A stretch of 63,943 nucleotides of DNA, taken from contig JAZSCX010000107.1 in the NCBI GenBank assembly GCA_045530865.1, positions 1-63,943 of the forward strand, written 5' to 3'. The notes beneath the pieces were generated by a model that was not told where the DNA came from, did no database searches, and was given only the letters and a program-made list of their open reading frames with translations. The position numbers were made by a program, and so were the translations under genes. The stretch comes from Candidatus Avilachnospira sp. GTDB taxonomy: Bacteria; Bacillota; Clostridia; Oscillospirales; Oscillospiraceae. Shown here one piece after another: positions 1-63,943 of this stretch (its first letter is position 1; every line of letters starts with the position of its first letter).

Positions 1-173
1 ATCTCATCCAGACCAAAGATGGAGATCAGGGCTTTTCCTGCCCGTTTGCCTTCCCGCATCTGCACCAGCACGTCGGTGCCGCCTGCGATGATCTGGGCTT
101 CGGGGTGGGCGATACGAAGGGCAACCGCGTCCTGTACACTGGATGCCTCGTACAATGCTGCCATATCGTACAT
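1..173 (-). CDS. FAD-binding subunit of a xanthine-dehydrogenase-family molybdoenzyme (first 57 codons only; gene runs off the window)
   Basis: The ATG at 171-173 lies 4 nt after the stop (178-180) of the Mo-subunit gene. MYDMAALYEASSVQDAVALRIAHPEAQIIAGGTDVLVQMREGK carries the GGTD motif of CoxM/XdhB-type FAD domains. Confidence 0.7.
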   Translation of the reverse strand, partial: MYDMAALYEASSVQDAVALRIAHPEAQIIAGGTDVLVQMREGKRAGKALISIFGLDE

Positions 174-177
174 ACGA

Positions 178-2472
178 TCAACCTCCTTCGATCAGACCGG
201 CTTCCCGGAAGGCTTCAAAGAGCACATGGGGCGTGATGGGGCAGCGGTCAATGGCTACGCCGGTGGCGTTAAAAATGGCATTTCGGATGGCGGGGGCACC
301 GGAGCAGGTGGGCGGTTCACCCAGAGACTTGGTGCCGTAGGGACTGGTGGGCTCCGGATTTTCCACAAAATGGGCCTCCAGATGGGGATGATCCAGGAAG
401 GTGGAGAGCTTGTAGTCCAGCAGGTTGTTGTTCAGGGCTTTTCCGGTTTTGGGATCAAATTTCAGCTCTTCGGAGAGGCCGAAGCCGATGGCCATGGACA
501 TGCCGCCGTGAACCTGTGCCTCTGCCAGCTGGGGATTGATCAAAGTGCCGCAGTCATGGACATTCAGCAGCCGGGTCAGCTTCACCTTGCACAGGGGAAT
601 ATCCACCTCCACCTCGGCGAAGGAACAGCCGTAGGAGAAGGCGTTGTTCTTGATCTGGAAGGTGCTTTCTGCCGTGAGGTGCTGGGAGTTTTCCTTGCTG
701 TACAGGGCCTCCATGGCCAGCTCGCCCAGAGACATGAGCACGCGGCTGTCGGAGATGCGGACAATGTTGCCGTCCACCAGATCCAGCAGATGATAGGCCT
801 GCCGGGTCAGGGTCTGGGCATATTTCAGAATGCGCTCCTTCAGCAGCATACCGGTCTGCTGAATGGAGAAGCCGCCGATGTAGGTCTGACGGGAGGCATA
901 AGCACCGGTGCCGAAGGGAGTGATGTCTGTATCCTGGGTGGATACCATGTGAACATCCTCCACGGGAATGCCCACGGCATCTGCCGCCATCTGGCTGAAG
1001 GCGGTGTCGCAGCCCTGACCAATCTCCGTTTCACCGGTCTGCACCTGAATGGAGCCGTCCTGATTGAGCACCATGCGGCAGGAACTGGTCTCCAGTGCAA
1101 TGGGCCACACGGCGGTATTATACCAGAACACGGCACAGCCGATGCCCTTGCGGATGGGGCCGGTCTGGTTCTTGTATTCCTCGCGCTTTTTTTCGAACTC
1201 CACAAGGGCACTGCCCTTGCGCAGTACGTCGCCGTAGGTGTCATAGTAGTTTTCATTCTTGGAGAAGGGCTCCACATAGCCCTTGGGCATCAGGAATTTC
1301 AGCCGGTATTCCAGCGGCGACATGTTCAGCGCCTTGGCAATATCGTCAATGTGGCTTTCGGCGGCAAACATGGCCTGCGGGATGCCGTAGCCGCGCATGG
1401 CACCGGCGGTGGGCCGGTTGGTATAGACCGTCCATGCGTCACCGTCTACATTGTCGCAGGGGTACATATGGGGGAAGCAGTTGAGGCCCTTGGCGGCAAT
1501 GGCGTGACCGTGGGAGGCATAGGCACCCTGATTGGAGAATACTTCCAGCTTTCTGCCGGCAAAAGAACCGTCGGGGCGTACCCAGGAGATGATATGGGTG
1601 CGGAGGGCGTGGCGGACACGGGTGTTGACAAAGGTCTCCTCCCGGCTGTTGTCCAGCTTTACCAGACGGCCGCCCACCTGCGTGGTGAGGAAGGCGCACA
1701 GGGGCTCGTAGAGAGCGTCCTGCTTGTTGCCGAAGCCGCCGCCGATGTAGGGCTTGATGATCCGGATTTTGCCCCAGGGGATCCCCAGCGCCTGACCGAC
1801 CACACGGCGGACGATGTGGGGAATTTGCGTGGAGGAGGTGACCACAATGCGGCCTGCCTCCATATGGGCATAGCAGATGTGGTTCTCGATGTGGCAGTGC
1901 TGGACAGTGGGGGTTTCATACCAGCCCTCCACCCTGATCAGACCCGGTTCTTCCAGAGCCTTTGCCAGATCGCCGCGGCGGATCTGGGTGTGGGCGCGAA
2001 CATTGCCGGGGCAGTTGCGGTGGATCAGGGGGGCGCCCTCCTTCATGGCTTCCTCCACATCCAGCATGAAGGGGTATTCGTCATAGTGCACCTTGACCAG
2101 CTTTGCGGCCCGGGCGGCGGAGACTTCGTCCTCTGCCAGAATCACGGCAACATCATCGCCGAAGAACCGGACATGGCGGTTCAGAAGATGGCGGTCCGCC
2201 ACATCCTGATGGTCCTTTTCCAAACTCCAGGGATGACCGGCTGTGGGAAAGGTATGTACCGGCACATCATAACAGGTCACGATTTTGACCACGCCGGGAA
2301 CTTTTTCTGCCTCTGCCGTATCGACAGACTTCACCCAGCCATGGGCGATGGTGGAATGCACGATTTTGGCAATGAGGGCACTTTTGTCGCACAGGTCATC
2401 AGTATATTTGGCGCGGCCTGTGGCCTTGTCATAGGCGTCGACGCGGGTGATGCTTTTGCCGACTGATTTCAT
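178..2472 (-). CDS. molybdopterin-binding large subunit, xanthine dehydrogenase / aldehyde oxidoreductase family
   Basis: RBS AAGGAGGGAG precedes the ATG at 2470-2472; the ORF-track start at 2499 lies upstream of that RBS. The N-terminus MKSVGKSITRVDAYDKATGRAKYTDD and the ~765 aa length are typical of this family. Confidence 0.85.
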   Translation of the reverse strand: MKSVGKSITRVDAYDKATGRAKYTDDLCDKSALIAKIVHSTIAHGWVKSVDTAEAEKVPGVVKIVTCYDVPVHTFPTAGHPWSLEKDHQDVADRHLLNRHVRFFGDDVAVILAEDEVSAARAAKLVKVHYDEYPFMLDVEEAMKEGAPLIHRNCPGNVRAHTQIRRGDLAKALEEPGLIRVEGWYETPTVQHCHIENHICYAHMEAGRIVVTSSTQIPHIVRRVVGQALGIPWGKIRIIKPYIGGGFGNKQDALYEPLCAFLTTQVGGRLVKLDNSREETFVNTRVRHALRTHIISWVRPDGSFAGRKLEVFSNQGAYASHGHAIAAKGLNCFPHMYPCDNVDGDAWTVYTNRPTAGAMRGYGIPQAMFAAESHIDDIAKALNMSPLEYRLKFLMPKGYVEPFSKNENYYDTYGDVLRKGSALVEFEKKREEYKNQTGPIRKGIGCAVFWYNTAVWPIALETSSCRMVLNQDGSIQVQTGETEIGQGCDTAFSQMAADAVGIPVEDVHMVSTQDTDITPFGTGAYASRQTYIGGFSIQQTGMLLKERILKYAQTLTRQAYHLLDLVDGNIVRISDSRVLMSLGELAMEALYSKENSQHLTAESTFQIKNNAFSYGCSFAEVEVDIPLCKVKLTRLLNVHDCGTLINPQLAEAQVHGGMSMAIGFGLSEELKFDPKTGKALNNNLLDYKLSTFLDHPHLEAHFVENPEPTSPYGTKSLGEPPTCSGAPAIRNAIFNATGVAIDRCPITPHVLFEAFREAGLIEGG

Positions 2473-2686
2473 CGATCTCCCTCCTTTATGGTTGTGCATT
2501 GTGCACGGAATAGAGTTTTTGTTACCTTAAATCATACCACAAAATCACGGTATGACCAAGTCAAACTATGGCGGGCGAGAAAAAATCTTCATAGTTCACA
2601 AAAATGGGGCATTGACGGGCGCTGCAAAAGCGGGTTATACTGAAATTCCATAAACCGAATTCGAAATTGGAAACGGAGGTGAAGCC

Positions 2687-3307
2687 ATGAAGCCGGTATG
2701 TATCGTCATGGCGGCAGGTGTGGGAAAACGGTTCGGCGCCAACAAGCTGCTGGCGGATTTTGCCGGAAAGCCGCTGTACCGGTGGGCGCTGGATGCCATT
2801 GACGGAAGCTGCTTTTCTGCGGTGATCGTGGTCACGGGCTATGAGCCGGTGGCGGCTGCGGCAGAAGAACTGGGGTTCCGGGTCATCTGCAATGACTGCC
2901 CGGAGGATGGCGTCAGCCGCACCATCCGTCTGGGACTGCAGGCGGCAGGTTTTTGCAGCGGCGCGTTGTTCATGACGGCAGATCAGCCCCTGCTGTCGGA
3001 GGAGACGTTGAGACAGCTGACGGAGCGGTTTTGCGAAGAATCCCAGTATATTTATGCGGCTGCCCATGACGGTGTGCGGGGCAATCCATGCCTGTTTCCG
3101 CAGGCATATTTTGCGGAATTGTGCGCATTGCAGGGCGATACGGGCGGCGCCGCGGTGATCCGGAAGCATCCGGAACGCCTGCGGCTGATGGAGGTTCCGG
3201 AATGGGAGCTGTTTGACTGCGATACGCCGGAAACCATGGCAATCTGCCGGGAAAAAGCTGAGGAAAAATATCAAAATTATGCAAAAAATTGTTTGACATC
3301 TATATAA
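2687..3307 (+). CDS. MobA/MocA-like nucleotidyltransferase (molybdenum cofactor nucleotidylyl-transferase family)
   Basis: MKPVCIVMAAGVGKRFG...TADQPLL matches the MobA-like NTP-transferase pattern. RBS GGAGGTG is present. The gene is divergent from the molybdoenzyme genes. Confidence 0.75.
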   Translation: MKPVCIVMAAGVGKRFGANKLLADFAGKPLYRWALDAIDGSCFSAVIVVTGYEPVAAAAEELGFRVICNDCPEDGVSRTIRLGLQAAGFCSGALFMTADQPLLSEETLRQLTERFCEESQYIYAAAHDGVRGNPCLFPQAYFAELCALQGDTGGAAVIRKHPERLRLMEVPEWELFDCDTPETMAICREKAEEKYQNYAKNCLTSI

Positions 3308-3321
3308 TGGCCTGTTATAAT
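3293..3321 (+). promoter_or_regulatory. sigma-70-type promoter of the rplU operon
   Basis: TTGACA (3293-3298), a 17-nt spacer, then TATAAT (3316-3321), a perfect consensus. It lies in the 3' end of the preceding ORF. Confidence 0.6.
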
Positions 3322-3327
3322 AGGAGA

Positions 3328-3395
3328 GCCGCGTCGAAGAGGCAGAAGTTGAGGTGCGCCCTCACGCCTCCAGAGCGAGTCTACAAAAAAGGTAG
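3328..3395 (+). promoter_or_regulatory. possible ribosomal-protein L21 leader (5' UTR with GC hairpin)
   Basis: A ~70-nt UTR between the consensus promoter and rplU contains GAGGC...GCCTC pairing. Firmicutes have an L21 leader at this position. Not verified against a model. Confidence 0.3.
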
Positions 3396-3401
3396 GTGCA
3401 A

Positions 3402-3719
3402 ATGAAAATGCAGGCAGTTATCGTGACCGGCGGCAAGCAGTACAGCGTCAAGGAGGGCGACGTCCTCTACATTGAAAAGCTGAACGCTGAGGCCGAAACC
3501 ACCGTCACCTTCGATCAGGTCCTGGCAGTCGTGGACGGCGAGAACTCCAAGTTCGGCGCTCCCGTGGTTGCAGGTGCTTCTGTCGAGGCCAAGGTTCTGA
3601 AGAACGGCAAGGGTAAGAAGGTTACCATCATCAAGTTCCGTTCCAAGAAGGACTCCAAGTCCAAGCAGGGCCATCGTCAGCCTTACACCAAGGTGCAGAT
3701 CGAAAAGATCTCTGTGTAA
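3402..3719 (+). CDS. rplU: 50S ribosomal protein L21
   Basis: The sequence ...[24 protein letters not shown]... identifies L21. Start is ambiguous (GTG 3396, ATG 3402, ATG 3408); RBS AAGGTAGG at 3389-3396. Confidence 0.9.
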
Positions 3720-4045
3720 TGACCAGAGTTGAGTTTTTCGATCAGGACGGCAGAATCTCCGGATTTACCGTCTCGGGCCACAGCGGCTATGCTGAGGCGG
3801 GTGCAGATATCGTCTGTGCTGCCGTTTCCACAGCCGTGCAGTTTGCGTCCATTACCATTGAAGAGGTTCTGGGCAACCGCTGCAAAACCAAGGTGAACGA
3901 AGAGCAGGCCCGAATCACCTTGACCCTTCCCGCATCCTGTGAGGAGGAAGAAGCCGTGCAGGCTGTCCTCACCGGCATGATGCTCACACTGTGTGAGTTG
4001 CGGGATCAATATCCTGATTATATCGAAGTTATGGAGGTGCAATAA
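3719..4045 (+). CDS. prp: ribosomal-processing cysteine protease Prp (YsxB family)
   Basis: [37 protein letters not shown] carries the His/Cys dyad motifs. The start overlaps the rplU stop (TAATG) and the gene sits between rplU and rpmA. Confidence 0.85.
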
Positions 4046-4046
4046 C

Positions 4047-4328
4047 ATGCTGAGAATCAGCTTCCAGTTCTTTGCCCATAAGAAGGGCGGCGGCTCCACC
4101 AAGAACGGCCGTGACTCCGAGTCCAAGCGTCTGGGCGTGAAGCGCGCTGACGGTCAGTTCGTTCTGGCCGGCAACATCCTGGTTCGCCAGAGAGGCACGC
4201 ACATTCATCCCGGTACCAATGTTGGCATCGGCAGCGATGACACCCTGTTTGCTCTGATCGACGGTAAGGTCAAGTTTGAGCGCATGGGTAAGGATCGCAA
4301 GAAGTGCTCTGTGTACGCTGAGCAGTAA
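4047..4328 (+). CDS. rpmA: 50S ribosomal protein L27 with cleavable N-terminal extension
   Basis: [32 protein letters not shown] has the Firmicute-type FQFFA/HKKG Prp cleavage context. The ORF-track start at 3993 lies inside prp and was rejected. Confidence 0.92.
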
Positions 4329-4339
4329 TTTGCCAAAAA

Positions 4340-4370
4340 GGGTGTTGCATTCGCAGCGCCCTTTTTCCTT
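4340..4370 (+). terminator. rho-independent terminator after rpmA
   Basis: GGGTGTTGC-ATTC-GCAGCGCCC forms a 9-bp stem with two G-U pairs, followed by TTTTT. Confidence 0.6.
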
Positions 4371-4397
4371 TGTTTGGAGTGAGGGTGGCTGTTTTGG

Positions 4398-4546
4398 CCT
4401 TCCCCTTGAGGGGAAGGTGGCACGCGAAGCGTGACGGATGAGGTGTAAAGGCAGCGTTTTAGGGAATACTGTTTCGTATGAGAGGATGCCCTTACACCTC
4501 ATCAGTCAGCCGGGCGGCTGACAGCTTCTCCTCAAGGAGAAGCCTT
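4398..4546. repeat. composite palindromic REP-like element (two inverted units)
   Basis: The left unit is CCTTCCCCTTGAGGGGAAGG, CACGCGAAGCGTG, then ACGGATGAGGTGTAAAG. The right unit (4489-4546) is its imperfect inverse. The same architecture occurs at 30312-30443 and as a half unit at 48907-48958. Confidence 0.7.
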
Positions 4547-4567
4547 AGATGTGCTAGAGGTAAGAAT

Positions 4568-5842
4568 ATGTTTGTAGATAAAGTCAAAATTTTTGTGAAG
4601 GCCGGTAATGGCGGCAACGGCGCTGTTGCCTTCCATCGGGAAAAATATGTGGCACAGGGCGGCCCTGACGGCGGCGACGGCGGTACCGGAGGCAGCATCG
4701 TGCTGCGGGTGGATGACAATATGTCCACTCTGATGGACTTCCGCTATAAAAGAAAATACCCCGCCCCCAACGGCAATGATGGAGAAGGCGGCCGCCGCCG
4801 CGGCAAAAACGGCGAAAATCTGGTGATCATGGTGCCAAGAGGCACCGTTGTCCGGGATGCCGAGACCAACGAGGTCATCAAGGATATGTCCGATTCCGAG
4901 GACTTCGTTCTCTGCAAGGGTGGCAGAGGCGGCTGGGGCAACAAGCATTTTGCCACCCCCACCCGTCAGGTGCCCCGCTTTGCCAAGGGCGGTCTGCCCG
5001 GTGAGAGCCACGAAGTGGTGCTGGAGCTGAAGCTGCTGGCAGACGTGGGCTTGGTGGGCTTCCCCAATGTGGGCAAATCCACCCTGCTGTCCGTCACCTC
5101 CAACGCCAGACCCAAGATCGCCAATTACCATTTTACCACGCTCTACCCCAATCTGGGCGTGATCTATGTGGAAGAGGGTGTGTCCTTCGTCATGGCGGAT
5201 ATCCCCGGCATTATTGAGGGCGCTGCCGAAGGCCTTGGCCTTGGTCATGACTTCCTGCGGCACATTGACCGCTGCCGCCTGCTGGTGCACATCGTGGATG
5301 TGTCCGGTTCCGAGGATCGGGATCCGGTGGAGGATTTCCGGAAGATCAATCAGGAGCTGGAGCAGTATTCTCCGGAGCTGGCGAGCCGTCCCATGATCGT
5401 GGCAGCCAACAAGGTGGATCTGATCCCTGATGGCAGCGACAATCTGGATCGCCTGCGGGAGTATGTGACGGAGCTGGGCTATGAGTTCTATGAGATCTCC
5501 GCCGCTACCCATCAGGGTACCCATCATCTGATGCAGACTGTGGCAGCCAAGCTGCGGGAACTGCCCCCTGTGACCATCTATGAGCCGGAGTATGTGAAGC
5601 CTCTGGCAGAGGCCGGTGACTCCAATGAACTGCAGATTCAGCAGTACGACGATCTGTGGGTCATTTCCGGTCAGTGGCTGGAGCGGCTGCTGGGCGACGT
5701 CAACTTTGACGACTATGAGTCCCGGATGTACTTTGACCGTCAGCTGCGCCTGTCCGGCCTGTTTGACCGTCTGGAGGCCATGGGCATTCAGGACGGCGAC
5801 ATTGTCAGCCTGTACGATCTGGAATTCGAATACGCGAGATAA
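4568..5842 (+). CDS. obg: GTPase Obg/CgtA
   Basis: MFVDKVKIFVKAGNGGNGAVAFHREKY matches the Obg fold. G motifs GFPNVGKST and DIPG are present, as is a C-terminal OCT domain. The ORF-track start at 4478 lies inside the repeat and was rejected. Confidence 0.92.
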   Translation: MFVDKVKIFVKAGNGGNGAVAFHREKYVAQGGPDGGDGGTGGSIVLRVDDNMSTLMDFRYKRKYPAPNGNDGEGGRRRGKNGENLVIMVPRGTVVRDAETNEVIKDMSDSEDFVLCKGGRGGWGNKHFATPTRQVPRFAKGGLPGESHEVVLELKLLADVGLVGFPNVGKSTLLSVTSNARPKIANYHFTTLYPNLGVIYVEEGVSFVMADIPGIIEGAAEGLGLGHDFLRHIDRCRLLVHIVDVSGSEDRDPVEDFRKINQELEQYSPELASRPMIVAANKVDLIPDGSDNLDRLREYVTELGYEFYEISAATHQGTHHLMQTVAAKLRELPPVTIYEPEYVKPLAEAGDSNELQIQQYDDLWVISGQWLERLLGDVNFDDYESRMYFDRQLRLSGLFDRLEAMGIQDGDIVSLYDLEFEYAR

Positions 5843-5846
5843 GAAA

Positions 5847-5876
5847 AATGGTCTTTCTTCGGAAAGACCATTTTTA
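5847..5876 (+). terminator. rho-independent terminator after obg
   Basis: AATGGTCTTTC-TTCG-GAAAGACCATT followed by TTTT. Confidence 0.8.
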
Positions 5877-5877
5877 A

Positions 5878-5905
5878 TTGACAATGGACAATGAACAATG
5901 AAGGT
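5878..5905. repeat. tandem heptamer array TTGACAA-TGGACAA-TGAACAA-TGAAGGT
   Basis: Four consecutive 7-mers directly abut the terminator T-run. A homologous array lies at 19684-19718. Confidence 0.65.
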
Positions 5906-5944
5906 ATCGGCTTTGCCGATAGAATTTGAAATGGAGTGCGGCTT

Positions 5945-6184
5945 ATGTATGAACGACTGACAGTAAAAACGGAAAACGGCTATGAAGCCGATGGGCTCAT
6001 GGCCATTGAGCGGCTGGGGCGTCTGGAGGATGCGATCGACCGGCTGCAGGGCGAATATGAGCAGACTGTGGAGGCCATGAAACGGCTATCCGGGCAGGGC
6101 AAGGAAAAATCCGCCACCTACCAGCAGCTGTGGGCCAACAAAGCGGCGCTGCGAGAGACACTGCTCCGATTGGGCTGCGGATAA
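5945..6184 (+). CDS. hypothetical small protein (coiled-coil-like)
   Basis: 79-codon ORF MYERLTVKTENGYEADGL...LLRLGCG with host-like composition. No recognised family and a weak RBS. Confidence 0.4.
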   Translation: MYERLTVKTENGYEADGLMAIERLGRLEDAIDRLQGEYEQTVEAMKRLSGQGKEKSATYQQLWANKAALRETLLRLGCG

Positions 6185-6272
6185 AAATGGGGCTGCTGCA
6201 GAATATTAAACGAAGCAAGTGCCTGCAGAGATGACCGCAGGCCGCTCCTGCGCCAATGCAATTTATTTGCGG

Positions 6273-6572
6273 TTATTCGTGGGATTGGAGATGCTCTTTT
6301 TTGCTCATTGTGCTGTGCATATCATGTATCACGGGTAAAAGCTCCAGATTTAATATGTATTCCAGCAGTTTTTTGCTCAGATATTCCTTTGATGCAAAGG
6401 CATCTTCATCGGGGGATGTGTACACATAATTCTCACAGACTTTTGAATCCGGTCGTTTCGTTTTTGCTCTGGAATAAGTGCAGTGCCCGCAGTAAACCCG
6501 AAGGATCATGCGTTGATCAAAAACAGAATGCTGCTTTAAATATAAACACGAATTACATGTTATTTGGTTCAT
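6273..6572 (-). CDS. hypothetical small zinc-ribbon-like protein
   Basis: MNQITCNSC...VYCGHC has two CxxC pairs. RBS GAGGTG is 7 nt before the second ATG. The gene lies in a low-GC islet, divergent from an XRE regulator. Confidence 0.5.
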   Translation of the reverse strand: MNQITCNSCLYLKQHSVFDQRMILRVYCGHCTYSRAKTKRPDSKVCENYVYTSPDEDAFASKEYLSKKLLEYILNLELLPVIHDMHSTMSKKEHLQSHE

Positions 6573-6596
6573 ATTCATTCACCTCAAAAATATTTT

Positions 6597-6636
6597 AACC
6601 TGAAACAGGTTAAAAGTCAATAACCTATTTCAGGTT
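6597..6636. promoter_or_regulatory. two candidate operator inverted repeats in the divergent XRE promoter region
   Basis: AACCTGAAACAGGTT (6597-6611) and AACCTATTTCAGGTT (6622-6636) share the same AACCT-N5-AGGTT half-sites, with centres 25 bp apart. Confidence 0.5.
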
Positions 6637-6664
6637 CGTGTAGAATGTGTCCTGAGGTGATTGT

Positions 6665-6874
6665 ATGTATCCGCGTATTCGGGAGCTTCGTGAAGATCGG
6701 GAATTGACGCAAAAACAGATCGCTCAAATTTTGGGTATGTCTCAAACCGGTTATTCCAAATATGAAACCGGAGAAAATGATATTCCCACATCTGTTTTGG
6801 TGAAGCTTGCAGATTTTTACCAGACTTCCGTGGATTATCTTCTCGGCAGAACAAACAAAAAGCAGGCTTACTGA
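6665..6874 (+). CDS. XRE-family helix-turn-helix transcriptional regulator
   Basis: IRELREDRELTQKQIAQILGMSQTGYSKYETGENDIPTSVLVKLADFYQTSVDYLLG is a canonical Cro/C1-type HTH. RBS GAGGTG is present. Confidence 0.85.
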   Translation: MYPRIRELREDRELTQKQIAQILGMSQTGYSKYETGENDIPTSVLVKLADFYQTSVDYLLGRTNKKQAY

Positions 6875-6877
6875 AAT

Positions 6878-6913
6878 AAGAAGGTTCGCACCCATAAGAG
6901 TGCGAACCTTCTT
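6878..6913. terminator. bidirectional stem-loop between the XRE gene and the AEC transporter gene
   Basis: AAGAAGGTTCGCA, a 10-nt loop, then TGCGAACCTTCTT: a 13-bp perfect stem. Confidence 0.6.
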
Positions 6914-6924
6914 GCATATTGCTG

Positions 6925-7878
6925 TTATGCAAACAACATTTGCGTCAGCACATAGATGATGGGGACGGTCAGGATGGAACCAAGGCTGGACAGCAGCACC
7001 ATGCTGGCGCCGGTCTGGCAGTCCTCCTTATAGGCGGCGGGGAACACCACCACGTTCATACCGCAGGGGCTGGCGAAGGTCAATGCAGTCAGTGTGGCGA
7101 TGATCAGGGGAGCCTTGATCAGGTACAGGACCAGCAGGAACACGGCGGGGAACACCAGCAGCCGGAGCAGACAGTAGACGTAGATTTTCTTGTTATGGAA
7201 CACCTGCGAGAGAGGATAGTCGGCAATGGAGAAACCGGCCAACAGCAGGGCAACGGGGATATAGCACTGGCTCAGGTCATAGACGGTGTCGGAGATGAAA
7301 ACGGGCATCCAGTTGGGTGCGCCCAGCAGACCGAGGATCATACCGACTACCATGGCTAGGGTATTAATATTGATGCATTTTGCCAGATTGGTACGCCAGG
7401 AGGTTTTTCCGTGGGAGGGCTGCATTTGCGCAATGCCCCAGGAGTAGGTTAGAATGGAGCCGGCGATGGCAAACAGGCCGAATTGGAACACACCGGACAT
7501 GCCAAACAGGGAGAGCATAATGGGAAGGGCGACTGCGGCAGTGTTGGGCATTGCAATGGCGTAGCGGTACACACCTCGCATATACACATCATCCGAGGAG
7601 AGAGATCTGGATAGAGGGTAGGAAAGGAACAGGCCGATCAGGTAAAACGCCGTTCCGTAGAGTACCAGAGGAAGGTTGCTGGAAAGACTGGTCAGCTTGC
7701 ACTCCATCATGTTGGAATACAGTGTCATGGAGGGAATAAAGAGCATGGTCAGGAATTTGGAAAAGACATTGCCCATTTCCCGGGAGACCAGATGGGACTT
7801 GTTCATGGCAAAGCCCAGAGACAGCAGAATCAAAATCTGCAGCATCTGATTTAATGTAAGGGTGAATGCTTCAAACAT
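6925..7878 (-). CDS. AEC (auxin efflux carrier) family transporter
   Basis: A 317-aa polytopic membrane protein, MFEAFTLTLNQMLQILILLSLGFAMNK..., with the two-half AEC-like topology. Confidence 0.7.
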   Translation of the reverse strand: MFEAFTLTLNQMLQILILLSLGFAMNKSHLVSREMGNVFSKFLTMLFIPSMTLYSNMMECKLTSLSSNLPLVLYGTAFYLIGLFLSYPLSRSLSSDDVYMRGVYRYAIAMPNTAAVALPIMLSLFGMSGVFQFGLFAIAGSILTYSWGIAQMQPSHGKTSWRTNLAKCININTLAMVVGMILGLLGAPNWMPVFISDTVYDLSQCYIPVALLLAGFSIADYPLSQVFHNKKIYVYCLLRLLVFPAVFLLVLYLIKAPLIIATLTALTFASPCGMNVVVFPAAYKEDCQTGASMVLLSSLGSILTVPIIYVLTQMLFA

Positions 7879-7930
7879 AGCGGTTTCCTCTTGTTATGTA
7901 AGTACGGAGTGGAAGATCGGATTTTGCAAG

Positions 7931-7956
7931 CGGCGCGCCGGGTCGTCGCGCCCTAC
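7931..7956. repeat. short GC-rich hairpin of the GTAGGGC-headed family
   Basis: The minus strand reads GTAGGGCGCGACGACCCGGCGCGCC. Relatives lie at 28275-28299, 45879-45908 and 60822-60848. Confidence 0.5.
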
Positions 7957-7980
7957 ATGTCAGGCGATACTTCGCCAATA

Positions 7981-8005
7981 CAGCCCGGCTTGAAAAGCCG
8001 GGCTG
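7981..8005 (-). terminator. stem-loop downstream of the TIM-barrel isomerase gene
   Basis: CAGCCCGGCT-TGAAA-AGCCGGGCTG lies 10 nt after the stop at 8016. The T-run on the minus strand is weak. Confidence 0.4.
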
Positions 8006-8015
8006 TAAACTTGTA

Positions 8016-9056
8016 TTAGATGTCCTTGAGCACGCTCTCGCGGAGAATCTTGTAGATGTGGGGAGGATTGCCGTCCTGCTTCTGCAGCTCCTTGATCTTG
8101 TCGTGGGGCAGGGAAGCGGCCAGACGCATCATGTGGTTGTTCATGCGGACGAACTCGGTAGTGGCTTCGATGCCGTCCATGCGTGCGGGCCAGTTGTCCA
8201 TGATGAACCAGCCGTTCTTGTCATGCAGGTCCATGTTGACATAGCCGATCTGCTGCAGCTTCCAGAAGAACTCCAGACCCTGCCAGAAGCTGACGGTGCC
8301 GAAGATCAGGTCATCGTCGAAGCGGCCCATGTTGTCATTCAGGTGGATCATGGCCAGCAGATCAAAAGCGTTGGCCAGAGCGACACTCTCTGCGGGGTTC
8401 TCATTGCCGAACAGAGCATGGCCGTAGTCCACGATCAGCTTGCAGTTGTCATAGCCGGTCATCTTGTTGACTTCCTGACACAGCAGGATGACCTTGCTGA
8501 CATCGGAAGCATACTGATGGGTCAGAGGCTCGTAGTTCTTGTATTCGAGGGTGCACTTGACGTTCTTGTTGTGACCTGCAATCTCGGCGATGCAGTCTCT
8601 CATGTACTTGTAGTGGGTGACATAGTCATCCTGGAACGGATAGTTGTAGCCGTCGTGAGCCATCCAGAACATAATGTCCACAGCATCGGCTGCTTCTGCC
8701 CAGTCCATGTGACGCTTGCCCAGCTCCACGATGTCGCGGCGGGTCTGAGGATCACGGGCGGCGAAGGTGCCATACTTCCAGTGAGCCTTGGTGTAGTTGT
8801 CGGGGCCGCAGGAACCGACGACGAAGCCGTACTGTGCCAGCTTGTCCTTGTAGGCGATGGGATCGTCCATCTCTTCGCCCAGATACGTGCCGTAGCCGAT
8901 GGCGCTCATGCCGCCGATCTTGGCGAACATTTCCAGCTTTTCTTCGAAGGTGGGCATCTTCATCAGAGGCTTGTAGCCTTCATCGACGAAGCGGTCACAC
9001 ATATTGCTGAAGGTCGCGCCGGCGCACATCAGCTTCATAACATAATTGTCTGCCAT
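8016..9056 (-). CDS. sugar (phosphate) isomerase/epimerase, xylose-isomerase-like TIM barrel
   Basis: 346 aa with a metal-ligand-like pattern (...MAHDGYNYP..., ...LEYKNYEP..., ...VDYGHALF..., ...HLNDN...). RBS GGGAGG is present. Confidence 0.65.
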   Translation of the reverse strand: MADNYVMKLMCAGATFSNMCDRFVDEGYKPLMKMPTFEEKLEMFAKIGGMSAIGYGTYLGEEMDDPIAYKDKLAQYGFVVGSCGPDNYTKAHWKYGTFAARDPQTRRDIVELGKRHMDWAEAADAVDIMFWMAHDGYNYPFQDDYVTHYKYMRDCIAEIAGHNKNVKCTLEYKNYEPLTHQYASDVSKVILLCQEVNKMTGYDNCKLIVDYGHALFGNENPAESVALANAFDLLAMIHLNDNMGRFDDDLIFGTVSFWQGLEFFWKLQQIGYVNMDLHDKNGWFIMDNWPARMDGIEATTEFVRMNNHMMRLAASLPHDKIKELQKQDGNPPHIYKILRESVLKDI

Positions 9057-9511
9057 TTAGAGGTACCTCCCTGTGTAAATTTGAGAGCCTGCCTGCGGAA
9101 AATACGCATACTTCCGCCTTGGATATGGCTGGTTGGGGATATTATACGCCCTTATTATAAATTTGTAAAGTTATAAATATATTATAAGTGAAAGATAATG
9201 CTAAGGATCTGAAAACCCGAAAAAGAAAAACGGCGAAAAAAATTTAAATTCTTTTTCTAAATTTGGCGAAAACCTGTTCATCTGGTACAATATGTTTGCG
9301 AATTGTGCACTATTGTGCATGTTTACAATGTTTGGACATCTGTTTTGTGCAGACTGCATATTGACGGTGCTGCCGGGAAAATGGTAAAATGAGTGCAAAT
9401 GGGATTAGTATGGACTTAAAACTTTTAAGTGATTTGTAATAAAAAATAATTAAAAGATAAGTAAACTGTTTCAGTACAGATCCGATTGAGGAAAGGTAAG
9501 GTACGTCTGCC

Positions 9512-10930
9512 ATGGGTGAACGTGTTGTTCTGGCGCTGGATATCGGCGCAAGCTCGGGACGGGGTATTCTCGGTTATTATAATGAGGAAACCGGCGTTCT
9601 GAGAACGGAGGAAGTCCATCGCTTCGTTCATGAGTTTATCCGTCTCAGCGGCGGTGTCTATTGGGATTATATCGGCATCTACAGAGGTGTTCTGGACTGC
9701 CTGCGTGCGTGCAAAAAGAGAAACATTCCTCTGGAATGCATCGCCATCGATACCTGGGGTCAGGACTATGCCTACATTGGCAAAAACGGTGAGATTCTTG
9801 GCCTGCCCCGCAGCTACCGGGATCCTAAGCCCGAACCCTATGCAGGAGATCTGGAAAAGGATCTTTGCATGGACAGCCATGCTTTCTGCATGCGTACCGG
9901 CGGCCCTGCCGGCGTGATCTCCACGGCACGGCAGCTGTACTATGACCGCCGCTTCCGTACCGATCTCTTCCATCAGGCCCGTTACTGGGTCTATATGCCC
10001 TATCTGTTCGTCTATCTGATGTCTGATGTGGTGGGCTACGATGTGACCCTGCCTTCTCCGGGTGAGCTGCTGGATATCAACACCATGGATATCAGCCCCA
10101 AAACCGCCACGGCTGTGGGTATCGAAAAGATCACACCGCCCCGGTTCCGCAGTGCCACTATCATGGGTCATACCAACCGCGCCGTGTTTGAGGAGACCGG
10201 CTATGAGGCTCTGCCCATCGCCTGTATCGATGCCCACGATACCTCCAGTGCTGTGGATGCCATTCCAGACACCGGCGATTTCCTCTGGATCAGCAGCGGT
10301 ACTTATAATATGTTCGGCGCTGTCATGCAGGAGACCATCCTCAATGACAAGCTGCTGGAGATCGGCTGCCGCAACACCCCTCTGGGTGACGGACGTTCCT
10401 GCCTGATGTGCGGCGCTGCCGGTATGTATTTCATCAACCAGTGCATGAAGTACTGGGCAGAGCACGGCATTGAGGTCACCTTCCCACAGCTGACGGCTTA
10501 TGCCATGGAGCACCGCAGCGACGCGTGGTTCGATTTCAAGGATCTGCCTTCCGTTCCCGTCAATATGCCCGCAGAGATCTGCGCCGCCATTGAAAAGCAG
10601 GGCTTCGCAGCTCCCACTACGCCGGAGGATCTGTATGTGATCTTTGCCAACTCTCTGGCAAAGGAAACGGCAGAGGTACTGCTGAAGCTGGAAAAAGCGC
10701 TGGACCGCAGCTTCAATCTGGTCTATGTGCTGGGCGGCGGCTCCAAGGCTTCTGCAGTCAATATGCGCATTGCGGAGCTCAGCGGCAAAAAGCTCTATAC
10801 CGGACTGACGGAGGCCGCTTCCGTAGGCAATCTGCTGTTCCAGCTCATTGCCATCGGCGCCATCTCCCGTGAGGAAGCTGCCGATGTGTCCCGCAGATCC
10901 TTCCTGCTGGAGGAGTTCGGAGCGCAGTAA
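9512..10930 (+). CDS. FGGY-family carbohydrate kinase, rhamnulokinase-like
   Basis: The N-terminal LALDIGASSGRGILG, IAIDTWGQDY and the C-terminal VLGGGSKA match the RhaB-like branch of FGGY kinases. Confidence 0.75.
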   Translation: MGERVVLALDIGASSGRGILGYYNEETGVLRTEEVHRFVHEFIRLSGGVYWDYIGIYRGVLDCLRACKKRNIPLECIAIDTWGQDYAYIGKNGEILGLPRSYRDPKPEPYAGDLEKDLCMDSHAFCMRTGGPAGVISTARQLYYDRRFRTDLFHQARYWVYMPYLFVYLMSDVVGYDVTLPSPGELLDINTMDISPKTATAVGIEKITPPRFRSATIMGHTNRAVFEETGYEALPIACIDAHDTSSAVDAIPDTGDFLWISSGTYNMFGAVMQETILNDKLLEIGCRNTPLGDGRSCLMCGAAGMYFINQCMKYWAEHGIEVTFPQLTAYAMEHRSDAWFDFKDLPSVPVNMPAEICAAIEKQGFAAPTTPEDLYVIFANSLAKETAEVLLKLEKALDRSFNLVYVLGGGSKASAVNMRIAELSGKKLYTGLTEAASVGNLLFQLIAIGAISREEAADVSRRSFLLEEFGAQ

Positions 10931-10945
10931 AGGCGGTTGATATGG

Positions 10946-11212
10946 ATGAGCATCAAAATCATTGACGGTCATTTCTACACCGGCCCGGTTCCGGAGCAGT
11001 ATGTGGATGACCGCATGCTGGAGACAACACTCCGGGTGATGGATCATCTGGATATTGAACGTGCCATCAGCGCCAACTCCTATATGTTTATTGGACATCA
11101 GTTCGAGCAGTGTCCCATGCTGGGCGTTGTCTACGGCGCCCAGATCTCCGATCTGGAAAAGGAAAAGATCCTGCGCCACAATGCACTCCGTGTGTTCTTC
11201 CATGAGGAATAA
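10946..11212 (+). pseudogene. internally deleted remnant of an amidohydrolase paralogue
   Basis: MSIKIIDGHFYTGP...VMDHLDIERAISAN is fused to ...PMLGVVYGAQISDLEKEKILRHNALRVFFHEE. These align to residues ~1-45 and ~215-260 of the next gene (11256-12038). The HxH motif has decayed to GHFY. Confidence 0.7.
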
Positions 11213-11255
11213 AACATAAACAGCTCCAACAATCAATAAGGAGGTAGACAAACTT

Positions 11256-12038
11256 ATGAGCTTCAAAATCATTGATACACATATGCACTTTGGCCCCGAA
11301 CCCGCACGGATGGTTCCTGATCACTCCGTTGAGAGCCTGGTCGCCATTATGGACCATCTGGACATCGAAAAGGGCATCAGCGCCAACTGCATGTCCCTGA
11401 GCAAAAACCTGTGGGAACAGGGTCTGCAGGATGACTTCGCTGCCTACGAAAAGAGCGGCGGCCGTATTTTCAGTTTCTTCGGTTATGATCCCCTGTACAT
11501 CGATCAGTGCGTGGAAGTCATGCGCAGACATGCCGGTGATCCCCGCTGCGTAGGCATCAAGATTCATCCCAGCGGCTCCAAGGTCAAAGCCGATGACGAG
11601 CGCTACCGCCCTGTCTGGGAGATGGCCAGAGAGCTGAAGCTGCCCCTGATGTCCCACACCTGGGATGTCTCCACCTACAACCCCAACCAGATCTATGCAG
11701 TTGCAGGTCTGTTTGAGAAGTACATCGCTGAATATCCCGATGTTACCTTCGTGTTTGGTCACTGCGGCGGCCGCTACCACGGTATCAAGCAGGCCATTGA
11801 GATCGGCAAGAAGTACCCCAATGCCCACTATGACATCACAGGCGATATCTGGCTCAACGGCTTCATCGAAGAGCTGGTGGACGGCGTCGGCGCAGACCGT
11901 ATCGTCTACGGCAGTGACTGGACCATGATCGAGCAGCGTCCCATGCTGGGCGTTGTGTACGGCTCCAACCTGCCCGCAGTGGACAAGGAAAAGATCCTGC
12001 GGTATACTGCGGCTCGTATTTACTTTGGCGAAGAATAA
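11256..12038 (+). CDS. amidohydrolase-2 (TIM-barrel metal-dependent hydrolase/lactonase/decarboxylase) family protein, catalytic-type
   Basis: DTHMH (HxH), GIKIHPS, MSHTW, FGHCGGR and YGSDW are all present. RBS AAGGAGG. Confidence 0.8.
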   Translation: MSFKIIDTHMHFGPEPARMVPDHSVESLVAIMDHLDIEKGISANCMSLSKNLWEQGLQDDFAAYEKSGGRIFSFFGYDPLYIDQCVEVMRRHAGDPRCVGIKIHPSGSKVKADDERYRPVWEMARELKLPLMSHTWDVSTYNPNQIYAVAGLFEKYIAEYPDVTFVFGHCGGRYHGIKQAIEIGKKYPNAHYDITGDIWLNGFIEELVDGVGADRIVYGSDWTMIEQRPMLGVVYGSNLPAVDKEKILRYTAARIYFGEE

Positions 12039-12071
12039 CGCCGGCTGATATCTGATATAGGAGGTATTATC

Positions 12072-12866
12072 ATGAGCGTACAGAAGCGCAGCGATGAATT
12101 CAAAAAGTGGATCAACGAATCTGACATTATTGATATTGACGTGTGGTGGGATCCCACCTTCGATCAGGGCTTCGTTACCTACAAGGATTTCGAGAAGCAG
12201 ATGGCTGATTACTACGAATTCGGTCTGAAGAAGTGCATCGTCACCAACAAGGCATCCATGATCCGCGATGCCGCCGAAGGCAACGCCGAACTGGCAGAAA
12301 TCATCAAGGGCAAGGAAAACATGTATGGCTGCATGGTGGTTGTTCCTGAGATGGGCTATGTGGACGATAAGGGCGAAGCCTATGTCCAGAGCCTGCTGGA
12401 TCAGGGCTTTGTGGCTGCCCGCATCTTCCCCAAGACCTACATCCACTCCATGCAGGAATACTGCATCGGCCCCATCCTGGATACCCTGGAAAAGCTGGGC
12501 GTGCCCCTGATGCTGTGGCATACTGAGGCCACCTGGGATGACATGGACCGCATCTGCACCAACCATCCCGACCTGAATGTTATCGTGGAAGGCCATGACC
12601 GAAAGCTGCTGTATCATGCTCGCGACTATGTCGGTCTGATGCGCAAGCACAAGAACTTCTTTGTGGAGACCCACAATCTGGTTCTGTTCAACGACATCGA
12701 GACGATCTGCAAGTACTGCGGCTGCGATCAGCTGCTCTACGGCTCCTACTACCCCTACATGACTCCCTACTTCTCTCTGTACCCCGTCATGCAGGCTGTT
12801 ATCCCCGAAGAGGAGATTCAGAAGATCATCGCCGGCAACGCCAAGCGCATCTTCAAGATCGGCTAA
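12072..12866 (+). CDS. amidohydrolase-2-like protein lacking the HxH and strand-8 Asp motifs
   Basis: It is homologous to 47026-47820. The N-terminus reads IDIDVWWD instead of HxH, and LLYGSYYPY replaces GSDW. RBS AGGAGG. Confidence 0.7.
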   Translation: MSVQKRSDEFKKWINESDIIDIDVWWDPTFDQGFVTYKDFEKQMADYYEFGLKKCIVTNKASMIRDAAEGNAELAEIIKGKENMYGCMVVVPEMGYVDDKGEAYVQSLLDQGFVAARIFPKTYIHSMQEYCIGPILDTLEKLGVPLMLWHTEATWDDMDRICTNHPDLNVIVEGHDRKLLYHARDYVGLMRKHKNFFVETHNLVLFNDIETICKYCGCDQLLYGSYYPYMTPYFSLYPVMQAVIPEEEIQKIIAGNAKRIFKIG

Positions 12867-12877
12867 ATACAAAAAAT

Positions 12878-12903
12878 CGGAGCCATCCTTTTGGAAGGCT
12901 CCG
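12878..12903. terminator. bidirectional stem-loop between convergent genes
   Basis: CGGAGCCATCC-TTTT-GGAAGGCTCCG, with one mismatch. Confidence 0.5.
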
Positions 12904-12914
12904 AGGGGAAAACT

Positions 12915-13670
12915 TTAAACGATCATCACGTCCACGCCGGCTTTCTGCAGGGCATCGATGGCCTCCGGCTTTGCACCGGAGTCTGTGATCAGCAGATCAA
13001 TGGAGTCCACACTGCCCATCTGCACGAAGCTGACGGTTCCGACCTTGGTGTGATCGGCAACCACAATGGTTTTCTTGGCGCACTCCATGACCACCTGGTT
13101 CAGCTCGCTTTCAAAGTGCATGGCGTTGGTGATACCCATTTTGGCATCCACGCCCTCCACGGAGATGAACAGCTTATCGAGATTGAAGCTGCGAACCTGC
13201 TGAATGGTCTGCACACCGAAGGTGGCGCCCAGCTGCCGGTTCATGGTGCCGCCCAGAACGACAACCTTGGCGTTGGGAAGCTTCTGCAGCTCCAAAGCAA
13301 TGTGCATGGAGTTGGTAACGGCAATAAAATGCACTGCCGGGTCAATAAAGCGGGCCACCTGACGGGTGGTGCTGCCGGTGTAAAACAGCACGGCGTCTCC
13401 GTCCTCGATCAGTTTTGCGGCGGCCTTGCCGATCCGTTCCTTCTCGTCGATGTGGGAGACCAGTTCAAAATTGTCGTTGGCGATCCGGTTATTGCTGGCA
13501 ACGACCTTTCCGAACAGCCGCTTGCAGACGCCCAGCCGTTCCAGATAGATCAGGTCACTCCGCAGGGTGACGGAAGATACGTTAAACATTTGGGCAAGCT
13601 GACTGGTTTGCAGTTCCTGACGCTCCATAATCAGGCGCTTGAGTTTTTCCCGTCTTTGTACAATGTCCAT
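12915..13670 (-). CDS. DeoR/GlpR-family transcriptional repressor
   Basis: MDIVQRREKLKRLIMERQELQTSQLAQMFNVSSVTLRSDLIYLE is a DeoR HTH, followed by a C-terminal sugar-phosphate sensor domain. The start was chosen at the internal ATG that has an RBS. Confidence 0.85.
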   Translation of the reverse strand: MDIVQRREKLKRLIMERQELQTSQLAQMFNVSSVTLRSDLIYLERLGVCKRLFGKVVASNNRIANDNFELVSHIDEKERIGKAAAKLIEDGDAVLFYTGSTTRQVARFIDPAVHFIAVTNSMHIALELQKLPNAKVVVLGGTMNRQLGATFGVQTIQQVRSFNLDKLFISVEGVDAKMGITNAMHFESELNQVVMECAKKTIVVADHTKVGTVSFVQMGSVDSIDLLITDSGAKPEAIDALQKAGVDVMIV

Positions 13671-13766
13671 CGTGCTCTTTCCTTTGTTTTTGTTATTTTT
13701 TAATTTCAAAAGATTTTCATTTGCTAATATCTATATTATATTATCTATTTAATGTTTGTCAACCCG

Positions 13767-13784
13767 GCTTTCCCGCGGGAAAGC
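13767..13784. promoter_or_regulatory. perfect 18-bp palindrome in the divergent deoR/operon promoter region
   Basis: GCTTTCCCGCGGGAAAGC is GC-rich within an otherwise AT-rich 160-bp intergenic region. Confidence 0.4.
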
Positions 13785-13828
13785 ATCCAACACGTTTATA
13801 AAAATTTTTTATATATTTAGGAGGACAT

Positions 13829-14959
13829 ATGAAAACTGTTAAATTTGGTATTATCGGCTGTGGCCTGATGGGCAAGGAATTCGCCGGCGCTGCCGGTCGC
13901 TGGTCTCACCTGAACGAAGAGATCCCCGCTCCCGAAATCATCGCTGTCTGCGACGCCAACCCCGCTGCTCTGGAATGGTTCACCAACCGTGTGGACACCA
14001 TCAAGTACACCTACAACGATTACAAGGAACTGCTGGCCAACCCCGAGGTCGAGGCTATCTACTGCGCCGTTCCTCACGTTCTGCACAAGCAGATCTACGT
14101 TGATATCATCGACTCCGGCAAGCACTTCCTGGGTGAGAAGCCCTTCGGCATGGATCAGGATGCCAACAACGCCATCATCGAGGCATGCAAGCGTCATCCC
14201 AACTCCGTGGTCCGCTGCGCCTCCGAGTTCCCCTTCTATCCCGCCTGCCAGAAGCTGATCTCCTGGATCAAGGAAGGCAAGGTCGGCCGCATTCTGGAAG
14301 TCAACGCCGGTCTGAACCACTCCTCCGATATGGATCCCAACAAGCCCATCAACTGGAAGCGTATCATCGGTGTCAACGGTGAGTACGGCTGCATGGGCGA
14401 CCTGGGCATTCACACCGAGCACGTTCCCTTCCGTATGGGCTGGATCCCCCAGAACGTCTGCGCCAAGCTGTGCAAGTACGTCACCGAGCGCCCCGACGGC
14501 AAGGGCGGCATGGCTCCCTGCGAGACCTGGGACAACGCCACTCTGGTCTGCGATGTGAAGGATGCCGACGGCAACGAATTCCCCATGACTCTGGAAATGA
14601 AGCGCATGAAGCCCGGCGCTACCAACGACTGGTATCTGGAAGTCTATGGCATGAAGTCCTCCGTGAAGTTCTCCTCCGATGACCCCAACGCCTTCTACTT
14701 CTCCCAGCAGATGGGCGCTGAGCAGGCATGGTGCCGCGTTGTTGTCGGCAACAAGCCCCAGTTCCCCACCGCCACCGGCGCCATCTTCGAGTTCGGCTTT
14801 GCTGACTCCATGCTGCAGATGTGGGCTTCCTTCCTGAAGGAAATCGACGGTCAGGAAGTGGAATTCGGCTGCTTCCGTCCCGAGGAAAGCATCATCTCCC
14901 ACAAGCTGCACACCGCTGCTCTGCGTTCCCAGAAGGAAAAGACCATCGTTTCGCTTTAA
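13829..14959 (+). CDS. Gfo/Idh/MocA-family NAD(P)-dependent oxidoreductase
   Basis: MKTVKFGIIGCGLMGKEF is a Rossmann GxGxxG motif; EKP is seen in ...HFLGEKPFG.... RBS AGGAGG. Confidence 0.85.
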   Translation: MKTVKFGIIGCGLMGKEFAGAAGRWSHLNEEIPAPEIIAVCDANPAALEWFTNRVDTIKYTYNDYKELLANPEVEAIYCAVPHVLHKQIYVDIIDSGKHFLGEKPFGMDQDANNAIIEACKRHPNSVVRCASEFPFYPACQKLISWIKEGKVGRILEVNAGLNHSSDMDPNKPINWKRIIGVNGEYGCMGDLGIHTEHVPFRMGWIPQNVCAKLCKYVTERPDGKGGMAPCETWDNATLVCDVKDADGNEFPMTLEMKRMKPGATNDWYLEVYGMKSSVKFSSDDPNAFYFSQQMGAEQAWCRVVVGNKPQFPTATGAIFEFGFADSMLQMWASFLKEIDGQEVEFGCFRPEESIISHKLHTAALRSQKEKTIVSL

Positions 14960-14986
14960 TCTGCAATGAAAACAGGAGGACCGAAT

Positions 14987-16180
14987 ATGGATCCGAAAAT
15001 TTCCATTGGTATTGACAATTGTTTTGCCCTGAAGCGCTGGGTCACCCCCTCTGAGTGGGCCCGTGTGATCCGCGAAATGGGCATGAAGTACGTGGAAGGC
15101 GTGGCCGATCTGGAGATCGAGCCTCTGCTGACCCCCAAGGCCTGCCACGATCAGTGGATCGAGGAAGTCAACGAGCAGAAGGCCAAGCACGGCGTGCAGG
15201 TGGTCATGATGTACTCCAATGACTCCACCTATGATACGGCCGGTTTTGCCCATCCCGATGCCCGCATCCGCGATTACTATGTGGATGGCTGGTTTGACGA
15301 GTATATGCGCATCTCCGGCGCCATCGGCGCCGATGTGGGCTACTTTGTCCATGGTGTTCCCGAAGAGATCCTGTACAACAAGGCCCGCTATGAAGAAATG
15401 GGACGCAATGTGTATGACTGCATGAACCGCGTTGGCGATCAGGCCAAAAAGTATGGCGTGAAGCATGTGGCGCTGGAGCAGATGTACACCCCCCATCAGC
15501 CTCCCTTCACCATTGCCAGCATGCGCCGCCTGATGCAGCAGACCCTGAAGGACGGCCACTATCCTCTGTATGTTACCGAGGACGTGGGTCATCACTGCCC
15601 CTTCTATCTGCGTCCCACCGAAGAGACGCTGGTCAAGGGCTTTGCCCGTTACTGCCAGGATGGCTACATCCCCCTGTGGCTGGGCAGCCTGAAGGCACAG
15701 GATCTGTTCACCGGCGAACGCAAGGCAGGCCGTGACACCCTGCGCAAGGAAACCATTCAGGCCATTCTGGAGGATGTGCAGGAGAACGGTCACCTGTTCT
15801 CCGAAGAGAAGGACAATGACTGCTATCAGTGGCTCAAGGAACTGGGCTGCTGGTCTCCCACGGTCCATCTGCAGCAGACCAACGGCAAGTCCTCCGGTCA
15901 TGCGCCCTTCTCTCCCGAGGCCAACGAGGATGGCATCATCCATCCCGTCAAGATCCTGCGCGCCCTGAAGGAAGCCTACGATCAGCCCGAGGATCCCACC
16001 ATGCCTGAGCGCTGCGATCACATCTACCTGATCCAGGAGCTGTACCTGAGCACCAAGGATATCGGTTATCAGGGCTTGCACAAGCTGGGCTGGAGCACCG
16101 ATTATCTGCGTAAGTTCATTCCCAGAGACGATATGCCTCTGAGCGAACTGCTGGAATACAACAAGCACGTTGAATTTTAA
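14987..16180 (+). CDS. xylose-isomerase-like TIM-barrel protein (sugar isomerase/epimerase/dehydratase fold)
   Basis: MDPKISIGIDNCFALKRW...ALEQMYTPHQ...VTEDVGHH. RBS AGGAGG lies before the ATG at 14987. Confidence 0.7.
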   Translation: MDPKISIGIDNCFALKRWVTPSEWARVIREMGMKYVEGVADLEIEPLLTPKACHDQWIEEVNEQKAKHGVQVVMMYSNDSTYDTAGFAHPDARIRDYYVDGWFDEYMRISGAIGADVGYFVHGVPEEILYNKARYEEMGRNVYDCMNRVGDQAKKYGVKHVALEQMYTPHQPPFTIASMRRLMQQTLKDGHYPLYVTEDVGHHCPFYLRPTEETLVKGFARYCQDGYIPLWLGSLKAQDLFTGERKAGRDTLRKETIQAILEDVQENGHLFSEEKDNDCYQWLKELGCWSPTVHLQQTNGKSSGHAPFSPEANEDGIIHPVKILRALKEAYDQPEDPTMPERCDHIYLIQELYLSTKDIGYQGLHKLGWSTDYLRKFIPRDDMPLSELLEYNKHVEF

Positions 16181-16197
16181 TGAAGGAGAATATAAAT

Positions 16198-17736
16198 ATG
16201 CTGAAGAATATTTCCCGTTCCCTGGAAGATATGCTGGGCAAGCCCTATATGGATGCTGTCCAGGAAACCGCTGTTGCCCTGCTGGGTCTGGATCCCGCTG
16301 AGGCCAAGGCTCTGGCCACTGACAAGGTCGACTTCTATCCCGATTGCTTTGCTGCCCGCGCCGACGCCATGGCTGCCAAGGTTGGCCAGCAGGTCGTCAA
16401 CCCCTTCGTGAATGATCTGGTTGGTGCTCCCACCGAATCCTTCCGCAAGGCCACCCATGTCAATGCTTCCCCCATCGGCGGTATGGGTACCGTCCGTGTG
16501 GGTCAGGACGGCCGCGCTTACATCGCTGCCAAGTCCGAGCACTATCACATCCCTCTGGGCCACAACTTCCCCGGCTATAAGCTGGTCACCAAGGGCCGTC
16601 AGCTGGGCATCCTGAATGCTACCCACAACAACACCCGCGGCTACATCACCCGCCGCATGGAAGAGCAGATCGTCATGGACGCCAATGGCATCACCGAGCG
16701 CGGTGCTGAGCTGGATGCCATCATCGCTTCCAAGGAACCCAAGGTTCTGAACCGTCTGATCAGCCTGGAAACCGGCTCTCTGGCTGTGGAAGCTGCTCTG
16801 AAGATGATGCTGACCCGCTTCTACCGTCTGGACAAGACCTTTGGCGAGCCCAAGTACGCCGGCAAGACCCCCGTTTTCATGATCATGCAGGACAACGACG
16901 GCGGCCCCGAGGCTAACTACCACGGCACCACCATCTTCGCTCAGACCCTGCGCGGCATGTGGCCCGAGTTCCGTGGTGTCTGCGAGAACGCCGGCCTGTA
17001 CAAGGTAGTTCCTGTTAAGCCCAACGATCTGGCTGACTTTGAAGCAAAGATCAAGATGTACAACGAAGGCAACTACAAGACTGCCGGCTTCATGCATGAG
17101 ATCATCCTCATGAACTATGGCGGCATCCGCCTGACCAAGGAGTTCCTGCAGGGCGCTTATGCTCTGGCTGCACAGTATGACACTCCCACCCTGTCCGACG
17201 AGATCCAGTCCTGCATGTGGTACAAGGGCATGTTCCTGTTCCGCGAGTACGGCCTGAAGCCCGACTTCGTCATCATCGGCAAGGGCTTCCCCGGCGGCGA
17301 GTATCCTGCTTCTAAGGTCATCACCACCTATGAGATGGACAGCCTGAACCAGTTCGGCGCTCTGGTCACCAACGGTCAGGAAGAACTGGCCAGCCTGGCA
17401 TACCTGCTGACCATGGAATATGTCCGCGAGAACGGTGCTGAGATCGAGGCTATGGGCGCTCTGATCGAGAGCAAGCTGAACGAGCTGGCTGCCAAGTATC
17501 CCGCTCAGATCGACAAGATCGAGGGTCTGGCACATCTGGCTGCCATTCACTTCCAGACTGTGGAGGCCGCTGCCGAGTTCGCCAAGGTCGTCAACGGCAT
17601 GTGCATCGACGTCAGCGCACAGCTGTACAAGGCAAACTGCCCCCCTGCAGTTCTGCTGAAGCTGCCTCTGGTCACCAGCGAAGCTGTTCTGGATGTCTGC
17701 ATCGAGAAGTTTGAAGCTGCTCTGGCTCAGATGTAA
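16198..17736 (+). CDS. class-III (PLP fold type I) aminotransferase-like protein
   Basis: ETGSLAVEAALKM, DEIQSCMWYKGMFLFREYGLKPDFVIIGKGFPGGEYP (Schiff-base Lys context) and ATHNNTRG are present. RBS AAGGAG. Confidence 0.7.
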   Translation: MLKNISRSLEDMLGKPYMDAVQETAVALLGLDPAEAKALATDKVDFYPDCFAARADAMAAKVGQQVVNPFVNDLVGAPTESFRKATHVNASPIGGMGTVRVGQDGRAYIAAKSEHYHIPLGHNFPGYKLVTKGRQLGILNATHNNTRGYITRRMEEQIVMDANGITERGAELDAIIASKEPKVLNRLISLETGSLAVEAALKMMLTRFYRLDKTFGEPKYAGKTPVFMIMQDNDGGPEANYHGTTIFAQTLRGMWPEFRGVCENAGLYKVVPVKPNDLADFEAKIKMYNEGNYKTAGFMHEIILMNYGGIRLTKEFLQGAYALAAQYDTPTLSDEIQSCMWYKGMFLFREYGLKPDFVIIGKGFPGGEYPASKVITTYEMDSLNQFGALVTNGQEELASLAYLLTMEYVRENGAEIEAMGALIESKLNELAAKYPAQIDKIEGLAHLAAIHFQTVEAAAEFAKVVNGMCIDVSAQLYKANCPPAVLLKLPLVTSEAVLDVCIEKFEAALAQM

Positions 17737-17746
17737 GAAATACGCC

Positions 17747-17777
17747 AAAAAGCCGGCCTGCAAAGGCCGGCTTTTTG
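17747..17777 (+). terminator. rho-independent terminator
   Basis: AGCCGGCC-TGCAAA-GGCCGGCT followed by TTTTT. Confidence 0.8.
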
Positions 17778-17827
17778 GCAACGTTTTTTGATTGTTTGTC
17801 GTCTATACCCGTGAAAGGGTGATAACG

Positions 17828-19036
17828 ATGAAAAAAGTTTTGCTGTTTGTTCTGGTGGTGTGTCTGGCAATGGGGAGCATTTGCGCGAAATCATCTGGCG
17901 AGCTTAGAAATGAACTGGATGCACTGAAAGCACAGGCGGATGCGCTTCAGGAGCAGGGGCAGGCCTTGGAGAAAGAACTGAACCAGAATGCCGCTGAAAC
18001 ACAGTCTGTGGTGGATCAGAAATACGATATTGACCGGAAGATCCGGCAGACAGAGCTGGAAATTGAGAATGTGGCCGAACAGATCCTGCAATACAGCCTC
18101 CTGATCGCAGAAAAGCAGAGGGAACTGGAAGCGGCAGAGCAGGAATACGAGGCGAAATATGAACAGTATAAAACCCGGCTCCGGGCCATGGAGGAGCGGG
18201 GTAAAATCTCCTATTGGGAGGTTCTCTTTCAGGCAAAGAGCTTTTCCGACCTGTTGGATCGGATCAATGCAATTAAGGAAGTTGCCCGGGCAGATCAGAA
18301 GATGATGGAAGCCCTGCGGGAAGCGGCAGACCATGTGGAATGGGAGCGGGAGCTGCTGCAGATGGATCTGCAGGCACAAAAGCAGATTCAGGAAAAGCTG
18401 ACTGTTCTGGAACAGGAGTTGGAGCAGCAGCGTATGACCGCCGATGCCTGCCTGAAGGCATTGAAAGCGGAAATGGATTCTCTGTCGGATGCCTATGCGG
18501 ATATTCTTGAGCAGGAGGCAGCCATGCAGAAAGAACTGATGGAGGCGCAGGCGGCCTATGACCGCGCCTTGTCGGCCGAGGAAGCGGCGCGTCTGGCACA
18601 GCTGAACAAGGAAAATGCCGCCGGCGGCAGTTCCGGTACAACATCCGGCAGCGGGTTCCTGCGGCCCGTTTCCGGCGGCAGTGTCACCGACGCCTATGGC
18701 TGGCGTATTCATCCGACGGAAAAAATAAGAAAATTCCATACCGGAGTGGATTTGGCAGTTCCTATGAATACACCCATTGTGGCCATGGCCGCTGGAACCG
18801 TGTCGGAATGCGGCAGCAATAAGTGGTACGGCAACCATGTGACCCTCAGCCATGGCGGCGGCTACGGCAGTTTTTATGGGCATATGACCAAATATGTGGT
18901 GTCGGTAGGCGATACGGTCACGCAGGGGCAGGTCATCGGTTATGTGGGTTCCACCGGTATTTCCACCGGCCCGCACCTGCACTTTGAGATCTACATCAAC
19001 GGTGCCACCGTCAATCCCATGGAATATATTTCATAG
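17828..19036 (+). CDS. secreted M23-family metallopeptidase with long coiled coil (murein hydrolase/EnvC-like)
   Basis: A signal peptide MKKVLLFVLVVCLAMGSICA is followed by a Q/E/A/L-rich coiled coil. The C-terminus carries HTGVD...GSTGISTGPHLHFE. Confidence 0.85.
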   Translation: MKKVLLFVLVVCLAMGSICAKSSGELRNELDALKAQADALQEQGQALEKELNQNAAETQSVVDQKYDIDRKIRQTELEIENVAEQILQYSLLIAEKQRELEAAEQEYEAKYEQYKTRLRAMEERGKISYWEVLFQAKSFSDLLDRINAIKEVARADQKMMEALREAADHVEWERELLQMDLQAQKQIQEKLTVLEQELEQQRMTADACLKALKAEMDSLSDAYADILEQEAAMQKELMEAQAAYDRALSAEEAARLAQLNKENAAGGSSGTTSGSGFLRPVSGGSVTDAYGWRIHPTEKIRKFHTGVDLAVPMNTPIVAMAAGTVSECGSNKWYGNHVTLSHGGGYGSFYGHMTKYVVSVGDTVTQGQVIGYVGSTGISTGPHLHFEIYINGATVNPMEYIS

Positions 19037-19040
19037 CCAA

Positions 19041-19074
19041 AATGGGCAGCCTGAAAGGCCGCCCATTATTTTCA
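19041..19074 (+). terminator. rho-independent terminator
   Basis: AATGGGCAGCC-TGAAA-GGCCGCCCATT (one mismatch) followed by ATTTT. Confidence 0.55.
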
Positions 19075-19430
19075 TCATATCACAGACATATGTCTGCTGT
19101 CAACGCACAGAAGGTAAAATCTGCGATTTGCAAAAAACGAAACTGTACATATTGTACAATATTACATCTTGAAAAAGTGGGTTTTCGGTGATAATATATA
19201 GACAACGAAAGGGTGATACCAATGAAAAAGTAAGCCCCGGCTCAATGGAAACCCCAATGAGCCAACAGACAAGAGCCGGATCTCCAAACGGAACTCATCG
19301 GAAAAACGTCTCCTACCAAAGCGAGAAAGAAAATAACTGGGCACGGTGAAAACAGAGGAGAAGGAAAACGGCGGCGTCTGATCCTGCAGAAATGAGAGGT
19401 AACCAATGATGTTAGATATCAAGATAACAG

Positions 19431-19483
19431 AGAACTAACCCCTTTTGACTGGAGAACAGAGACAGTCAAAAGGGGTTAGTTCT
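19431..19483 (+). repeat. 21-bp-stem hairpin, copy 1 of a duplicated 47-nt element
   Basis: AGAACTAACCCCTTTTGACTG, an 11-nt loop, then CAGTCAAAAGGGGTTAGTTCT. The 47 nt at 19437-19483 are identical to 19630-19676. Confidence 0.85.
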
Positions 19484-19629
19484 TTGTGAAAAAGTATCTG
19501 GTATCATGGAAAAGGCTGCGGGATAGAGCAGCGGGGGATGTGTGCAGGGGGTAAGACCCCCTGCGCGTTCAATCAAAAGGCCTGCAGAAACCTGCAGGCC
19601 GCACGCGAGGGAGCGGAGCACCCTCGGGA

Positions 19630-19676
19630 ACCCCTTTTGACTGGAGAACAGAGACAGTCAAAAGGGGTTAGTTCTT
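19630..19676 (+). repeat. copy 2 of the 47-nt hairpin element (terminator-like, followed by T7)
   Basis: Identical to 19437-19483 and followed by TTTTTTT at 19674-19681. Confidence 0.85.
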
Positions 19677-19683
19677 TTTTTAA

Positions 19684-19718
19684 TTGACAATTGATAATTG
19701 ACAATTGACAATGAAGGT
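19684..19718. repeat. tandem heptamer array TTGACAA-TTGATAA-TTGACAA-TTGACAA-TGAAGGT
   Basis: Five consecutive 7-mers abut a terminator T-run. It is homologous to 5878-5905 and ends in the same TGAAGGT. Confidence 0.7.
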
Positions 19719-19744
19719 GTCCGGCGGAGCCGAACATTATTTTT

Positions 19745-21187
19745 TTACCATTGCTGCAGCAGTCTGGTGTAGAAGGCGACTGTGGTCAGGAGTGTGTCTA
19801 CGGGGATTCGCTCGTCATTGCCGTGGATCATGGCGCGCTCTTCCTTGCTCAGCTGCATGGCAGAGAAGCGGTAGACCTTGTCTGTGATGCGGTTATAATG
19901 GCGGGAGTCGCTGCAGGCCATCATCAGATAGGGGGAGACCACAGCCTCCGGCCATGTCTGACGAATGGCGGTGCAGAGCAGCTGCCAACCTTCGCAATCG
20001 GTATCGGAGCAGGGAGAGGGGTTCATGCCGCCCAGACCGGTGACGGTAATCTGCTCATTCTTTACGGCTTTTTTCAGGTGGTTTATGGCGGTTTCCTTGC
20101 TGTCATCACCCAGCAGCCGCAGATTGGCTGTAAAGTACGCATGGGGAGGCAGGACGTTGTACGCCTTGCTGCCTTCAAAGCAGGTCAGCGCGACGGTTGT
20201 CCGCATCATAGCGTTTAGTTCACCGCCGGACAGCTTGCCGATCAGGTTCAGCACCGGCTTGAACAGCCAAAGGTTGGCGAAAATCATCCGGAAGAGGAAA
20301 TTGGAATGCCGCCCCACCGTATCAAACATTTCCAGCACAGGCTTGGTCAGCTGGAAGGGGAAGTGATTTTTTTCCACCCGCAGCAGCGCACGGCTCAGAT
20401 GGCCCAACAGCTGTTTTGCGGGAGGTGTGGAGGCATGACCGCCGTTGGAATGCATGGAGAATTCCACATTGAAGCCGCCCTTTTCCGCAATGCCAACCAG
20501 GGCGCAGGAGCCATTATAGCCCGGGAATACGTGATCCACTACGGCGCCGCCCTCGTCTACCACCCAGTCGGGAGTAATGTTCTGCTGTTGGAACCATTCC
20601 ACGATCTGCAGGCAGTCATTGCCGTCCACCTCTTCTTCGCCGGAAAAGCTGAGATACAGATCATGGGAAGGCGTATAACCCTTGGCAAGGAGGGCTTCCA
20701 GCGCCTCCATGACGCCGCAGAGGGTCGCTTTGGTATCCAGTGTACCGCGGCCCCAGATCGTATCGTTTTCCAGAATTCCATCGAATGCGGGCTTGCTCCA
20801 GAGGCTTTCGTCTGCAGGCACCACATCGTAGTGAGCCATGCAGACGCCTGCTTTTTCACTGGATTTCCCGGGCAGATGATACAGCAGTCCGGTGGAACCG
20901 ATGTGCCGAAGTGTGCAGTGCCGGTGAATCAGAGGAAAGCGATCCTCCAGCAGCTGTTGGAATTTTATGAATTCGGTCAGATCCATCAGAGCGGGATCCC
21001 GGTTGGAGACGGTTTTGCAGCGGATCATATCCTGCATATCCCGGACGATTTTTTCTTTGTGTGTTTCCACGGGAGCTTCGGAAATCTCCGGCAGGGGAGC
21101 CGGACGGAAGCGGATCGTACGGATCAGAAGAATCGCAAGCAGCATAACCGCTGCCGCAAGAACGAGATAACCGATCATTAGATCCAT
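19745..21187 (-). CDS. membrane-anchored M20/M25/M40-family metallopeptidase
   Basis: An N-terminal TM helix is followed by ...MAHYDVVP...WGRGTLDTKA...SGEEEV.... An alternative start at 21178 overlaps the upstream stop (TAATG). Confidence 0.8.
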   Translation of the reverse strand: MDLMIGYLVLAAAVMLLAILLIRTIRFRPAPLPEISEAPVETHKEKIVRDMQDMIRCKTVSNRDPALMDLTEFIKFQQLLEDRFPLIHRHCTLRHIGSTGLLYHLPGKSSEKAGVCMAHYDVVPADESLWSKPAFDGILENDTIWGRGTLDTKATLCGVMEALEALLAKGYTPSHDLYLSFSGEEEVDGNDCLQIVEWFQQQNITPDWVVDEGGAVVDHVFPGYNGSCALVGIAEKGGFNVEFSMHSNGGHASTPPAKQLLGHLSRALLRVEKNHFPFQLTKPVLEMFDTVGRHSNFLFRMIFANLWLFKPVLNLIGKLSGGELNAMMRTTVALTCFEGSKAYNVLPPHAYFTANLRLLGDDSKETAINHLKKAVKNEQITVTGLGGMNPSPCSDTDCEGWQLLCTAIRQTWPEAVVSPYLMMACSDSRHYNRITDKVYRFSAMQLSKEERAMIHGNDERIPVDTLLTTVAFYTRLLQQW

Positions 21188-21831
21188 CCCTTCTTATACA
21201 GCATTCTGCCCACACCCAGCGTGACCAGAATGCCTACAGGAACCAGAACGCCCACGGAGCTGGAAAGAGACGGCACGGCAAGGAACAGCACCACCATGAA
21301 GATCAGGGGTGCCAGAGCCAGCTTCCAGTTCTTGCTCACATAGACCACTGCCAGACCGCCGAACAGGGCAGGCAGGATGTTGTCAAAAGCAGGCTTCAAA
21401 ACGGGAGAATCCAGAATGGGAGATATGGCGGAGAGAATGCACACGCCCACCACCAGCACCAGTGTGGTGACAATGGATGAGGTGGCAATGGCGATGGTGG
21501 AGACCACTTCGCCTTCCTCCGTACCGGCCTTGACGCCCATATTCTCCATGGCGGTCAATGCGCTGGGAGCCTTCAGACTGGTCAGGTTGCCGGTGACAAA
21601 GGCCAGATAGGTGCCGCCGGTGCCCAGCATGGGGGTGTAGGTGATGACTTCAATGGCGCCGACCGTCCAGTAGATGGGCGCAACACCCAAAAGACCCTTC
21701 AGAACGCCGTTCAGCTCCGGCCACGCGTTGTAGTACAGGCAGGCTGCCACGGGAACCATCAGAACCACGACCACGGCGCTCCAGATCCAGAGCTTGCCGT
21801 AGCGGTCGGTATCTCTCATATATTTACTCAT
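21178..21831 (-). CDS. uncharacterised polytopic membrane protein
   Basis: 217 aa with about 6 hydrophobic segments. RBS AAGGAGG lies 7 nt before the ATG. It appears translationally coupled to both neighbours. Confidence 0.65.
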   Translation of the reverse strand: MSKYMRDTDRYGKLWIWSAVVVVLMVPVAACLYYNAWPELNGVLKGLLGVAPIYWTVGAIEVITYTPMLGTGGTYLAFVTGNLTSLKAPSALTAMENMGVKAGTEEGEVVSTIAIATSSIVTTLVLVVGVCILSAISPILDSPVLKPAFDNILPALFGGLAVVYVSKNWKLALAPLIFMVVLFLAVPSLSSSVGVLVPVGILVTLGVGRMLYKKGWI

Positions 21832-21843
21832 TTCGGCACCTCC

Positions 21844-22566
21844 TTATACGATGACGGGCGTGATGATGCAGGCGAAGATCATGGCGCCCAGCATGCAGAT
21901 GGCCATGGCATAGGTCTCCAGCCATTCCATTTTGCACTTTTTGATCAGCAGGCCGCAGATTCCCATGATGGCAGCGGAAACCAGCAGGACAAAGATGGGG
22001 ATCCAACCCTCCAGTCCGCTGCGGATATCGCCAAAGACCATGCCGAGGAAGGCGGAGATCATACCGAGGAACAGGGAGGTCATAAAAATGTCGCCCCATT
22101 TGCTGTCCTTGTTTTTGATCTTGACCAGACCGCCCTGGATCTTCTTCATCAGAATGGGAGTCAGCACGATACTGGGCAGAATACCCAGCGTCATGACCCA
22201 TGCAATGGCGGTGTAGACCTTGGGATCGGTGACCATTTCGGACAGGGAAATGCCCAGTGCTGTGGCGGTGGAGGTGGCGGCAGGCAGCTCATAGGTCAAG
22301 GCGCCAATGACACTGAGCCGGATCCACGGCAGGGGAATGCCCAGAAATTTACTGAGGGTCACCACGCCCAGCAGAATGGAGATGGCAGGCGCGATGGTAA
22401 AGACGGTGGTGGAAAGGACGGTTTTTCTCAGCTTTTTTGCGTCCATTCCCAGTTCTCTGCCCCGTCGGTAGGCCCGCACCAGAAAGAATACGGACTGTGC
22501 CAGCACGAATACAATGACCGCGGCGGCAATACAGTAGAGAAATGTACTGTTGGTACTGAAATTCAA
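21844..22566 (-). CDS. uncharacterised polytopic membrane protein
   Basis: 240 aa with multiple TM segments. It has a TTG start with RBS AAGGAGG and is the first gene of a three-gene operon ending in the M20 peptidase. Confidence 0.6.
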   Translation of the reverse strand: MNFSTNSTFLYCIAAAVIVFVLAQSVFFLVRAYRRGRELGMDAKKLRKTVLSTTVFTIAPAISILLGVVTLSKFLGIPLPWIRLSVIGALTYELPAATSTATALGISLSEMVTDPKVYTAIAWVMTLGILPSIVLTPILMKKIQGGLVKIKNKDSKWGDIFMTSLFLGMISAFLGMVFGDIRSGLEGWIPIFVLLVSAAIMGICGLLIKKCKMEWLETYAMAICMLGAMIFACIITPVIV

Positions 22567-22705
22567 ACGATTCAGCCTCCTTTTTTCTTTTTCGGAACTA
22601 TTATACCGGGATTGCGGAAAGGTGTAAAGAACAAATGCGGAATGGGGATGGAAAAACGGATTTTCATGTGGTAAAATAAGAAAAACAATATGGAGGTTTC
22701 ACAAT

Positions 22706-23884
22706 ATGTATCTGGATTTTGCATACTATACCCCCACAAAGGTCGTGTTCGGTAAGGGCGCAGAGGCACAGGTGGGCGCACTGGTCAAGGAGCAGGGCTG
22801 CAAAAAGGTTCTGATCCACTATGGAGGCAGCAGCGCTGTCCGTTCCGGCCTGATCGGCCGCATTGAAGCCGCACTGTGTGAAGCAGGTGTTGCCTATGTG
22901 TCCCTGGGCGGCGTGGTGCCCAACCCCAGACTGTCCAAGGTCTATGAGGGCATCGAGCTGTGCCGTGCGGAAGGCGTGGATTTCATCCTCGCTGTCGGCG
23001 GCGGCAGCACCATCGATTCTGCCAAGGCCATCGCGTACGGCGTGGCAAATGAGGGCGATGTGTGGGACTTTTATGAGCATACCCGTATGGCAGAGGCCTG
23101 CCTGCCCGTTGGCACAGTGCTGACCATTGCGGCAGCCGGCAGCGAAATGAGCTGCGGCAGCGTCATCACCAAGGACGAAGGCGGCGTCAAGCGCGCCTAT
23201 GACGATGACCTGTGCCGTCCCAAGTTCGCGGTGATGAACCCCGAACTGACCATGACCCTGCCGGACTATCAGACCGCCAGCGGTGTGTGCGATATCTTGA
23301 TGCACACCATGGAGCGGTATTTCAACGGGCAGGACAATATGGAAATGACCGACGGCATCAGCGAAGCGCTGCTGAGAAACGTCATGAAGTATGCTCTGAT
23401 TCTGCGGGATGATCCCATGCATTATGCGGCACGGGCCGAGATCATGTGGGCGGGCTCTTTGAGCCACAACGGCCTCACCGGCTGCGGTACCGGCGGCGGT
23501 GACTGGTCCAGCCATATGCTGGAGCACGAGCTGGGCGGCCTGTTTGATGTGGCCCACGGCGCCGGTCTGGCGGCTGTCTGGGGCAGCTGGGCAAGATATG
23601 TCTGCGGCAAGGCGCCCCATCGGTTCGTGAAGTTTGCCGTCAACGTCATGGGTGTGGAGGCAGGCGAAGAGCAGGCCACCATGGAAGCCGGTATCACCGC
23701 CATGGAAAACTTCTTCCGCAGCATCCATATGCCTACCAATCTGCGGGAGCTGGGTGTGGAACCCACCGATGCCCAGATCGAGCACATGGCAAAGAGCTGC
23801 TATGCTGCCTGCTGCGGCCCCTCCGGAGATGTGATGCCCCTGCAGGTGGAGGATATGATCGCCATCTACAAGAATGCGAGATAA
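22706..23884 (+). CDS. iron-containing (group III) alcohol dehydrogenase, butanol-dehydrogenase/YqhD-like
   Basis: GGGSTIDSAKAI and the His cluster ...HTMERYF...LSHNGL...HMLEHELG... are present. RBS GGAGG. Confidence 0.85.
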   Translation: MYLDFAYYTPTKVVFGKGAEAQVGALVKEQGCKKVLIHYGGSSAVRSGLIGRIEAALCEAGVAYVSLGGVVPNPRLSKVYEGIELCRAEGVDFILAVGGGSTIDSAKAIAYGVANEGDVWDFYEHTRMAEACLPVGTVLTIAAAGSEMSCGSVITKDEGGVKRAYDDDLCRPKFAVMNPELTMTLPDYQTASGVCDILMHTMERYFNGQDNMEMTDGISEALLRNVMKYALILRDDPMHYAARAEIMWAGSLSHNGLTGCGTGGGDWSSHMLEHELGGLFDVAHGAGLAAVWGSWARYVCGKAPHRFVKFAVNVMGVEAGEEQATMEAGITAMENFFRSIHMPTNLRELGVEPTDAQIEHMAKSCYAACCGPSGDVMPLQVEDMIAIYKNAR

Positions 23885-23893
23885 AGATAGGAA

Positions 23894-23919
23894 CAGCCGG
23901 TCGGGAAACCGACCGGCTG
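23894..23919. terminator. terminator hairpin, copy 1
   Basis: CAGCCGGTCGG-GAAA-CCGACCGGCTG. An identical 26-mer lies at 24077-24102. Confidence 0.6.
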
Positions 23920-23940
23920 AGGAGTATTTCAATAAAGTCC

Positions 23941-24054
23941 GTCATTGCGAGCCCGGAACGGGCGTGGCAATCCGTTCTCCTCAATATATTTCTGTGATTG
24001 GAATCGTTCTGAAAACGGATTCCCACGTCGGGCGTACGCCCTCCTCGGAATGAC
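23941..24054. mobile_element. MITE-like 114-bp element with imperfect terminal inverted repeats
   Basis: The left end is GTCATTGCGAGCCCGGAACGGGCGTGGCAATCCGTT. The right end reversed is GTCATTCCGAGGAGGGCGTACGCCCGACGTGGGAATCCGTT. It has no coding capacity and is related to 48978-49142. Confidence 0.55.
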
Positions 24055-24076
24055 ACGTTTTTTTCGATAGTCTCTG

Positions 24077-24102
24077 CAGCCGGTCGGGAAACCGACCGGC
24101 TG
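24077..24102. terminator. terminator hairpin, copy 2
   Basis: Identical 26-mer to 23894-23919, lying 4 nt from the stop of the minus-strand gene. Confidence 0.6.
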
Positions 24103-24106
24103 TGTA

Positions 24107-24622
24107 TTATTCCGCAATATAGGCCGCGACGATCTCACCATAGAAGGCGTCGTGATAGTCGCCGGGGACGTTGTCCGCATAGAATTTCTTCCGCAGTACC
24201 TCGGGGATGGAGTTGGGCTCCTGCGACTGCCGGTACAGCACCCGGCATTCCAGCGTCAGGGGCAGCTCTTTGATGCCCGGCACAGAGATCACGGAGGGCT
24301 CCACCAGTGTCAGTCCCAGATCGGCAATCTTGTCCGTATCCCGTCCGGATTTGCTGCCGCAGTAACGAAGGATCTGCTTTTCGTTTTCGTCCATGGGGAT
24401 GTTGACGGTGAATTCCGGATTTTCCTGCAGCTGCTTCCACGTAAAGCGGTGCTGCCGCACCTAGGCAATGAAGATGGGCTTGTTCCATTCCACGCCCATG
24501 GTGCCCCAGCCGATGGTCATGGAATTGACATTATCTCCGGATTTGGTGGTCAGCAGGGCGGCTTTGCCCACCTCCTTCAGAATGGTTTCTGCGTAGTCAA
24601 AGGCATGGATTTCCCGTTTCAT
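24107..24622 (-). pseudogene. flavin-reductase-like (FMN-binding split-barrel) gene interrupted by one in-frame TAG
   Basis: MKREIHAFDY...SMTIGWGTMGVEWNKPIFIA-TAG(24461-24463)-VRQHRFTWKQL... is a continuous frame on both sides of the stop. RBS GGGAGGAA lies before the ATG at 24620-24622. Confidence 0.75.
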
Positions 24623-24735
24623 ATGAAATTCCTCCCGGAAAAGTGTTGTTGTTATTGTATTCTTTCCGGGAAAACTTGTCAACGGGTGAGGTTCGTGATA
24701 AAATAACAAAAACTATGCAACAAGGAAGAAAGAAT

Positions 24736-26292
24736 ATGAATCGTTCATCCGGTGTTCTGCTGCCCGTGTTCAGCTTGCCGTCCCGCTACGGAATTGGCTG
24801 CTTTTCCCGGGAAGCCTATGATTTTGTGGACTGGCTGGCAGCAGCCGGTCAGACCTATTGGCAGATTCTGCCCCTCGGTCCTACCGGCTACGGCGGCTCT
24901 GCCGATTCTCCCTATCAGGCCTATTCTGCCTTTGCGGGCAATCCCTATATGATCTCACTGGAGGATCTGATCGAAGAGGGCCTTCTGACCAAAGCAGAGT
25001 GCGATCAGGCAGATTTCGGCAGCGATCCGGAGCGGATCGACTATGAAAAGCTCCATGACAACCGCCTGAAGCTGCTGCGGAAGGCTTATGAGCGCAGCGA
25101 TATCAGCAAAAATGCCGAGTATCTGCAGTTTTTACAGGAAAATCATTGGTGGCTGGCGGACTATGCCCTGTTTATGGCAGTGCGGGATTTCTTCTCCGAG
25201 CAGCCTTGGTTTGAATGGCCCGAGGATATCCGGCTCCACTGGGGCTTTGCGCTGGATTATTACCGGCGGGAGCTGTACTTTGAGGTGGAGTTTTATCAAT
25301 ATCTGCAGTTTACCTTCTACCGCCAGTGGCTAAAGCTGAAGGACTATGCCAACCAAAAGCATATTCAGATCGTTGGCGATATCCCCATTTATGTCTCTCT
25401 GGACAGCGCCGACGTCTGGGCCCATCCGGAGCAGTTCCAACTTGATGAGAATGGCATGCCTACGGCGGTGGCAGGCTGTCCTCCCGATGACTTCTCTGCC
25501 GACGGTCAGCTCTGGGGTAATCCCCTGTACCGCTGGGATTACATGAAACAGACCGGCTATGCATGGTGGGTATCCCGGATGCGTCAGAGCTTCAGGCTCT
25601 ATGATGTGGTGCGGGTGGATCACTTCCGCGGTCTGGACGAGTATTATTCCATCCCTGCCGACAGCGAAACGGCTTTGACCGGTGATTGGGAACCGGGCCC
25701 CGGTATGGATCTGTTCCGTCATATCGAGGCACAGCTGGGCAAGTGCGCCATCATGGCGGAGGATCTGGGCTACATGACCGATTCCGTTCGCAAGCTGGTG
25801 AAGGACAGCGGTTATCCAAATATGAAGGTGCTGGAATTTGCATTTGACGCAGAGGATACCGATGCAGCCAATGAGTATCTGCCCCACAACTATGATACAA
25901 ACTGCTTCGTCTACACCGGTACCCATGACAATGAGACCATGGCAGGTTGGCTGGCAGGGCTGAAGCCGGAAGAACTGGCGCTGGTTCGGGAGTATCTGGA
26001 TGATCGGACGACTCCTGATGATCAGCTGTGGCGGAAGATGCTGCGCCTTGCCATGCTGAGTGTGGGCAAGACCTGCGTTCTGCCCCTGCAGGATGTGCTG
26101 GGCATGGACAACCGAGGACGGATCAATACGCCCGGAACTGTGGAGAACAACTGGGTCTGGCGTATGCAGCCCGATGCCCTCACAACTGAGGCACAGCAGG
26201 AGTTGCTGCGGCTGACAAGGAAATCCGGACGGTTTAATTGGAAAACCGTACAAGAGAAAAAGGAAAAGACGCAGGAAAATAGTGAAAAATGA
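24736..26292 (+). CDS. malQ: 4-alpha-glucanotransferase (amylomaltase, GH77)
   Basis: SSGVLLPVFSLPSRYGIGCF...YWQILPLGPTGYGGSADSPYQAYSAFAGNPYMISLE matches GH77. RBS AAGGAAG. Confidence 0.9.
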   Translation: MNRSSGVLLPVFSLPSRYGIGCFSREAYDFVDWLAAAGQTYWQILPLGPTGYGGSADSPYQAYSAFAGNPYMISLEDLIEEGLLTKAECDQADFGSDPERIDYEKLHDNRLKLLRKAYERSDISKNAEYLQFLQENHWWLADYALFMAVRDFFSEQPWFEWPEDIRLHWGFALDYYRRELYFEVEFYQYLQFTFYRQWLKLKDYANQKHIQIVGDIPIYVSLDSADVWAHPEQFQLDENGMPTAVAGCPPDDFSADGQLWGNPLYRWDYMKQTGYAWWVSRMRQSFRLYDVVRVDHFRGLDEYYSIPADSETALTGDWEPGPGMDLFRHIEAQLGKCAIMAEDLGYMTDSVRKLVKDSGYPNMKVLEFAFDAEDTDAANEYLPHNYDTNCFVYTGTHDNETMAGWLAGLKPEELALVREYLDDRTTPDDQLWRKMLRLAMLSVGKTCVLPLQDVLGMDNRGRINTPGTVENNWVWRMQPDALTTEAQQELLRLTRKSGRFNWKTVQEKKEKTQENSEK

Positions 26293-26295
26293 TGA

Positions 26296-26324
26296 TTGAC
26301 TTTAGGACTTAAAAGTGCTAAAGT
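26296..26324 (+). promoter_or_regulatory. promoter of T-box leader 1
   Basis: TTGACT, a 17-nt spacer, then TAAAGT. The architecture is nearly identical to 29979-30007. Confidence 0.55.
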
Positions 26325-26330
26325 AATGGA

Positions 26331-26592
26331 GGATAAAACAACGCGATGATGGAACCAAGTACACATCCATGGGACACCGCAGAGAGCTGCCGGTTGGTGC
26401 AAGGCAGTGGGTCGGGGATGCTGGAATACCTTCCTGAGCGGCATTCCTGAACTGACAGTAGGGAATGACGGGTGCGCCCGATAAAGCGCCGGAGCCTGAT
26501 GGGGCTCGATAAGGCCGCATGATGCGGTAAACTGAGGTGGTACCACGGGAATTTCTCGTCCTCTGCGAAAGCAGAGGACGTTTTCTTTTTTA
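26331..26592 (+). promoter_or_regulatory. T-box riboswitch leader, specifier read as UAC (Tyr)
   Basis: Stem I carries GAUGA, AGUA, AGAGAG and a GGUGCAA distal loop. GAA-UAC-C lies at 26424-26430. The T-box sequence AAACUGAGGUGGUACCACGGG is at 26529-26549. A terminator (26557-26580) is followed by a T-run. Confidence 0.8.
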
Positions 26593-26616
26593 CCCCCAAA
26601 ATGAAGGAGAAACAAT

Positions 26617-28251
26617 ATGGTTATTACGGAATTACTGGAACGAAATGCAAGACTTTACGGCAATGAGGTTGCTCTGGTGGAGATCAACCCCTCTGAGGAG
26701 CGGGACAATGCCGTCACCTGGCGGGATTTCAACCTGATCGAAAACGCCAATCCCGACGCCCCCTACCGCCGTGAAATGAGCTGGAAGGATTTTGACCGCC
26801 GAGCCAACCGGTTTGCCAACCTGCTGCTGAGCCGCGGCCTGAAAAGAGGCACCAAGGTCGCCATTTTGCTGATGAACTGTCTGGAGTGGCTGCCGCTGTA
26901 CTTTGGTATTCTGAAGGCCGGCTGCATTGCGGTTCCCATGAACTTCCGCTATTCCAGCGATGAAATTCAGTACTGTCTGGATTTGGCGGATGTGGATATG
27001 CTGATCTTTGGGCCGGAATTTGTATCCCGGATGGATCTGATTGCCGAAGCGGTCTCCCATGTAAAGATGTTCTATGTGGGCAAGAACGGCCCTGAATATA
27101 CGGAGGACTGCCTGCGGCTCATGAGCTACTGCTCCTCCAGCGCACCTCCCATCATCATGGAGGAAGAGGATCTGGCTGCCATCTATTTCTCCTCCGGCAC
27201 TACCGGCTTCCCTAAGGCCATTCTGCATAATCACCGTGCGTTGATTTCTTCCTGCAAGGTGGAGCAGAACCATCACAGCCAGAGCCGGGAGGATGTGTTC
27301 CTCTGCATCCCGCCCCTGTATCATACCGGCGCCAAGATGCACTGGTTCGGCTCTCTGCTCTCCGCCTCCAAGGCAGTGCTGCTCCGCGGCGTCAAGCCGG
27401 AGTGGATCCTCCGGGCTGTCACCGAAGAAAAGTGCACCATCGTCTGGCTGCTGGTGCCGTGGGCACAGGATATGCTGGATGCCATTGAAGCGGGCAAGAT
27501 CAATCTGGGCGACTACTATCTGGATCAGTGGCGGCTCATGCACATCGGCGCACAGCCGGTGCCGCCCAGCCTGATCAAGCGCTGGAAGAAGATCTTCCCC
27601 AACCATGCCTACGATACCAACTACGGCCTGTCCGAGTCCATCGGCCCCGGCGCGGTCCATCTGGGTGTGGAGAACATCCACAAGGTCGGCGCCATCGGCA
27701 AGGCAGGCTATCTGTGGCAGACCAAGATCATCGATCCCTCCGGCAAAGAGGTGGCGCAGGGCGATGTGGGCGAGCTGGCACTGAAGGGCCCCGGCGTCAT
27801 GCTGGAGTACTACAAGAACAAGGAAGCCACCGACGAAGTCCTCCACGGCGAATGGCTCTACACCGGCGATATGGCACGCGAGGATGAGGACGGCTTCATC
27901 TATCTGGTCGACCGGAAAAAGGATGTGGTCATCTCCGGTGGTGAGAACCTGTATCCCGTTCAGATCGAAGATTTCCTCCGCGGCTTCGAGAAGATCAAGG
28001 ACGTGGCGGTCATCGGCCTGCCCCACCCCCGTCTGGGCGAAATCGCGGCGGCCATCATCGAGATCAAGGAAGGCGTGACCTGCACGGAGGACGAGATCAA
28101 TGCCTTCTGCTCCGGAATGCCCCGCTACAAGCGCCCCAAGAAGATCATCTTCGACAAGGTGCCCAGAAACCCCACCGGAAAGATCGAAAAGCCTGTGCTG
28201 CGTGAAAAGTATTGCAAGGGCCGTCTGGTGGAAGCACAGATCACCGGTTAA
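26617..28251 (+). CDS. AMP-forming acyl-CoA synthetase / class-I adenylate-forming ligase
   Basis: SSGTTGFPKA, YHTGA, GELALKGPGVMLEYY, YTGD and GRKKDVVISGGENLYP are present. RBS AAGGAG. Confidence 0.85.
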   Translation: MVITELLERNARLYGNEVALVEINPSEERDNAVTWRDFNLIENANPDAPYRREMSWKDFDRRANRFANLLLSRGLKRGTKVAILLMNCLEWLPLYFGILKAGCIAVPMNFRYSSDEIQYCLDLADVDMLIFGPEFVSRMDLIAEAVSHVKMFYVGKNGPEYTEDCLRLMSYCSSSAPPIIMEEEDLAAIYFSSGTTGFPKAILHNHRALISSCKVEQNHHSQSREDVFLCIPPLYHTGAKMHWFGSLLSASKAVLLRGVKPEWILRAVTEEKCTIVWLLVPWAQDMLDAIEAGKINLGDYYLDQWRLMHIGAQPVPPSLIKRWKKIFPNHAYDTNYGLSESIGPGAVHLGVENIHKVGAIGKAGYLWQTKIIDPSGKEVAQGDVGELALKGPGVMLEYYKNKEATDEVLHGEWLYTGDMAREDEDGFIYLVDRKKDVVISGGENLYPVQIEDFLRGFEKIKDVAVIGLPHPRLGEIAAAIIEIKEGVTCTEDEINAFCSGMPRYKRPKKIIFDKVPRNPTGKIEKPVLREKYCKGRLVEAQITG

Positions 28252-28274
28252 TATCGTTCAACGTCGTAAGGGCG

Positions 28275-28299
28275 ACCTTACGGTCGCCCAATTCTTATT
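28275..28299. repeat. short GC hairpin (GTAGGGC-family relative) between ligase and symporter genes
   Basis: CGTAAGGGCGACC-TTAC-GGTCGCCC with no T-run. Confidence 0.45.
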
Positions 28300-28359
28300 C
28301 CCGTTTTCAGAAAAAATGTTGGAATTATTCAACGAAAATAAAGAAAGGAAGTACATAGT

Positions 28360-29913
28360 ATGGATATGTTTATCAAAATTGCAATGCTGGTTGTATTCTT
28401 CGGTGTCACAGTCGGCGTAGGGTTGTATTGCCGGAAGCACTCTACGGACGTCAACGGCTTTGTTCTGGGAGGCCGCAGTGTTGGCCCCTGGCTGACCGCA
28501 TTTGCCTATGGCACTTCCTACTTCTCTGCCGTTGTCTTTGTGGGCTATGCAGGTCAGTTCGGCTGGAAATACGGCATTGCCGCCACCTGGGCAGGCATTG
28601 GTAATGCTTTGATCGGTTCCCTGATGGCCTGGAGTATTCTGGGACGCCGCACCCGTGTCATGACCCAGCATCTGGACAGCGCCACCATGCCTCAGTTCTT
28701 TGAGGGCCGCTTCGGCAGCAAGTCTCTGAAGCTGGCAGCTTCTGCCGTTATCTTCATTTTCCTGATCCCCTATACGGCTTCTCTGTACAACGGTTTGAGC
28801 CGCCTGTTCGGTATGGCTTTTGAGATCGATTACTCCGTCTGCGTCATTGCCATGGCAGTTCTGACTGGTATTTATGTCATTGTTGGCGGCTATATGGCTA
28901 CGGCAATCAACGATTTCATTCAGGGCATCATTATGATCGTAGGCATCATTGCCGTCATTGCTGCGGTGCTCAAGAGTCAGGGCGGCTTTCTGGAAGCCTT
29001 GAACGGCCTGTCTCAGGTGTCCGATCCCACTGTCTCCGATGCTCCCGGCGTGTTCAATTCCTTCTTTGGCCCCGATCCGGTCAATCTGTTGGGTGTGGTT
29101 CTGCTGACCTCTCTCGGCACCTGGGGTCTGCCCCAGATGGTGCAGAAGTTCTATGCCATCAAGTCGGAAAAGTCCATCAACAAGGGCATGATTATTTCCA
29201 CCATCTTTGCGGCTCTGGTTGCAGGCGGCTGCTACTTTCTGGGCGGCTTCGGCAGACTGTTCTCTGATAAGATCGATATCGCCGCCAACGGTTATGACTC
29301 TGTGATTCCCACCATGCTCTCCGGTCTGCCCACGGTTCTGATCGCTCTGGTGGTGGTGCTGGTGTTGGCTGCGTCCATGTCCACCCTGTCCTCTCTGGTG
29401 CTGACCTCCAGCTCCACGCTGACGCTGGACTTTATCAAGGGAAGTCTGGTCAAAAACATGAATGAAAAGAAACAGCTTCTGATCATGCGCCTGCTCATCG
29501 TGGTGTTCATTGCCATTTCTGTGGTGCTTGCAATTGTCCAGTACAAATCCAGCGTGACCTTCATCGCACAGCTTATGGGTGTTTCCTGGGGCGCACTGGC
29601 CGGTGCATTTTTGGCTCCCTTCCTCTATGGTCTGTACTGGAAGCGGACAAGCAAGGCATCCGTCTGGGTTTGTTTCGTGTTCTCCACCATTGTCATGCTG
29701 GCCAATGTGGTGGTAAAGTCCCTGTTCCCACCCATTCTCCAGTCTCCCATCAATGCCGGTGCATTCTGCATGCTGGCAGGTCTGGTGATCGTGCCGGTGG
29801 TCAGCCTCTTCACCAAGGCACCTGATAAGAAGCTGGTGGACGATGTGTTCTCCTGCTACGATAAAAAAGTCATGGTTCCCGTCACCGATTCCATCGGAAA
29901 CCACGAGAATTGA
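28360..29913 (+). CDS. sodium:solute symporter (SSS) family transporter
   Basis: 517 aa with about 13 TM segments. The N-terminus ...FVLGGRSVGPWLTAFAYGTSYFSAVVFVGYAG... is typical of PanF/PutP-like SSS proteins. Confidence 0.8.
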   Translation: MDMFIKIAMLVVFFGVTVGVGLYCRKHSTDVNGFVLGGRSVGPWLTAFAYGTSYFSAVVFVGYAGQFGWKYGIAATWAGIGNALIGSLMAWSILGRRTRVMTQHLDSATMPQFFEGRFGSKSLKLAASAVIFIFLIPYTASLYNGLSRLFGMAFEIDYSVCVIAMAVLTGIYVIVGGYMATAINDFIQGIIMIVGIIAVIAAVLKSQGGFLEALNGLSQVSDPTVSDAPGVFNSFFGPDPVNLLGVVLLTSLGTWGLPQMVQKFYAIKSEKSINKGMIISTIFAALVAGGCYFLGGFGRLFSDKIDIAANGYDSVIPTMLSGLPTVLIALVVVLVLAASMSTLSSLVLTSSSTLTLDFIKGSLVKNMNEKKQLLIMRLLIVVFIAISVVLAIVQYKSSVTFIAQLMGVSWGALAGAFLAPFLYGLYWKRTSKASVWVCFVFSTIVMLANVVVKSLFPPILQSPINAGAFCMLAGLVIVPVVSLFTKAPDKKLVDDVFSCYDKKVMVPVTDSIGNHEN

Positions 29914-29924
29914 TGTTCCGTTCA

Positions 29925-29965
29925 CCCCGCCGGAGATTTCCGGAAATCTCCGGCGGGGGATTTTA
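29925..29965 (+). terminator. rho-independent terminator
   Basis: CCCCGCCGGAGATTTCCGGAAATCTCCGGCGGGG followed by GATTTTAT. Confidence 0.7.
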
Positions 29966-29978
29966 TCGAAAACAGGGA

Positions 29979-30007
29979 TTGACTTTAACAGTGAAAAGTG
30001 ATAAACT
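29979..30007 (+). promoter_or_regulatory. promoter of T-box leader 2
   Basis: TTGACT, a 17-nt spacer, then TAAACT. Confidence 0.55.
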
Positions 30008-30013
30008 ATCCAA

Positions 30014-30270
30014 GAACAGAAAAACCCGATGATGAAAACCAGTACGCATCGCTTGTTTCCGCAGAGAGCTGCCGGGTGCTGTAAGGCAGTGAAACGGTGG
30101 TGCCGAATTCCTTTCTGAGGGGTCTTCCTGAACCGGGAGTAGGGGAGAACGGGTGCGCCCGATACTGCGCTAAGGATCTGTTAGGATTCGAGAGGCCGCT
30201 TTGCGCGGTAAACTGAGGTGGTACCACGGGAGATTTCTCGTCCTCTGCATGGTTTGCAGAGGGCTTTTTT
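30014..30270 (+). promoter_or_regulatory. T-box riboswitch leader, specifier read as UUC (Phe)
   Basis: It has the same Stem I landmarks as leader 1. GAA-UUC-C lies at 30105-30111. The T-box sequence is at 30210-30230. The terminator is CCTCTGCA-TGGTT-TGCAGAGG followed by T6 (30242-30270). Confidence 0.8.
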
Positions 30271-30311
30271 ATTGATAAGCGAGTGATCTGTACTGGCGCG
30301 GCAGCGCTCAA

Positions 30312-30443
30312 GGCTCCCTTGTGTAAAGGGAGCTGGCAAAATCAGCGCATCAGAGCTGATTTTGACTGAGGGATTGTTTTGTTTACAACCCCTCCGACAA
30401 AAATCAAATGGATTTTTACCACCCCCCCTTGCACAGGGGAGGC
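30312..30443. repeat. composite palindromic REP-like element inside the iorA 5' UTR
   Basis: The left unit begins GGCTCCCTTGTGTAAAGGGAGC and includes an AAATCAGC...GCTGATTT hairpin. The right unit is inverted (...CCCCCCTTGCACAGGGGAGGC). The design matches 4398-4546. Confidence 0.65.
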
Positions 30444-30488
30444 TTTGGTACCTTCAAATCTGTAGAACATTCCAAGGAGGAATTTCAT

Positions 30489-32231
30489 ATGAAAACGTTG
30501 ATGCTCGGCAACGAAGCCGTTGCCAGAGGCCTCTATGAAGCCGGATGCAGCTTTGTATCCAGCTATCCCGGTACGCCCAGTACCGAGATCACCGAAACCA
30601 TCGCCAAGTATTCCGAAGTCTATGCGGAATGGGCCCCCAATGAAAAGGTTGCCATGGAAGCCGCTTTTGGCGCCTGTCTGGCAGGCCGCCGCAGCTTCTG
30701 CGGTATGAAACACGTGGGCCTGAACGTGGCTGCCGATCCGCTGTTCACCATTTCCTACACCGGCGCCAATGCCGGTATGGTCATCGGCGTGGCTGATGAC
30801 GCCGGTATGCACAGCTCCCAGAACGAGCAGGATTCCCGCCACTACGCCAGAGCTGCCAAGATCCCCATGCTGGAGCCTTCCGACTCTGCCGAGGCGCTGG
30901 CCTTTGCCAAGCTGGCTTATGAGATCTCCGAAGAGTTTGATACTCCTGTGCTGCTGAAGATGTGCACCCGCGTGTCCCACTCCCAGAGCGTGGTGGAACC
31001 CGGCGAACGTGTCGAAGTCACCAAAACATACGAAAAGAACCCCCAGAAGTACATCATGATGCCCGGCAATGCCAAGCGCCGCCACCCCATCGTGGAGGAG
31101 CGTACCCGCAAGCTGACCGAATGGGCAGAGACTTCCTCTGTCAACCGTGTGGAGGAGGGCGAGGATCACAAGATCGGCATTATCACATCCTCCACTTCCT
31201 ATCAGTATGTGAAGGAAGTTTGCGGCGACAAATATCCCGTGCTGAAGCTGGGTATGATCTGGCCCATGCCCAAGAAGCTGATCTGTGACTTTGCCAAGTC
31301 CGTCAGTGTGCTGTGCGTGGTGGAAGAGCTGGACGGCTTCATCGAAGATCACTGCCGCAGCATGAGCCTGCCGCTGGTGGGCAAGGATACCTTCCCCTGC
31401 ATCGACGAGTTCAGCCAGAACAAGGTGGCAAAGCTGCTGGGTCTGGAGATTCCGGCCGAAGGCGCCAAGGTTGACGACGTCATTCCTGCCCGTCCTCCTG
31501 TCATGTGTGCCGGCTGCCCCCACAGAGGTCTGTACTACACCCTGGCCAAGAACAAGGTCACGGCACTGGGCGACATCGGCTGCTATACGCTGGGCGCTGT
31601 GCCTCCGCTGGCTGCTCTGGATACCACCATCTGCATGGGCGCATCCATCTCCGGCGCCCACGGCTTTGTCAAGAGCCAGAACGGTGCTGCCGACAACAAG
31701 ACCGTTGCGGTCATCGGTGACAGCACCTTTATGCACTCCGGCGTTACCGGCCTGATCAACATGGCCTACAACGAATCCAACGCCACGGTCATCATCGTGG
31801 ACAACTCCATCACCGGCATGACCGGACACCAGCAGAACCCCACCACCGGCTACAATCTGAAGGGGGATCCCTGTGCCAAGATCGATCTGGAAACCCTCTG
31901 CAAGGCCGTGGGCATTAGGCGGGTACAGGTCGTGGATCCCTACGATCTGAAGCAGTGCGATACGGTTCTGAAGGAAGAACTGGCTGCCAATGAGCCTTCC
32001 GTCATCATTTCCCGCCGCCCCTGCGCATTGCTGAAGTATGTCAAGCACAACAAGCCCCTGACGGTGGATCCTGAAAAGTGCAAGAGCTGCAAGATGTGCA
32101 TGAAGATCGGCTGCCCTGCCATCAGCATGGTGGACGGCGTTGCCAAGGTGGACAACACCCTTTGTACCGGCTGCGGCGTCTGCGCCCAGCTGTGTAAATT
32201 CGACGCCCTGCAGGCGCCCAAGGAGGTCTGA
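30489..32231 (+). CDS. iorA: indolepyruvate:ferredoxin oxidoreductase alpha subunit (TPP- and 2x[4Fe-4S]-binding)
   Basis: MKTLMLGNEAVARGLYEAGCSFVSSYPGTPSTEI is the N-terminus. A GDSTF TPP motif is present, and the C-terminus carries CKSCKMCMKIGCP...CTGCGVCAQLC. RBS AAGGAGG. Confidence 0.88.
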   Translation: MKTLMLGNEAVARGLYEAGCSFVSSYPGTPSTEITETIAKYSEVYAEWAPNEKVAMEAAFGACLAGRRSFCGMKHVGLNVAADPLFTISYTGANAGMVIGVADDAGMHSSQNEQDSRHYARAAKIPMLEPSDSAEALAFAKLAYEISEEFDTPVLLKMCTRVSHSQSVVEPGERVEVTKTYEKNPQKYIMMPGNAKRRHPIVEERTRKLTEWAETSSVNRVEEGEDHKIGIITSSTSYQYVKEVCGDKYPVLKLGMIWPMPKKLICDFAKSVSVLCVVEELDGFIEDHCRSMSLPLVGKDTFPCIDEFSQNKVAKLLGLEIPAEGAKVDDVIPARPPVMCAGCPHRGLYYTLAKNKVTALGDIGCYTLGAVPPLAALDTTICMGASISGAHGFVKSQNGAADNKTVAVIGDSTFMHSGVTGLINMAYNESNATVIIVDNSITGMTGHQQNPTTGYNLKGDPCAKIDLETLCKAVGIRRVQVVDPYDLKQCDTVLKEELAANEPSVIISRRPCALLKYVKHNKPLTVDPEKCKSCKMCMKIGCPAISMVDGVAKVDNTLCTGCGVCAQLCKFDALQAPKEV

Positions 32232-32233
32232 GC

Positions 32234-32806
32234 ATGAAAACGAAGAACATTATGATCGTCGGCGTCGGTGGACAGGGCTCTCTGCTTGCCTCCAAGCTGC
32301 TGGGCCGTCTGCCGCTGACCAAGGGCTATGATATCAAGGTTTCCGAGGTCCACGGCATGAGCCAGCGCGGCGGCAGTGTGGTCACCTACGTCCGTTATGG
32401 CCAAAAAGTCTATTCTCCCATCATCGATAAGGGCGAGGCCGATTTTATCGTGTCCTTTGAACTGCTGGAAGCAGCTCGCTGGACGGAATATCTGAAGGTC
32501 GGCGGTAAGATCGTTGCCAATACTCAGCAGATCAACCCCATGCCCGTCATCATCGGCGCAGCCGAATACCCCGCTGATCTGGCAGGCAAAATGCAGGCTG
32601 CCGGCGTGGATCTGGATGCCTTTGACGCTCTGAAGCTGGCGGAAGAGGCCGGTTCCTCCAAGGCTGTCAACATCGTCCTCATGGGCCGCTTGTCCAAGTA
32701 CTTTGATTTTAGCATGGAAGAGTGGATGGACGCCATTGAAAAGAGCGTCCCTGCCAAGTTCCTGGAACTGAACAAAAAGGCCTTCCAGCTGGGCCGTGAA
32801 GCCTGA
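32234..32806 (+). CDS. iorB: indolepyruvate:ferredoxin oxidoreductase beta subunit
   Basis: IMIVGVGGQGSLLASKLLG...SEVHGMSQRGGSV is the pyruvate/ketoisovalerate oxidoreductase gamma-like domain. It starts 3 nt after iorA. Confidence 0.85.
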   Translation: MKTKNIMIVGVGGQGSLLASKLLGRLPLTKGYDIKVSEVHGMSQRGGSVVTYVRYGQKVYSPIIDKGEADFIVSFELLEAARWTEYLKVGGKIVANTQQINPMPVIIGAAEYPADLAGKMQAAGVDLDAFDALKLAEEAGSSKAVNIVLMGRLSKYFDFSMEEWMDAIEKSVPAKFLELNKKAFQLGREA

Positions 32807-32871
32807 CCCGTTAAACCAAACCCAGCCTCCCTGTAAAGAGAGACTCCGCACACCAAATAGGAGTGAAAAAT

Positions 32872-34170
32872 ATGGCAAACTACTACCAGCCTGAAATTGA
32901 AACCATGCCCCGCGAGCAGCTCGTCGCGCTGCAGAACGAGCGCCTTGTGAAGCAGGTACAGCATGTGTGGGACAACGTGCCCTACTACCGTAAGAAGATG
33001 GAGGAGAAGGGTGTGACCCCCGCCGATATCCAGTCCATCGACGATCTGCACAAACTACCGTTTTTGTCCAAAGCCGATCTGCGGGATGCCTATCCTTATG
33101 GCCTCAAGGGCGTGCCCACCTCCGAATGTGTCCGCATCCATTCCACCTCCGGTACCACCGGCAAGCGGGTGGTTGCATTCTACACCCAGCATGATATCGA
33201 TCTGTGGGAAGACTGCTGTGCCAGAGCCATTGTGGCAGCCGGCGGTACCAAAGAAGATGTGGTACAGGTCTGCTACGGCTACGGCCTGTTCACCGGCGGT
33301 TCCGGTCTCCATGGCGGTTCTCACAAGGTCGGCTGCCTGACCCTGCCCATGTCCTCCGGCAACACGGAGCGGCAGCTGCAGTTCATGACCGATCTGGAAT
33401 CCACCATTCTCTGCTGCACGCCTTCCTATGCCGCCTATCTGGCCGAGTCCATCCACGAGGCTGGTCTTCGGGACAAGATCAAGCTGAAGGCCGGTATTTT
33501 CGGCGCAGAAGCCTGGTCGGAAGAAATGCGCCATGATATCGAGAAGAATCTTGGCATCAAAGCCTATGATATCTACGGTCTGACGGAGACCTCCGGCCCG
33601 GGCGTTGCCTACGAGTGCGAAGAGCAGACCGGTATGCACATCAATGAGGACCACTTCATCGCCGAGATCATCGATCCCGTCACCGAAGAAGTGCTGCCGG
33701 AAGGCTCCAAGGGTGAGCTGGTGTTCACCGCCATCACCAAGGAAGCATTCCCCCTGCTGCGCTACCGTACCCGCGATATCTGCGTACTGACCCGGGAAAA
33801 GTGCTCCTGCGGCAGAACCCATGTGAAGATGTCCAAGCCCATGGGCCGCAGCGACGATATGCTCATTGTCAAGGGCGTCAATGTGTTCCCCTCTCAGATC
33901 GAAGCTGTTCTGCTGGAGCAGGGCTATCAGGCCAACTATCAGATCGTGGTGGATCGTGTCAATCATTCCGATACACTGGAGGTTCTGGTGGAAATGACCG
34001 CCGAAAACTTCTCCGACTCTCTGGCAAAGATCTACGAAATGGAAAAGAAGCTGGTGGATGCCTTGAAGGTTATGCTGGGCATCTATGCCAAGGTTCGTCT
34101 CGTTGCGCCCAAGTCTATCGCCCGCAGCGAAGGCAAGGCTGTACGTATCATTGACAAACGGAAGATCTAA
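32872..34170 (+). CDS. phenylacetate-CoA ligase (PaaK family)
   Basis: YYQPEIETMPREQLVALQNERL...VPYYRKKM...IHSTSGTTGKRVV...YGLTE... is the PaaK-type short adenylate-forming enzyme. Confidence 0.85.
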   Translation: MANYYQPEIETMPREQLVALQNERLVKQVQHVWDNVPYYRKKMEEKGVTPADIQSIDDLHKLPFLSKADLRDAYPYGLKGVPTSECVRIHSTSGTTGKRVVAFYTQHDIDLWEDCCARAIVAAGGTKEDVVQVCYGYGLFTGGSGLHGGSHKVGCLTLPMSSGNTERQLQFMTDLESTILCCTPSYAAYLAESIHEAGLRDKIKLKAGIFGAEAWSEEMRHDIEKNLGIKAYDIYGLTETSGPGVAYECEEQTGMHINEDHFIAEIIDPVTEEVLPEGSKGELVFTAITKEAFPLLRYRTRDICVLTREKCSCGRTHVKMSKPMGRSDDMLIVKGVNVFPSQIEAVLLEQGYQANYQIVVDRVNHSDTLEVLVEMTAENFSDSLAKIYEMEKKLVDALKVMLGIYAKVRLVAPKSIARSEGKAVRIIDKRKI

Positions 34171-34182
34171 GGAGGTAATAAC

Positions 34183-34614
34183 ATGCGTATCCATCAAATC
34201 TCTGTATTTCTGGAAAACCGTGCCGGACAGCTGGCGGAAATCACGAAAATCCTCGCTGATAACGGCATTGACCTCCGGGCCATCTCCATTGCAGAAACTG
34301 CCGATTACGGCGTGCTGCGCATGATTGTGGACAATGCGGAAAAGGCCACCGGCATTCTGCTGACCCATGGCTATATTTTGTCCATGACCCCTGTTCTGGT
34401 GGTTGGCGTGCCGGATCAGCCCGGCGGTCTGGCTCCTGTGCTGGCTGTTCTGGCTGAAGGCAATATTGATATCGAGTATATGTACTCCCTGTTCACCCCG
34501 GAGCAGGGTAAGGCCTACATGGTATTCCGGATCTCCGACGAGGCCAAATTCCTGGAGCTGATGACGGCTCACGGGATGCAGCTGGCGACCGCCGAAGAGC
34601 TGGGTGTAAAATAA
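34183..34614 (+). CDS. tandem ACT-domain protein (small-molecule/amino-acid binding)
   Basis: MRIHQISVFLENRAGQLAEITKILADNGIDLRAISIAE is followed by a second ACT-like half. This is the usual partner downstream of PaaK-type ligases. Confidence 0.75.
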   Translation: MRIHQISVFLENRAGQLAEITKILADNGIDLRAISIAETADYGVLRMIVDNAEKATGILLTHGYILSMTPVLVVGVPDQPGGLAPVLAVLAEGNIDIEYMYSLFTPEQGKAYMVFRISDEAKFLELMTAHGMQLATAEELGVK

Positions 34615-34660
34615 AGCATAAAAAATCGCTGCAGTTCCAAACTGCAGCGATTTTTATGCT
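34615..34660. terminator. bidirectional terminator (about 20-bp stem)
   Basis: AGCATAAAAATCGCTGCAGT-TCCAA-ACTGCAGCGATTTTTATGCT. Confidence 0.75.
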
Positions 34661-36036
34661 TATGCATTCTTTTTGGGTTTCAGGCGGATGATGCCCAGCA
34701 GCAGGAAGTAGTACACGATGACCAGCCCCAGAACCAAAAAGGTCATCGCATCGGATTTGGTAGCCATGCTGACGAGGATCAGCAGCGGAGCACCCAGCAT
34801 AATGCCGAAACTGCTGCCCAGCACCAGATTGTTGGAAGCGGGGGTTTTGAGCTGCGGATCCACTTCGCGCAGCAGCAGAACGCCGGAGCTGATGGTGCCG
34901 GTGAGCATACCGTACATGGACAGCAGTCCTTCGTAATAGTAATTGCCGTAGACACGCTTGCAGACCAGCTTCAGGTGGATCAGGGTGATCACGGCACCGG
35001 TCACGGACATGATAACGAAGGGCAGCCACAGGCCGGACAGATTGGAAATTTCGATGGAACCGATACCGGCCACGATCATCAGGTCAAAGGCCAGACCAGA
35101 CAGTCGGCTCAGAAGGTAGTTGTTCTGATACTGCCGGGTCATGACCTTGGAGGAGCGCAGATGCTTGAACAGCACCCGCACGCCAATGGCGATGGCAGAG
35201 CCGATGATGAAATTGAAGCCCCACAGCAGGGAATTGAGGGTGTTGCCCAGTCCTGGGGAGATGGCGGTCAGACCGGAAGTAATGCCCCAGGTAAGGAGAA
35301 AGGTCAGACCGTATACGGCCAGCACCAGACAGGCCTGCATGGAGAAACGGTCGAGAGATTCGGAAATGGGGATCTCGTTTTTGTCCTGAAAGGTATCCAC
35401 GGTCACAGAACCGGAGATCACTTCATGGTTGGTTTCCGGCAGCTGGCCTCTGCGCTTCAGGAAGTTCATGTAGAACACGCCAACGATGCAGGCGGAGAGA
35501 TAACCGGCAGCGGCAATGGCCAAACCGAAAGCACGGCCGCCCGCAAAGCCGAGGCTCTCATAGGAAGCGCCGATGTTGTTGGCCTGACCGGGGCCCTGAC
35601 CGTAGCCCAACGGAAGCAGAATGCCGGAGGCCTTGAACAGACCGGGCATGATGGTATAGGCCAGTGCAAGGGAGATGATCAGACCGGCAATGGCCTGAAT
35701 CATATATGTACTGACGATGACGGCACCGCTCTTGAGACCAATGCGGCCTGCCTTGTCCTCCTGCGTCCGTTCCGGGATGCGAAGAGACTGGGCAATAAAG
35801 CCGATGGCGATGCAGTGATAGGTGATAAACTCATAGAATGCCGGATCCACGGGAATCAGACCGAGGGACTTGCCCAGCAGTACCAGAAAACCGCCCAGAA
35901 CGGCAGTGGGCATCAGGCTTTTGCGGATGAAGGGGATCTTTCTGCGCAGTACATTGGCCAACAGAATGGCGGCGGCAATGATGCCGATCTGGATGATACT
36001 GTTCCATAACTGGGTATTGGCGGCTGAGTAATCCAT
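34660..36036 (-). CDS. gltS: sodium/glutamate symporter (ESS/GltS family)
   Basis: 458 aa. ...LRRKIPFIRKSLMPTAVLGGFLVL... and ...LPLGYGQGPGQANNIGASYE... are typical of GltS. Confidence 0.75.
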   Translation of the reverse strand: MDYSAANTQLWNSIIQIGIIAAAILLANVLRRKIPFIRKSLMPTAVLGGFLVLLGKSLGLIPVDPAFYEFITYHCIAIGFIAQSLRIPERTQEDKAGRIGLKSGAVIVSTYMIQAIAGLIISLALAYTIMPGLFKASGILLPLGYGQGPGQANNIGASYESLGFAGGRAFGLAIAAAGYLSACIVGVFYMNFLKRRGQLPETNHEVISGSVTVDTFQDKNEIPISESLDRFSMQACLVLAVYGLTFLLTWGITSGLTAISPGLGNTLNSLLWGFNFIIGSAIAIGVRVLFKHLRSSKVMTRQYQNNYLLSRLSGLAFDLMIVAGIGSIEISNLSGLWLPFVIMSVTGAVITLIHLKLVCKRVYGNYYYEGLLSMYGMLTGTISSGVLLLREVDPQLKTPASNNLVLGSSFGIMLGAPLLILVSMATKSDAMTFLVLGLVIVYYFLLLGIIRLKPKKNA

Positions 36037-36039
36037 GTA

Positions 36040-37191
36040 TCAACACTCCTTTTTCTTTTTCTCATACAGATACAGGTATTTCAGTGCGGAAAACCCGGTA
36101 TCAGAACGGACTTCAAAATGGCGGCTTTCGGAGATCGTGTGGATCACCAGCACGTTCCGGGAATAGATGGTCATGCCCAGCAGATCGCTGAAGGGCACGG
36201 TTTCACCGCAAAGGCAAAGATGGTCGGCATAGGCAGTGAGCTGCCCCTGTGTTTCCTGCACGATGGCATGATTGTCATCAATGGTCTGCAGTAGAACGGA
36301 ATCGGAGAACAGGGGTTCCTCTCCGGCAGCGGCAAGCTTTTCGTCCAGCAATGCCTGCTGGCGCCGATCCAGCTCTGTAATGGTGGAGCGCACGCCGTTT
36401 TGGTCGGTGAGATAGCCGTAGACATCATAGTCAGCGTGGTAGCCGCAGCTGCAGAACAGGCTGGTATTGCTGCTGCGAAGGGTGCCGATGGCACCGCAGG
36501 CAGGACAGGCGAAGATGGTGCTTTCCATGCCGAGCGCAAGCCTTTTTCCCTTGAAGGGAACCATTTCCCGGTTCTGAGTCTCATAGGCGTCCTCGGAGAG
36601 ATCCCGGATAATGGCGGCATTGACCTCTTCATCAGTCATGGCCTGCAGCTCCTCAGGGGTGTAGATATGGGCGATTTTGCCTGTCAGCCTGCCGCGCCGC
36701 AGGGTGGTGGCCCAGCGGGGCTGGGTCAGATAATGACCCTCAAATTTATAGGTTACCAGCTTTACGCCGCTGCGCCGTGCCATTTTACCGGTGGCGGGGG
36801 GGATGGCGCAGGTGGTGCCGTTGAAGGAACGGTTGCCTTCGGGGAACAGGCATACACTGGTACCGCTGCGAAGAGTTTTCAGAATGGCTTTTACCGTATG
36901 GGCGCCGGCGCGGCCCTTTTGGTGGTAAATGGGCTGCAGAAAATAGTTTAGCAGCTTGGTTACAAAGCCCTTGCGGGTCAGATGTTCGCTGGCAACAAAA
37001 TAAAGATGCTGTCCCGCTGCCACACCCACAACCACCGGATCCAGCTCCAGATTATGGTTGGGAAGCAGAAGAAACGGCCCTTCCACATCCTTGAGGCTTT
37101 CCCATGAAAAATTGAATTTCCATTTGGTAAACAGCCGGAACGGGGGCAAAAGCAATTTAAACAGCATACGATGCCGCGTTAAAGCAGCCAT
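36040..37191 (-). CDS. lysophospholipid (1-acyl-glycerol-3-phosphate-type) acyltransferase-domain protein with C-terminal Cys-rich extension
   Basis: LLLPNHNLELDPV is an HX4D-type motif and FPEGNRS is the second acyltransferase block. CPACG...CSCG appears later. RBS GAGAGGTG precedes the ATG at 37191. Confidence 0.65.
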   Translation of the reverse strand: MAALTRHRMLFKLLLPPFRLFTKWKFNFSWESLKDVEGPFLLLPNHNLELDPVVVGVAAGQHLYFVASEHLTRKGFVTKLLNYFLQPIYHQKGRAGAHTVKAILKTLRSGTSVCLFPEGNRSFNGTTCAIPPATGKMARRSGVKLVTYKFEGHYLTQPRWATTLRRGRLTGKIAHIYTPEELQAMTDEEVNAAIIRDLSEDAYETQNREMVPFKGKRLALGMESTIFACPACGAIGTLRSSNTSLFCSCGYHADYDVYGYLTDQNGVRSTITELDRRQQALLDEKLAAAGEEPLFSDSVLLQTIDDNHAIVQETQGQLTAYADHLCLCGETVPFSDLLGMTIYSRNVLVIHTISESRHFEVRSDTGFSALKYLYLYEKKKKEC

Positions 37192-37281
37192 GTGGTTTAC
37201 ACCTCTCTTCGGGAAATTCACACACCGATATTATTCTACATCATAAGTGTTGAGATTTCAACATTCACATTTTCTGTGAGG

Positions 37282-37310
37282 TTGAAATACTGGTACACAT
37301 GCGTTATAAT
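37282..37310 (+). promoter_or_regulatory. promoter upstream of glmM
   Basis: TTGAAA (37282-37287), a 17-nt spacer, then TATAAT (37305-37310). Confidence 0.55.
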
Positions 37311-37401
37311 AAACAAGGACGAGTGCGAGAAACACGCGTATGCTGTTAACGGACAGTCAGAAGTGCAGACAGTCCGAACTTGAGTAAAGGAGCATCTGAA
37401 C

Positions 37402-38787
37402 ATGGGTAAATATTTTGGAACAGATGGTTTTCGCGGCGAGGCCAACTGCGGCCTGACTGCCGATCATGCCTACCGGGTGGGCCGGTTTCTGGGCTGGTAC
37501 TACGGAGAAAAGAAGCGCCGCAGCGGGGAGGATGGCCCTGCCCGGATCGTCATCGGCAAGGATACCCGCCGCTCCAGCTATATGTTTGAATACTGCCTCA
37601 TCGGCGGTCTGGTAGCTTCCGGCGCCGATGCCTACATGCTGCATGTGACCACCACACCTTCCGTGGCCTATGTGGCCCGGGTGGACAGCTTTGACTGCGG
37701 CATCATGATCTCCGCAAGCCACAATCCCTTCTATGACAACGGCATTAAGCTGATGAACAGCAACGGCGAAAAGATGGACGAAGAGACCATTTCTCTCATC
37801 GAAGCCTATCTGGATGGCAATCTGGAAGTGTTCGGTCAGCGCTGGGAAGAGATCCCCTATGCGGTCAGGGAACACATCGGCCGCACGGTGGACTACGTTG
37901 CCGGACGGAACCGGTACATCGGTTATCTGATCTCGCTGGGAATCTATTCCTTCAAGGGCTTGAAGGTCGGTCTGGACTGTGCCAACGGCAGCGCATGGAA
38001 CATCGCCAAGTCTGTGTTTGACGCACTGGGCGCAAAGACCTATGTGATCAACGCTGATCCCAATGGTACCAATATCAATCTGCATGCCGGATCCACGCAT
38101 ATCGAAGGTCTGCAGAAATTTGTGGTGGAAAACGGTCTGGATGTGGGCTTTGCCTATGACGGCGACGCCGACCGCTGCCTTTGCGTGGATGAAAAGGGCA
38201 ACGTCATCAATGGCGACCATATCCTCTATATCTACGGCAAGTACATGAAGGATCGGGGCGTTCTGCTGACCAATACCGTGGTCACCACGGTCATGTCCAA
38301 TTTCGGCCTCTACCGGGCCTTTGACGAGCAGGGAATCGGCTATGCCAAAACGGCAGTGGGCGATAAGTACGTCTATGAATATATGATGCAGCACGGCTGC
38401 CGTTTGGGCGGCGAACAGTCCGGTCATATCATTTTCTCCAAGTATGCGTCCACCGGCGATGGTATTCTCACCAGCCTGAAAATGATGGAAGTCATGCTTG
38501 CCAAAAAGAAGAAGTTCAGCGAACTGGCAGAGGGTTTGACCATTTATCCGCAGGTGCTGGTCAATGTGCGGGTGAAGGATAAGGCTGCCGCCCAGAAGGA
38601 TCCCGCAGTGCAGGCTGCTGTGCAGGCTGTTGCGGAAGAATTGGGCGAGACCGGCCGTATTCTGGTGCGGGAATCCGGCACGGAGCCGGTGATCCGCGTC
38701 ATGGTGGAAGCACCGGAGAAGGAACTCTGCCAGAGCTGTGTGGATCGGGTGGTGCAGGTCATCTGCGACTGCGGACATCGGGTGTAA
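37402..38787 (+). CDS. glmM: phosphoglucosamine mutase
   Basis: MGKYFGTDGFRG and the active-site sequence ISASHNPFYDNGIK are present. RBS AAAGGAG. Confidence 0.92.
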   Translation: MGKYFGTDGFRGEANCGLTADHAYRVGRFLGWYYGEKKRRSGEDGPARIVIGKDTRRSSYMFEYCLIGGLVASGADAYMLHVTTTPSVAYVARVDSFDCGIMISASHNPFYDNGIKLMNSNGEKMDEETISLIEAYLDGNLEVFGQRWEEIPYAVREHIGRTVDYVAGRNRYIGYLISLGIYSFKGLKVGLDCANGSAWNIAKSVFDALGAKTYVINADPNGTNINLHAGSTHIEGLQKFVVENGLDVGFAYDGDADRCLCVDEKGNVINGDHILYIYGKYMKDRGVLLTNTVVTTVMSNFGLYRAFDEQGIGYAKTAVGDKYVYEYMMQHGCRLGGEQSGHIIFSKYASTGDGILTSLKMMEVMLAKKKKFSELAEGLTIYPQVLVNVRVKDKAAAQKDPAVQAAVQAVAEELGETGRILVRESGTEPVIRVMVEAPEKELCQSCVDRVVQVICDCGHRV

Positions 38788-38805
38788 ACAAAGGGGCGTT
38801 CTTTC

Positions 38806-39267
38806 TTGAACATACTGCATGGAATACTGATCACATTTTTTGTTTCCATGGTTCCGGTTCTGGAACTTCGGGGCGCCATTCCTCTGGGCGTGGCGGCGGG
38901 GATGCCGCCGCTGGCGGCGCTGCTGGTGGCCATTGCAGGCAATATGGTTCCTGTGCCGTTTATCATTCTGTTTATCCGCCGGGTGTTTCACTGGCTTCGG
39001 GATAAAGGGAAAATCGGTGCTTTGGTGGAAAAACTGGAGCGTCGTGCGGAACAAAAAAGTGATGTGGTAAAAAAATACGCCGGCATCGGTCTGCTGCTTC
39101 TGGTGGCGATTCCGCTGCCGGGTACCGGTGCGTGGACTGGCGCGCTGGTGGCGGCGCTGATGAATATGCGCCTCAAGCGTGCCCTGCCCGATATTTTTCT
39201 GGGTGTGGTCATCGCGGGCTTTGTTATCACCTGTCTGACCTACGGCGTGACCCATCTGCTGGGATAA
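38806..39267 (+). CDS. small membrane protein of the putative small multidrug export (COG2426-like) family
   Basis: ...VPVLELRGAIPLG...LLLLVAIPLPGTGAWTGAL.... The start is TTG (alternative ATG at 38848). Confidence 0.6.
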   Translation: MNILHGILITFFVSMVPVLELRGAIPLGVAAGMPPLAALLVAIAGNMVPVPFIILFIRRVFHWLRDKGKIGALVEKLERRAEQKSDVVKKYAGIGLLLLVAIPLPGTGAWTGALVAALMNMRLKRALPDIFLGVVIAGFVITCLTYGVTHLLG

Positions 39268-39271
39268 AATG

Positions 39272-39303
39272 AACGGCATTGCTGGTGCAATGCCGTTGTT
39301 TTT
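39272..39303. terminator. bidirectional terminator
   Basis: AACGGCATTG-CTGGTG-CAATGCCGTT followed by GTTTTT. Confidence 0.7.
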
Positions 39304-39964
39304 ATGAAAATCTTGGGGGCTGAACATCGTTGCCGGCAAAGGCATTGGGACCGGGGTCGGAGAGGGAAAAGTACATTTTTGCGGCCTTTGTGGTGCCGAA
39401 ATCCCGGTTGGAGCCGGTATTCTGTACGGAATTGAAGGCGTCCCGGAACATCTGGTTGTGGGCTTCTTCCCGGTTCAGCAGGAAATCAATGGTTTTTCGT
39501 ACTTCCTTGTCGGTGATCTGGCGGTACAGGTATTCGTAAACCACCTTGGCCCGCTGCTCCGAAGCGATGTTGCTCAGCAGATCGGCACAAAGATCGCCGG
39601 TCACCGTCACATAATCCGCCGTCCAGGAATAGCCGGAGGCATTGATCAGACCGGGGTTCAGGCCATACTGCACATGGGACTGGATCTCGCCGCTGCGGAC
39701 CTTGTCCGCTTCCACATAATGGCCGTTGAGCAGATTGATGGTCTGGCCAATCATCTCCATGTGACTGAGCTCTTCGGCAGCAATATCCAGAAACAGATCC
39801 TTGATTTTGGGATCCTTGATTCGGAAGCTCTGGGACATATACTGCATGGCGGCCTTCAGTTCGCCGTTGCCGCCGCCCAGTTGCTCCTGCAGCAGTGCGG
39901 CATAGTGGGGGTTGGCGCGCTCTACCGCTACGGGATGAAACAGTTCTTTTTCGTGCTTAAACAT
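39302..39964 (-). CDS. manganese catalase family protein
   Basis: MFKHEKELFHPVAVERANPHYAALLQEQLGGGNGELKAAMQYMSQSF...AAEELSHMEMIG carries di-Mn ligand motifs. The longer ORF-track start was rejected. Confidence 0.85.
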   Translation of the reverse strand: MFKHEKELFHPVAVERANPHYAALLQEQLGGGNGELKAAMQYMSQSFRIKDPKIKDLFLDIAAEELSHMEMIGQTINLLNGHYVEADKVRSGEIQSHVQYGLNPGLINASGYSWTADYVTVTGDLCADLLSNIASEQRAKVVYEYLYRQITDKEVRKTIDFLLNREEAHNQMFRDAFNSVQNTGSNRDFGTTKAAKMYFSLSDPGPNAFAGNDVQPPRFS

Positions 39965-40095
39965 GAAAACGCTCCTTTCCTTGGTACTGGTAGTATATCC
40001 CGCCGCAGGCAAAACCATACGGCGGCGGTTGCAATCTCCGATGAAACCCACTATAATAAAATCAGAAGTAATACGGAAAAGAGGTTTACATAACG

Positions 40096-40506
40096 ATGAT
40101 ACGAGAGATCATACGGGACCAATTTTTCCTCAGCCGCCCCTCAACTCCGGCAACGGCGGAGGATCTGCCCATGGCTGATGACCTGCTGGAGACCCTGAAG
40201 TTCCATCGGGAGGGCTGCGTGGGTATGGCGGCCAATATGATCGGCGTTGCCAAACGGATCATTGCCTTTGACAACGGCGGTGAATACATGGTCATGTTCA
40301 ACCCGGTCATCGTGAAAAAGACCGGCCCCTATGAAACGGAAGAGGGCTGCCTGTCTCTGGAAGGCAGAAGAAAAGCCAAGCGTTGGCAGTCTATCAAGGT
40401 GCAGTATCAGACCCGGGAGTTTCAGACCCGGCTGAAAACCTTTACCGGCTGGACGGCGCAGATCATACAGCATGAGCTGGATCATCTGGAAGGAATTATT
40501 ATCTGA
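40096..40506 (+). CDS. def: peptide deformylase, short form with atypical motif 1
   Basis: EGCLS and HELDH are present. Motif 1 reads GMAANMIG, so the usually conserved Gln is Met. The protein is 136 aa. Confidence 0.75.
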   Translation: MIREIIRDQFFLSRPSTPATAEDLPMADDLLETLKFHREGCVGMAANMIGVAKRIIAFDNGGEYMVMFNPVIVKKTGPYETEEGCLSLEGRRKAKRWQSIKVQYQTREFQTRLKTFTGWTAQIIQHELDHLEGIII

Positions 40507-40517
40507 GGAGGTTTGCT

Positions 40518-41273
40518 ATGATCGTCTATTATTCCGGCACCGGCAACAGCCGCTATTGTGCCCAGCATCTGGCCCACCATCTGGGCGATGACCTGCTGGA
40601 TGCAGGCCACTACATTCGCCATCAGATCGCGGCAGATCTGATCACGGGAAAGCCGTGGATCTTTGTCTGCCCCACCTATGCATGGCAGCTGCCCCGGATT
40701 TTTGCACAGTTCATCCGTTCCGGCAATTTTGCGGGCAGTACCGATGCGTGGTTTGTTATGACCTGTGGCAGTGATATCGGCAATGCTGCCGCCTATATCG
40801 AGCCTCTTTGCAAGGAAAAAGGGCTGCGGTTCCGCGGCGTCCTGCCGGTCGTGATGCCGGAAAACTATATCGCCATGTTCGAGGTGCCCGATAAACAGGA
40901 GAGTGCCGAGATCATCCTGAAAGCACGCTCTGCTCTGCAGGAGGCGGTCAACCATATTCGCATGGGCGAGGACTTTCCGGAGGTGCCTGTTGGCCTGAAA
41001 GATAAGGCCAAAAGCGGCAAAATTCATGAGATTTTCTACAAAAAGTTCGTCAAAGCCGAGGCCTTTTACACGAAAAACAGCTGTATTTCCTGCGGAAAAT
41101 GCGTGAAATCCTGTGTTCTGAACAATATTCAGTTGGTAAACGGAAGCCCTGTCTGGGGCGAAAACTGTACCCATTGCATGGCCTGCATCTGCGGCTGCCC
41201 CACGGAATCCATCGAATACGGCAAAAAAAGCAAGGGAAAACCCCGCTACCAATGTCCGGAATATCATCCCTGA
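40518..41273 (+). CDS. flavodoxin-like plus 2x[4Fe-4S] ferredoxin-domain protein (EFR1-family-like)
   Basis: MIVYYSGTGNSRYCA is a flavodoxin-like N-terminus. The C-terminus carries CISCGKCVKSC...CTHCMACICGCP. Confidence 0.7.
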   Translation: MIVYYSGTGNSRYCAQHLAHHLGDDLLDAGHYIRHQIAADLITGKPWIFVCPTYAWQLPRIFAQFIRSGNFAGSTDAWFVMTCGSDIGNAAAYIEPLCKEKGLRFRGVLPVVMPENYIAMFEVPDKQESAEIILKARSALQEAVNHIRMGEDFPEVPVGLKDKAKSGKIHEIFYKKFVKAEAFYTKNSCISCGKCVKSCVLNNIQLVNGSPVWGENCTHCMACICGCPTESIEYGKKSKGKPRYQCPEYHP

Positions 41274-41470
41274 GCAAAACACCAGCCCTTTGAACTGGGT
41301 GGAGGATATTATAAAAATTTTGATGCGTTTATCGAGCATGATATGGATGCGGTCATTCTGACCAATGCGTTCCATGTTGCCATCCGGATTACAAGCCCAG
41401 CGAAACCATGCTGGCGAACTATCGGAAGTTGGTTGACCGCTGCAAATAAGCTTATACGCTGTAACAAACA

Positions 41471-41505
41471 ACGAGCATGGGATATACCCATGCTCGTGCT
41501 TTTTG
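41471..41505. terminator. bidirectional terminator
   Basis: ACGAGCATGGG-ATATA-CCCATGCTCGT followed by GCTTTTT. Confidence 0.7.
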
Positions 41506-41513
41506 TGAGGAAA

Positions 41514-42554
41514 TCAACCCTCCAGCTTTGCAAAGATCTCTTCCAGAACCTTGCTGATGGCGGCAGCCATGCTGAAGAAGCCCAGATCAGTGGGATGGCA
41601 GCCGTCCACGGTGCCTTCATCACCGGCAATGGCCATCAGCTCGGGACCGGACAGGAACCAGACGTTTTCATCACCGGCAGCCTTGGCCCGCTCATAGGTG
41701 CCCTTGACGATATCGCGGCGGGCGGTATCGTCCTCGTTCAGATAGAACTTGGGGCGGGACATCATGAGAATGGGCAGGTTGGGCTGGGCGGCACGGATGA
41801 TATCGAACATCCGGCCATGGTGGATGGCCAGCTCCTCCGTGGGGGAGTTGTGGTCATAGTCCATGACGAACACGCTCATCTTGAGGGATGCGATGTACTC
41901 CGCAATCTCTACTTCGCCTCTGGCGCTGCCGTTGAAGCCCAGACTGATGTAGTCGGAATCGAAGCGGCGGGCAACGATGTTGGCGTAGGCCATGCCGGAG
42001 CGGGAGGCACAGCCGCCATGGGTGATGGAGGAACCGTAATACACAATGGGGGTCATGCGGCTGTAGTCCGGGGCTTCCTCCAGCAGGCAGCCCTCTGCCA
42101 GACCGATGCTGACCTCGCTGGTCTCGGCAAAGAGGGGCATATTGATGGTGATGAGCTGCTTTCTGGGGATCAGCTCCACAATGGATTCATATTTATCCAC
42201 AAAATCGGCAGGGAACATGAAGGTGCCGCCGTACCGGGTCTCACCCTCGTAGGTGGTGTAGAGGTCATAGCCTGCGCCGCCGGTGAGGGTACCGTGGCAG
42301 TCTCTGGTGGTGGCAACCTTGGTGCGGATGATCACATAGGGACTGTCGGTAATAAAGCGGATTCTGCCGCCTGCACTGCAGCGGGAGTTGCCGTAAACGG
42401 GCTCGCTGACCTTCCGTGCGGCTTCATCGGGCATTCTGCGGAAGACGCCGTCCTCCATCCATACACCGTGGATGCGGAAGGGTGCCTGCTGGGGGTCAAA
42501 GAACGTTACATCAGGCTTGTTGATCTCGCCTCTGGTGGGATATTCCTTGTTCAT
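41514..42554 (-). CDS. SGNH/GDSL-type hydrolase with N-terminal GxDLY-type beta domain (carbohydrate esterase-like)
   Basis: GAGYDLY occurs in the N-terminal domain. YYGSSITHG is block I and DGCHPTDLG is block V (DxxH). Confidence 0.75.
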   Translation of the reverse strand: MNKEYPTRGEINKPDVTFFDPQQAPFRIHGVWMEDGVFRRMPDEAARKVSEPVYGNSRCSAGGRIRFITDSPYVIIRTKVATTRDCHGTLTGGAGYDLYTTYEGETRYGGTFMFPADFVDKYESIVELIPRKQLITINMPLFAETSEVSIGLAEGCLLEEAPDYSRMTPIVYYGSSITHGGCASRSGMAYANIVARRFDSDYISLGFNGSARGEVEIAEYIASLKMSVFVMDYDHNSPTEELAIHHGRMFDIIRAAQPNLPILMMSRPKFYLNEDDTARRDIVKGTYERAKAAGDENVWFLSGPELMAIAGDEGTVDGCHPTDLGFFSMAAAISKVLEEIFAKLEG

Positions 42555-42571
42555 AACGAAACTTCTTTCGA

Positions 42572-45500
42572 TCAGCGATAATAGTGGATGACCATGGGCT
42601 TCAGGATGCCGTTTTCGGTGCGCGTGGCGCCGAATTCGCCGATGGAGCAGGCGAACTGATTGGCACGGGTGGAGGTAACACGGATTTCAATGGTGTTTTC
42701 GCCTTCCTTCAGGAAGTCGGTCAGGTCAAATTCGTCTGCCAGCCACAGCTTCTGGCCCACATATTCGCCGTTGACATAGACCTTGGCGGCATCGTCGGTG
42801 TTGGTGGTCAGGGTGATCTTGCCAAAGCCCTGTTCGGGCGTGAAGGGGACCGTGTAGATGCCGTCGCCGGCGTAGTAATAGTAGCCCGCATTCTCCCAGC
42901 CGCCCACGGGGATGGTTTCTACAGGAGCGGTCATGCGGTCATTGTCCACGCAGAACGCGCCGGAGAGGTACACATAGGGCGGTACATTGGGCTTGCCGAT
43001 GTTCTCGGTATAGCCTTCCAACTCAAACAGGTTCTCGCCCACATGGAGCAGCTGGGCAATCTCCGTGGTGAAGTCGGCGGGAGACCAGCGGATGCAGTTG
43101 CAGCCGTATGCCAGTTCTGTGCCGTTGACAGCCAGACGGGTGACGCGATCGACCTCGGCGTTGAGAAGCACGCTTTCGGGCAGATGGTCGATCTGTACCT
43201 TGGCGCGGAGCTTGAAGGGGGCGTTCTTGGTCAGATGGACCCGGTCGGAGAAGCACATATACTTGCAGGCTTCCCACTCTCCGGTCAGGGGATTGAACAT
43301 TTCGTAGGTCAGGGGCAGATAGTTGCCGTCAGCGGCAGTGAAGGTGTAGGGGCCTTCCAGTGCCACGGCATGGTCCTCTTCGGCAGGCTGTGCGGAAGAG
43401 ACAGGCATTTCGGTGCTCTTGGGATCGCGGATGATGGCGATCATCTCATAGCCGTCCAGCATAAAGGACATTCTGCCGTTTTCCACGGTATAGGGCACCT
43501 CGGCGCTGGTCTCGTGGGTCAGGAGGTGCATACCGGGCAGGGCGTCAATTTCCACGGAGGCAGGCTTGGCATTATCATTGAAGATAAAGTAAACCTCGGA
43601 CTCTTCGTTGCTGCGCTTGGAAATATACACGCCGGTGTCGGCACAGATATTCAGCACCTTGCCGCCGACGATTTCCCGGAAGGCGGTGCGGTACAGACCG
43701 GCATCCAGCGGGAATGCGGGAGGATTGATGAAGTATGTGCTGCCATCAGAGGTGACGTTGGCGGCGGGCAGGAAGGGCTTCCAGTTGTAGCCTGCGTCAA
43801 AGCCTTCGCCGGTGTCCACATTGACGCCTGGGACGGCATGGGTGAACACGGTGGTGACGTTATGAGCCCGCAGTTCTTCCAGCAGCGCCTTGGTTTCCTT
43901 GTTGATGTAGAACATTCTGGGGAATACCAGAGCGTCGTAGCGATAGCCGAAGGCCTCCACATAGCCATCGTGGACGGTGATCTTGTCGGTCATATGCTCG
44001 GAGAACAGATCGTAGCCGATGCCCTCCATCAGCAGAGCTTCAATGGTGTCTACATAGGAGCGGTTTTCGGGCAGATCCAGATTGACGATCTCGTTCCACT
44101 TGTTCTGCATCCACAGATACCATTCCTGCTCCTGCTGCATGATGGGGATAAACACCAGCACACTGCTGTCGGGCTTGGTGGCAGCGGACAGGGCAGAGAA
44201 GGAGGCCATATAGCCGCCCAGATCGCGGTACTGGGGGTACAGCGTATTGACGAAGGAGTGGTTGGGAGGCAGTGCGCCGCAGTAGGTCTTGGCAGCGCCG
44301 CCCATGGAATAGTGGGCGCCCATGTACTGGATCCAGTTGACGCCCTGCACCATCAGGCGGTTGGCAATGCGCTGCATGGTGGGCAGACGCATATACCAGC
44401 CGGAGCCGGTGTAGGTTTCGCAGAGCACGCGATCAGAGCCGCAGAACTTGGCGGCGGAAGCGGAGAGCTTGGGTGCGGTATCAAAGGACAGCCAGTCGAT
44501 CTTCAGAGAGGAGAAGATGGAATCGAGACCGGGAATGTCGAACAGGGTCAGCTCTTCCAGCATATCGCCCTGGAACAGGTGGCCGGCAACGTTTTCCTCA
44601 CCGCCGAAGTGTCCGGTGAAGATCAGGTTGTTGTCATGGCACCACTGGCTGTACTGGCGCATGAAGCAGTCAAAGTACATCCGCTTGACGGTGGCGCGGT
44701 AATCATGGACGGCCTTGATCTCCTCGGGGGTCTTGGCGGGAATGGTCCACAGGGTGTACAGCCAGGGCAGGATAGAGTAGCCGTGATCCTTTTCAAATTC
44801 TGCCGGGAAGCTGTCGCACCAGGGGCCTGCGATGGAATAGTCGAAGTGGCGCAGGGAAGTGGGCTCATCGGTAAAGGCGCCGCGGACGGTCTTGCCGAAT
44901 TCGTCGCCGATGAACTGCTTGTAGCGGCCGTGGGTCAACTCCAGAAACTTGGCAACGGCGTCGGGATTGAACATATCCACATATCCCAGAATGTTGTCAG
45001 CACCGGCGCGTCCGGTACCGGAGGGCAGCAGCTGCAGATTGTACTCAACAAAATAGAACAGGGCGCGGCCGCCGAGGTGGGTGGAGTTGTGGACGTATTC
45101 CAGATTGGTGTACATACCGTGTTTTTCCAGCTTGCACTGGTCGGTGATGTCCTCCACATAGGTCTTACCGTCCAGCTCGGTAATCAGCTGTGCGCCGATA
45201 AATTCACCGGGGCGGACGACGGAAACACGGTGGCTGGGGCCGTAGAGCACATGATCCTCCACCCGCAGTTCCTTCTGGCGATATTCGGGGAAGTCACGGC
45301 AGAGGATACCACCGGCGGTGCCGGAGGGGAACTCGTACTCGTCATAGATCCAGTAGTACATACCCAGTCGCTTGGCCTCCTTGACCACGTGCTGGATCAG
45401 CTCCATGTAGCGGTCGGAAAGGTACTCAATGCCGAAGCCCACGGCGGGATGGATGAAGAAGTTGGTGATATTCTGCTGGCGGAATTTTTCCATCTCCCAG

Positions 45501-45610
45501 GTGATGCGCTCTTCCGTGACTGTGTCATTCCAGAACCACATCATCAGGGGGCCAAAGTCGGTATGGGGCGTTTTGAATTCCTGAATCAGAGAATTGCAGT
45601 CTTTTTTCAT
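42572..45610 (-). CDS. large glycoside-hydrolase-like protein (GH106 alpha-L-rhamnosidase-like; family assignment tentative)
   Basis: 1012 aa. The N-terminus reads PLMMWFWNDTVTEERI...NITNFFIHP. The C-terminal jelly-roll reads ...VYVNGEYVGQKLW...GENTIEIRV. RBS GAGGGA precedes the ATG at 45610. Confidence 0.6.
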   Translation of the reverse strand: MKKDCNSLIQEFKTPHTDFGPLMMWFWNDTVTEERITWEMEKFRQQNITNFFIHPAVGFGIEYLSDRYMELIQHVVKEAKRLGMYYWIYDEYEFPSGTAGGILCRDFPEYRQKELRVEDHVLYGPSHRVSVVRPGEFIGAQLITELDGKTYVEDITDQCKLEKHGMYTNLEYVHNSTHLGGRALFYFVEYNLQLLPSGTGRAGADNILGYVDMFNPDAVAKFLELTHGRYKQFIGDEFGKTVRGAFTDEPTSLRHFDYSIAGPWCDSFPAEFEKDHGYSILPWLYTLWTIPAKTPEEIKAVHDYRATVKRMYFDCFMRQYSQWCHDNNLIFTGHFGGEENVAGHLFQGDMLEELTLFDIPGLDSIFSSLKIDWLSFDTAPKLSASAAKFCGSDRVLCETYTGSGWYMRLPTMQRIANRLMVQGVNWIQYMGAHYSMGGAAKTYCGALPPNHSFVNTLYPQYRDLGGYMASFSALSAATKPDSSVLVFIPIMQQEQEWYLWMQNKWNEIVNLDLPENRSYVDTIEALLMEGIGYDLFSEHMTDKITVHDGYVEAFGYRYDALVFPRMFYINKETKALLEELRAHNVTTVFTHAVPGVNVDTGEGFDAGYNWKPFLPAANVTSDGSTYFINPPAFPLDAGLYRTAFREIVGGKVLNICADTGVYISKRSNEESEVYFIFNDNAKPASVEIDALPGMHLLTHETSAEVPYTVENGRMSFMLDGYEMIAIIRDPKSTEMPVSSAQPAEEDHAVALEGPYTFTAADGNYLPLTYEMFNPLTGEWEACKYMCFSDRVHLTKNAPFKLRAKVQIDHLPESVLLNAEVDRVTRLAVNGTELAYGCNCIRWSPADFTTEIAQLLHVGENLFELEGYTENIGKPNVPPYVYLSGAFCVDNDRMTAPVETIPVGGWENAGYYYYAGDGIYTVPFTPEQGFGKITLTTNTDDAAKVYVNGEYVGQKLWLADEFDLTDFLKEGENTIEIRVTSTRANQFACSIGEFGATRTENGILKPMVIHYYR

Positions 45611-46222
45611 TGGATTTCCCTCGCTTTTGTTAAGTATGGTAATGGAGCTCCATGAGTTTGAGAACACCGTTTTCATTCACGCGGTCGGCATAGTACCACA
45701 GGGCGCCGATCTCGCAGGTAAACATGTTCTGATGGGTAAATTTCGATCAATTTTTGCCGGTTTTTTCAAGACAATGGTCAGACACCGTCTGCTTGATGCG
45801 ATTATAGCATATTCCATCCGATGTGACTATAGAAAAAACAGATTCTTGTCATTTTTTTATGGTTGCATCTGTCCCTCCGTAGGGCGGCCAGACTCTTGTC
45901 CGCCGCACGAAAAACCATCAGCAGGGGCTGCGGTGGTCATGGGCATTTCGCCGCCTTCTTTTCCGCAGACGATGGCCAGCATGGCGCGGCAGGCATCCTT
46001 GCCGGCATTTTCTTCCGGTGTGAACAGCCATGCTGCTCCGCGCGGCTCAGTGCACCGTCACAGGCGCTCATGCCGAAGCATTCGCCGCTGTCGGTTTCCA
46101 GACCGGGCAGGGTGCGGACACTGTGTGCCCGCAGATGTTCCAGAAGCATGCATATTCGGCGTCGGGGTTTTTAAATTGCTTTAGTATCATTGATCATAAT
46201 TTGCCTCCTGTAAGACAATTTG

Positions 46223-47002
46223 TTAAGCAATATGGAACAGACGGGCGGCATTGTTGCCGAGAATCAATTCTTTCTCCTCTGTGGAGATATTGGCGCCCAG
46301 AACCATGCCGATCTGGAAGGAAAGGTCGAACCAGGAGATATCGCTGGCAGCCAGCAGGTGATCGGCGCCCACATGCTCCACCATGTACTCCACAAAGTGA
46401 CGGTTGTAAACATCGCCGCCCATGTCAAAATAGGCGTTTTTATGGGTGCTGCCGATTTCGGCGGCGGCCTGAATGCCCTTTACGCGGCCACCGGAGTGAC
46501 CGAAAATAAAGTTCACTTCCGGGAATTCTTCCAAATTTTGCACAAATTGATCGGGGGTGGAGTACTTCTGCTTGGGGTTGGAGGTCAGTGCCCAGGTGTG
46601 GGACATGATGACCAGACCGTAATCACGGGCGCGCTCCCAGACAAGCTTGTACAGGGGGTCATTTGCCCAGGTGGAGTGGTCGGAGGGATGGATTTTGATA
46701 CCGCGGAAAGCGGGATCATCGTGATAGGCATCAATGGTGGCAAGGTCGATCTCTGCCACCCGGGGATCGAACAGGAAGTAGTTGAGAACCCGTCCGTTGG
46801 ACTTTTCATACAGGGCTTTGCAGTCGGCGGCATAGGTGCGGTGAGCCTCCAGATCCGGAACATGCTCCAGAGCGCGGCAAAGGGACTGAACCATATAATC
46901 GCAGCCGATAGCATCCATATGCCGCAGGATAGAATCATCATCCCAGTTAAAATTCATCATATTGGCAGTCTTCTGAAAATGAGCATGTGTATCAACGATC
47001 AT
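46223..47002 (-). CDS. amidohydrolase-2 family protein, catalytic-type
   Basis: MIVDTHAHF (HxH), GIKIHPS, MSHTW, FGHSGGR and AASD are present. It is a paralogue of 11256-12038. Confidence 0.8.
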   Translation of the reverse strand: MIVDTHAHFQKTANMMNFNWDDDSILRHMDAIGCDYMVQSLCRALEHVPDLEAHRTYAADCKALYEKSNGRVLNYFLFDPRVAEIDLATIDAYHDDPAFRGIKIHPSDHSTWANDPLYKLVWERARDYGLVIMSHTWALTSNPKQKYSTPDQFVQNLEEFPEVNFIFGHSGGRVKGIQAAAEIGSTHKNAYFDMGGDVYNRHFVEYMVEHVGADHLLAASDISWFDLSFQIGMVLGANISTEEKELILGNNAARLFHIA

Positions 47003-47025
47003 AGTGGAATACCTCCTGTCATTGG

Positions 47026-47820
47026 TTAAGGCTGAATGTTACCCAGCAGCCGCTGGAAATTGTCATGGAAGATCAGGGCTTTCTGATCCGGAGTCGTGTG
47101 CATATCCAGGAACTTCAGCAGGCCATTGAGATCCTGATAGGGGGAATAGGTGCCGAAGAGCAGCTGCTCGGCGCCGATATACTGCAGGGCGTAGGGAATG
47201 AAGCCGTATTCAGTGAAATTATGCATTTCAAAATAGATGTTCCGGAATGCTTCTCCCAGACCCATAAAATAGCGGATATTGTAGATGGTTTTCTGATCGC
47301 TGCCTTCAATGATGATGGGCAGGTTCGGATACGTCTCCGCCAGTTCTCCATAGACATCAGGATCCACTTCTGTGTGGGAGATCATCAGAGGAATGCGGTG
47401 AGCCTCCATGGCGCGGAGAATTTTTCCAACCTGCCAGGGCTTCATGGAGTGGCGCATATATTTGGGATACATGCGAATAATGACGGCTTTGTGGGCGATC
47501 AGATACTGCAGATACTCCTCAAAATTCTTGCCGCCGAGGCACATTTCAGGAATGACTGTGGGCGCGGCGTACAAAGCGTCGTTGCCGCCAACACGCTGCA
47601 GCAGGCGTTCGTTGGCTTCATAGAGATCGTCGGCAAGGCAGTTCTTGTCGGTGACAACTACCTTGTCCAATCCCTCTGTCAGAAGCATTTCCGGGGTGAC
47701 GTCAGCATCGGCGGCACTCAGAAACTGATCCTGCCAATAGGGGATGCAGCAATCGATATCAAAAATGGGATAGTCATTTTTCAGATTTTGCAGAGCGGTC
47801 TCCATTGCTTTTATAGACAT
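47026..47820 (-). CDS. amidohydrolase-2-like protein lacking the HxH and strand-8 Asp motifs
   Basis: FDIDCCIPYW replaces HxH and LLFGTYSPY replaces GSDW. It is a paralogue of 12072-12866. RBS AAAGGAG precedes the ATG at 47820. Confidence 0.7.
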   Translation of the reverse strand: MSIKAMETALQNLKNDYPIFDIDCCIPYWQDQFLSAADADVTPEMLLTEGLDKVVVTDKNCLADDLYEANERLLQRVGGNDALYAAPTVIPEMCLGGKNFEEYLQYLIAHKAVIIRMYPKYMRHSMKPWQVGKILRAMEAHRIPLMISHTEVDPDVYGELAETYPNLPIIIEGSDQKTIYNIRYFMGLGEAFRNIYFEMHNFTEYGFIPYALQYIGAEQLLFGTYSPYQDLNGLLKFLDMHTTPDQKALIFHDNFQRLLGNIQP

Positions 47821-48045
47821 AAACAAAACTCCTTTGATAGAATATTTGAACGGATAAGCGGATTGCGGATTATACAAAGAAAGACATTGTGGAGCGTCTC
47901 TCTGAATTACAGGTTATTGCAGCACCTGACTTTAGCTTATGATACAGCCGACAGGGAAGATAGTCAAGCACGAATTCAACGTAGATTTACGAAAAATTAT
48001 TCATCGGAACCCGTAAGGTACGAGCACCTCCGATGGCAAATTAAA

Positions 48046-48082
48046 TGCAAAACAGGCGAGAGACATCCAACGTCTCTCGCCT
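48046..48082 (-). terminator. rho-independent terminator (minus strand)
   Basis: The minus strand reads CAGGCGAGAGAC-GTTGGAT-GTCTCTCGCCTG followed by TTTTGC. Confidence 0.7.
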
Positions 48083-48088
48083 GAAAAA

Positions 48089-48784
48089 TTATTCTTCAAT
48101 GGGGAACAGGAACTCCACGAATTTTGCAGCATTTTCCTGATACTGCGAATTGGTGCAAATACCCATAATGCAATCATTGTTGGCGGGCATATAATACTCT
48201 TCAAATTTTTCGCAGCCGTTCATGTCGATGCCCACGGGCACCGGATCTTCAAATCCGGTGGGATCGGTGGAACCGGGCACCAGATTGGCCATATCCACAT
48301 AATACACATGATCGCCAATGGCATCCAGCTGTTCCTCGGAGAGCACGAGCCGCAGATCCTGCATCAGATCCCGCTCATACATCTGGAACTGGATGGCGCA
48401 CAGGGTGATCACATCGATCTCCTTTGCAGCGGTCTTTGCCCAGAAAAGATCATTGGACTCCTTTTGCACCTGAAAATCCTCGCTGACCATGGAAAGATTA
48501 TTGATAAAGTAAACATCTTCCTTTTTGGGGTCGATTCCGGCAAATTCGGCAAAATCCTCATGAATGGGTGCATCATCGTGGAGATTATAGGCGTCCATCA
48601 TCAGACCGCAGAATACAATTTCCTTTTTGGTTGCCAGTTCATAGATAAAGGAACCGATGCAGACCAGTACGATCAGTACGATCAGCGCGGGTTTGCTGTA
48701 GTAATCCCAGAGATATGCCATAAATTCGTCGCGGGGTCGTTTCCGCATTTCCTGAAAATTCTCTCTGGGTGTGGGATCTGCCAT
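48089..48784 (-). CDS. hypothetical single-pass membrane protein
   Basis: 231 aa with one TM helix (ALIVLIVLVCIGSFIY) and an acidic extracytoplasmic domain. No family recognised. Confidence 0.55.
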   Translation of the reverse strand: MADPTPRENFQEMRKRPRDEFMAYLWDYYSKPALIVLIVLVCIGSFIYELATKKEIVFCGLMMDAYNLHDDAPIHEDFAEFAGIDPKKEDVYFINNLSMVSEDFQVQKESNDLFWAKTAAKEIDVITLCAIQFQMYERDLMQDLRLVLSEEQLDAIGDHVYYVDMANLVPGSTDPTGFEDPVPVGIDMNGCEKFEEYYMPANNDCIMGICTNSQYQENAAKFVEFLFPIEE

Positions 48785-48906
48785 GGTAAAGCCTCCAAAT
48801 CAAATCGTTACGATAGCATTATACAACATTTTTTGCGGAATTTGTATCTAATCCGTAAATTAGTCAAAATTATTTGTTCGTCGGAACAATAAACCTGCGT
48901 GACAAA

Positions 48907-48958
48907 GGCTCCCCTTGAGGGGAGCTGGCGGCCTCAAGGCCGTCTGAGAGGTGTGTGC
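48907..48958. repeat. single unit of the composite REP-like family
   Basis: GGCTCCCCTTGAGGGGAGC, GGCGGCCTCAAGGCCGTC, then TGAGAGGTGTGTGC. Confidence 0.6.
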
Positions 48959-48977
48959 AGGCACCAACAAAAACCGT

Positions 48978-49142
48978 GTCATTGCCGAAGCCCAAAGGAA
49001 GTGGCTTCGGCAGGCCCTCGCCTAAAGATGCGGGGCCTGCGAGCGTCAACGGCGCGTGGCAATCTCGACCTATCAGGTTACGATACATCGAGATCGCCGC
49101 GTCCCACCACGTCGCTTTGCGCCTCGTGGTCCTTGCGATGAC
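48978..49142. mobile_element. MITE-like 165-bp element with GTCATYGC termini
   Basis: The left end is GTCATTGCCGAAGCC... and the right end reversed is GTCATCGCAAGGACC.... An internal GCGTGGCAATC box matches the 23941-24054 element. Confidence 0.5.
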
Positions 49143-49218
49143 AAATCCGGCGGTGAGTCTAGTGGGTAACATTGACAATATCCCACAATAATGTTATTAT
49201 AGCGTCAACCAAAAGAAA

Positions 49219-50178
49219 ATGAAATACAATATCTGGTCAATATTTATATATATTTGTTCATCATCCTGTTGTTTTGGAGGTGCGCTTGTGGAACGGTTTT
49301 ATCCAGTTTACTCCAATGAGAAGAGAAAAGAGCCCAGTACTCTGCTTCAGTCCCGCTTTATTGAGCGGAGAATCACGGTTCATTCCGTGATCGGTGCCAT
49401 TGACAATACCCATGACCGGTCTTTTTCCTTTCCGGGTGAAGCTCATCCTTTCTGGGAAATGGTTTATGTGATGGATGGCAGAGTCGGTGTGACTGCCGAT
49501 GACCGGATCTATGTGTTGTCTGCCGGAGATTTGATTATCCATAAACCTATGGAGTTTCATAAGATCTGGTCGGAGGATGACCATGTCCGGGTGAATATCT
49601 ATACCTTCGTTGCCAGCGGCAAGAACCTGACCGGTATGGAAAACCACAGCGGTGAAGTCAATAGTGTTGCGGAGAAGCAACTTCATGAGCTCAATTTCGT
49701 AGCGAAACAGGCGTTTGTCTGTGATGAGGGCGGACTGGTCATGGAAATCTGCGATCCGGTCAAGGCGCAGATTTTTTCCGCAATGCTGGAGATGCTCCTG
49801 CTGGAGCTGAAGGAGAATACCAGTGAGATCGGCATGGAAGAAAAGAATTCCAGAACGTTCTCCACGGTTATCGCCTATCTGAATGATAATTTGCACCGGC
49901 AGCTGACGGTGGAGCAGATCGCCCAGCAATGCAGCGTCAGCAGCAGTATGCTGAAAAAGATTTTCCGGAAGTATACGGATGCCGGCGTGATAGCCTACTT
50001 CTCCCGCATGAAGATCAATCGGGCCATGGAGATGCTCAGTGCCGGTGCCAGTGTTGCCACGGTCAGTGAAAAGCTGGCCTTTGCCAATCAGTTTTATTTT
50101 AGCACGGTGTTCAAGCGGCAGACCGGCTATACCCCCACACAGTACAGGAAAATGGGAGTGCAGTCTCAGGAAGAATAG
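49219..50178 (+). CDS. AraC-family transcriptional regulator (cupin sensor plus dual HTH)
   Basis: The C-terminus ...LTVEQIAQQCSVSSSMLKKIFRKY...FANQFYFSTVFKRQTGYTPTQYR is canonical AraC. A more likely start is the GTG at 49288, which follows RBS GGAGG. Confidence 0.85.
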   Translation: MKYNIWSIFIYICSSSCCFGGALVERFYPVYSNEKRKEPSTLLQSRFIERRITVHSVIGAIDNTHDRSFSFPGEAHPFWEMVYVMDGRVGVTADDRIYVLSAGDLIIHKPMEFHKIWSEDDHVRVNIYTFVASGKNLTGMENHSGEVNSVAEKQLHELNFVAKQAFVCDEGGLVMEICDPVKAQIFSAMLEMLLLELKENTSEIGMEEKNSRTFSTVIAYLNDNLHRQLTVEQIAQQCSVSSSMLKKIFRKYTDAGVIAYFSRMKINRAMEMLSAGASVATVSEKLAFANQFYFSTVFKRQTGYTPTQYRKMGVQSQEE

Positions 50179-50224
50179 ATCAGAACTACTTATTATATTA
50201 TAATGTATAAAGGAGAAATGATCG

Positions 50225-53200
50225 ATGAGCATGAATAGCGAAACCCTGATCCGGGAATTCCGGGATCCTTCCGGCGACTATACGCCGCTGCTCATGTGGT
50301 TCTGGAGCGATGTAATCACAAAAGAGCAGATCACCTTCCAGATGGAGTAGATGCGGGAGCAGAATATCACGAACTTCTTCGTCCATCCCTCCGGCGGCAT
50401 CTGCACGGAGTATCTATCTGAGGAATATAAAGATCTGATTCGATATGTGGTCTCCGAGGCCAAGCGTCTGGGTATGTACTACTGGATCTACGATGAATTT
50501 GACTGGCCCTCCGGTATTGCCGGCGGTGAGCTCTGCCGCCGCTATCCCCAGTACCGGAAAAAGCAGCTGCAGGTTTTTGACCAGAACCTGCATATTGCCG
50601 GCGAGCTGGTCAAGCTGTCCTGCCGCGGCGAATTTGTCAGCGCCCAGCTGGTTACGGAGAAGAACGGTCTTGCCTTCGCTGTGGATATTACCGATGAGTG
50701 CCGACTGGAGCACCACGGCGAGTATACAGAGCTGACCTATCTGTATGACGAGTGCAACATTCCCGGCCGTGCTCTGTTCTATTTCAGCGCGGTGGATATG
50801 GAAGTCCGGCCCTGCGGCGATGCCCGTGAAGGTGCTGAGCGTGTGCCCGGCTATGTGGATATGCTCAGCAGAGAAGCTGTGGGCAAGTTCATTGAGCTGA
50901 CCCATGAGTGGTACAAGGATGCCATCGGTGAAGAGTTCGGCAAGACTGTCCGCGGCGTGTTCACCGATGAACCCACGCCCAATATCACCTATTTCTATAC
51001 GGCCATTGGCATCTGGAACGATGATTTCCCTGCGGAATTTGAAAAGGATCACGGCTATTCCATCCTGCCGTGGCTCTATACCCTGTGGGGCTTCGAGGCA
51101 AAGAGACCGGAGGAAATCCGTGCCCAGAGCGACTACCGCGCTACCGTCAAGCGCCTGTATTTCAATGCCTTTATGACGCAGATTCACGACTGGTGCAAGG
51201 CCAATGCCCTGATCTACACCGGCCACTTCGGCGGCGAAGAAAACATGATGAACAATGTGGCACAGGGCGATATGCTGGAAGAACTGATGCTGTTCGATAT
51301 GCCCGGCGCCGATTCCATTCTCTCCACCGAACGGATCAACACGCCCGAATTTGATATTGCAGGCAAGCTGGCTGCCTCTGCCGCCAAGTTCATCGGCTCT
51401 GACCGCGTCCTCTGTGAAACCTTCACCGGTTCCGGCTGGCGTTTGCGCTTCCCCATGATGCGCCGCATTGCCAACCGACTGATGGTTCTGGGTATCAACT
51501 GGATCCAGTATATGGGCGCCTTCTATAACATGGGCGGCGCGTCCAAGAACTTCCCCGGCGGCTATGCTCCCAGTCACAACTATAACAACACCATGTTCCG
51601 CCATTATCACGATATGAACAAGTACATTGCCGGATTCCAGGCCCTGTCTGCGGCCACCAAGCCCGACAGCAATGTGCTGCTGTTTCTGCCCCTGCAGCAG
51701 ACTATCCACGACCGCCATAACTGGATCAACGGTAAGTGGAGCGAGGCGGATGCCTTTGCCAGTTTTTTTGAGCGTTCCTTTATCAGCACCATCAATGCTC
51801 TTATCTATGAGGGTGTGGCGCTGGATCTGTTCTCCGAAAACCTGACCGATGCCGTCACTGTTCATGAGGGCTTCGTGGAAGCTTACGGCTACCGCTATGA
51901 TACGCTGGTGTTTCCCCGGATGCACTATGTCAACAGCAAGACCAGAGCGTTCATTGAAAATCTGAAAGCACACAATGTCCGGATGGTCTTTACCTATGAA
52001 CTGCCCGGTGTGGATACGGGTACGGGCCTGCCCTTTGATCCCGGCTTCCGTATGGAGGTTTACAACGCCGCCGCCTGCGTGCAGCGGGACGGCAATGCAT
52101 GGTTCATTGCAATAGACGATCCCGACAAGCTGGATGTCTACCGCAGCGCAGTCCGTGAGGTCATCGGCGCGCGGATCCTGAATATCGAAGCCGACAAGGG
52201 CGTGTACATCAGCAAGCGCAGCAACGAAGAGACCGAGGTCTATTTCCTCTGCAACGACAATCTGGCAGAATCCACTGCCATCATCGACGCCCTGCCCGGT
52301 ATGCAGATCCTTGGTGCCGATACGGAGCAGGTGCCTGTTTATACCGTGAAGGACGACCGTATCCGCGTGACCTTGCGGGGCTATGAAATGCTGGCGATCC
52401 TGCGGGACAAGAACGGTACGGAGCTGCCGGAGAGCACACCTGCCGCCCAGCCTGAAAAGTCCAATGTGGTACTGGAAGCGCCCTATGCTTTCACCGCTGC
52501 AGAGGGAAACTTCCTGCCCGTGAACTACGAAATGTATGATTCCGATACGGTTCTGTGGGATTCCTGCCGGTATATGTACTACTCCGACAAGATCCATCTG
52601 CGTACCGGCGAACAGTACAAGCTGCGCGCCAAGGTGCAGATCGATGCGGTGCCGGAAAAGCTGTTCCTCAACACGGAGATCCGCCGTGTCAGCCGCATTT
52701 CCGTCAACGGCACGGATCTGGAGCTGTGCGTCAACTGCAAGCGTTTCACCCCTGCCGATTTTACAGCGGAGATCACCGCACTGGTTCACGAGGGCGAAAA
52801 CATCATCGAGCTGGATGGCTGGATGCAGGACTTCGCCAAGTTCTCCAGGCCCCCTTACCTCTATCTGTCCGGCAGCTTCCTGCTGGATACAGACGATCAC
52901 ATTTTGGCTGCAGAGCAGACCATTTCCGCCATCGGCTGGGAAAAGGCCGGTTATCCTTATTACTGCGGCGATGGCATCTACAAGACTGCCGTTACCGTGG
53001 ATGGCAGTTGGGAAAAGGCTGTGCTGACCGTGCCCACCGAGGATGTGGCCATGATCTGGGTCAACGGCGAGTATGTGGGCAAGAAGCTGTGGCTGTATCG
53101 CGAAATGGATGTGACCGAGTTCCTGAAGCCCGGTGAAAATACCATCGAGATTCGTACTACCTCCACCCGCTCCAATATGTTCCGGTGCGATGCGGAGGGC

Positions 53201-53290
53201 TTCGATGCAAGTATTTTCTTCGCCCATTTTGCTGCGGAGCAGACGGAAAACGGCCTGCTGGCTCCCATGGAACTGCATTTCTATCATTAA
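50225..53290 (+). pseudogene. GH106-like glycoside hydrolase paralogue interrupted by one in-frame TAG at codon 42
   Basis: RBS AAGGAGA precedes the ATG at 50225. MSMNSETLIREFRDPSGDYTPLLMWFWSDVITKEQITFQME-TAG(50348-50350)-MREQNITNFFVHP aligns colinearly with the N-terminus of the 42572-45610 protein, with Lys in the paralogue at the stop position. Confidence 0.8.
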
Positions 53291-53315
53291 ACCCAAATAA
53301 AAAGGAGTGCTTGCT

Positions 53316-54005
53316 ATGCATATCAAGGAAAAGCTGAACATGACCAAGGAGCAGCTGATCGAAAACGGCCCCATTACCATCGTGGCCCTTGGCGACAGCG
53401 TGACTCATGGCGTGCTCATGGGCGAGATCAACTTTGAAACCGTGTACTGGAATCGGCTGAGAAAGAGAATCGTCGCCCTCAATGCACCGAATCCCTATGT
53501 GCCCATCAATGTGATCAACGCCGGTATCGAGGGAACCACGGCGAAGATCGCCGTCAAGCGGCTGGATAAGCAGGTGCTGGCCCACAATCCGGATCTGGTC
53601 ACTGTATGCTTCGGTCTCAATGACTGCGGCGGCCCGCTGGAGGATTATGTGGAATCCCTGCGCACCATTTTTGAACGCTGCCGCGCCCATGGCGCTGACG
53701 TCATCTTCCTGACGCCCAATATGCTGTGCACCTATGTGTCGGATGACTGCCCCGGCTTCCTGCGGGAAATGGCTGCAGGCTGTGCCGATGCTCAGAACAA
53801 CGGCAGAATGGACCGCTACATCGATGCGGCCAGAACCATGGCAAAGGAGATGGGCGTCCCTGTCTGCGACTGCTATGCCAAGTGGAGGGAAATGAGCAAG
53901 ACTGTGGATACCACCATGCTGCTTTCCAACCGCGTCAACCACCCCACTGCTGAGATGCATCAGCTGTTCTCTGACAGCCTGTTTCAGATGATTTTTGAGG
54001 ATTAA
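53316..54005 (+). CDS. SGNH/GDSL-family esterase
   Basis: IVALGDSVTHG is block I, GLNDCG is block III and NHPT is near the C-terminus. RBS AAAGGAG. Confidence 0.8.
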   Translation: MHIKEKLNMTKEQLIENGPITIVALGDSVTHGVLMGEINFETVYWNRLRKRIVALNAPNPYVPINVINAGIEGTTAKIAVKRLDKQVLAHNPDLVTVCFGLNDCGGPLEDYVESLRTIFERCRAHGADVIFLTPNMLCTYVSDDCPGFLREMAAGCADAQNNGRMDRYIDAARTMAKEMGVPVCDCYAKWREMSKTVDTTMLLSNRVNHPTAEMHQLFSDSLFQMIFED

Positions 54006-54015
54006 GACAATGAAC

Positions 54016-54051
54016 GAACCCCGGAGCATATGTGCTCCGGGGTTCCTTTTT
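54016..54051. terminator. bidirectional terminator
   Basis: GAACCCCGGAGCA-TATG-TGCTCCGGGGTTC followed by CTTTTT. Confidence 0.8.
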
Positions 54052-54056
54052 GCATA

Positions 54057-55106
54057 TCAGGCATCAAACTGGTTGTCGGGCATCAGCAGAACCTTATAGG
54101 CTGCTTTTGCCAGAACCAGATCCAGACCGGACTGCCAGTCATCCAAAGAGAAGGTCTTGGTGACAAAGGGAGCCATGGTGACCTTCTTTTCGCCCAGCAG
54201 CTTCATGCTGATCTCCCATGCACTGACAGTAGAGGAGTTGGAGGGCACATAGTTGACCTCCCGGTCAAAGATGTAGTCCAGACGGAAGGGGACCTTGCCG
54301 CCGAACAGACCCACCTGAATGTGGGTGCCCAGCTGCCGGATGACCTTCATGCAGGTCTCCAGAGAGGGGGTCACGCCGGTGCAGTCCACGGTAATGTCGG
54401 CACCCTTGGGGTTGCGGGCATAGACCTTCTGCTGCAGCTCTTCGAAGCTGGTGGCGTAGTCGTCCGCACCGAGGGAGACCGCCAGTTCCAGCTTTTCCTT
54501 GTCCACAGGCAGGCCGGAAACGATGACATACGCATCCAGCGTCTTGAACATCTGGGCTGCAAACTGACCCATGATGCCGGGGCCGCTGATGACGACCACA
54601 TCGCCGGGCTTCACATCGCACTTCTCATAGGCGGCGTGTGCCATGCAGGCCAGCGGCTCACTGAGAGCGAAAACAGCCTTTTCTTCCAGCGTTTCGGCAG
54701 TATTGGGAACCTTGAAGCTGTACTTGGCGGGAACAACCACGTAGTTTGCCATGGCGCCGTCTCGGTGAGAACCGATGGACTTGCGCTCCTTGCACAGGGT
54801 CACAAAGCCCTGCTGGCACAGCCAGCATTCGCCGCAGCTGTAGCAGGCGGGCAGCGTGGTGACCCAGTCGCCAACCTGAAAATCGCCCACATCGCCGCAG
54901 GTCTCCACGACCTGACCGACATATTCGTGACCCAGTGCCACAGGCATGGTCACAGAGTGCTGATCGTGGATGGCATGGACGTCACTGTTGCAGATACCGG
55001 CGGCCAGAACCTTGACCTTCAGCTCGCCTTCCTTGGGGGTAGGCTCCGGCAGCTCCTGCAGGGCGACACCCTCCATGCCGAGGGCGAATTTTACCAATGC
55101 TTTCAT
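54057..55106 (-). CDS. zinc-dependent medium-chain alcohol/polyol dehydrogenase (sorbitol/L-iditol dehydrogenase-like)
   Basis: GICNSDVH, GHEYVGQV and the structural Zn site CYSCGECWLCQQG are present. The ATG overlaps the aldolase stop (ATGA). RBS AGGAGGAA. Confidence 0.85.
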   Translation of the reverse strand: MKALVKFALGMEGVALQELPEPTPKEGELKVKVLAAGICNSDVHAIHDQHSVTMPVALGHEYVGQVVETCGDVGDFQVGDWVTTLPACYSCGECWLCQQGFVTLCKERKSIGSHRDGAMANYVVVPAKYSFKVPNTAETLEEKAVFALSEPLACMAHAAYEKCDVKPGDVVVISGPGIMGQFAAQMFKTLDAYVIVSGLPVDKEKLELAVSLGADDYATSFEELQQKVYARNPKGADITVDCTGVTPSLETCMKVIRQLGTHIQVGLFGGKVPFRLDYIFDREVNYVPSNSSTVSAWEISMKLLGEKKVTMAPFVTKTFSLDDWQSGLDLVLAKAAYKVLLMPDNQFDA

Positions 55107-55936
55107 GTTGTTTCCTCCTGTTGAGAGACTAATTGGATTTTTTCTGCTGCTTTTTCGGCAACGGCGTCCATGGACGGAACGAACAGCTTCAGCCGGTCGA
55201 ATTCCGTGGGGCGATCTGCCATGGTTTGACGGAGGGTGTTGCCGAAGGCCATGCGCAGGGTAGTGCCGAAGTTGATTTTGTTCACACCGGCTTTGCAAAG
55301 CTGGACAATATCCGGATCGGTGACACCGGACGAGCCGTGAATGACCAGCGGTACGGACAACACCTGTCGCAGCTGCTGTAGAAGCGCAAAATCCAGCTTT
55401 GCGGCCTGCTGCTGCATCCGGTGGACAGTACCGACGGCCACGGCTAGGGCATCGGGCTGCACTGTTTCGGCAAAACGAACGGCCTGCTCCGGATCGGTAT
55501 AGACAGCTTTTGCGGTCACAGCCGGATCGGCATAGCCGACAGAGCCGATTTCCGCTTCCACGCTGACGCCGGCGGGACGGGCAAGCTCCACCACGGCTGC
55601 GGAACGGGCGATATTTTCTTCCAGCGGAAGCTGGGAGCCGTCAAACATGACGGAGGTGTAGCCTGCGTCAACGGCGCGGGCAATGTCCTGCAGACTGGTG
55701 CTGTGATCCAGATGCACACAGACCGGCACGGCTGCGGATTTTGCCATGGTGACCAGCATGGACCCGATAACTTCAATGGGGATGAAGTCCACAGCGGGTT
55801 TGTTGGTCATGAGGATCACCGGTTGACCGAATTGTTCCGCGGTCCGGAGAACTGCGGCGGTATCTTCGTAGCCAAACACATTGAAAGCGGCAACGGTTCC
55901 GCGCAGTTTCAGAATTTCTTTCAAGGTTACCAGCAT
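55103..55936 (-). CDS. class II fructose/tagatose-bisphosphate-type aldolase (IolJ/KbaY-like)
   Basis: FNVFGYED, VHLDHS, MFDGS, EAEIGSVG and IHGSSG are present. Confidence 0.8.
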   Translation of the reverse strand: MLVTLKEILKLRGTVAAFNVFGYEDTAAVLRTAEQFGQPVILMTNKPAVDFIPIEVIGSMLVTMAKSAAVPVCVHLDHSTSLQDIARAVDAGYTSVMFDGSQLPLEENIARSAAVVELARPAGVSVEAEIGSVGYADPAVTAKAVYTDPEQAVRFAETVQPDALAVAVGTVHRMQQQAAKLDFALLQQLRQVLSVPLVIHGSSGVTDPDIVQLCKAGVNKINFGTTLRMAFGNTLRQTMADRPTEFDRLKLFVPSMDAVAEKAAEKIQLVSQQEETT

Positions 55937-55939
55937 GGC

Positions 55940-56932
55940 TTATTCCTCAAAAATGACGGTTTCACCCTGTGCATGGCGGCTTTCGATAAAGGCCGTCAGC
56001 GCGGCTTCATCGGACAGGGCATCGGAGCAGTTGTCGGCAGACACCGCAAGAGATGCGCTGGCGGTACCCCATTCCGCACAGACGGGAATGGGATGCCCCT
56101 TCAGCATGGCTGCCACAAAGGCGCTGGAATAGGCGTCGCCGCCGCCGGTGGCCTTCAGGAAATTGATCTTAAAGGGGTGCACCCGGTAGGTTTTGCCGTC
56201 CTTGCAGTAGACATAGGAGCCTTTGCTGCCGTGCTTGATGATCAGCAGTTCGGCGTGCTCTCCAAACCAACGATCCGCAGTCATGCGGTCGTCTGCTTCC
56301 GGAAGATACATGGCGTCGGTCAGATTGAATTCCTCTCTGGAACCCATGATCAGGAATGCTTCACGGGCTGCCATGGTGTAGTACAGGGAGATTTCATCCT
56401 TGCTTTTCCAGACCTGCGGGCGATAGTCAATGTCGAAAATGATCTTCGTACCGACCTTCTTCGCCAGCAAAATGGCTTTCAGCGCAGCCTCTCTGGAAGG
56501 AGAGGCAGACAGTGCTGTGCCGGAGACCAGCAGATATTTGGAAGAAGCGATGTAGGCTTCGTCAATGTCGTCCATAGACAGCTGGAGATCGGCGCATTGC
56601 TCACTGCGGTGCATCATCAGATTGGTTTTGCCATCGGGCAGGATCTCCACGAAAGATAACCCGAGAGGTGCATCGGCTTTTGCAACATGGGAGGTGTCGA
56701 CGCCGAGGCGCTCCATATACTGCAGGACATAGTCACCCAGGCCATCGTTGGAAACGCAGCTGAAAAAGCCGACCTTGCAGCCCATCTTGGCAAGACCCAC
56801 AGCGGTGTTGGCAGCGGAGCCGCCGACAAACTTATGGAAATTTTCCGTATCGGCAAAGGATTTTCCGAAGTCGGCAGGATTGAAGTCCAGCGCAATTCTG
56901 CCCAGCAAAATCACGTCCAAATTCTTATTCAT
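55940..56932 (-). CDS. iolC: PfkB-family sugar kinase, 5-dehydro-2-deoxygluconokinase (IolC)-like
   Basis: ILLGRIALDFNP...FHKFVGGSAANTAVGLAKMG...LLVSGTALSASPSREA...DIDYRPQVW closely follows the IolC pattern as I remember it from Bacillus. Confidence 0.65.
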   Translation of the reverse strand: MNKNLDVILLGRIALDFNPADFGKSFADTENFHKFVGGSAANTAVGLAKMGCKVGFFSCVSNDGLGDYVLQYMERLGVDTSHVAKADAPLGLSFVEILPDGKTNLMMHRSEQCADLQLSMDDIDEAYIASSKYLLVSGTALSASPSREAALKAILLAKKVGTKIIFDIDYRPQVWKSKDEISLYYTMAAREAFLIMGSREEFNLTDAMYLPEADDRMTADRWFGEHAELLIIKHGSKGSYVYCKDGKTYRVHPFKINFLKATGGGDAYSSAFVAAMLKGHPIPVCAEWGTASASLAVSADNCSDALSDEAALTAFIESRHAQGETVIFEE

Positions 56933-56942
56933 AATAACCTCC

Positions 56943-57992
56943 TTAGAACCAGCGGGACTTGTCGGGAGCCTTCTGATAGGTTTCCAGCGGCACCCAGCCG
57001 GTCCACAGGAACTGGGACAGGGTTTTCTGGGTCACGCCGAAGGTCAGGAATTCCTCGGGCTTCAGAGCGCCTTCTTCGTAGGCGCGGACAAATTCGGGAT
57101 GCTTGTACAGAGCGGCGATCACATCGGCGGGAATTTCGTCGTCAATGTGGCATACACGCTCGGGATCGGCTTCCACGGCCATCTGCTGGATTCTGGCCTG
57201 CAGGGAGAAGGTCATATCGGCGCCGGCCATGGAGGTCAGGTGATGGACGCCGCGCAGACCGGCAGGCATGACCACGGCGGGAATGCCGCGCTCCTTGAAC
57301 AGGTTGTAGACCTTCTTGCAGATGGCGTTGCCGGCATTGCGGATGATATCGGGATCCAGATCCAGCTTGGAATCCTTGGCGGTTTCCAGCAGGTATTCAT
57401 CCAGACGGCCGCCCTGCTGCACCACAAAAATGGGCTTGGGACGGATACCGGCAGCGATGGCCTAGGCGCGGCCCTTCATGTAGGCTTCGGCAACAGCCAT
57501 GGCCTGGGACACGGAGAAGTTCAGCGTGGTGCAGACGGCGATGCCGCGGGAAGCAAGCTCCTCCACCAGAGGCAGAGCGGACATGATGGAAGGGGTCTTG
57601 ACGGAGATGTTGTCCGCCCAGGAGGCATAGCGCAGACCCTGTGCCAGCATTTTTTCCGCATCGTTGCAGATGTTGGGGTCCAGCTGACCCAACGCATAGC
57701 CGTGCTGGCCTTCTGTTTCCTCAGATACCTTGCGGAACTTGTTGGCGGCATAGGTGGCAACCATCTGCAGCAGAGCCTCGGCATGCTCGGAGGGGGTCAG
57801 ATTCTTTGGAATCTGATCCACCATGGGCTGTCAGAATTCAGGCACAGCTTGCAGGGTCTTGTAGGTCAGAACAGGGTTGGTGGTCACGCCCAACGCACCG
57901 TTTTCGATGGCGGCATCGATCTCGGCGGGGATGGCAGAATCGTGCCAGAACTTGGTGGGCGTCTGCGAAGTCAGCCACTGTAAGTAGTTCAT
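56943..57992 (-). pseudogene. transaldolase-family gene with two in-frame stops (TGA 57831-57833, TAG 57462-57464)
   Basis: MNYLQWLTSQ...GVTTNPVLTYKTLQAVPEF-TGA-QPMVDQIPK...ISVKTPS...AYMKGRA-TAG-AIAAGIRPKP...SRWF is a single frame. It aligns along its whole length with the adjacent intact paralogue, which has Trp at the TGA position. RBS AAGAGG. Confidence 0.8.
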
Positions 57993-58005
57993 AGTCAAAC
58001 CTCTT

Positions 58006-59031
58006 TTACAGGGGGAATTCGGCGATCATGCTCCAGCCTGCTTCCACAAACTGGGACAGGGTGCGCTGGGAAGCGCCAAAGCGGATGAATTCAGCCTCGG
58101 GCATGACTTCCACGTTGTAAGCGCGGACGAATTCGGGGATGGTGTTCAGACGCTCGATGGTCTCAGCGTCCACGGGCTCTTCGAAATGCTCCACGAACTC
58201 GGTTTCCTTGCCCAGAGCGGTCAGGATGCCGGCGGACAGGGAGAAGCTCATGTCGGAGCCAGCCAGAGCAACAGCATGGTAACCGCCGCGCATACCGGCG
58301 GGCATCAGCTTGGCTTCGTAGCCGCGCTCCTTGCAGATGGCATAAGCCTTCTTGATGGCAGCGGTACCGGCCTGAATGATGTCGGCCTCGGGAACGTCGG
58401 ATTCCATATCGAACTTCACATCGCGCAGATAGTCGTCCAGACGGCCGACCATGATGACGGAGAAAGCCTTGCCGGGCTTCTTGCCGGCGGCGCGGCAGCG
58501 ATCCAGACCGCGCTGCTGAGCGGCGGCGATGGCCACGCACTGGGGAGTGGTGAAGCTGACGGTGCCCACGGTGGTGATGCCTTCGGCGGCCAGCTCTTCA
58601 ATGGCGCGCAGACCGGCGGCGGTAGCGGGAACCTTAACGGCAATGTTGGGAGCCCAGGAGGCCAGACGACGGCCCATTTCCACCATGGCGGCGGTGTCGC
58701 CCTGCTTCTTGGGGTTGACCTGTGCGCAGACATAGCCCTGCACGCCTTCGGTGGCCTCGTAGATGGGCTGGAACTTCTTGGCGACCTCAACGGTCACGCA
58801 GCGCAGGATCTCTTCTGCCTTGGCATCGCCCTTCAGACCTTCGGCGGACTTCAGATAGGGACGCCAGAAATCGGGATGGGCATACAGGGACTTCTTGATC
58901 AGAATGGGGTTGGTGGTAACACCGGTGGCGCCGTTTTCAATGGCCTCGTCCATGGTGTCGATCTCGGCGGTATCCGTCCACCAGTAGCCTGCAGATTCGC
59001 TGAGCTTCTTCAGATATTGATTGGTAACCAT
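58006..59031 (-). CDS. transaldolase-family protein (341 aa)
   Basis: GVTTNPILI and the Schiff-base Lys context NIAVKVPATAAG are present. Confidence 0.8.
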   Translation of the reverse strand: MVTNQYLKKLSESAGYWWTDTAEIDTMDEAIENGATGVTTNPILIKKSLYAHPDFWRPYLKSAEGLKGDAKAEEILRCVTVEVAKKFQPIYEATEGVQGYVCAQVNPKKQGDTAAMVEMGRRLASWAPNIAVKVPATAAGLRAIEELAAEGITTVGTVSFTTPQCVAIAAAQQRGLDRCRAAGKKPGKAFSVIMVGRLDDYLRDVKFDMESDVPEADIIQAGTAAIKKAYAICKERGYEAKLMPAGMRGGYHAVALAGSDMSFSLSAGILTALGKETEFVEHFEEPVDAETIERLNTIPEFVRAYNVEVMPEAEFIRFGASQRTLSQFVEAGWSMIAEFPL

Positions 59032-59058
59032 TTATGTTTGCTCCTTTCAAACGCATGG

Positions 59059-59112
59059 GAGAGGTGGACGCAGAACAACCGTAAAAACAGGATGGATCTG
59101 CGCACACCTCTC
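59059..59112 (-). other. 16-bp intercistronic stem-loop between iolA and the transaldolase gene
   Basis: The minus strand reads GAGAGGTGTGCGCAGA, a 22-nt loop, then TCTGCGTCCACCTCTC (one mismatch, one G-U pair). There is no trailing U-run. Confidence 0.45.
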
Positions 59113-59146
59113 AGATTATGTTAACTTACAGACAGAAATCTGCGGT

Positions 59147-60664
59147 TTAGATGCGCTCCACGGTGCCTTCCCAGGTATCCATGACCTTCTTGCGGGAGTG
59201 CTCGTCGTACCAGTGCTTGGTAACGGTCTTGGCGCGGGTGTAGAAGCGGACGCCGTCCAGACCCAGAACGTGCTGGTCGCCGAAGAAGCTGTCCTTGTTG
59301 CCGGAGAAGGGGAAGTATGCAGAGGGAACGGGAATACCAACGTTGATACCGACCATGCCGCCGTCAGTCAACAGCTCGAACTGGCGGGCATAGTAGCCGT
59401 TCTGAGTGAAGATCACGGAGCCGTTGGCGAAGGGGTTGGCGTTCATGATGGCCAGGCCTTCTTCGAAGGTCTTGACACGCTTGATGACAGTGACGGGGCC
59501 AAAGATCTCGCGATCGCCCACGGTCATTTCGGGAGTGACCTTGTCCAGAATGGTGGGGCCGACAAAGAAGCCGTTCTCGAAGCCGGGAACCACGATGTCG
59601 CGGCCGTCCAGAACCAGCTCAGCACCCTCATCGATGCCCTTCTGGATCCAGTTGCAGATGCTTTCCTTGTGCTTGGCGTTGACCACGGGGCCCAGATTGG
59701 TCTCGGGATCGTAAGCGCAGCCGACCTTCATGGCCATGGCCTTCTTCTTCAGCAGAGCCACGAACTGATCAGCGATGGACTCCTGCACCACGATAACGGG
59801 CAGAGCCATGCAGCGCATGCCGGCGCAGCCGTAGGTGGAGTTGATGATAGCATTGACGGTGCTTTCCAGATCGCAGTCTTCCAGAACCAGAGCGTGGTTC
59901 TTGGCTTCGCACTGAGCCTGGACGCGCTTGCCGTGGGCAGCGGCCTTGGAGTAGACCTGCTTGCCGATCTCGGTGGAGCCGACGAAGGTGACAGCCTTGA
60001 CTCTGGGGTCGGTCAGGAACAGCTCGGACTCCTTGCGGGAGCAGGTGACCAGGTTGACGACGCCTGCGGGGAAGCCGGCTTCTTCATAGAACAGCTCCAT
60101 GATACGCATGGAGGTCAGGGGAGTGTAGGAAGCAGCCTTCAGGACAACGGTGTTGCCGGTGGCGATTGCCAGAGGAACCATCCAGCCCCAGGGAATCATA
60201 GCGGGGAAGTTGAAGGGCACGATGCCGGCCACGACGCCCAGAGGCATGCGGTAGGTGGCGGTATCAAAGCCGGTGGTAACCTGCAGGGAAGCGGAGCCCT
60301 GAGAGATGAAGGGAGTGGCGCAGGCCAGCTCGGTGGGCTCGATGGCCTTCAGCACGTCGCCGCGGGCTTCAGCCAGGTTCTTGCCCAGCTCCTTGGCGCA
60401 CAGAACGGTCAGCTCGTCCAGATGAGCCACCAGAACGTCACGCCACTTGAACATCATCTGGGTGCGCTTGGAGATGGACAGCTGGGACCATTCGGGGAAT
60501 GCGGCCTGTGCGGAGGCGATAGCTTCTTCTACTTCATCAACGGTGCAGCAGGGGACTTCGGCGATGACTTCGCCGGTGGAAGAATCGGTAACTTCCATCC
60601 ACTTGTCGGTCTTGGATTCCTTCCAAACACCATTGACACAATACTTTTTGCGTTCGACTGCCAT
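59147..60664 (-). CDS. iolA: CoA-acylating methylmalonate/malonate-semialdehyde dehydrogenase
   Basis: FNFPAMIPWGW, VTFVGST, catalytic Cys in GCAGMRCMA and GMVGINVGIPVP are diagnostic of MmsA/IolA. Confidence 0.85.
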   Translation of the reverse strand: MAVERKKYCVNGVWKESKTDKWMEVTDSSTGEVIAEVPCCTVDEVEEAIASAQAAFPEWSQLSISKRTQMMFKWRDVLVAHLDELTVLCAKELGKNLAEARGDVLKAIEPTELACATPFISQGSASLQVTTGFDTATYRMPLGVVAGIVPFNFPAMIPWGWMVPLAIATGNTVVLKAASYTPLTSMRIMELFYEEAGFPAGVVNLVTCSRKESELFLTDPRVKAVTFVGSTEIGKQVYSKAAAHGKRVQAQCEAKNHALVLEDCDLESTVNAIINSTYGCAGMRCMALPVIVVQESIADQFVALLKKKAMAMKVGCAYDPETNLGPVVNAKHKESICNWIQKGIDEGAELVLDGRDIVVPGFENGFFVGPTILDKVTPEMTVGDREIFGPVTVIKRVKTFEEGLAIMNANPFANGSVIFTQNGYYARQFELLTDGGMVGINVGIPVPSAYFPFSGNKDSFFGDQHVLGLDGVRFYTRAKTVTKHWYDEHSRKKVMDTWEGTVERI

Positions 60665-60821
60665 GGGAAACTTCCTTTCTGAATATAAAATTTAATTTCA
60701 ATAATTGGAATTGAATTTCACGAATAAATTATACGATTCTGCAGGAGAGATGTCAATAGGGTGCAGAGATTTTCTCCGTTTTTGACAAAGGGAAATGGGT
60801 GCGTTTTTCAGGTGATACATA

Positions 60822-60848
60822 CGTAGGGGCTGACGACCCCGGCGGCCC
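60822..60848. repeat. short GC hairpin of the GTAGGGC-headed family
   Basis: CGTAGGGGCTGACGACCCCGGCGGCCC. Confidence 0.45.
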
Positions 60849-60952
60849 AAAGGGTAGTGCACTGCGGAAGCATTGTGTCTGCATACGGCGTGCCGGGTCG
60901 ACATGTCTACTGCGTCAACAAGAAAAGTGATTAGATAAATATCAAAACAGTA

Positions 60953-60981
60953 TTGACATTTTAATAATGCATTTGTATAAT
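60953..60981 (+). promoter_or_regulatory. consensus sigma-70-type promoter
   Basis: TTGACA (60953-60958), a 17-nt spacer, then TATAAT (60976-60981), 25 nt upstream of RBS AAAGGAGG. Confidence 0.65.
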
Positions 60982-61006
60982 TGGTATATATAAAGGAGGT
61001 GCTTCT

Positions 61007-61378
61007 GTGATGGAACAGAAAGTATGCAAACTGAACAGCTATTTTGAGCAGCAGATTGCCCTGTGCGGCAGGCGTAATCAGGAGCTGCTGGCCGATGGGC
61101 GTACAGATGAAGCCGACTTTGAAAAGGTGAAGGCAAATATCTATGACATTTTCCGCACGGTTCTTTCTGCTGCGGTGAATACAGGCAAGGGCGATCCCGA
61201 CGCGGTGCGGCACTTCTATGTCCAGAAAGCAGAGCAGATCCCCGCAAGCTGGGCGACGGCCTATGAAAAAGCGAAAGAACACAATGATCCGGTCAAAATG
61301 CGCCTTGAACAAATCAAGCTCGACACAATCCGTGAGATCAGGGAGCGTTTCGCAAAGATTTGGGAGGGAGCAAAATGA
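61007..61378 (+). CDS. hypothetical helical protein
   Basis: A 123-codon ORF behind a strong RBS and consensus promoter. Its stop overlaps the next start (ATGA). No family recognised. Confidence 0.55.
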   Translation: MMEQKVCKLNSYFEQQIALCGRRNQELLADGRTDEADFEKVKANIYDIFRTVLSAAVNTGKGDPDAVRHFYVQKAEQIPASWATAYEKAKEHNDPVKMRLEQIKLDTIREIRERFAKIWEGAK

Positions 61379-61944
61379 CAGAGACTGAGGCAATTCGGCT
61401 GTTCAAGTGCCTGTCGGATAAGTCACGGCTGCAAATTTTGAAGTCTCTGGCAATGGAAGATATGTATGTGGAGCGGTTGGCGGAACGACTGGGCATTACG
61501 GCTCCCACGGTTTCATTCCACCTGAAAAAACTGGCAGATGCCGGTGCGGTCACATCCTATAAAAGCCAGTATTATATGATGTACTCCCTCAAAAAGGATA
61601 TTTTTGAAACGAGTATTCTGGATATTCTGCAGGAAAAATCGGACGAGGCGGATATTCAGGCGCAGCGGGATGCGGAATACCGCCAAAAAGTGATCGATAC
61701 CTTTTTTGAATATGGTAAGCTGAAAGCCATCCCAGCGCAGCGCAAAAAAGAACGGATCGTTCTGGAAGTGATTGCTGAGTCGTTCGAATATGAGCGGATT
61801 TATTCCGAACGGGAAGTCAACATCATCATTGCGGATTTCCATGATGATTTCTGTACGATTCGCCGTGATATGATCGGCGAAAAGCTGTTGAACCGGGACG
61901 CCAAGGGTTATTGGCGTGTTGATCCCTTGCACAATGATATCTAA
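61375..61944 (+). CDS. ArsR-family winged-HTH regulator fused to a DUF2087-like C-terminal domain
   Basis: LFKCLSDKSRLQILKSLAMEDMYVERLAERLGITAPTVSFHLKKLADAG is an ArsR/SmtB HTH. The C-terminus reads ...YSEREVNIIIADFHDDFCTIRRDMIGEKLL. Confidence 0.75.
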   Translation: MTETEAIRLFKCLSDKSRLQILKSLAMEDMYVERLAERLGITAPTVSFHLKKLADAGAVTSYKSQYYMMYSLKKDIFETSILDILQEKSDEADIQAQRDAEYRQKVIDTFFEYGKLKAIPAQRKKERIVLEVIAESFEYERIYSEREVNIIIADFHDDFCTIRRDMIGEKLLNRDAKGYWRVDPLHNDI

Positions 61945-61946
61945 AA

Positions 61947-61980
61947 AAGCAGGAAAGAACAGATGTGTTCTTTCCTGCTT
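61947..61980. terminator. bidirectional terminator
   Basis: AAGCAGGAAAGAACA-GATG-TGTTCTTTCCTGCTT. Confidence 0.75.
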
Positions 61981-61987
61981 CGTTGTA

Positions 61988-62770
61988 TTATGCGGAATAG
62001 CCCATGCGGAAGGAGATCTCCTGTGCCAGCTGGCGAAGGGCGGGGAGGGCCGTTTCCTGCACATAGCCGTCGGTCAGACGGTCCACACTGTCAAAGGCAC
62101 TGATGGCAGCCACCACGGCGCCGGAATAGTCATACAGGGGCACCGACACGCAGCGGTGACCCAGCTCACATTCCTCGTTGTCCATGGCGTAGCCCAGCTC
62201 CTGCACCTGTGTCAGCTCCTGCAGCAGCAGCTCCCGGTTGGTGATGGTCTTGGGCGTCAGGCGAATCTGACCGCTTTCGTCCAGGATTTGCTGTACCCGT
62301 CCTGCAGGCATGGCACTGAGCAGCACCTTGCCGGAGCCGGTGGAATGCATGGGGGCATCCTTGCCGATCCGCAGCATGGTGTCCACGGAGCCGTGGGGCG
62401 CGCCCACCAGATCCAGATACATCAGGCTGCCATCCCGCTCCACTGCCAGCAGCACACCCAGGTTGAACCGGTTGGCAAACTGACTGAGCAGGCTTCCCGC
62501 CATGTTCCGCAGCACCAAATTACTCTCCAGAGAGCTGCCCAAACGGCAGATCTTCCAAGTCATGGCGTAGTAGCCGGTCTGCTTATCGTGATAGGCGTAG
62601 CCCTGATCGCACATGGTACGAAGATACCGCACCACCGTGGGCTGAGAGATCTGCAGATCATCCGCAATGTCCTTCAGCCGCATGGGCAGACGTTTTGCGG
62701 ACATATATTCAATGATACGGAGCAGCTTATCGGAAGAGAGATTGGCCTCCGTACCTCTTGTAACGGCCAT
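61988..62770 (-). CDS. IclR-family transcriptional regulator
   Basis: An N-terminal wHTH (LRIIEYMSAKRLPMRLKDIADDLQISQPTVVRYLRTM) is followed by a C-terminal IclR effector domain (...HSTGSGKVLLS...GYAMDNEECELG...). Confidence 0.85.
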   Translation of the reverse strand: MAVTRGTEANLSSDKLLRIIEYMSAKRLPMRLKDIADDLQISQPTVVRYLRTMCDQGYAYHDKQTGYYAMTWKICRLGSSLESNLVLRNMAGSLLSQFANRFNLGVLLAVERDGSLMYLDLVGAPHGSVDTMLRIGKDAPMHSTGSGKVLLSAMPAGRVQQILDESGQIRLTPKTITNRELLLQELTQVQELGYAMDNEECELGHRCVSVPLYDYSGAVVAAISAFDSVDRLTDGYVQETALPALRQLAQEISFRMGYSA

Positions 62771-62833
62771 GGAAAAGCCTCCCTTGACAGAATCCTTTCT
62801 GCCAGTATAGCACAGAGTTTCATGATTTTCCAG

Positions 62834-62858
62834 TGCAATTTTAATATTTAAAATTGCA
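62834..62858. promoter_or_regulatory. perfect 11-bp inverted repeat upstream of the IclR gene
   Basis: TGCAATTTTAA-TAT-TTAAAATTGCA overlaps the stop codon of the glycerate kinase gene. Confidence 0.4.
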
Positions 62859-63943
62859 TTTTGCAGACAGCCTCTGCAAACCGGAGCACATCGTCCAGGG
62901 TACGGCGGTAATCGATTTCGCCGCGATCCTTGATCTGCGCGAAGGGCAGGGCGGCGCGGTTGGTGTTGAACACGGCGGTGATGCCTTCGCCATAGACGGC
63001 GTCGGCGTCATCGGCCACAATGCCCACGATGGCAATGACCGGAACACCATGCTGTTTGGCTCTTCTGGAGACGCCGATGGGTACTTTACCGCCCAGAGAC
63101 TGTCCGTCAATCCGGCCTTCGCCGGTGATGACCAGATCGCAGCCCTCCAGCTGCCGGTCAAAGCCCACGAAGTCCAGTACCACTTCAATGCCGGGACGAA
63201 GCTCCGCATGGAGGAAAGCAACAGCACCTGCGCCAAAGCCGCCGGCAGCCCCGGCACCGGGCAGCTCTGCCACGGAAATGCCCAGCTGCGCCTGCATGAT
63301 CTGGGCCAGATGGGCCAGACCGGCATCCAGCTCCGCAACCATGGCGGTATCCGCGCCCTTCTGCGGCGCAAATACGGATGCAGCGCCTCTCGCACCGCAG
63401 AGAGGATTATCAATATCGCACATGACCTCCACGGTCACATTCCGCAGCAGCGCATCGGCTTCGCTGCAGTCCAGTGCGGCGATGTCCTTCAGTGTCGCAC
63501 CCACAGGACGGAAAGCGTTTCCGTCAGGATTAAGGAACCGCACACCCAGTGCCGCGGCACAGCCGCAGCCGCCGTCATTGGTGGCGCTGCCGCCCAGACC
63601 CATAATGATCTTTTTGGCACCGTTTTTTGCTGCGTGCAGCATCAGTTCACCTACACCATAGGTGGAAGTGAGCGATGGATTTTTATTCTCGCCTACGAGA
63701 GGCAGGCCGGCACAGGCCGCCATTTCGATTACCGCAGTGCTGCCGATAAGACCGTAGAAGGCGCGCATAGGCTCAAGATAGGGGCCGGAGACTTCCGCAT
63801 ATATCTTCTCACCGCCAAGAGCCGTGAGGAAGGCGTCCACACTGCCCTCGCCGCCATCGGCTACGGGGATGCTGTGCACTTGGCAGCCGGGAAAATGGCG
63901 CAGTACAGCCCGGGACATGATATCGCATATCTCGCCTGAGCTG
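62848..63943 (-). CDS. glycerate kinase (5' end beyond the window)
   Basis: ...IPVADGGEGSVDAF...GLGGSATNDGGCGCAAALG...GAGAAGG...LVITGEGRIDGQS... matches glycerate kinase. The frame stays open to the window edge. Confidence 0.85.
   Translation of the reverse strand, partial: SSGEICDIMSRAVLRHFPGCQVHSIPVADGGEGSVDAFLTALGGEKIYAEVSGPYLEPMRAFYGLIGSTAVIEMAACAGLPLVGENKNPSLTSTYGVGELMLHAAKNGAKKIIMGLGGSATNDGGCGCAAALGVRFLNPDGNAFRPVGATLKDIAALDCSEADALLRNVTVEVMCDIDNPLCGARGAASVFAPQKGADTAMVAELDAGLAHLAQIMQAQLGISVAELPGAGAAGGFGAGAVAFLHAELRPGIEVVLDFVGFDRQLEGCDLVITGEGRIDGQSLGGKVPIGVSRRAKQHGVPVIAIVGIVADDADAVYGEGITAVFNTNRAALPFAQIKDRGEIDYRRTLDDVLRFAEAVCKMQF

Follow-up and report, generated by a model that had tools for sequence, protein, structure and literature searches.

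Two adjacent T-box-controlled transcription units in a Candidatus Avilachnospira sp. genome probably encode, between them, a pathway that salvages arylacetic acids by converting them into aromatic amino acids. Both lie on the plus strand of the window, the whole 63,943-nucleotide stretch of DNA analyzed here, and each is headed by a full-length leader that has its own promoter and its own terminator. The upstream unit (unit 1) is governed by a Tyr specifier and encodes an AMP-forming acyl-CoA ligase and a sodium/solute symporter; the downstream unit (unit 2) is governed by a Phe specifier and encodes an indolepyruvate (arylpyruvate):ferredoxin oxidoreductase (IOR), a PaaK-like ligase and an ACT-domain protein. 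Genes known to be under T-box control are those for aminoacyl-tRNA synthetases and for the biosynthesis and uptake of amino acids. Given this regulatory logic and a gene content that covers uptake, AMP-forming activation, IOR and transamination, genes that are usually annotated as degradative probably work in the synthetic direction here. An earlier note on this DNA had proposed that unit 2 makes Phe from phenylacetate; that proposal draws support from the restriction of the T-boxes to Phe and Tyr, the transporter, the second ligase and an aminotransferase, from which the direction of flux and the substrates are inferred.

The leader of unit 2 (leader A, 30020–30270, plus strand) was delimited by the Rfam T-box covariance model RF00230, its sequence, the fold of Stem I, its terminator and covariation. 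The RF00230 match spans 30020–30248 and the full length of the model (positions 1–219) with 126.4 bits (E = 1.2e-27), above the gathering score of 93 bits. Stem I (approximately 30025–30122, plus strand) contains a K-turn, the specifier loop, an AG bulge and a distal loop; the K-turn GAUGA (30028–30032), the AGUA/GAA S-turn and the AGAGAG bulge can be read directly from the sequence. The specifier UUC (30108–30110), encoding Phe, has the S-turn GAA directly on its 5' side and the lower helix UUUC on its 3' side, and this canonical arrangement, with UUC in the specifier loop, is recovered when Stem I is folded alone. Stems II and III are present, followed by the T-box sequence AAACUGAGGUGGUACCACGGG (30210–30230) with its UGGU bulge (30219–30222). 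Sequence inspection and a terminator scan place an intrinsic terminator at the end of the leader (stem 30240–30264, U-tract to 30270), and the antiterminator overlaps it. Upstream, a promoter scan identifies a sigma-70-like promoter (29979–30007, plus strand; TTGACT, a 17-nt spacer, TAAACT and an upstream TG) that is kept in the related loci L081–L083. Leader A is a complete transcription-attenuation T-box with a Phe specifier, as the earlier note had described it element by element, and read-through should therefore be expected when tRNA-Phe is uncharged.

The genes behind this leader are those that the earlier note had named, now placed by profile and structure matches. The IOR alpha subunit gene iorA (30489–32231, plus strand; TIGR03336, 709 bits against a cutoff of 650.9) starts at an ATG preceded by an AAGGAGG ribosome-binding site, and its product carries the Pfam domains POR_N, TPP_enzyme_C and Fer4, comprising TPP binding and two [4Fe-4S] clusters. 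The beta subunit gene iorB follows (32234–32806, plus strand; NF005325, 277 bits against a cutoff of 230; PF01558, POR), so that both subunits exceed their NCBIfam equivalog cutoffs. The next gene (32872–34170, plus strand) encodes a 432-residue phenylacetate-CoA ligase that we name PaaK-like because its TIGR02155 score of 508.9 bits falls short of the equivalog cutoff of 646.3. Over residues 6–434 it strongly resembles solved PaaK structures (2Y4O, E = 6e-122; 2Y27, E = 1e-119; 4R1L, E = 3e-119), including Burkholderia PaaK1 (6e-122) and PaaK2 (1e-119). Its start is most likely the ATG at 32872, judging from a GGAG ribosome-binding site and the 432-residue length seen in relatives, which together disfavor a GTG at 32863. 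The last gene (34183–34614, plus strand) encodes a 143-residue protein with a pair of ACT domains (PF19571, ACT_8, E = 4e-25; PDB 2F06, E = 4e-24), a putative small-molecule regulator that may bind amino acids. A hairpin terminator at 34621–34655, identified by terminator scan and sequence and bidirectional, closes the operon, and the genes beyond it lie on the minus strand.

Between the terminator of leader A and iorA lies a spacer of 218 nt (30271–30488, plus strand) with hairpins at 30313–30333 and 30337–30364. It is a lineage-specific insertion: neither the window nor the related loci contain a homologue, and L081–L083 place the terminator approximately 30–65 nt from the iorA ATG, versus the 218-nt insertion found in this genome only. 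The uniqueness of this insertion would suit a reading in which leader A persists only as a relic, whether decaying or insulated, and the insertion carries a promoter of its own, such that iorAB-paaK-ACT are expressed independently of tRNA-Phe. We regard this as hardly credible, since leader A retains every conserved element and scores on par with its relatives, a promoter scan of 30271–30488 returns no promoter-like site, and close relatives without the insertion carry the same T-box directly 5' of iorA.

Unit 1, with its Tyr T-box, ligase and symporter, belongs to the same system as the Phe unit and was overlooked in the earlier note. Its leader (leader B, 26337–26586, plus strand) is homologous to leader A; the T-box proper at 26337–26566 matches RF00230 over model positions 1–219 with 125.7 bits (E = 1.8e-27), again above the threshold of 93, and carries a UAC (Tyr) specifier at 26427–26429, a UGGU bulge at 26538–26541 and a terminator at 26557–26580 followed by a U-tract. 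The promoter found by scanning (26296–26324, plus strand; -35 TTGACT, extended -10 TGcTAAAGT) is kept in many related loci, and is overlapped by a 22-bp near-palindrome (26301–26322) with one mismatch to TTTAGCACTTAAAAGTGCTAAA, where none is expected by chance. The first gene, lig544 (26617–28251, plus strand), encodes a 544-residue FadD-like AMP-forming acyl-CoA ligase (PF00501, PF13193) that falls below all NCBIfam equivalog cutoffs and whose best solved relatives are FadD13, feruloyl-CoA ligase and 4-coumarate-CoA ligase. We infer that it is another CoA ligase for arylacetates, with 4-hydroxyphenylacetate as a possible substrate. The second gene (28360–29913, plus strand) encodes a 517-residue sodium/solute symporter of the SSF family (PF00474, 197 bits), which lies below every NCBIfam subfamily cutoff and is a putative arylacetate importer. 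A hairpin terminator with a 15-bp stem (29925–29958, plus strand; terminator scan) separates the Tyr- and Phe-controlled units, and L081 and L082 have an equivalent hairpin.

The six-gene cluster lig544-(SSF)-iorA-iorB-paaK-ACT is conserved across 80 related genomes, the comparison set being 80 loci from species-level Oscillospirales and Lachnospiraceae genomes. Metagenome-assembled genomes from the guts of ruminants supply many of these loci. The paaK gene adjoins iorAB in 70 of the 80 loci, lig544 adjoins iorA in 58, and the ACT gene follows paaK in 62. The SSF symporter is encoded in 36 of 80, and in five others a non-orthologous MFS transporter substitutes for it at the same position. Directly after the ACT gene, 20 of 80 loci (12 of them with a T-box) carry a class I aminotransferase gene of the KAT/YbdL/aromatic-aminotransferase-like type, of which the window contains no homologue; locus L006 reduces the cluster to a minimal set of lig544, iorAB and the aminotransferase.

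The pairing of T-box and ior genes, which the earlier note had proposed to survey, recurs in 28 of the 71 loci with enough upstream sequence to be assessed: 13 carry a Phe T-box, 13 a Tyr T-box and two carry both, with no specifier other than Phe or Tyr, Trp included, among the 28. Ten of these T-box loci were re-confirmed with Rfam. The remaining 43 of 71 lack a T-box, so T-box control is lineage-specific. Relatives with 93% identical IorA retain the two-T-box layout, and every two-T-box genome places the Tyr T-box before lig544 and the Phe T-box before iorAB-paaK, while single-T-box relatives have all genes under either Phe or Tyr. Among close relatives the specifier switches between UUC and UAC in T-boxes that are 83–87% identical. 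In the aligned cluster T-boxes the triplet directly after the S-turn GAA reads T-[T/A]-C, with variation confined to position 2 and both flanking positions invariant, and all of them retain GGUGGUACC and a terminator. Compensatory changes on both sides occur in 33 of 53 predicted base pairs across 32 homologous T-boxes. The specifier is followed on its 3' side by C, not by the usual purine (GAA-UUC-C in leader A, GAA-UAC-C in leader B). Bacterial tRNA-Phe and tRNA-Tyr have the discriminator base A73, the complement of the U in the bulge; the window contains no tRNA gene, and the tRNAs found in related loci are those for Val or Gln.

These observations suggest a mechanism in which, for unit 2, the anticodon of uncharged tRNA-Phe(GAA) would pair with the Stem I specifier UUC while its free NCCA end would pair with the UGGU bulge, stabilizing the antiterminator over the 30240–30270 terminator and allowing polymerase to read into iorA-iorB-paaK-ACT. 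The PaaK-like ligase would then convert phenylacetate and ATP to phenylacetyl-CoA with release of AMP and PPi; IorAB would reductively carboxylate phenylacetyl-CoA with CO2 and reduced ferredoxin to phenylpyruvate; and a class I aminotransferase, presumably encoded elsewhere in this genome and lying inside the operon in 20 relatives, would yield Phe. For unit 1, uncharged tRNA-Tyr and the UAC specifier would induce the Na+-coupled importer and the second AMP-forming ligase, whose most likely task is the import and activation of an arylacetate, 4-hydroxyphenylacetate being the substrate that first suggests itself. With the genes divided in this way, a shortage of Tyr would switch on the ligase and the importer but leave IOR uninduced, so that a strict assignment of unit 1 as the Tyr route is incomplete.

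IOR is reversible, and the genes of the cluster are usually annotated as catabolic. The opposite direction has to be weighed, in which aminotransferase and IOR would oxidize Phe and Tyr to arylacetyl-CoA, reversed ligases or a thioesterase would free arylacetates for export by the transporter, and the link to the T-box would be fortuitous or have some other function. Reverse operation of AMP-forming ligases is reported for some syntrophs, a PaaI-like thioesterase gene that would suit such CoA-releasing catabolism stands next to the cluster in 10 loci, and the 43 loci without a T-box are also compatible with it. However, only two of those 10 loci (L033 and L072) have a T-box, and in both the thioesterase gene lies upstream of the T-box and beyond its control. 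It would defy regulatory logic to induce the degradation of an amino acid that is in short supply, and specifiers restricted to Phe and Tyr in 28 loci have been kept through specifier switches and T-box duplications. The cluster moreover has two AMP-forming ligases, and neither its conserved genes nor the recurrent neighbors include a phosphotransacylase/kinase or an ADP-forming synthetase. We consider this catabolic direction very unlikely. Besides the thioesterase, the observations that count against the salvage reading include the loci without a T-box, the sub-cutoff score of the PaaK-like ligase, the lack of a subfamily assignment for lig544 and the symporter, the C after the specifier and the 218-nt insertion.

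A different question is whether the anabolic cluster is as specific as its specifiers. The T-box amino acid might be a proxy for a broader salvage of phenylacetate, 4-hydroxyphenylacetate, indoleacetate and perhaps other acids, with lig544 and the symporter not specific to the Tyr branch and the symporter possibly importing an amino acid. The placement of all genes under Phe or Tyr in single-T-box relatives, which implies that specifier and ligase specificity are only loosely coupled, fits this possibility, as do the specifier flips in close relatives with unchanged gene content and the lack of a diagnostic subfamily match for lig544 or the symporter. Amino-acid transporters under T-box control are also common (Wels 2008, PMC2494555). 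A broader salvage is nevertheless rather unlikely: Trp and other specifiers are absent from the cluster in all 28 loci, and the fixed order of the Tyr and Phe T-boxes in every two-T-box genome speaks against it. The replacement of SSF by MFS, also set against it, shows retention of a transporter and not its substrate. We retain, as the probable one, the reading of the two units as an arylacetate salvage route to Phe and Tyr.

The leaders share the full architecture, UGGN bulge and NNC specifiers of RF00230 T-boxes that act by transcription attenuation, such as Bacillus subtilis tyrS and glyQS. T-boxes usually control genes for aminoacyl-tRNA synthetases, de novo biosynthesis or amino-acid transport, whereas those described here precede genes for IOR, arylacetate-CoA ligases and a solute symporter; further departures are the C in place of a purine 3' of the specifier and the way in which orthologous leaders toggle between Phe and Tyr. 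Methanococcus maripaludis is said to use IOR for the incorporation of aryl acids into aromatic amino acids, a route that likewise combines an aryl-acid CoA ligase with reductive IOR and supplies arylpyruvates for Phe, Tyr and Trp. That route is archaeal and lacks a T-box, whereas the present cluster is bacterial (Oscillospirales), adds genes for a transporter and an ACT protein, often also one for an aminotransferase, and has Phe and Tyr specifiers only. Rumen anaerobes reportedly make Phe from phenylacetate by reductive carboxylation, which matches both the chemistry proposed here and the type of habitat (anaerobic Clostridia of gut and rumen); that work was physiological labelling without gene assignment, whereas the present analysis supplies a candidate gene cluster and its regulatory signal. 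The aerobic paa catabolon of E. coli, Pseudomonas and Burkholderia has a strongly similar PaaK-like ligase, but the partner here is an oxygen-sensitive ferredoxin oxidoreductase, and no paaABCDE ring-epoxidase or other paa genes were found among window ORFs of at least 150 aa or the recurrent neighbor families of the 80 loci, a result that favors the anabolic reading. Bacteroides IOR and Clostridium sporogenes PorA belong to oxidative arylpyruvate:ferredoxin oxidoreductase pathways that yield phenylacetate and indoleacetate. The enzyme family and metabolites are the same, but the flux proposed here is opposite and an amino-acid starvation signal controls the genes.

The canonical T-box mechanism is already known, and the pathway has physiological and archaeal genetic precedent. 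What our results suggest as new is the membership of an arylacetate-salvage operon in the T-box regulon. The main texts of two T-box and RNA-regulon surveys and of GapMind mention neither indolepyruvate nor phenylacetate; an earlier description may nevertheless exist. We tentatively advance, as a prospect falling a little short of even, that a dedicated, tRNA-gated operon for converting arylacetates to Phe and Tyr is present in many Oscillospirales of the gut and rumen. It would comprise uptake, two activating ligases, IOR running reductively, a sensor with ACT domains and, often, an aminotransferase. Single-nucleotide changes would have retuned its T-box repeatedly between Phe and Tyr, and duplication would have divided control between Tyr, for lig544 and an importer that handle 4-hydroxyphenylacetate, and Phe, for IOR and PaaK. 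If this is true, the operon would supply the genes so far missing for the reductive carboxylation that labelling revealed in rumen bacteria, and such bacteria would be net consumers, not producers, of gut phenylacetate and 4-hydroxyphenylacetate.

The leader upstream of iorA is a complete T-box. Searching the window with the Rfam model RF00230, as the earlier note had proposed, returned a match to the whole model at 30020-30248 on the plus strand, with a score of 126.4 bits (E=1.2e-27) against a gathering score of 93. Each element that the note had listed in claiming a full leader is present on this strand: read directly from the sequence, a GAUGA K-turn (30028-30032), an AGUA/GAA S-turn and an AGAGAG bulge; the conserved T-box sequence AAACUGAGGUGGUACCACGGG (30210-30230), which contains the UGGU bulge (30219-30222); and, from a terminator scan, a terminator stem (30240-30264) followed by UUUUUU. 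The proposed Phe specifier, UUC at 30108-30110, directly adjoins the S-turn GAA on its 5' side and sits just 5' of the lower helix UUUC. Folded alone, Stem I takes the canonical form, with a K-turn, a specifier loop, an AG bulge and a distal loop. A promoter-like site, TTGACT and TAAACT separated by 17 nt (29979-30007, plus strand), precedes the leader. No tRNA genes occur in the window, and the related loci described below carry tRNA-Val and tRNA-Gln only.

Family matches bear out the gene order first proposed for this operon. Both iorA (30489-32231, above the equivalog cutoff) and iorB (32234-32806, above cutoff) are followed by a PaaK-like ligase, most likely starting at the ATG at 32872, which matches solved PaaK structures at E=6e-122 and scores under the TIGR02155 cutoff. 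An ACT-domain-pair protein (34183-34614) completes the operon, which is closed by a bidirectional terminator (34621-34655). Convergent on that terminator is a 458-aa ORF (34660-36036, minus strand) with gene-like GC3, which neither Pfam nor NCBIfam matches. Closest to the window, with IorA at 93% identity, are L081 (GCA_054284425.1) and the JGI metagenome loci L082 and L083; at the position of this ORF, L081 has no gene and L082 encodes a different protein of 478 aa, weakly matching ACT and metallo-beta-lactamase.

A 218-nt spacer (30271-30488) containing two perfect hairpins (30313-30333 and 30337-30364) separates the Phe T-box terminator from iorA. The corresponding terminator lies only ~30-65 nt from the iorA ATG in L081, L082 and L083, which marks the spacer as an insertion private to the window. 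With no second copy in the window or in the 80 loci searched, it was rejected as a repeat or mobile element, and the promoter scan found no promoter-like site within it. That the Phe T-box might be a relic, bypassed through this insertion, is highly unlikely given an intact leader and close relatives that lack the insertion altogether.

Directly upstream lies a second T-box that the earlier note had not recorded. Its full RF00230 match (26337-26566) scores 125.7 bits, its specifier is UAC (Tyr, 26427-26429), and it possesses its own promoter (26296-26324) and terminator (26557-26580). Downstream of it are lig544, a FadD-like AMP-forming acyl-CoA ligase of 544 aa (26617-28251), and SSF, a Na+/solute symporter of 517 aa (28360-29913), with a 15-bp hairpin (29925-29958) between this unit and the next. 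In the locus as a whole, then, a Tyr T-box unit precedes a Phe T-box unit, and the upstream one (26296-29958) is part of the same conserved cluster. Family and solved-structure searches were uninformative as to the substrates of lig544 and SSF. Both leaders are ordinary members of RF00230 and do not constitute a new mechanism.

The anatomy and conservation of the cluster and its T-boxes were observed directly in relatives, scanned at one genome per species. Mapping the six window proteins onto 80 loci with 72-90% IorA identity, from Oscillospirales (Faecousia, Acutalibacteraceae, Avoscillospira, Flavonifractor, Pseudoflavonifractor) and genomes labelled Lachnospiraceae, reveals a single conserved cluster, lig544-(SSF)-iorA-iorB-paaK-ACT. 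Contig ends truncate some loci, and with that limit lig544 is found in 58/80, SSF in 36/80, PaaK in 70/80 and ACT in 62/80. T-box homologues were sought with an iterated nhmmer profile built from both window T-boxes, and a locus was deemed assessable with at least 300 nt upstream of its first complete cluster gene. This survey, also suggested in the earlier note, found one or two coding-strand T-boxes before the cluster in 28 of the 71 assessable loci, and an Rfam re-scan of 10 T-box loci placed the cluster T-box above the gathering score in each. The T-box-bearing loci are labelled Oscillospirales or unresolved 'Clostridia/Eubacteriales', with one labelled Chloroflexi; no cluster T-box occurs in any locus labelled Lachnospiraceae. 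In a separate IorA protein search, the matches listed were all 81-95% identical, and the T-box linkage was seen within this clade.

Every specifier on the cluster T-boxes is Phe or Tyr. In the profile alignment of single-T-box loci the triplet after GAA is TTC in 13 and TAC in 13, and L032 and L033 reproduce the window layout, with TAC before lig544 and TTC before iorA. The two-T-box layout is kept in the nearest relatives; in L082 and L083, whose contigs end upstream of iorA, just the iorA-proximal Phe T-box is captured. Across 32 sequences aligned with MAFFT, codon positions 1 (T) and 3 (C) never change and all variation falls at position 2; all aligned cluster T-boxes retain GGUGGUACC and a terminator, and 33 of 53 predicted pairs carry compensatory changes. 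Pairwise comparison of the leaders shows that the specifier switches between close relatives: L011 (TAC) shares 85-87% identity with L004, L008 and L013 (all TTC), and L076 (TTC) shares 83% with L077 and L078 (TAC). In L032 and L033, each iorA-proximal Phe T-box most resembles its counterpart in the other genome and, after that, the Tyr T-box of its own genome, a pattern that suggests duplication within this lineage. In most T-boxes of this family, C takes the place of the conserved purine usual 3' of the specifier (30111 and 26430 in the window); a few have A or G. Two Lachnospiraceae loci have a Tyr-specifier T-box immediately 3' of ACT (L052 10477-12152; L057 10290-10614), followed in L052 by tyrS, a canonical T-box target.

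The cluster promoter is conserved across T-box-bearing and T-box-less genomes, Lachnospiraceae included. Within it, across the -35/-10 spacer and extended -10, lies a 22-bp palindrome, TTTAGCACTT-AA-AAGTGCTAAA, found in the window at 26301-26322 and in weaker form at 29984-30005, in L003 (2694-2715), in L048 (2715-2736) and in many other loci. This palindrome could be an operator, with a transcription factor acting in addition to the T-box. In L062 (5674-5997) and L038 (5626-5919) the gene immediately 5' of iorA, in the same orientation, encodes a TrpR-family regulator (PF01371). The L062 copy is preceded by a promoter bearing the same TTAAAGTG motif as the cluster promoter. This regulator is a candidate binder of the palindrome; the window encodes no homologue of it.

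In some T-box-less relatives this promoter is followed by a short leader (~75-125 nt) ending in a strong intrinsic terminator (L001 4228-4350; L006 4187-4298; L018 2489-2642; L026 5847-6001; L027; L029). These short leaders match no Rfam family at the gathering threshold. Neither Rfam at that threshold, in 10 T-box-less loci, nor iterated nhmmer detected a diverged T-box in such relatives; L026, L027 and L029 give partial matches to the terminator-proximal part only. The L001 leader looks like an internal deletion of a T-box, and those of Flavonifractor and Pseudoflavonifractor are conserved among themselves, with a possible antiterminator.

A T-box regulon serves to replenish an amino acid in short supply, and the gene content of this cluster agrees with that role. 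The best reading is that the cluster probably converts arylacetates, through arylacetyl-CoA and arylpyruvate, to Phe or Tyr. By the canonical T-box mechanism, an uncharged tRNA base-pairs with the specifier through its anticodon and with UGGU through its NCCA end, stabilizing the antiterminator and allowing read-through. Such pairing with the cluster T-boxes would lead to read-through into the cluster genes. Arylacetate would be imported by SSF or by an MFS transporter, and the free acid activated by the two AMP-forming ligases in an effectively irreversible step. The reversible, ferredoxin-dependent 2-oxoacid oxidoreductase IorAB (IOR) would then form arylpyruvate from arylacetyl-CoA, and a transaminase, encoded in the cluster in many relatives, would complete the route. 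We infer this direction of flux, as we do the substrates and the role of the ACT-pair protein.

Clustering of neighboring ORFs identified the commonest extra gene as a class I aminotransferase of the KAT/YbdL/aromatic type, ~389 aa long, directly 3' of ACT on the same strand (for example, L004 10095-11264). It occurs in 20/80 loci by tblastn, among them the T-box loci L004, L008, L011, L021, L032, L033, L041, L070, L072 and L076-L078, and has no homologue in the window. Among solved structures it comes closest to kynurenine/glutamine transaminases (E=9e-70), YbdL of E. coli and an aromatic aminotransferase of Pyrococcus, 1DJU (E=1e-55). L006 carries a minimal set, lig544-iorA-iorB-aminotransferase. 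In five loci (L049 4695-5915, L051, L055, L028 and L035) an MFS transporter replaces SSF beside iorA, a non-orthologous displacement, and a transporter is therefore retained at this position.

A catabolic operon would accord with the usual annotation of these genes and with a nearby thioesterase, a PaaI-like hotdog (4HBT) protein encoded upstream of lig544 in 10 loci (L042 about 2184-2590, L018, L033, L039, L043, L047, L056, L058, L072 and L074). This gene is the first past the conserved promoter in Lachnospiraceae-type loci, and it lies 5' of the T-box in both T-box loci that have one (L033 and L072). Starvation-sensing control, specifiers restricted to Phe and Tyr, and two AMP-forming ligases are all at odds with catabolism, which we consider improbable. 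Ring-attacking paa genes were absent both from the scanned window ORFs and from the recurrent neighbors of the loci. Pfam scans of the genes flanking the operon revealed no aromatic biosynthesis genes, the matches being to sugar metabolism, glycoside hydrolases and housekeeping functions.

An attractive but weaker version of the arylacetate-to-Phe/Tyr reading assigns 4-hydroxyphenylacetate to the Tyr arm and phenylacetate to the Phe arm. The split layout fits it poorly: IOR is not under the Tyr T-box, hence no induction by Tyr limitation is expected, and in single-T-box relatives all cluster genes stand under either Phe or Tyr. This division of labor is therefore tentative, somewhat short of an even chance. 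A 'proxy' arrangement, in which the cluster is anabolic with a broad substrate range, is unlikely.

The chemistry of arylacetate conversion to Phe or Tyr has precedent. Rumen anaerobes reportedly convert phenylacetate to Phe, as Allison is said to have described in 1965, and Porat et al. reportedly found IOR-dependent use of aryl acids in Methanococcus maripaludis in 2004. What appears to be new, to our knowledge, is the conserved place of the IOR/PaaK cluster in the Phe and Tyr T-box regulons of Oscillospirales, a linkage that includes the transporter, second ligase, aminotransferase and a specifier toggling between Phe and Tyr. The main text of Wels 2008, GapMind 2020 and Sun 2013 makes no mention of indolepyruvate or phenylacetate; an earlier listing, for example in RegPrecise or Vitreschak 2008, is possible.

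These results give a directional, testable annotation to genes that usually go under a catabolic label: an IOR/PaaK cluster controlled by a Phe or Tyr T-box should be taken to serve amino-acid salvage. They also offer candidates for the genes, transporter and regulator of a pathway that isotope labelling of rumen bacteria has mainly brought to light, as well as a clean natural case in which the T-box of a single orthologous operon has been duplicated and its specifier switched (UUC to UAC and back). Phenylacetylglutamine, a host metabolite associated with cardiovascular risk, has phenylacetate as its precursor. The re-annotation is useful, testable and relevant to the gut microbiome, with consequences for genome-based prediction of aromatic amino acid auxotrophy, and it suggests that phenylacetate and 4-hydroxyphenylacetate are cleared by certain common Oscillospiraceae of the gut.
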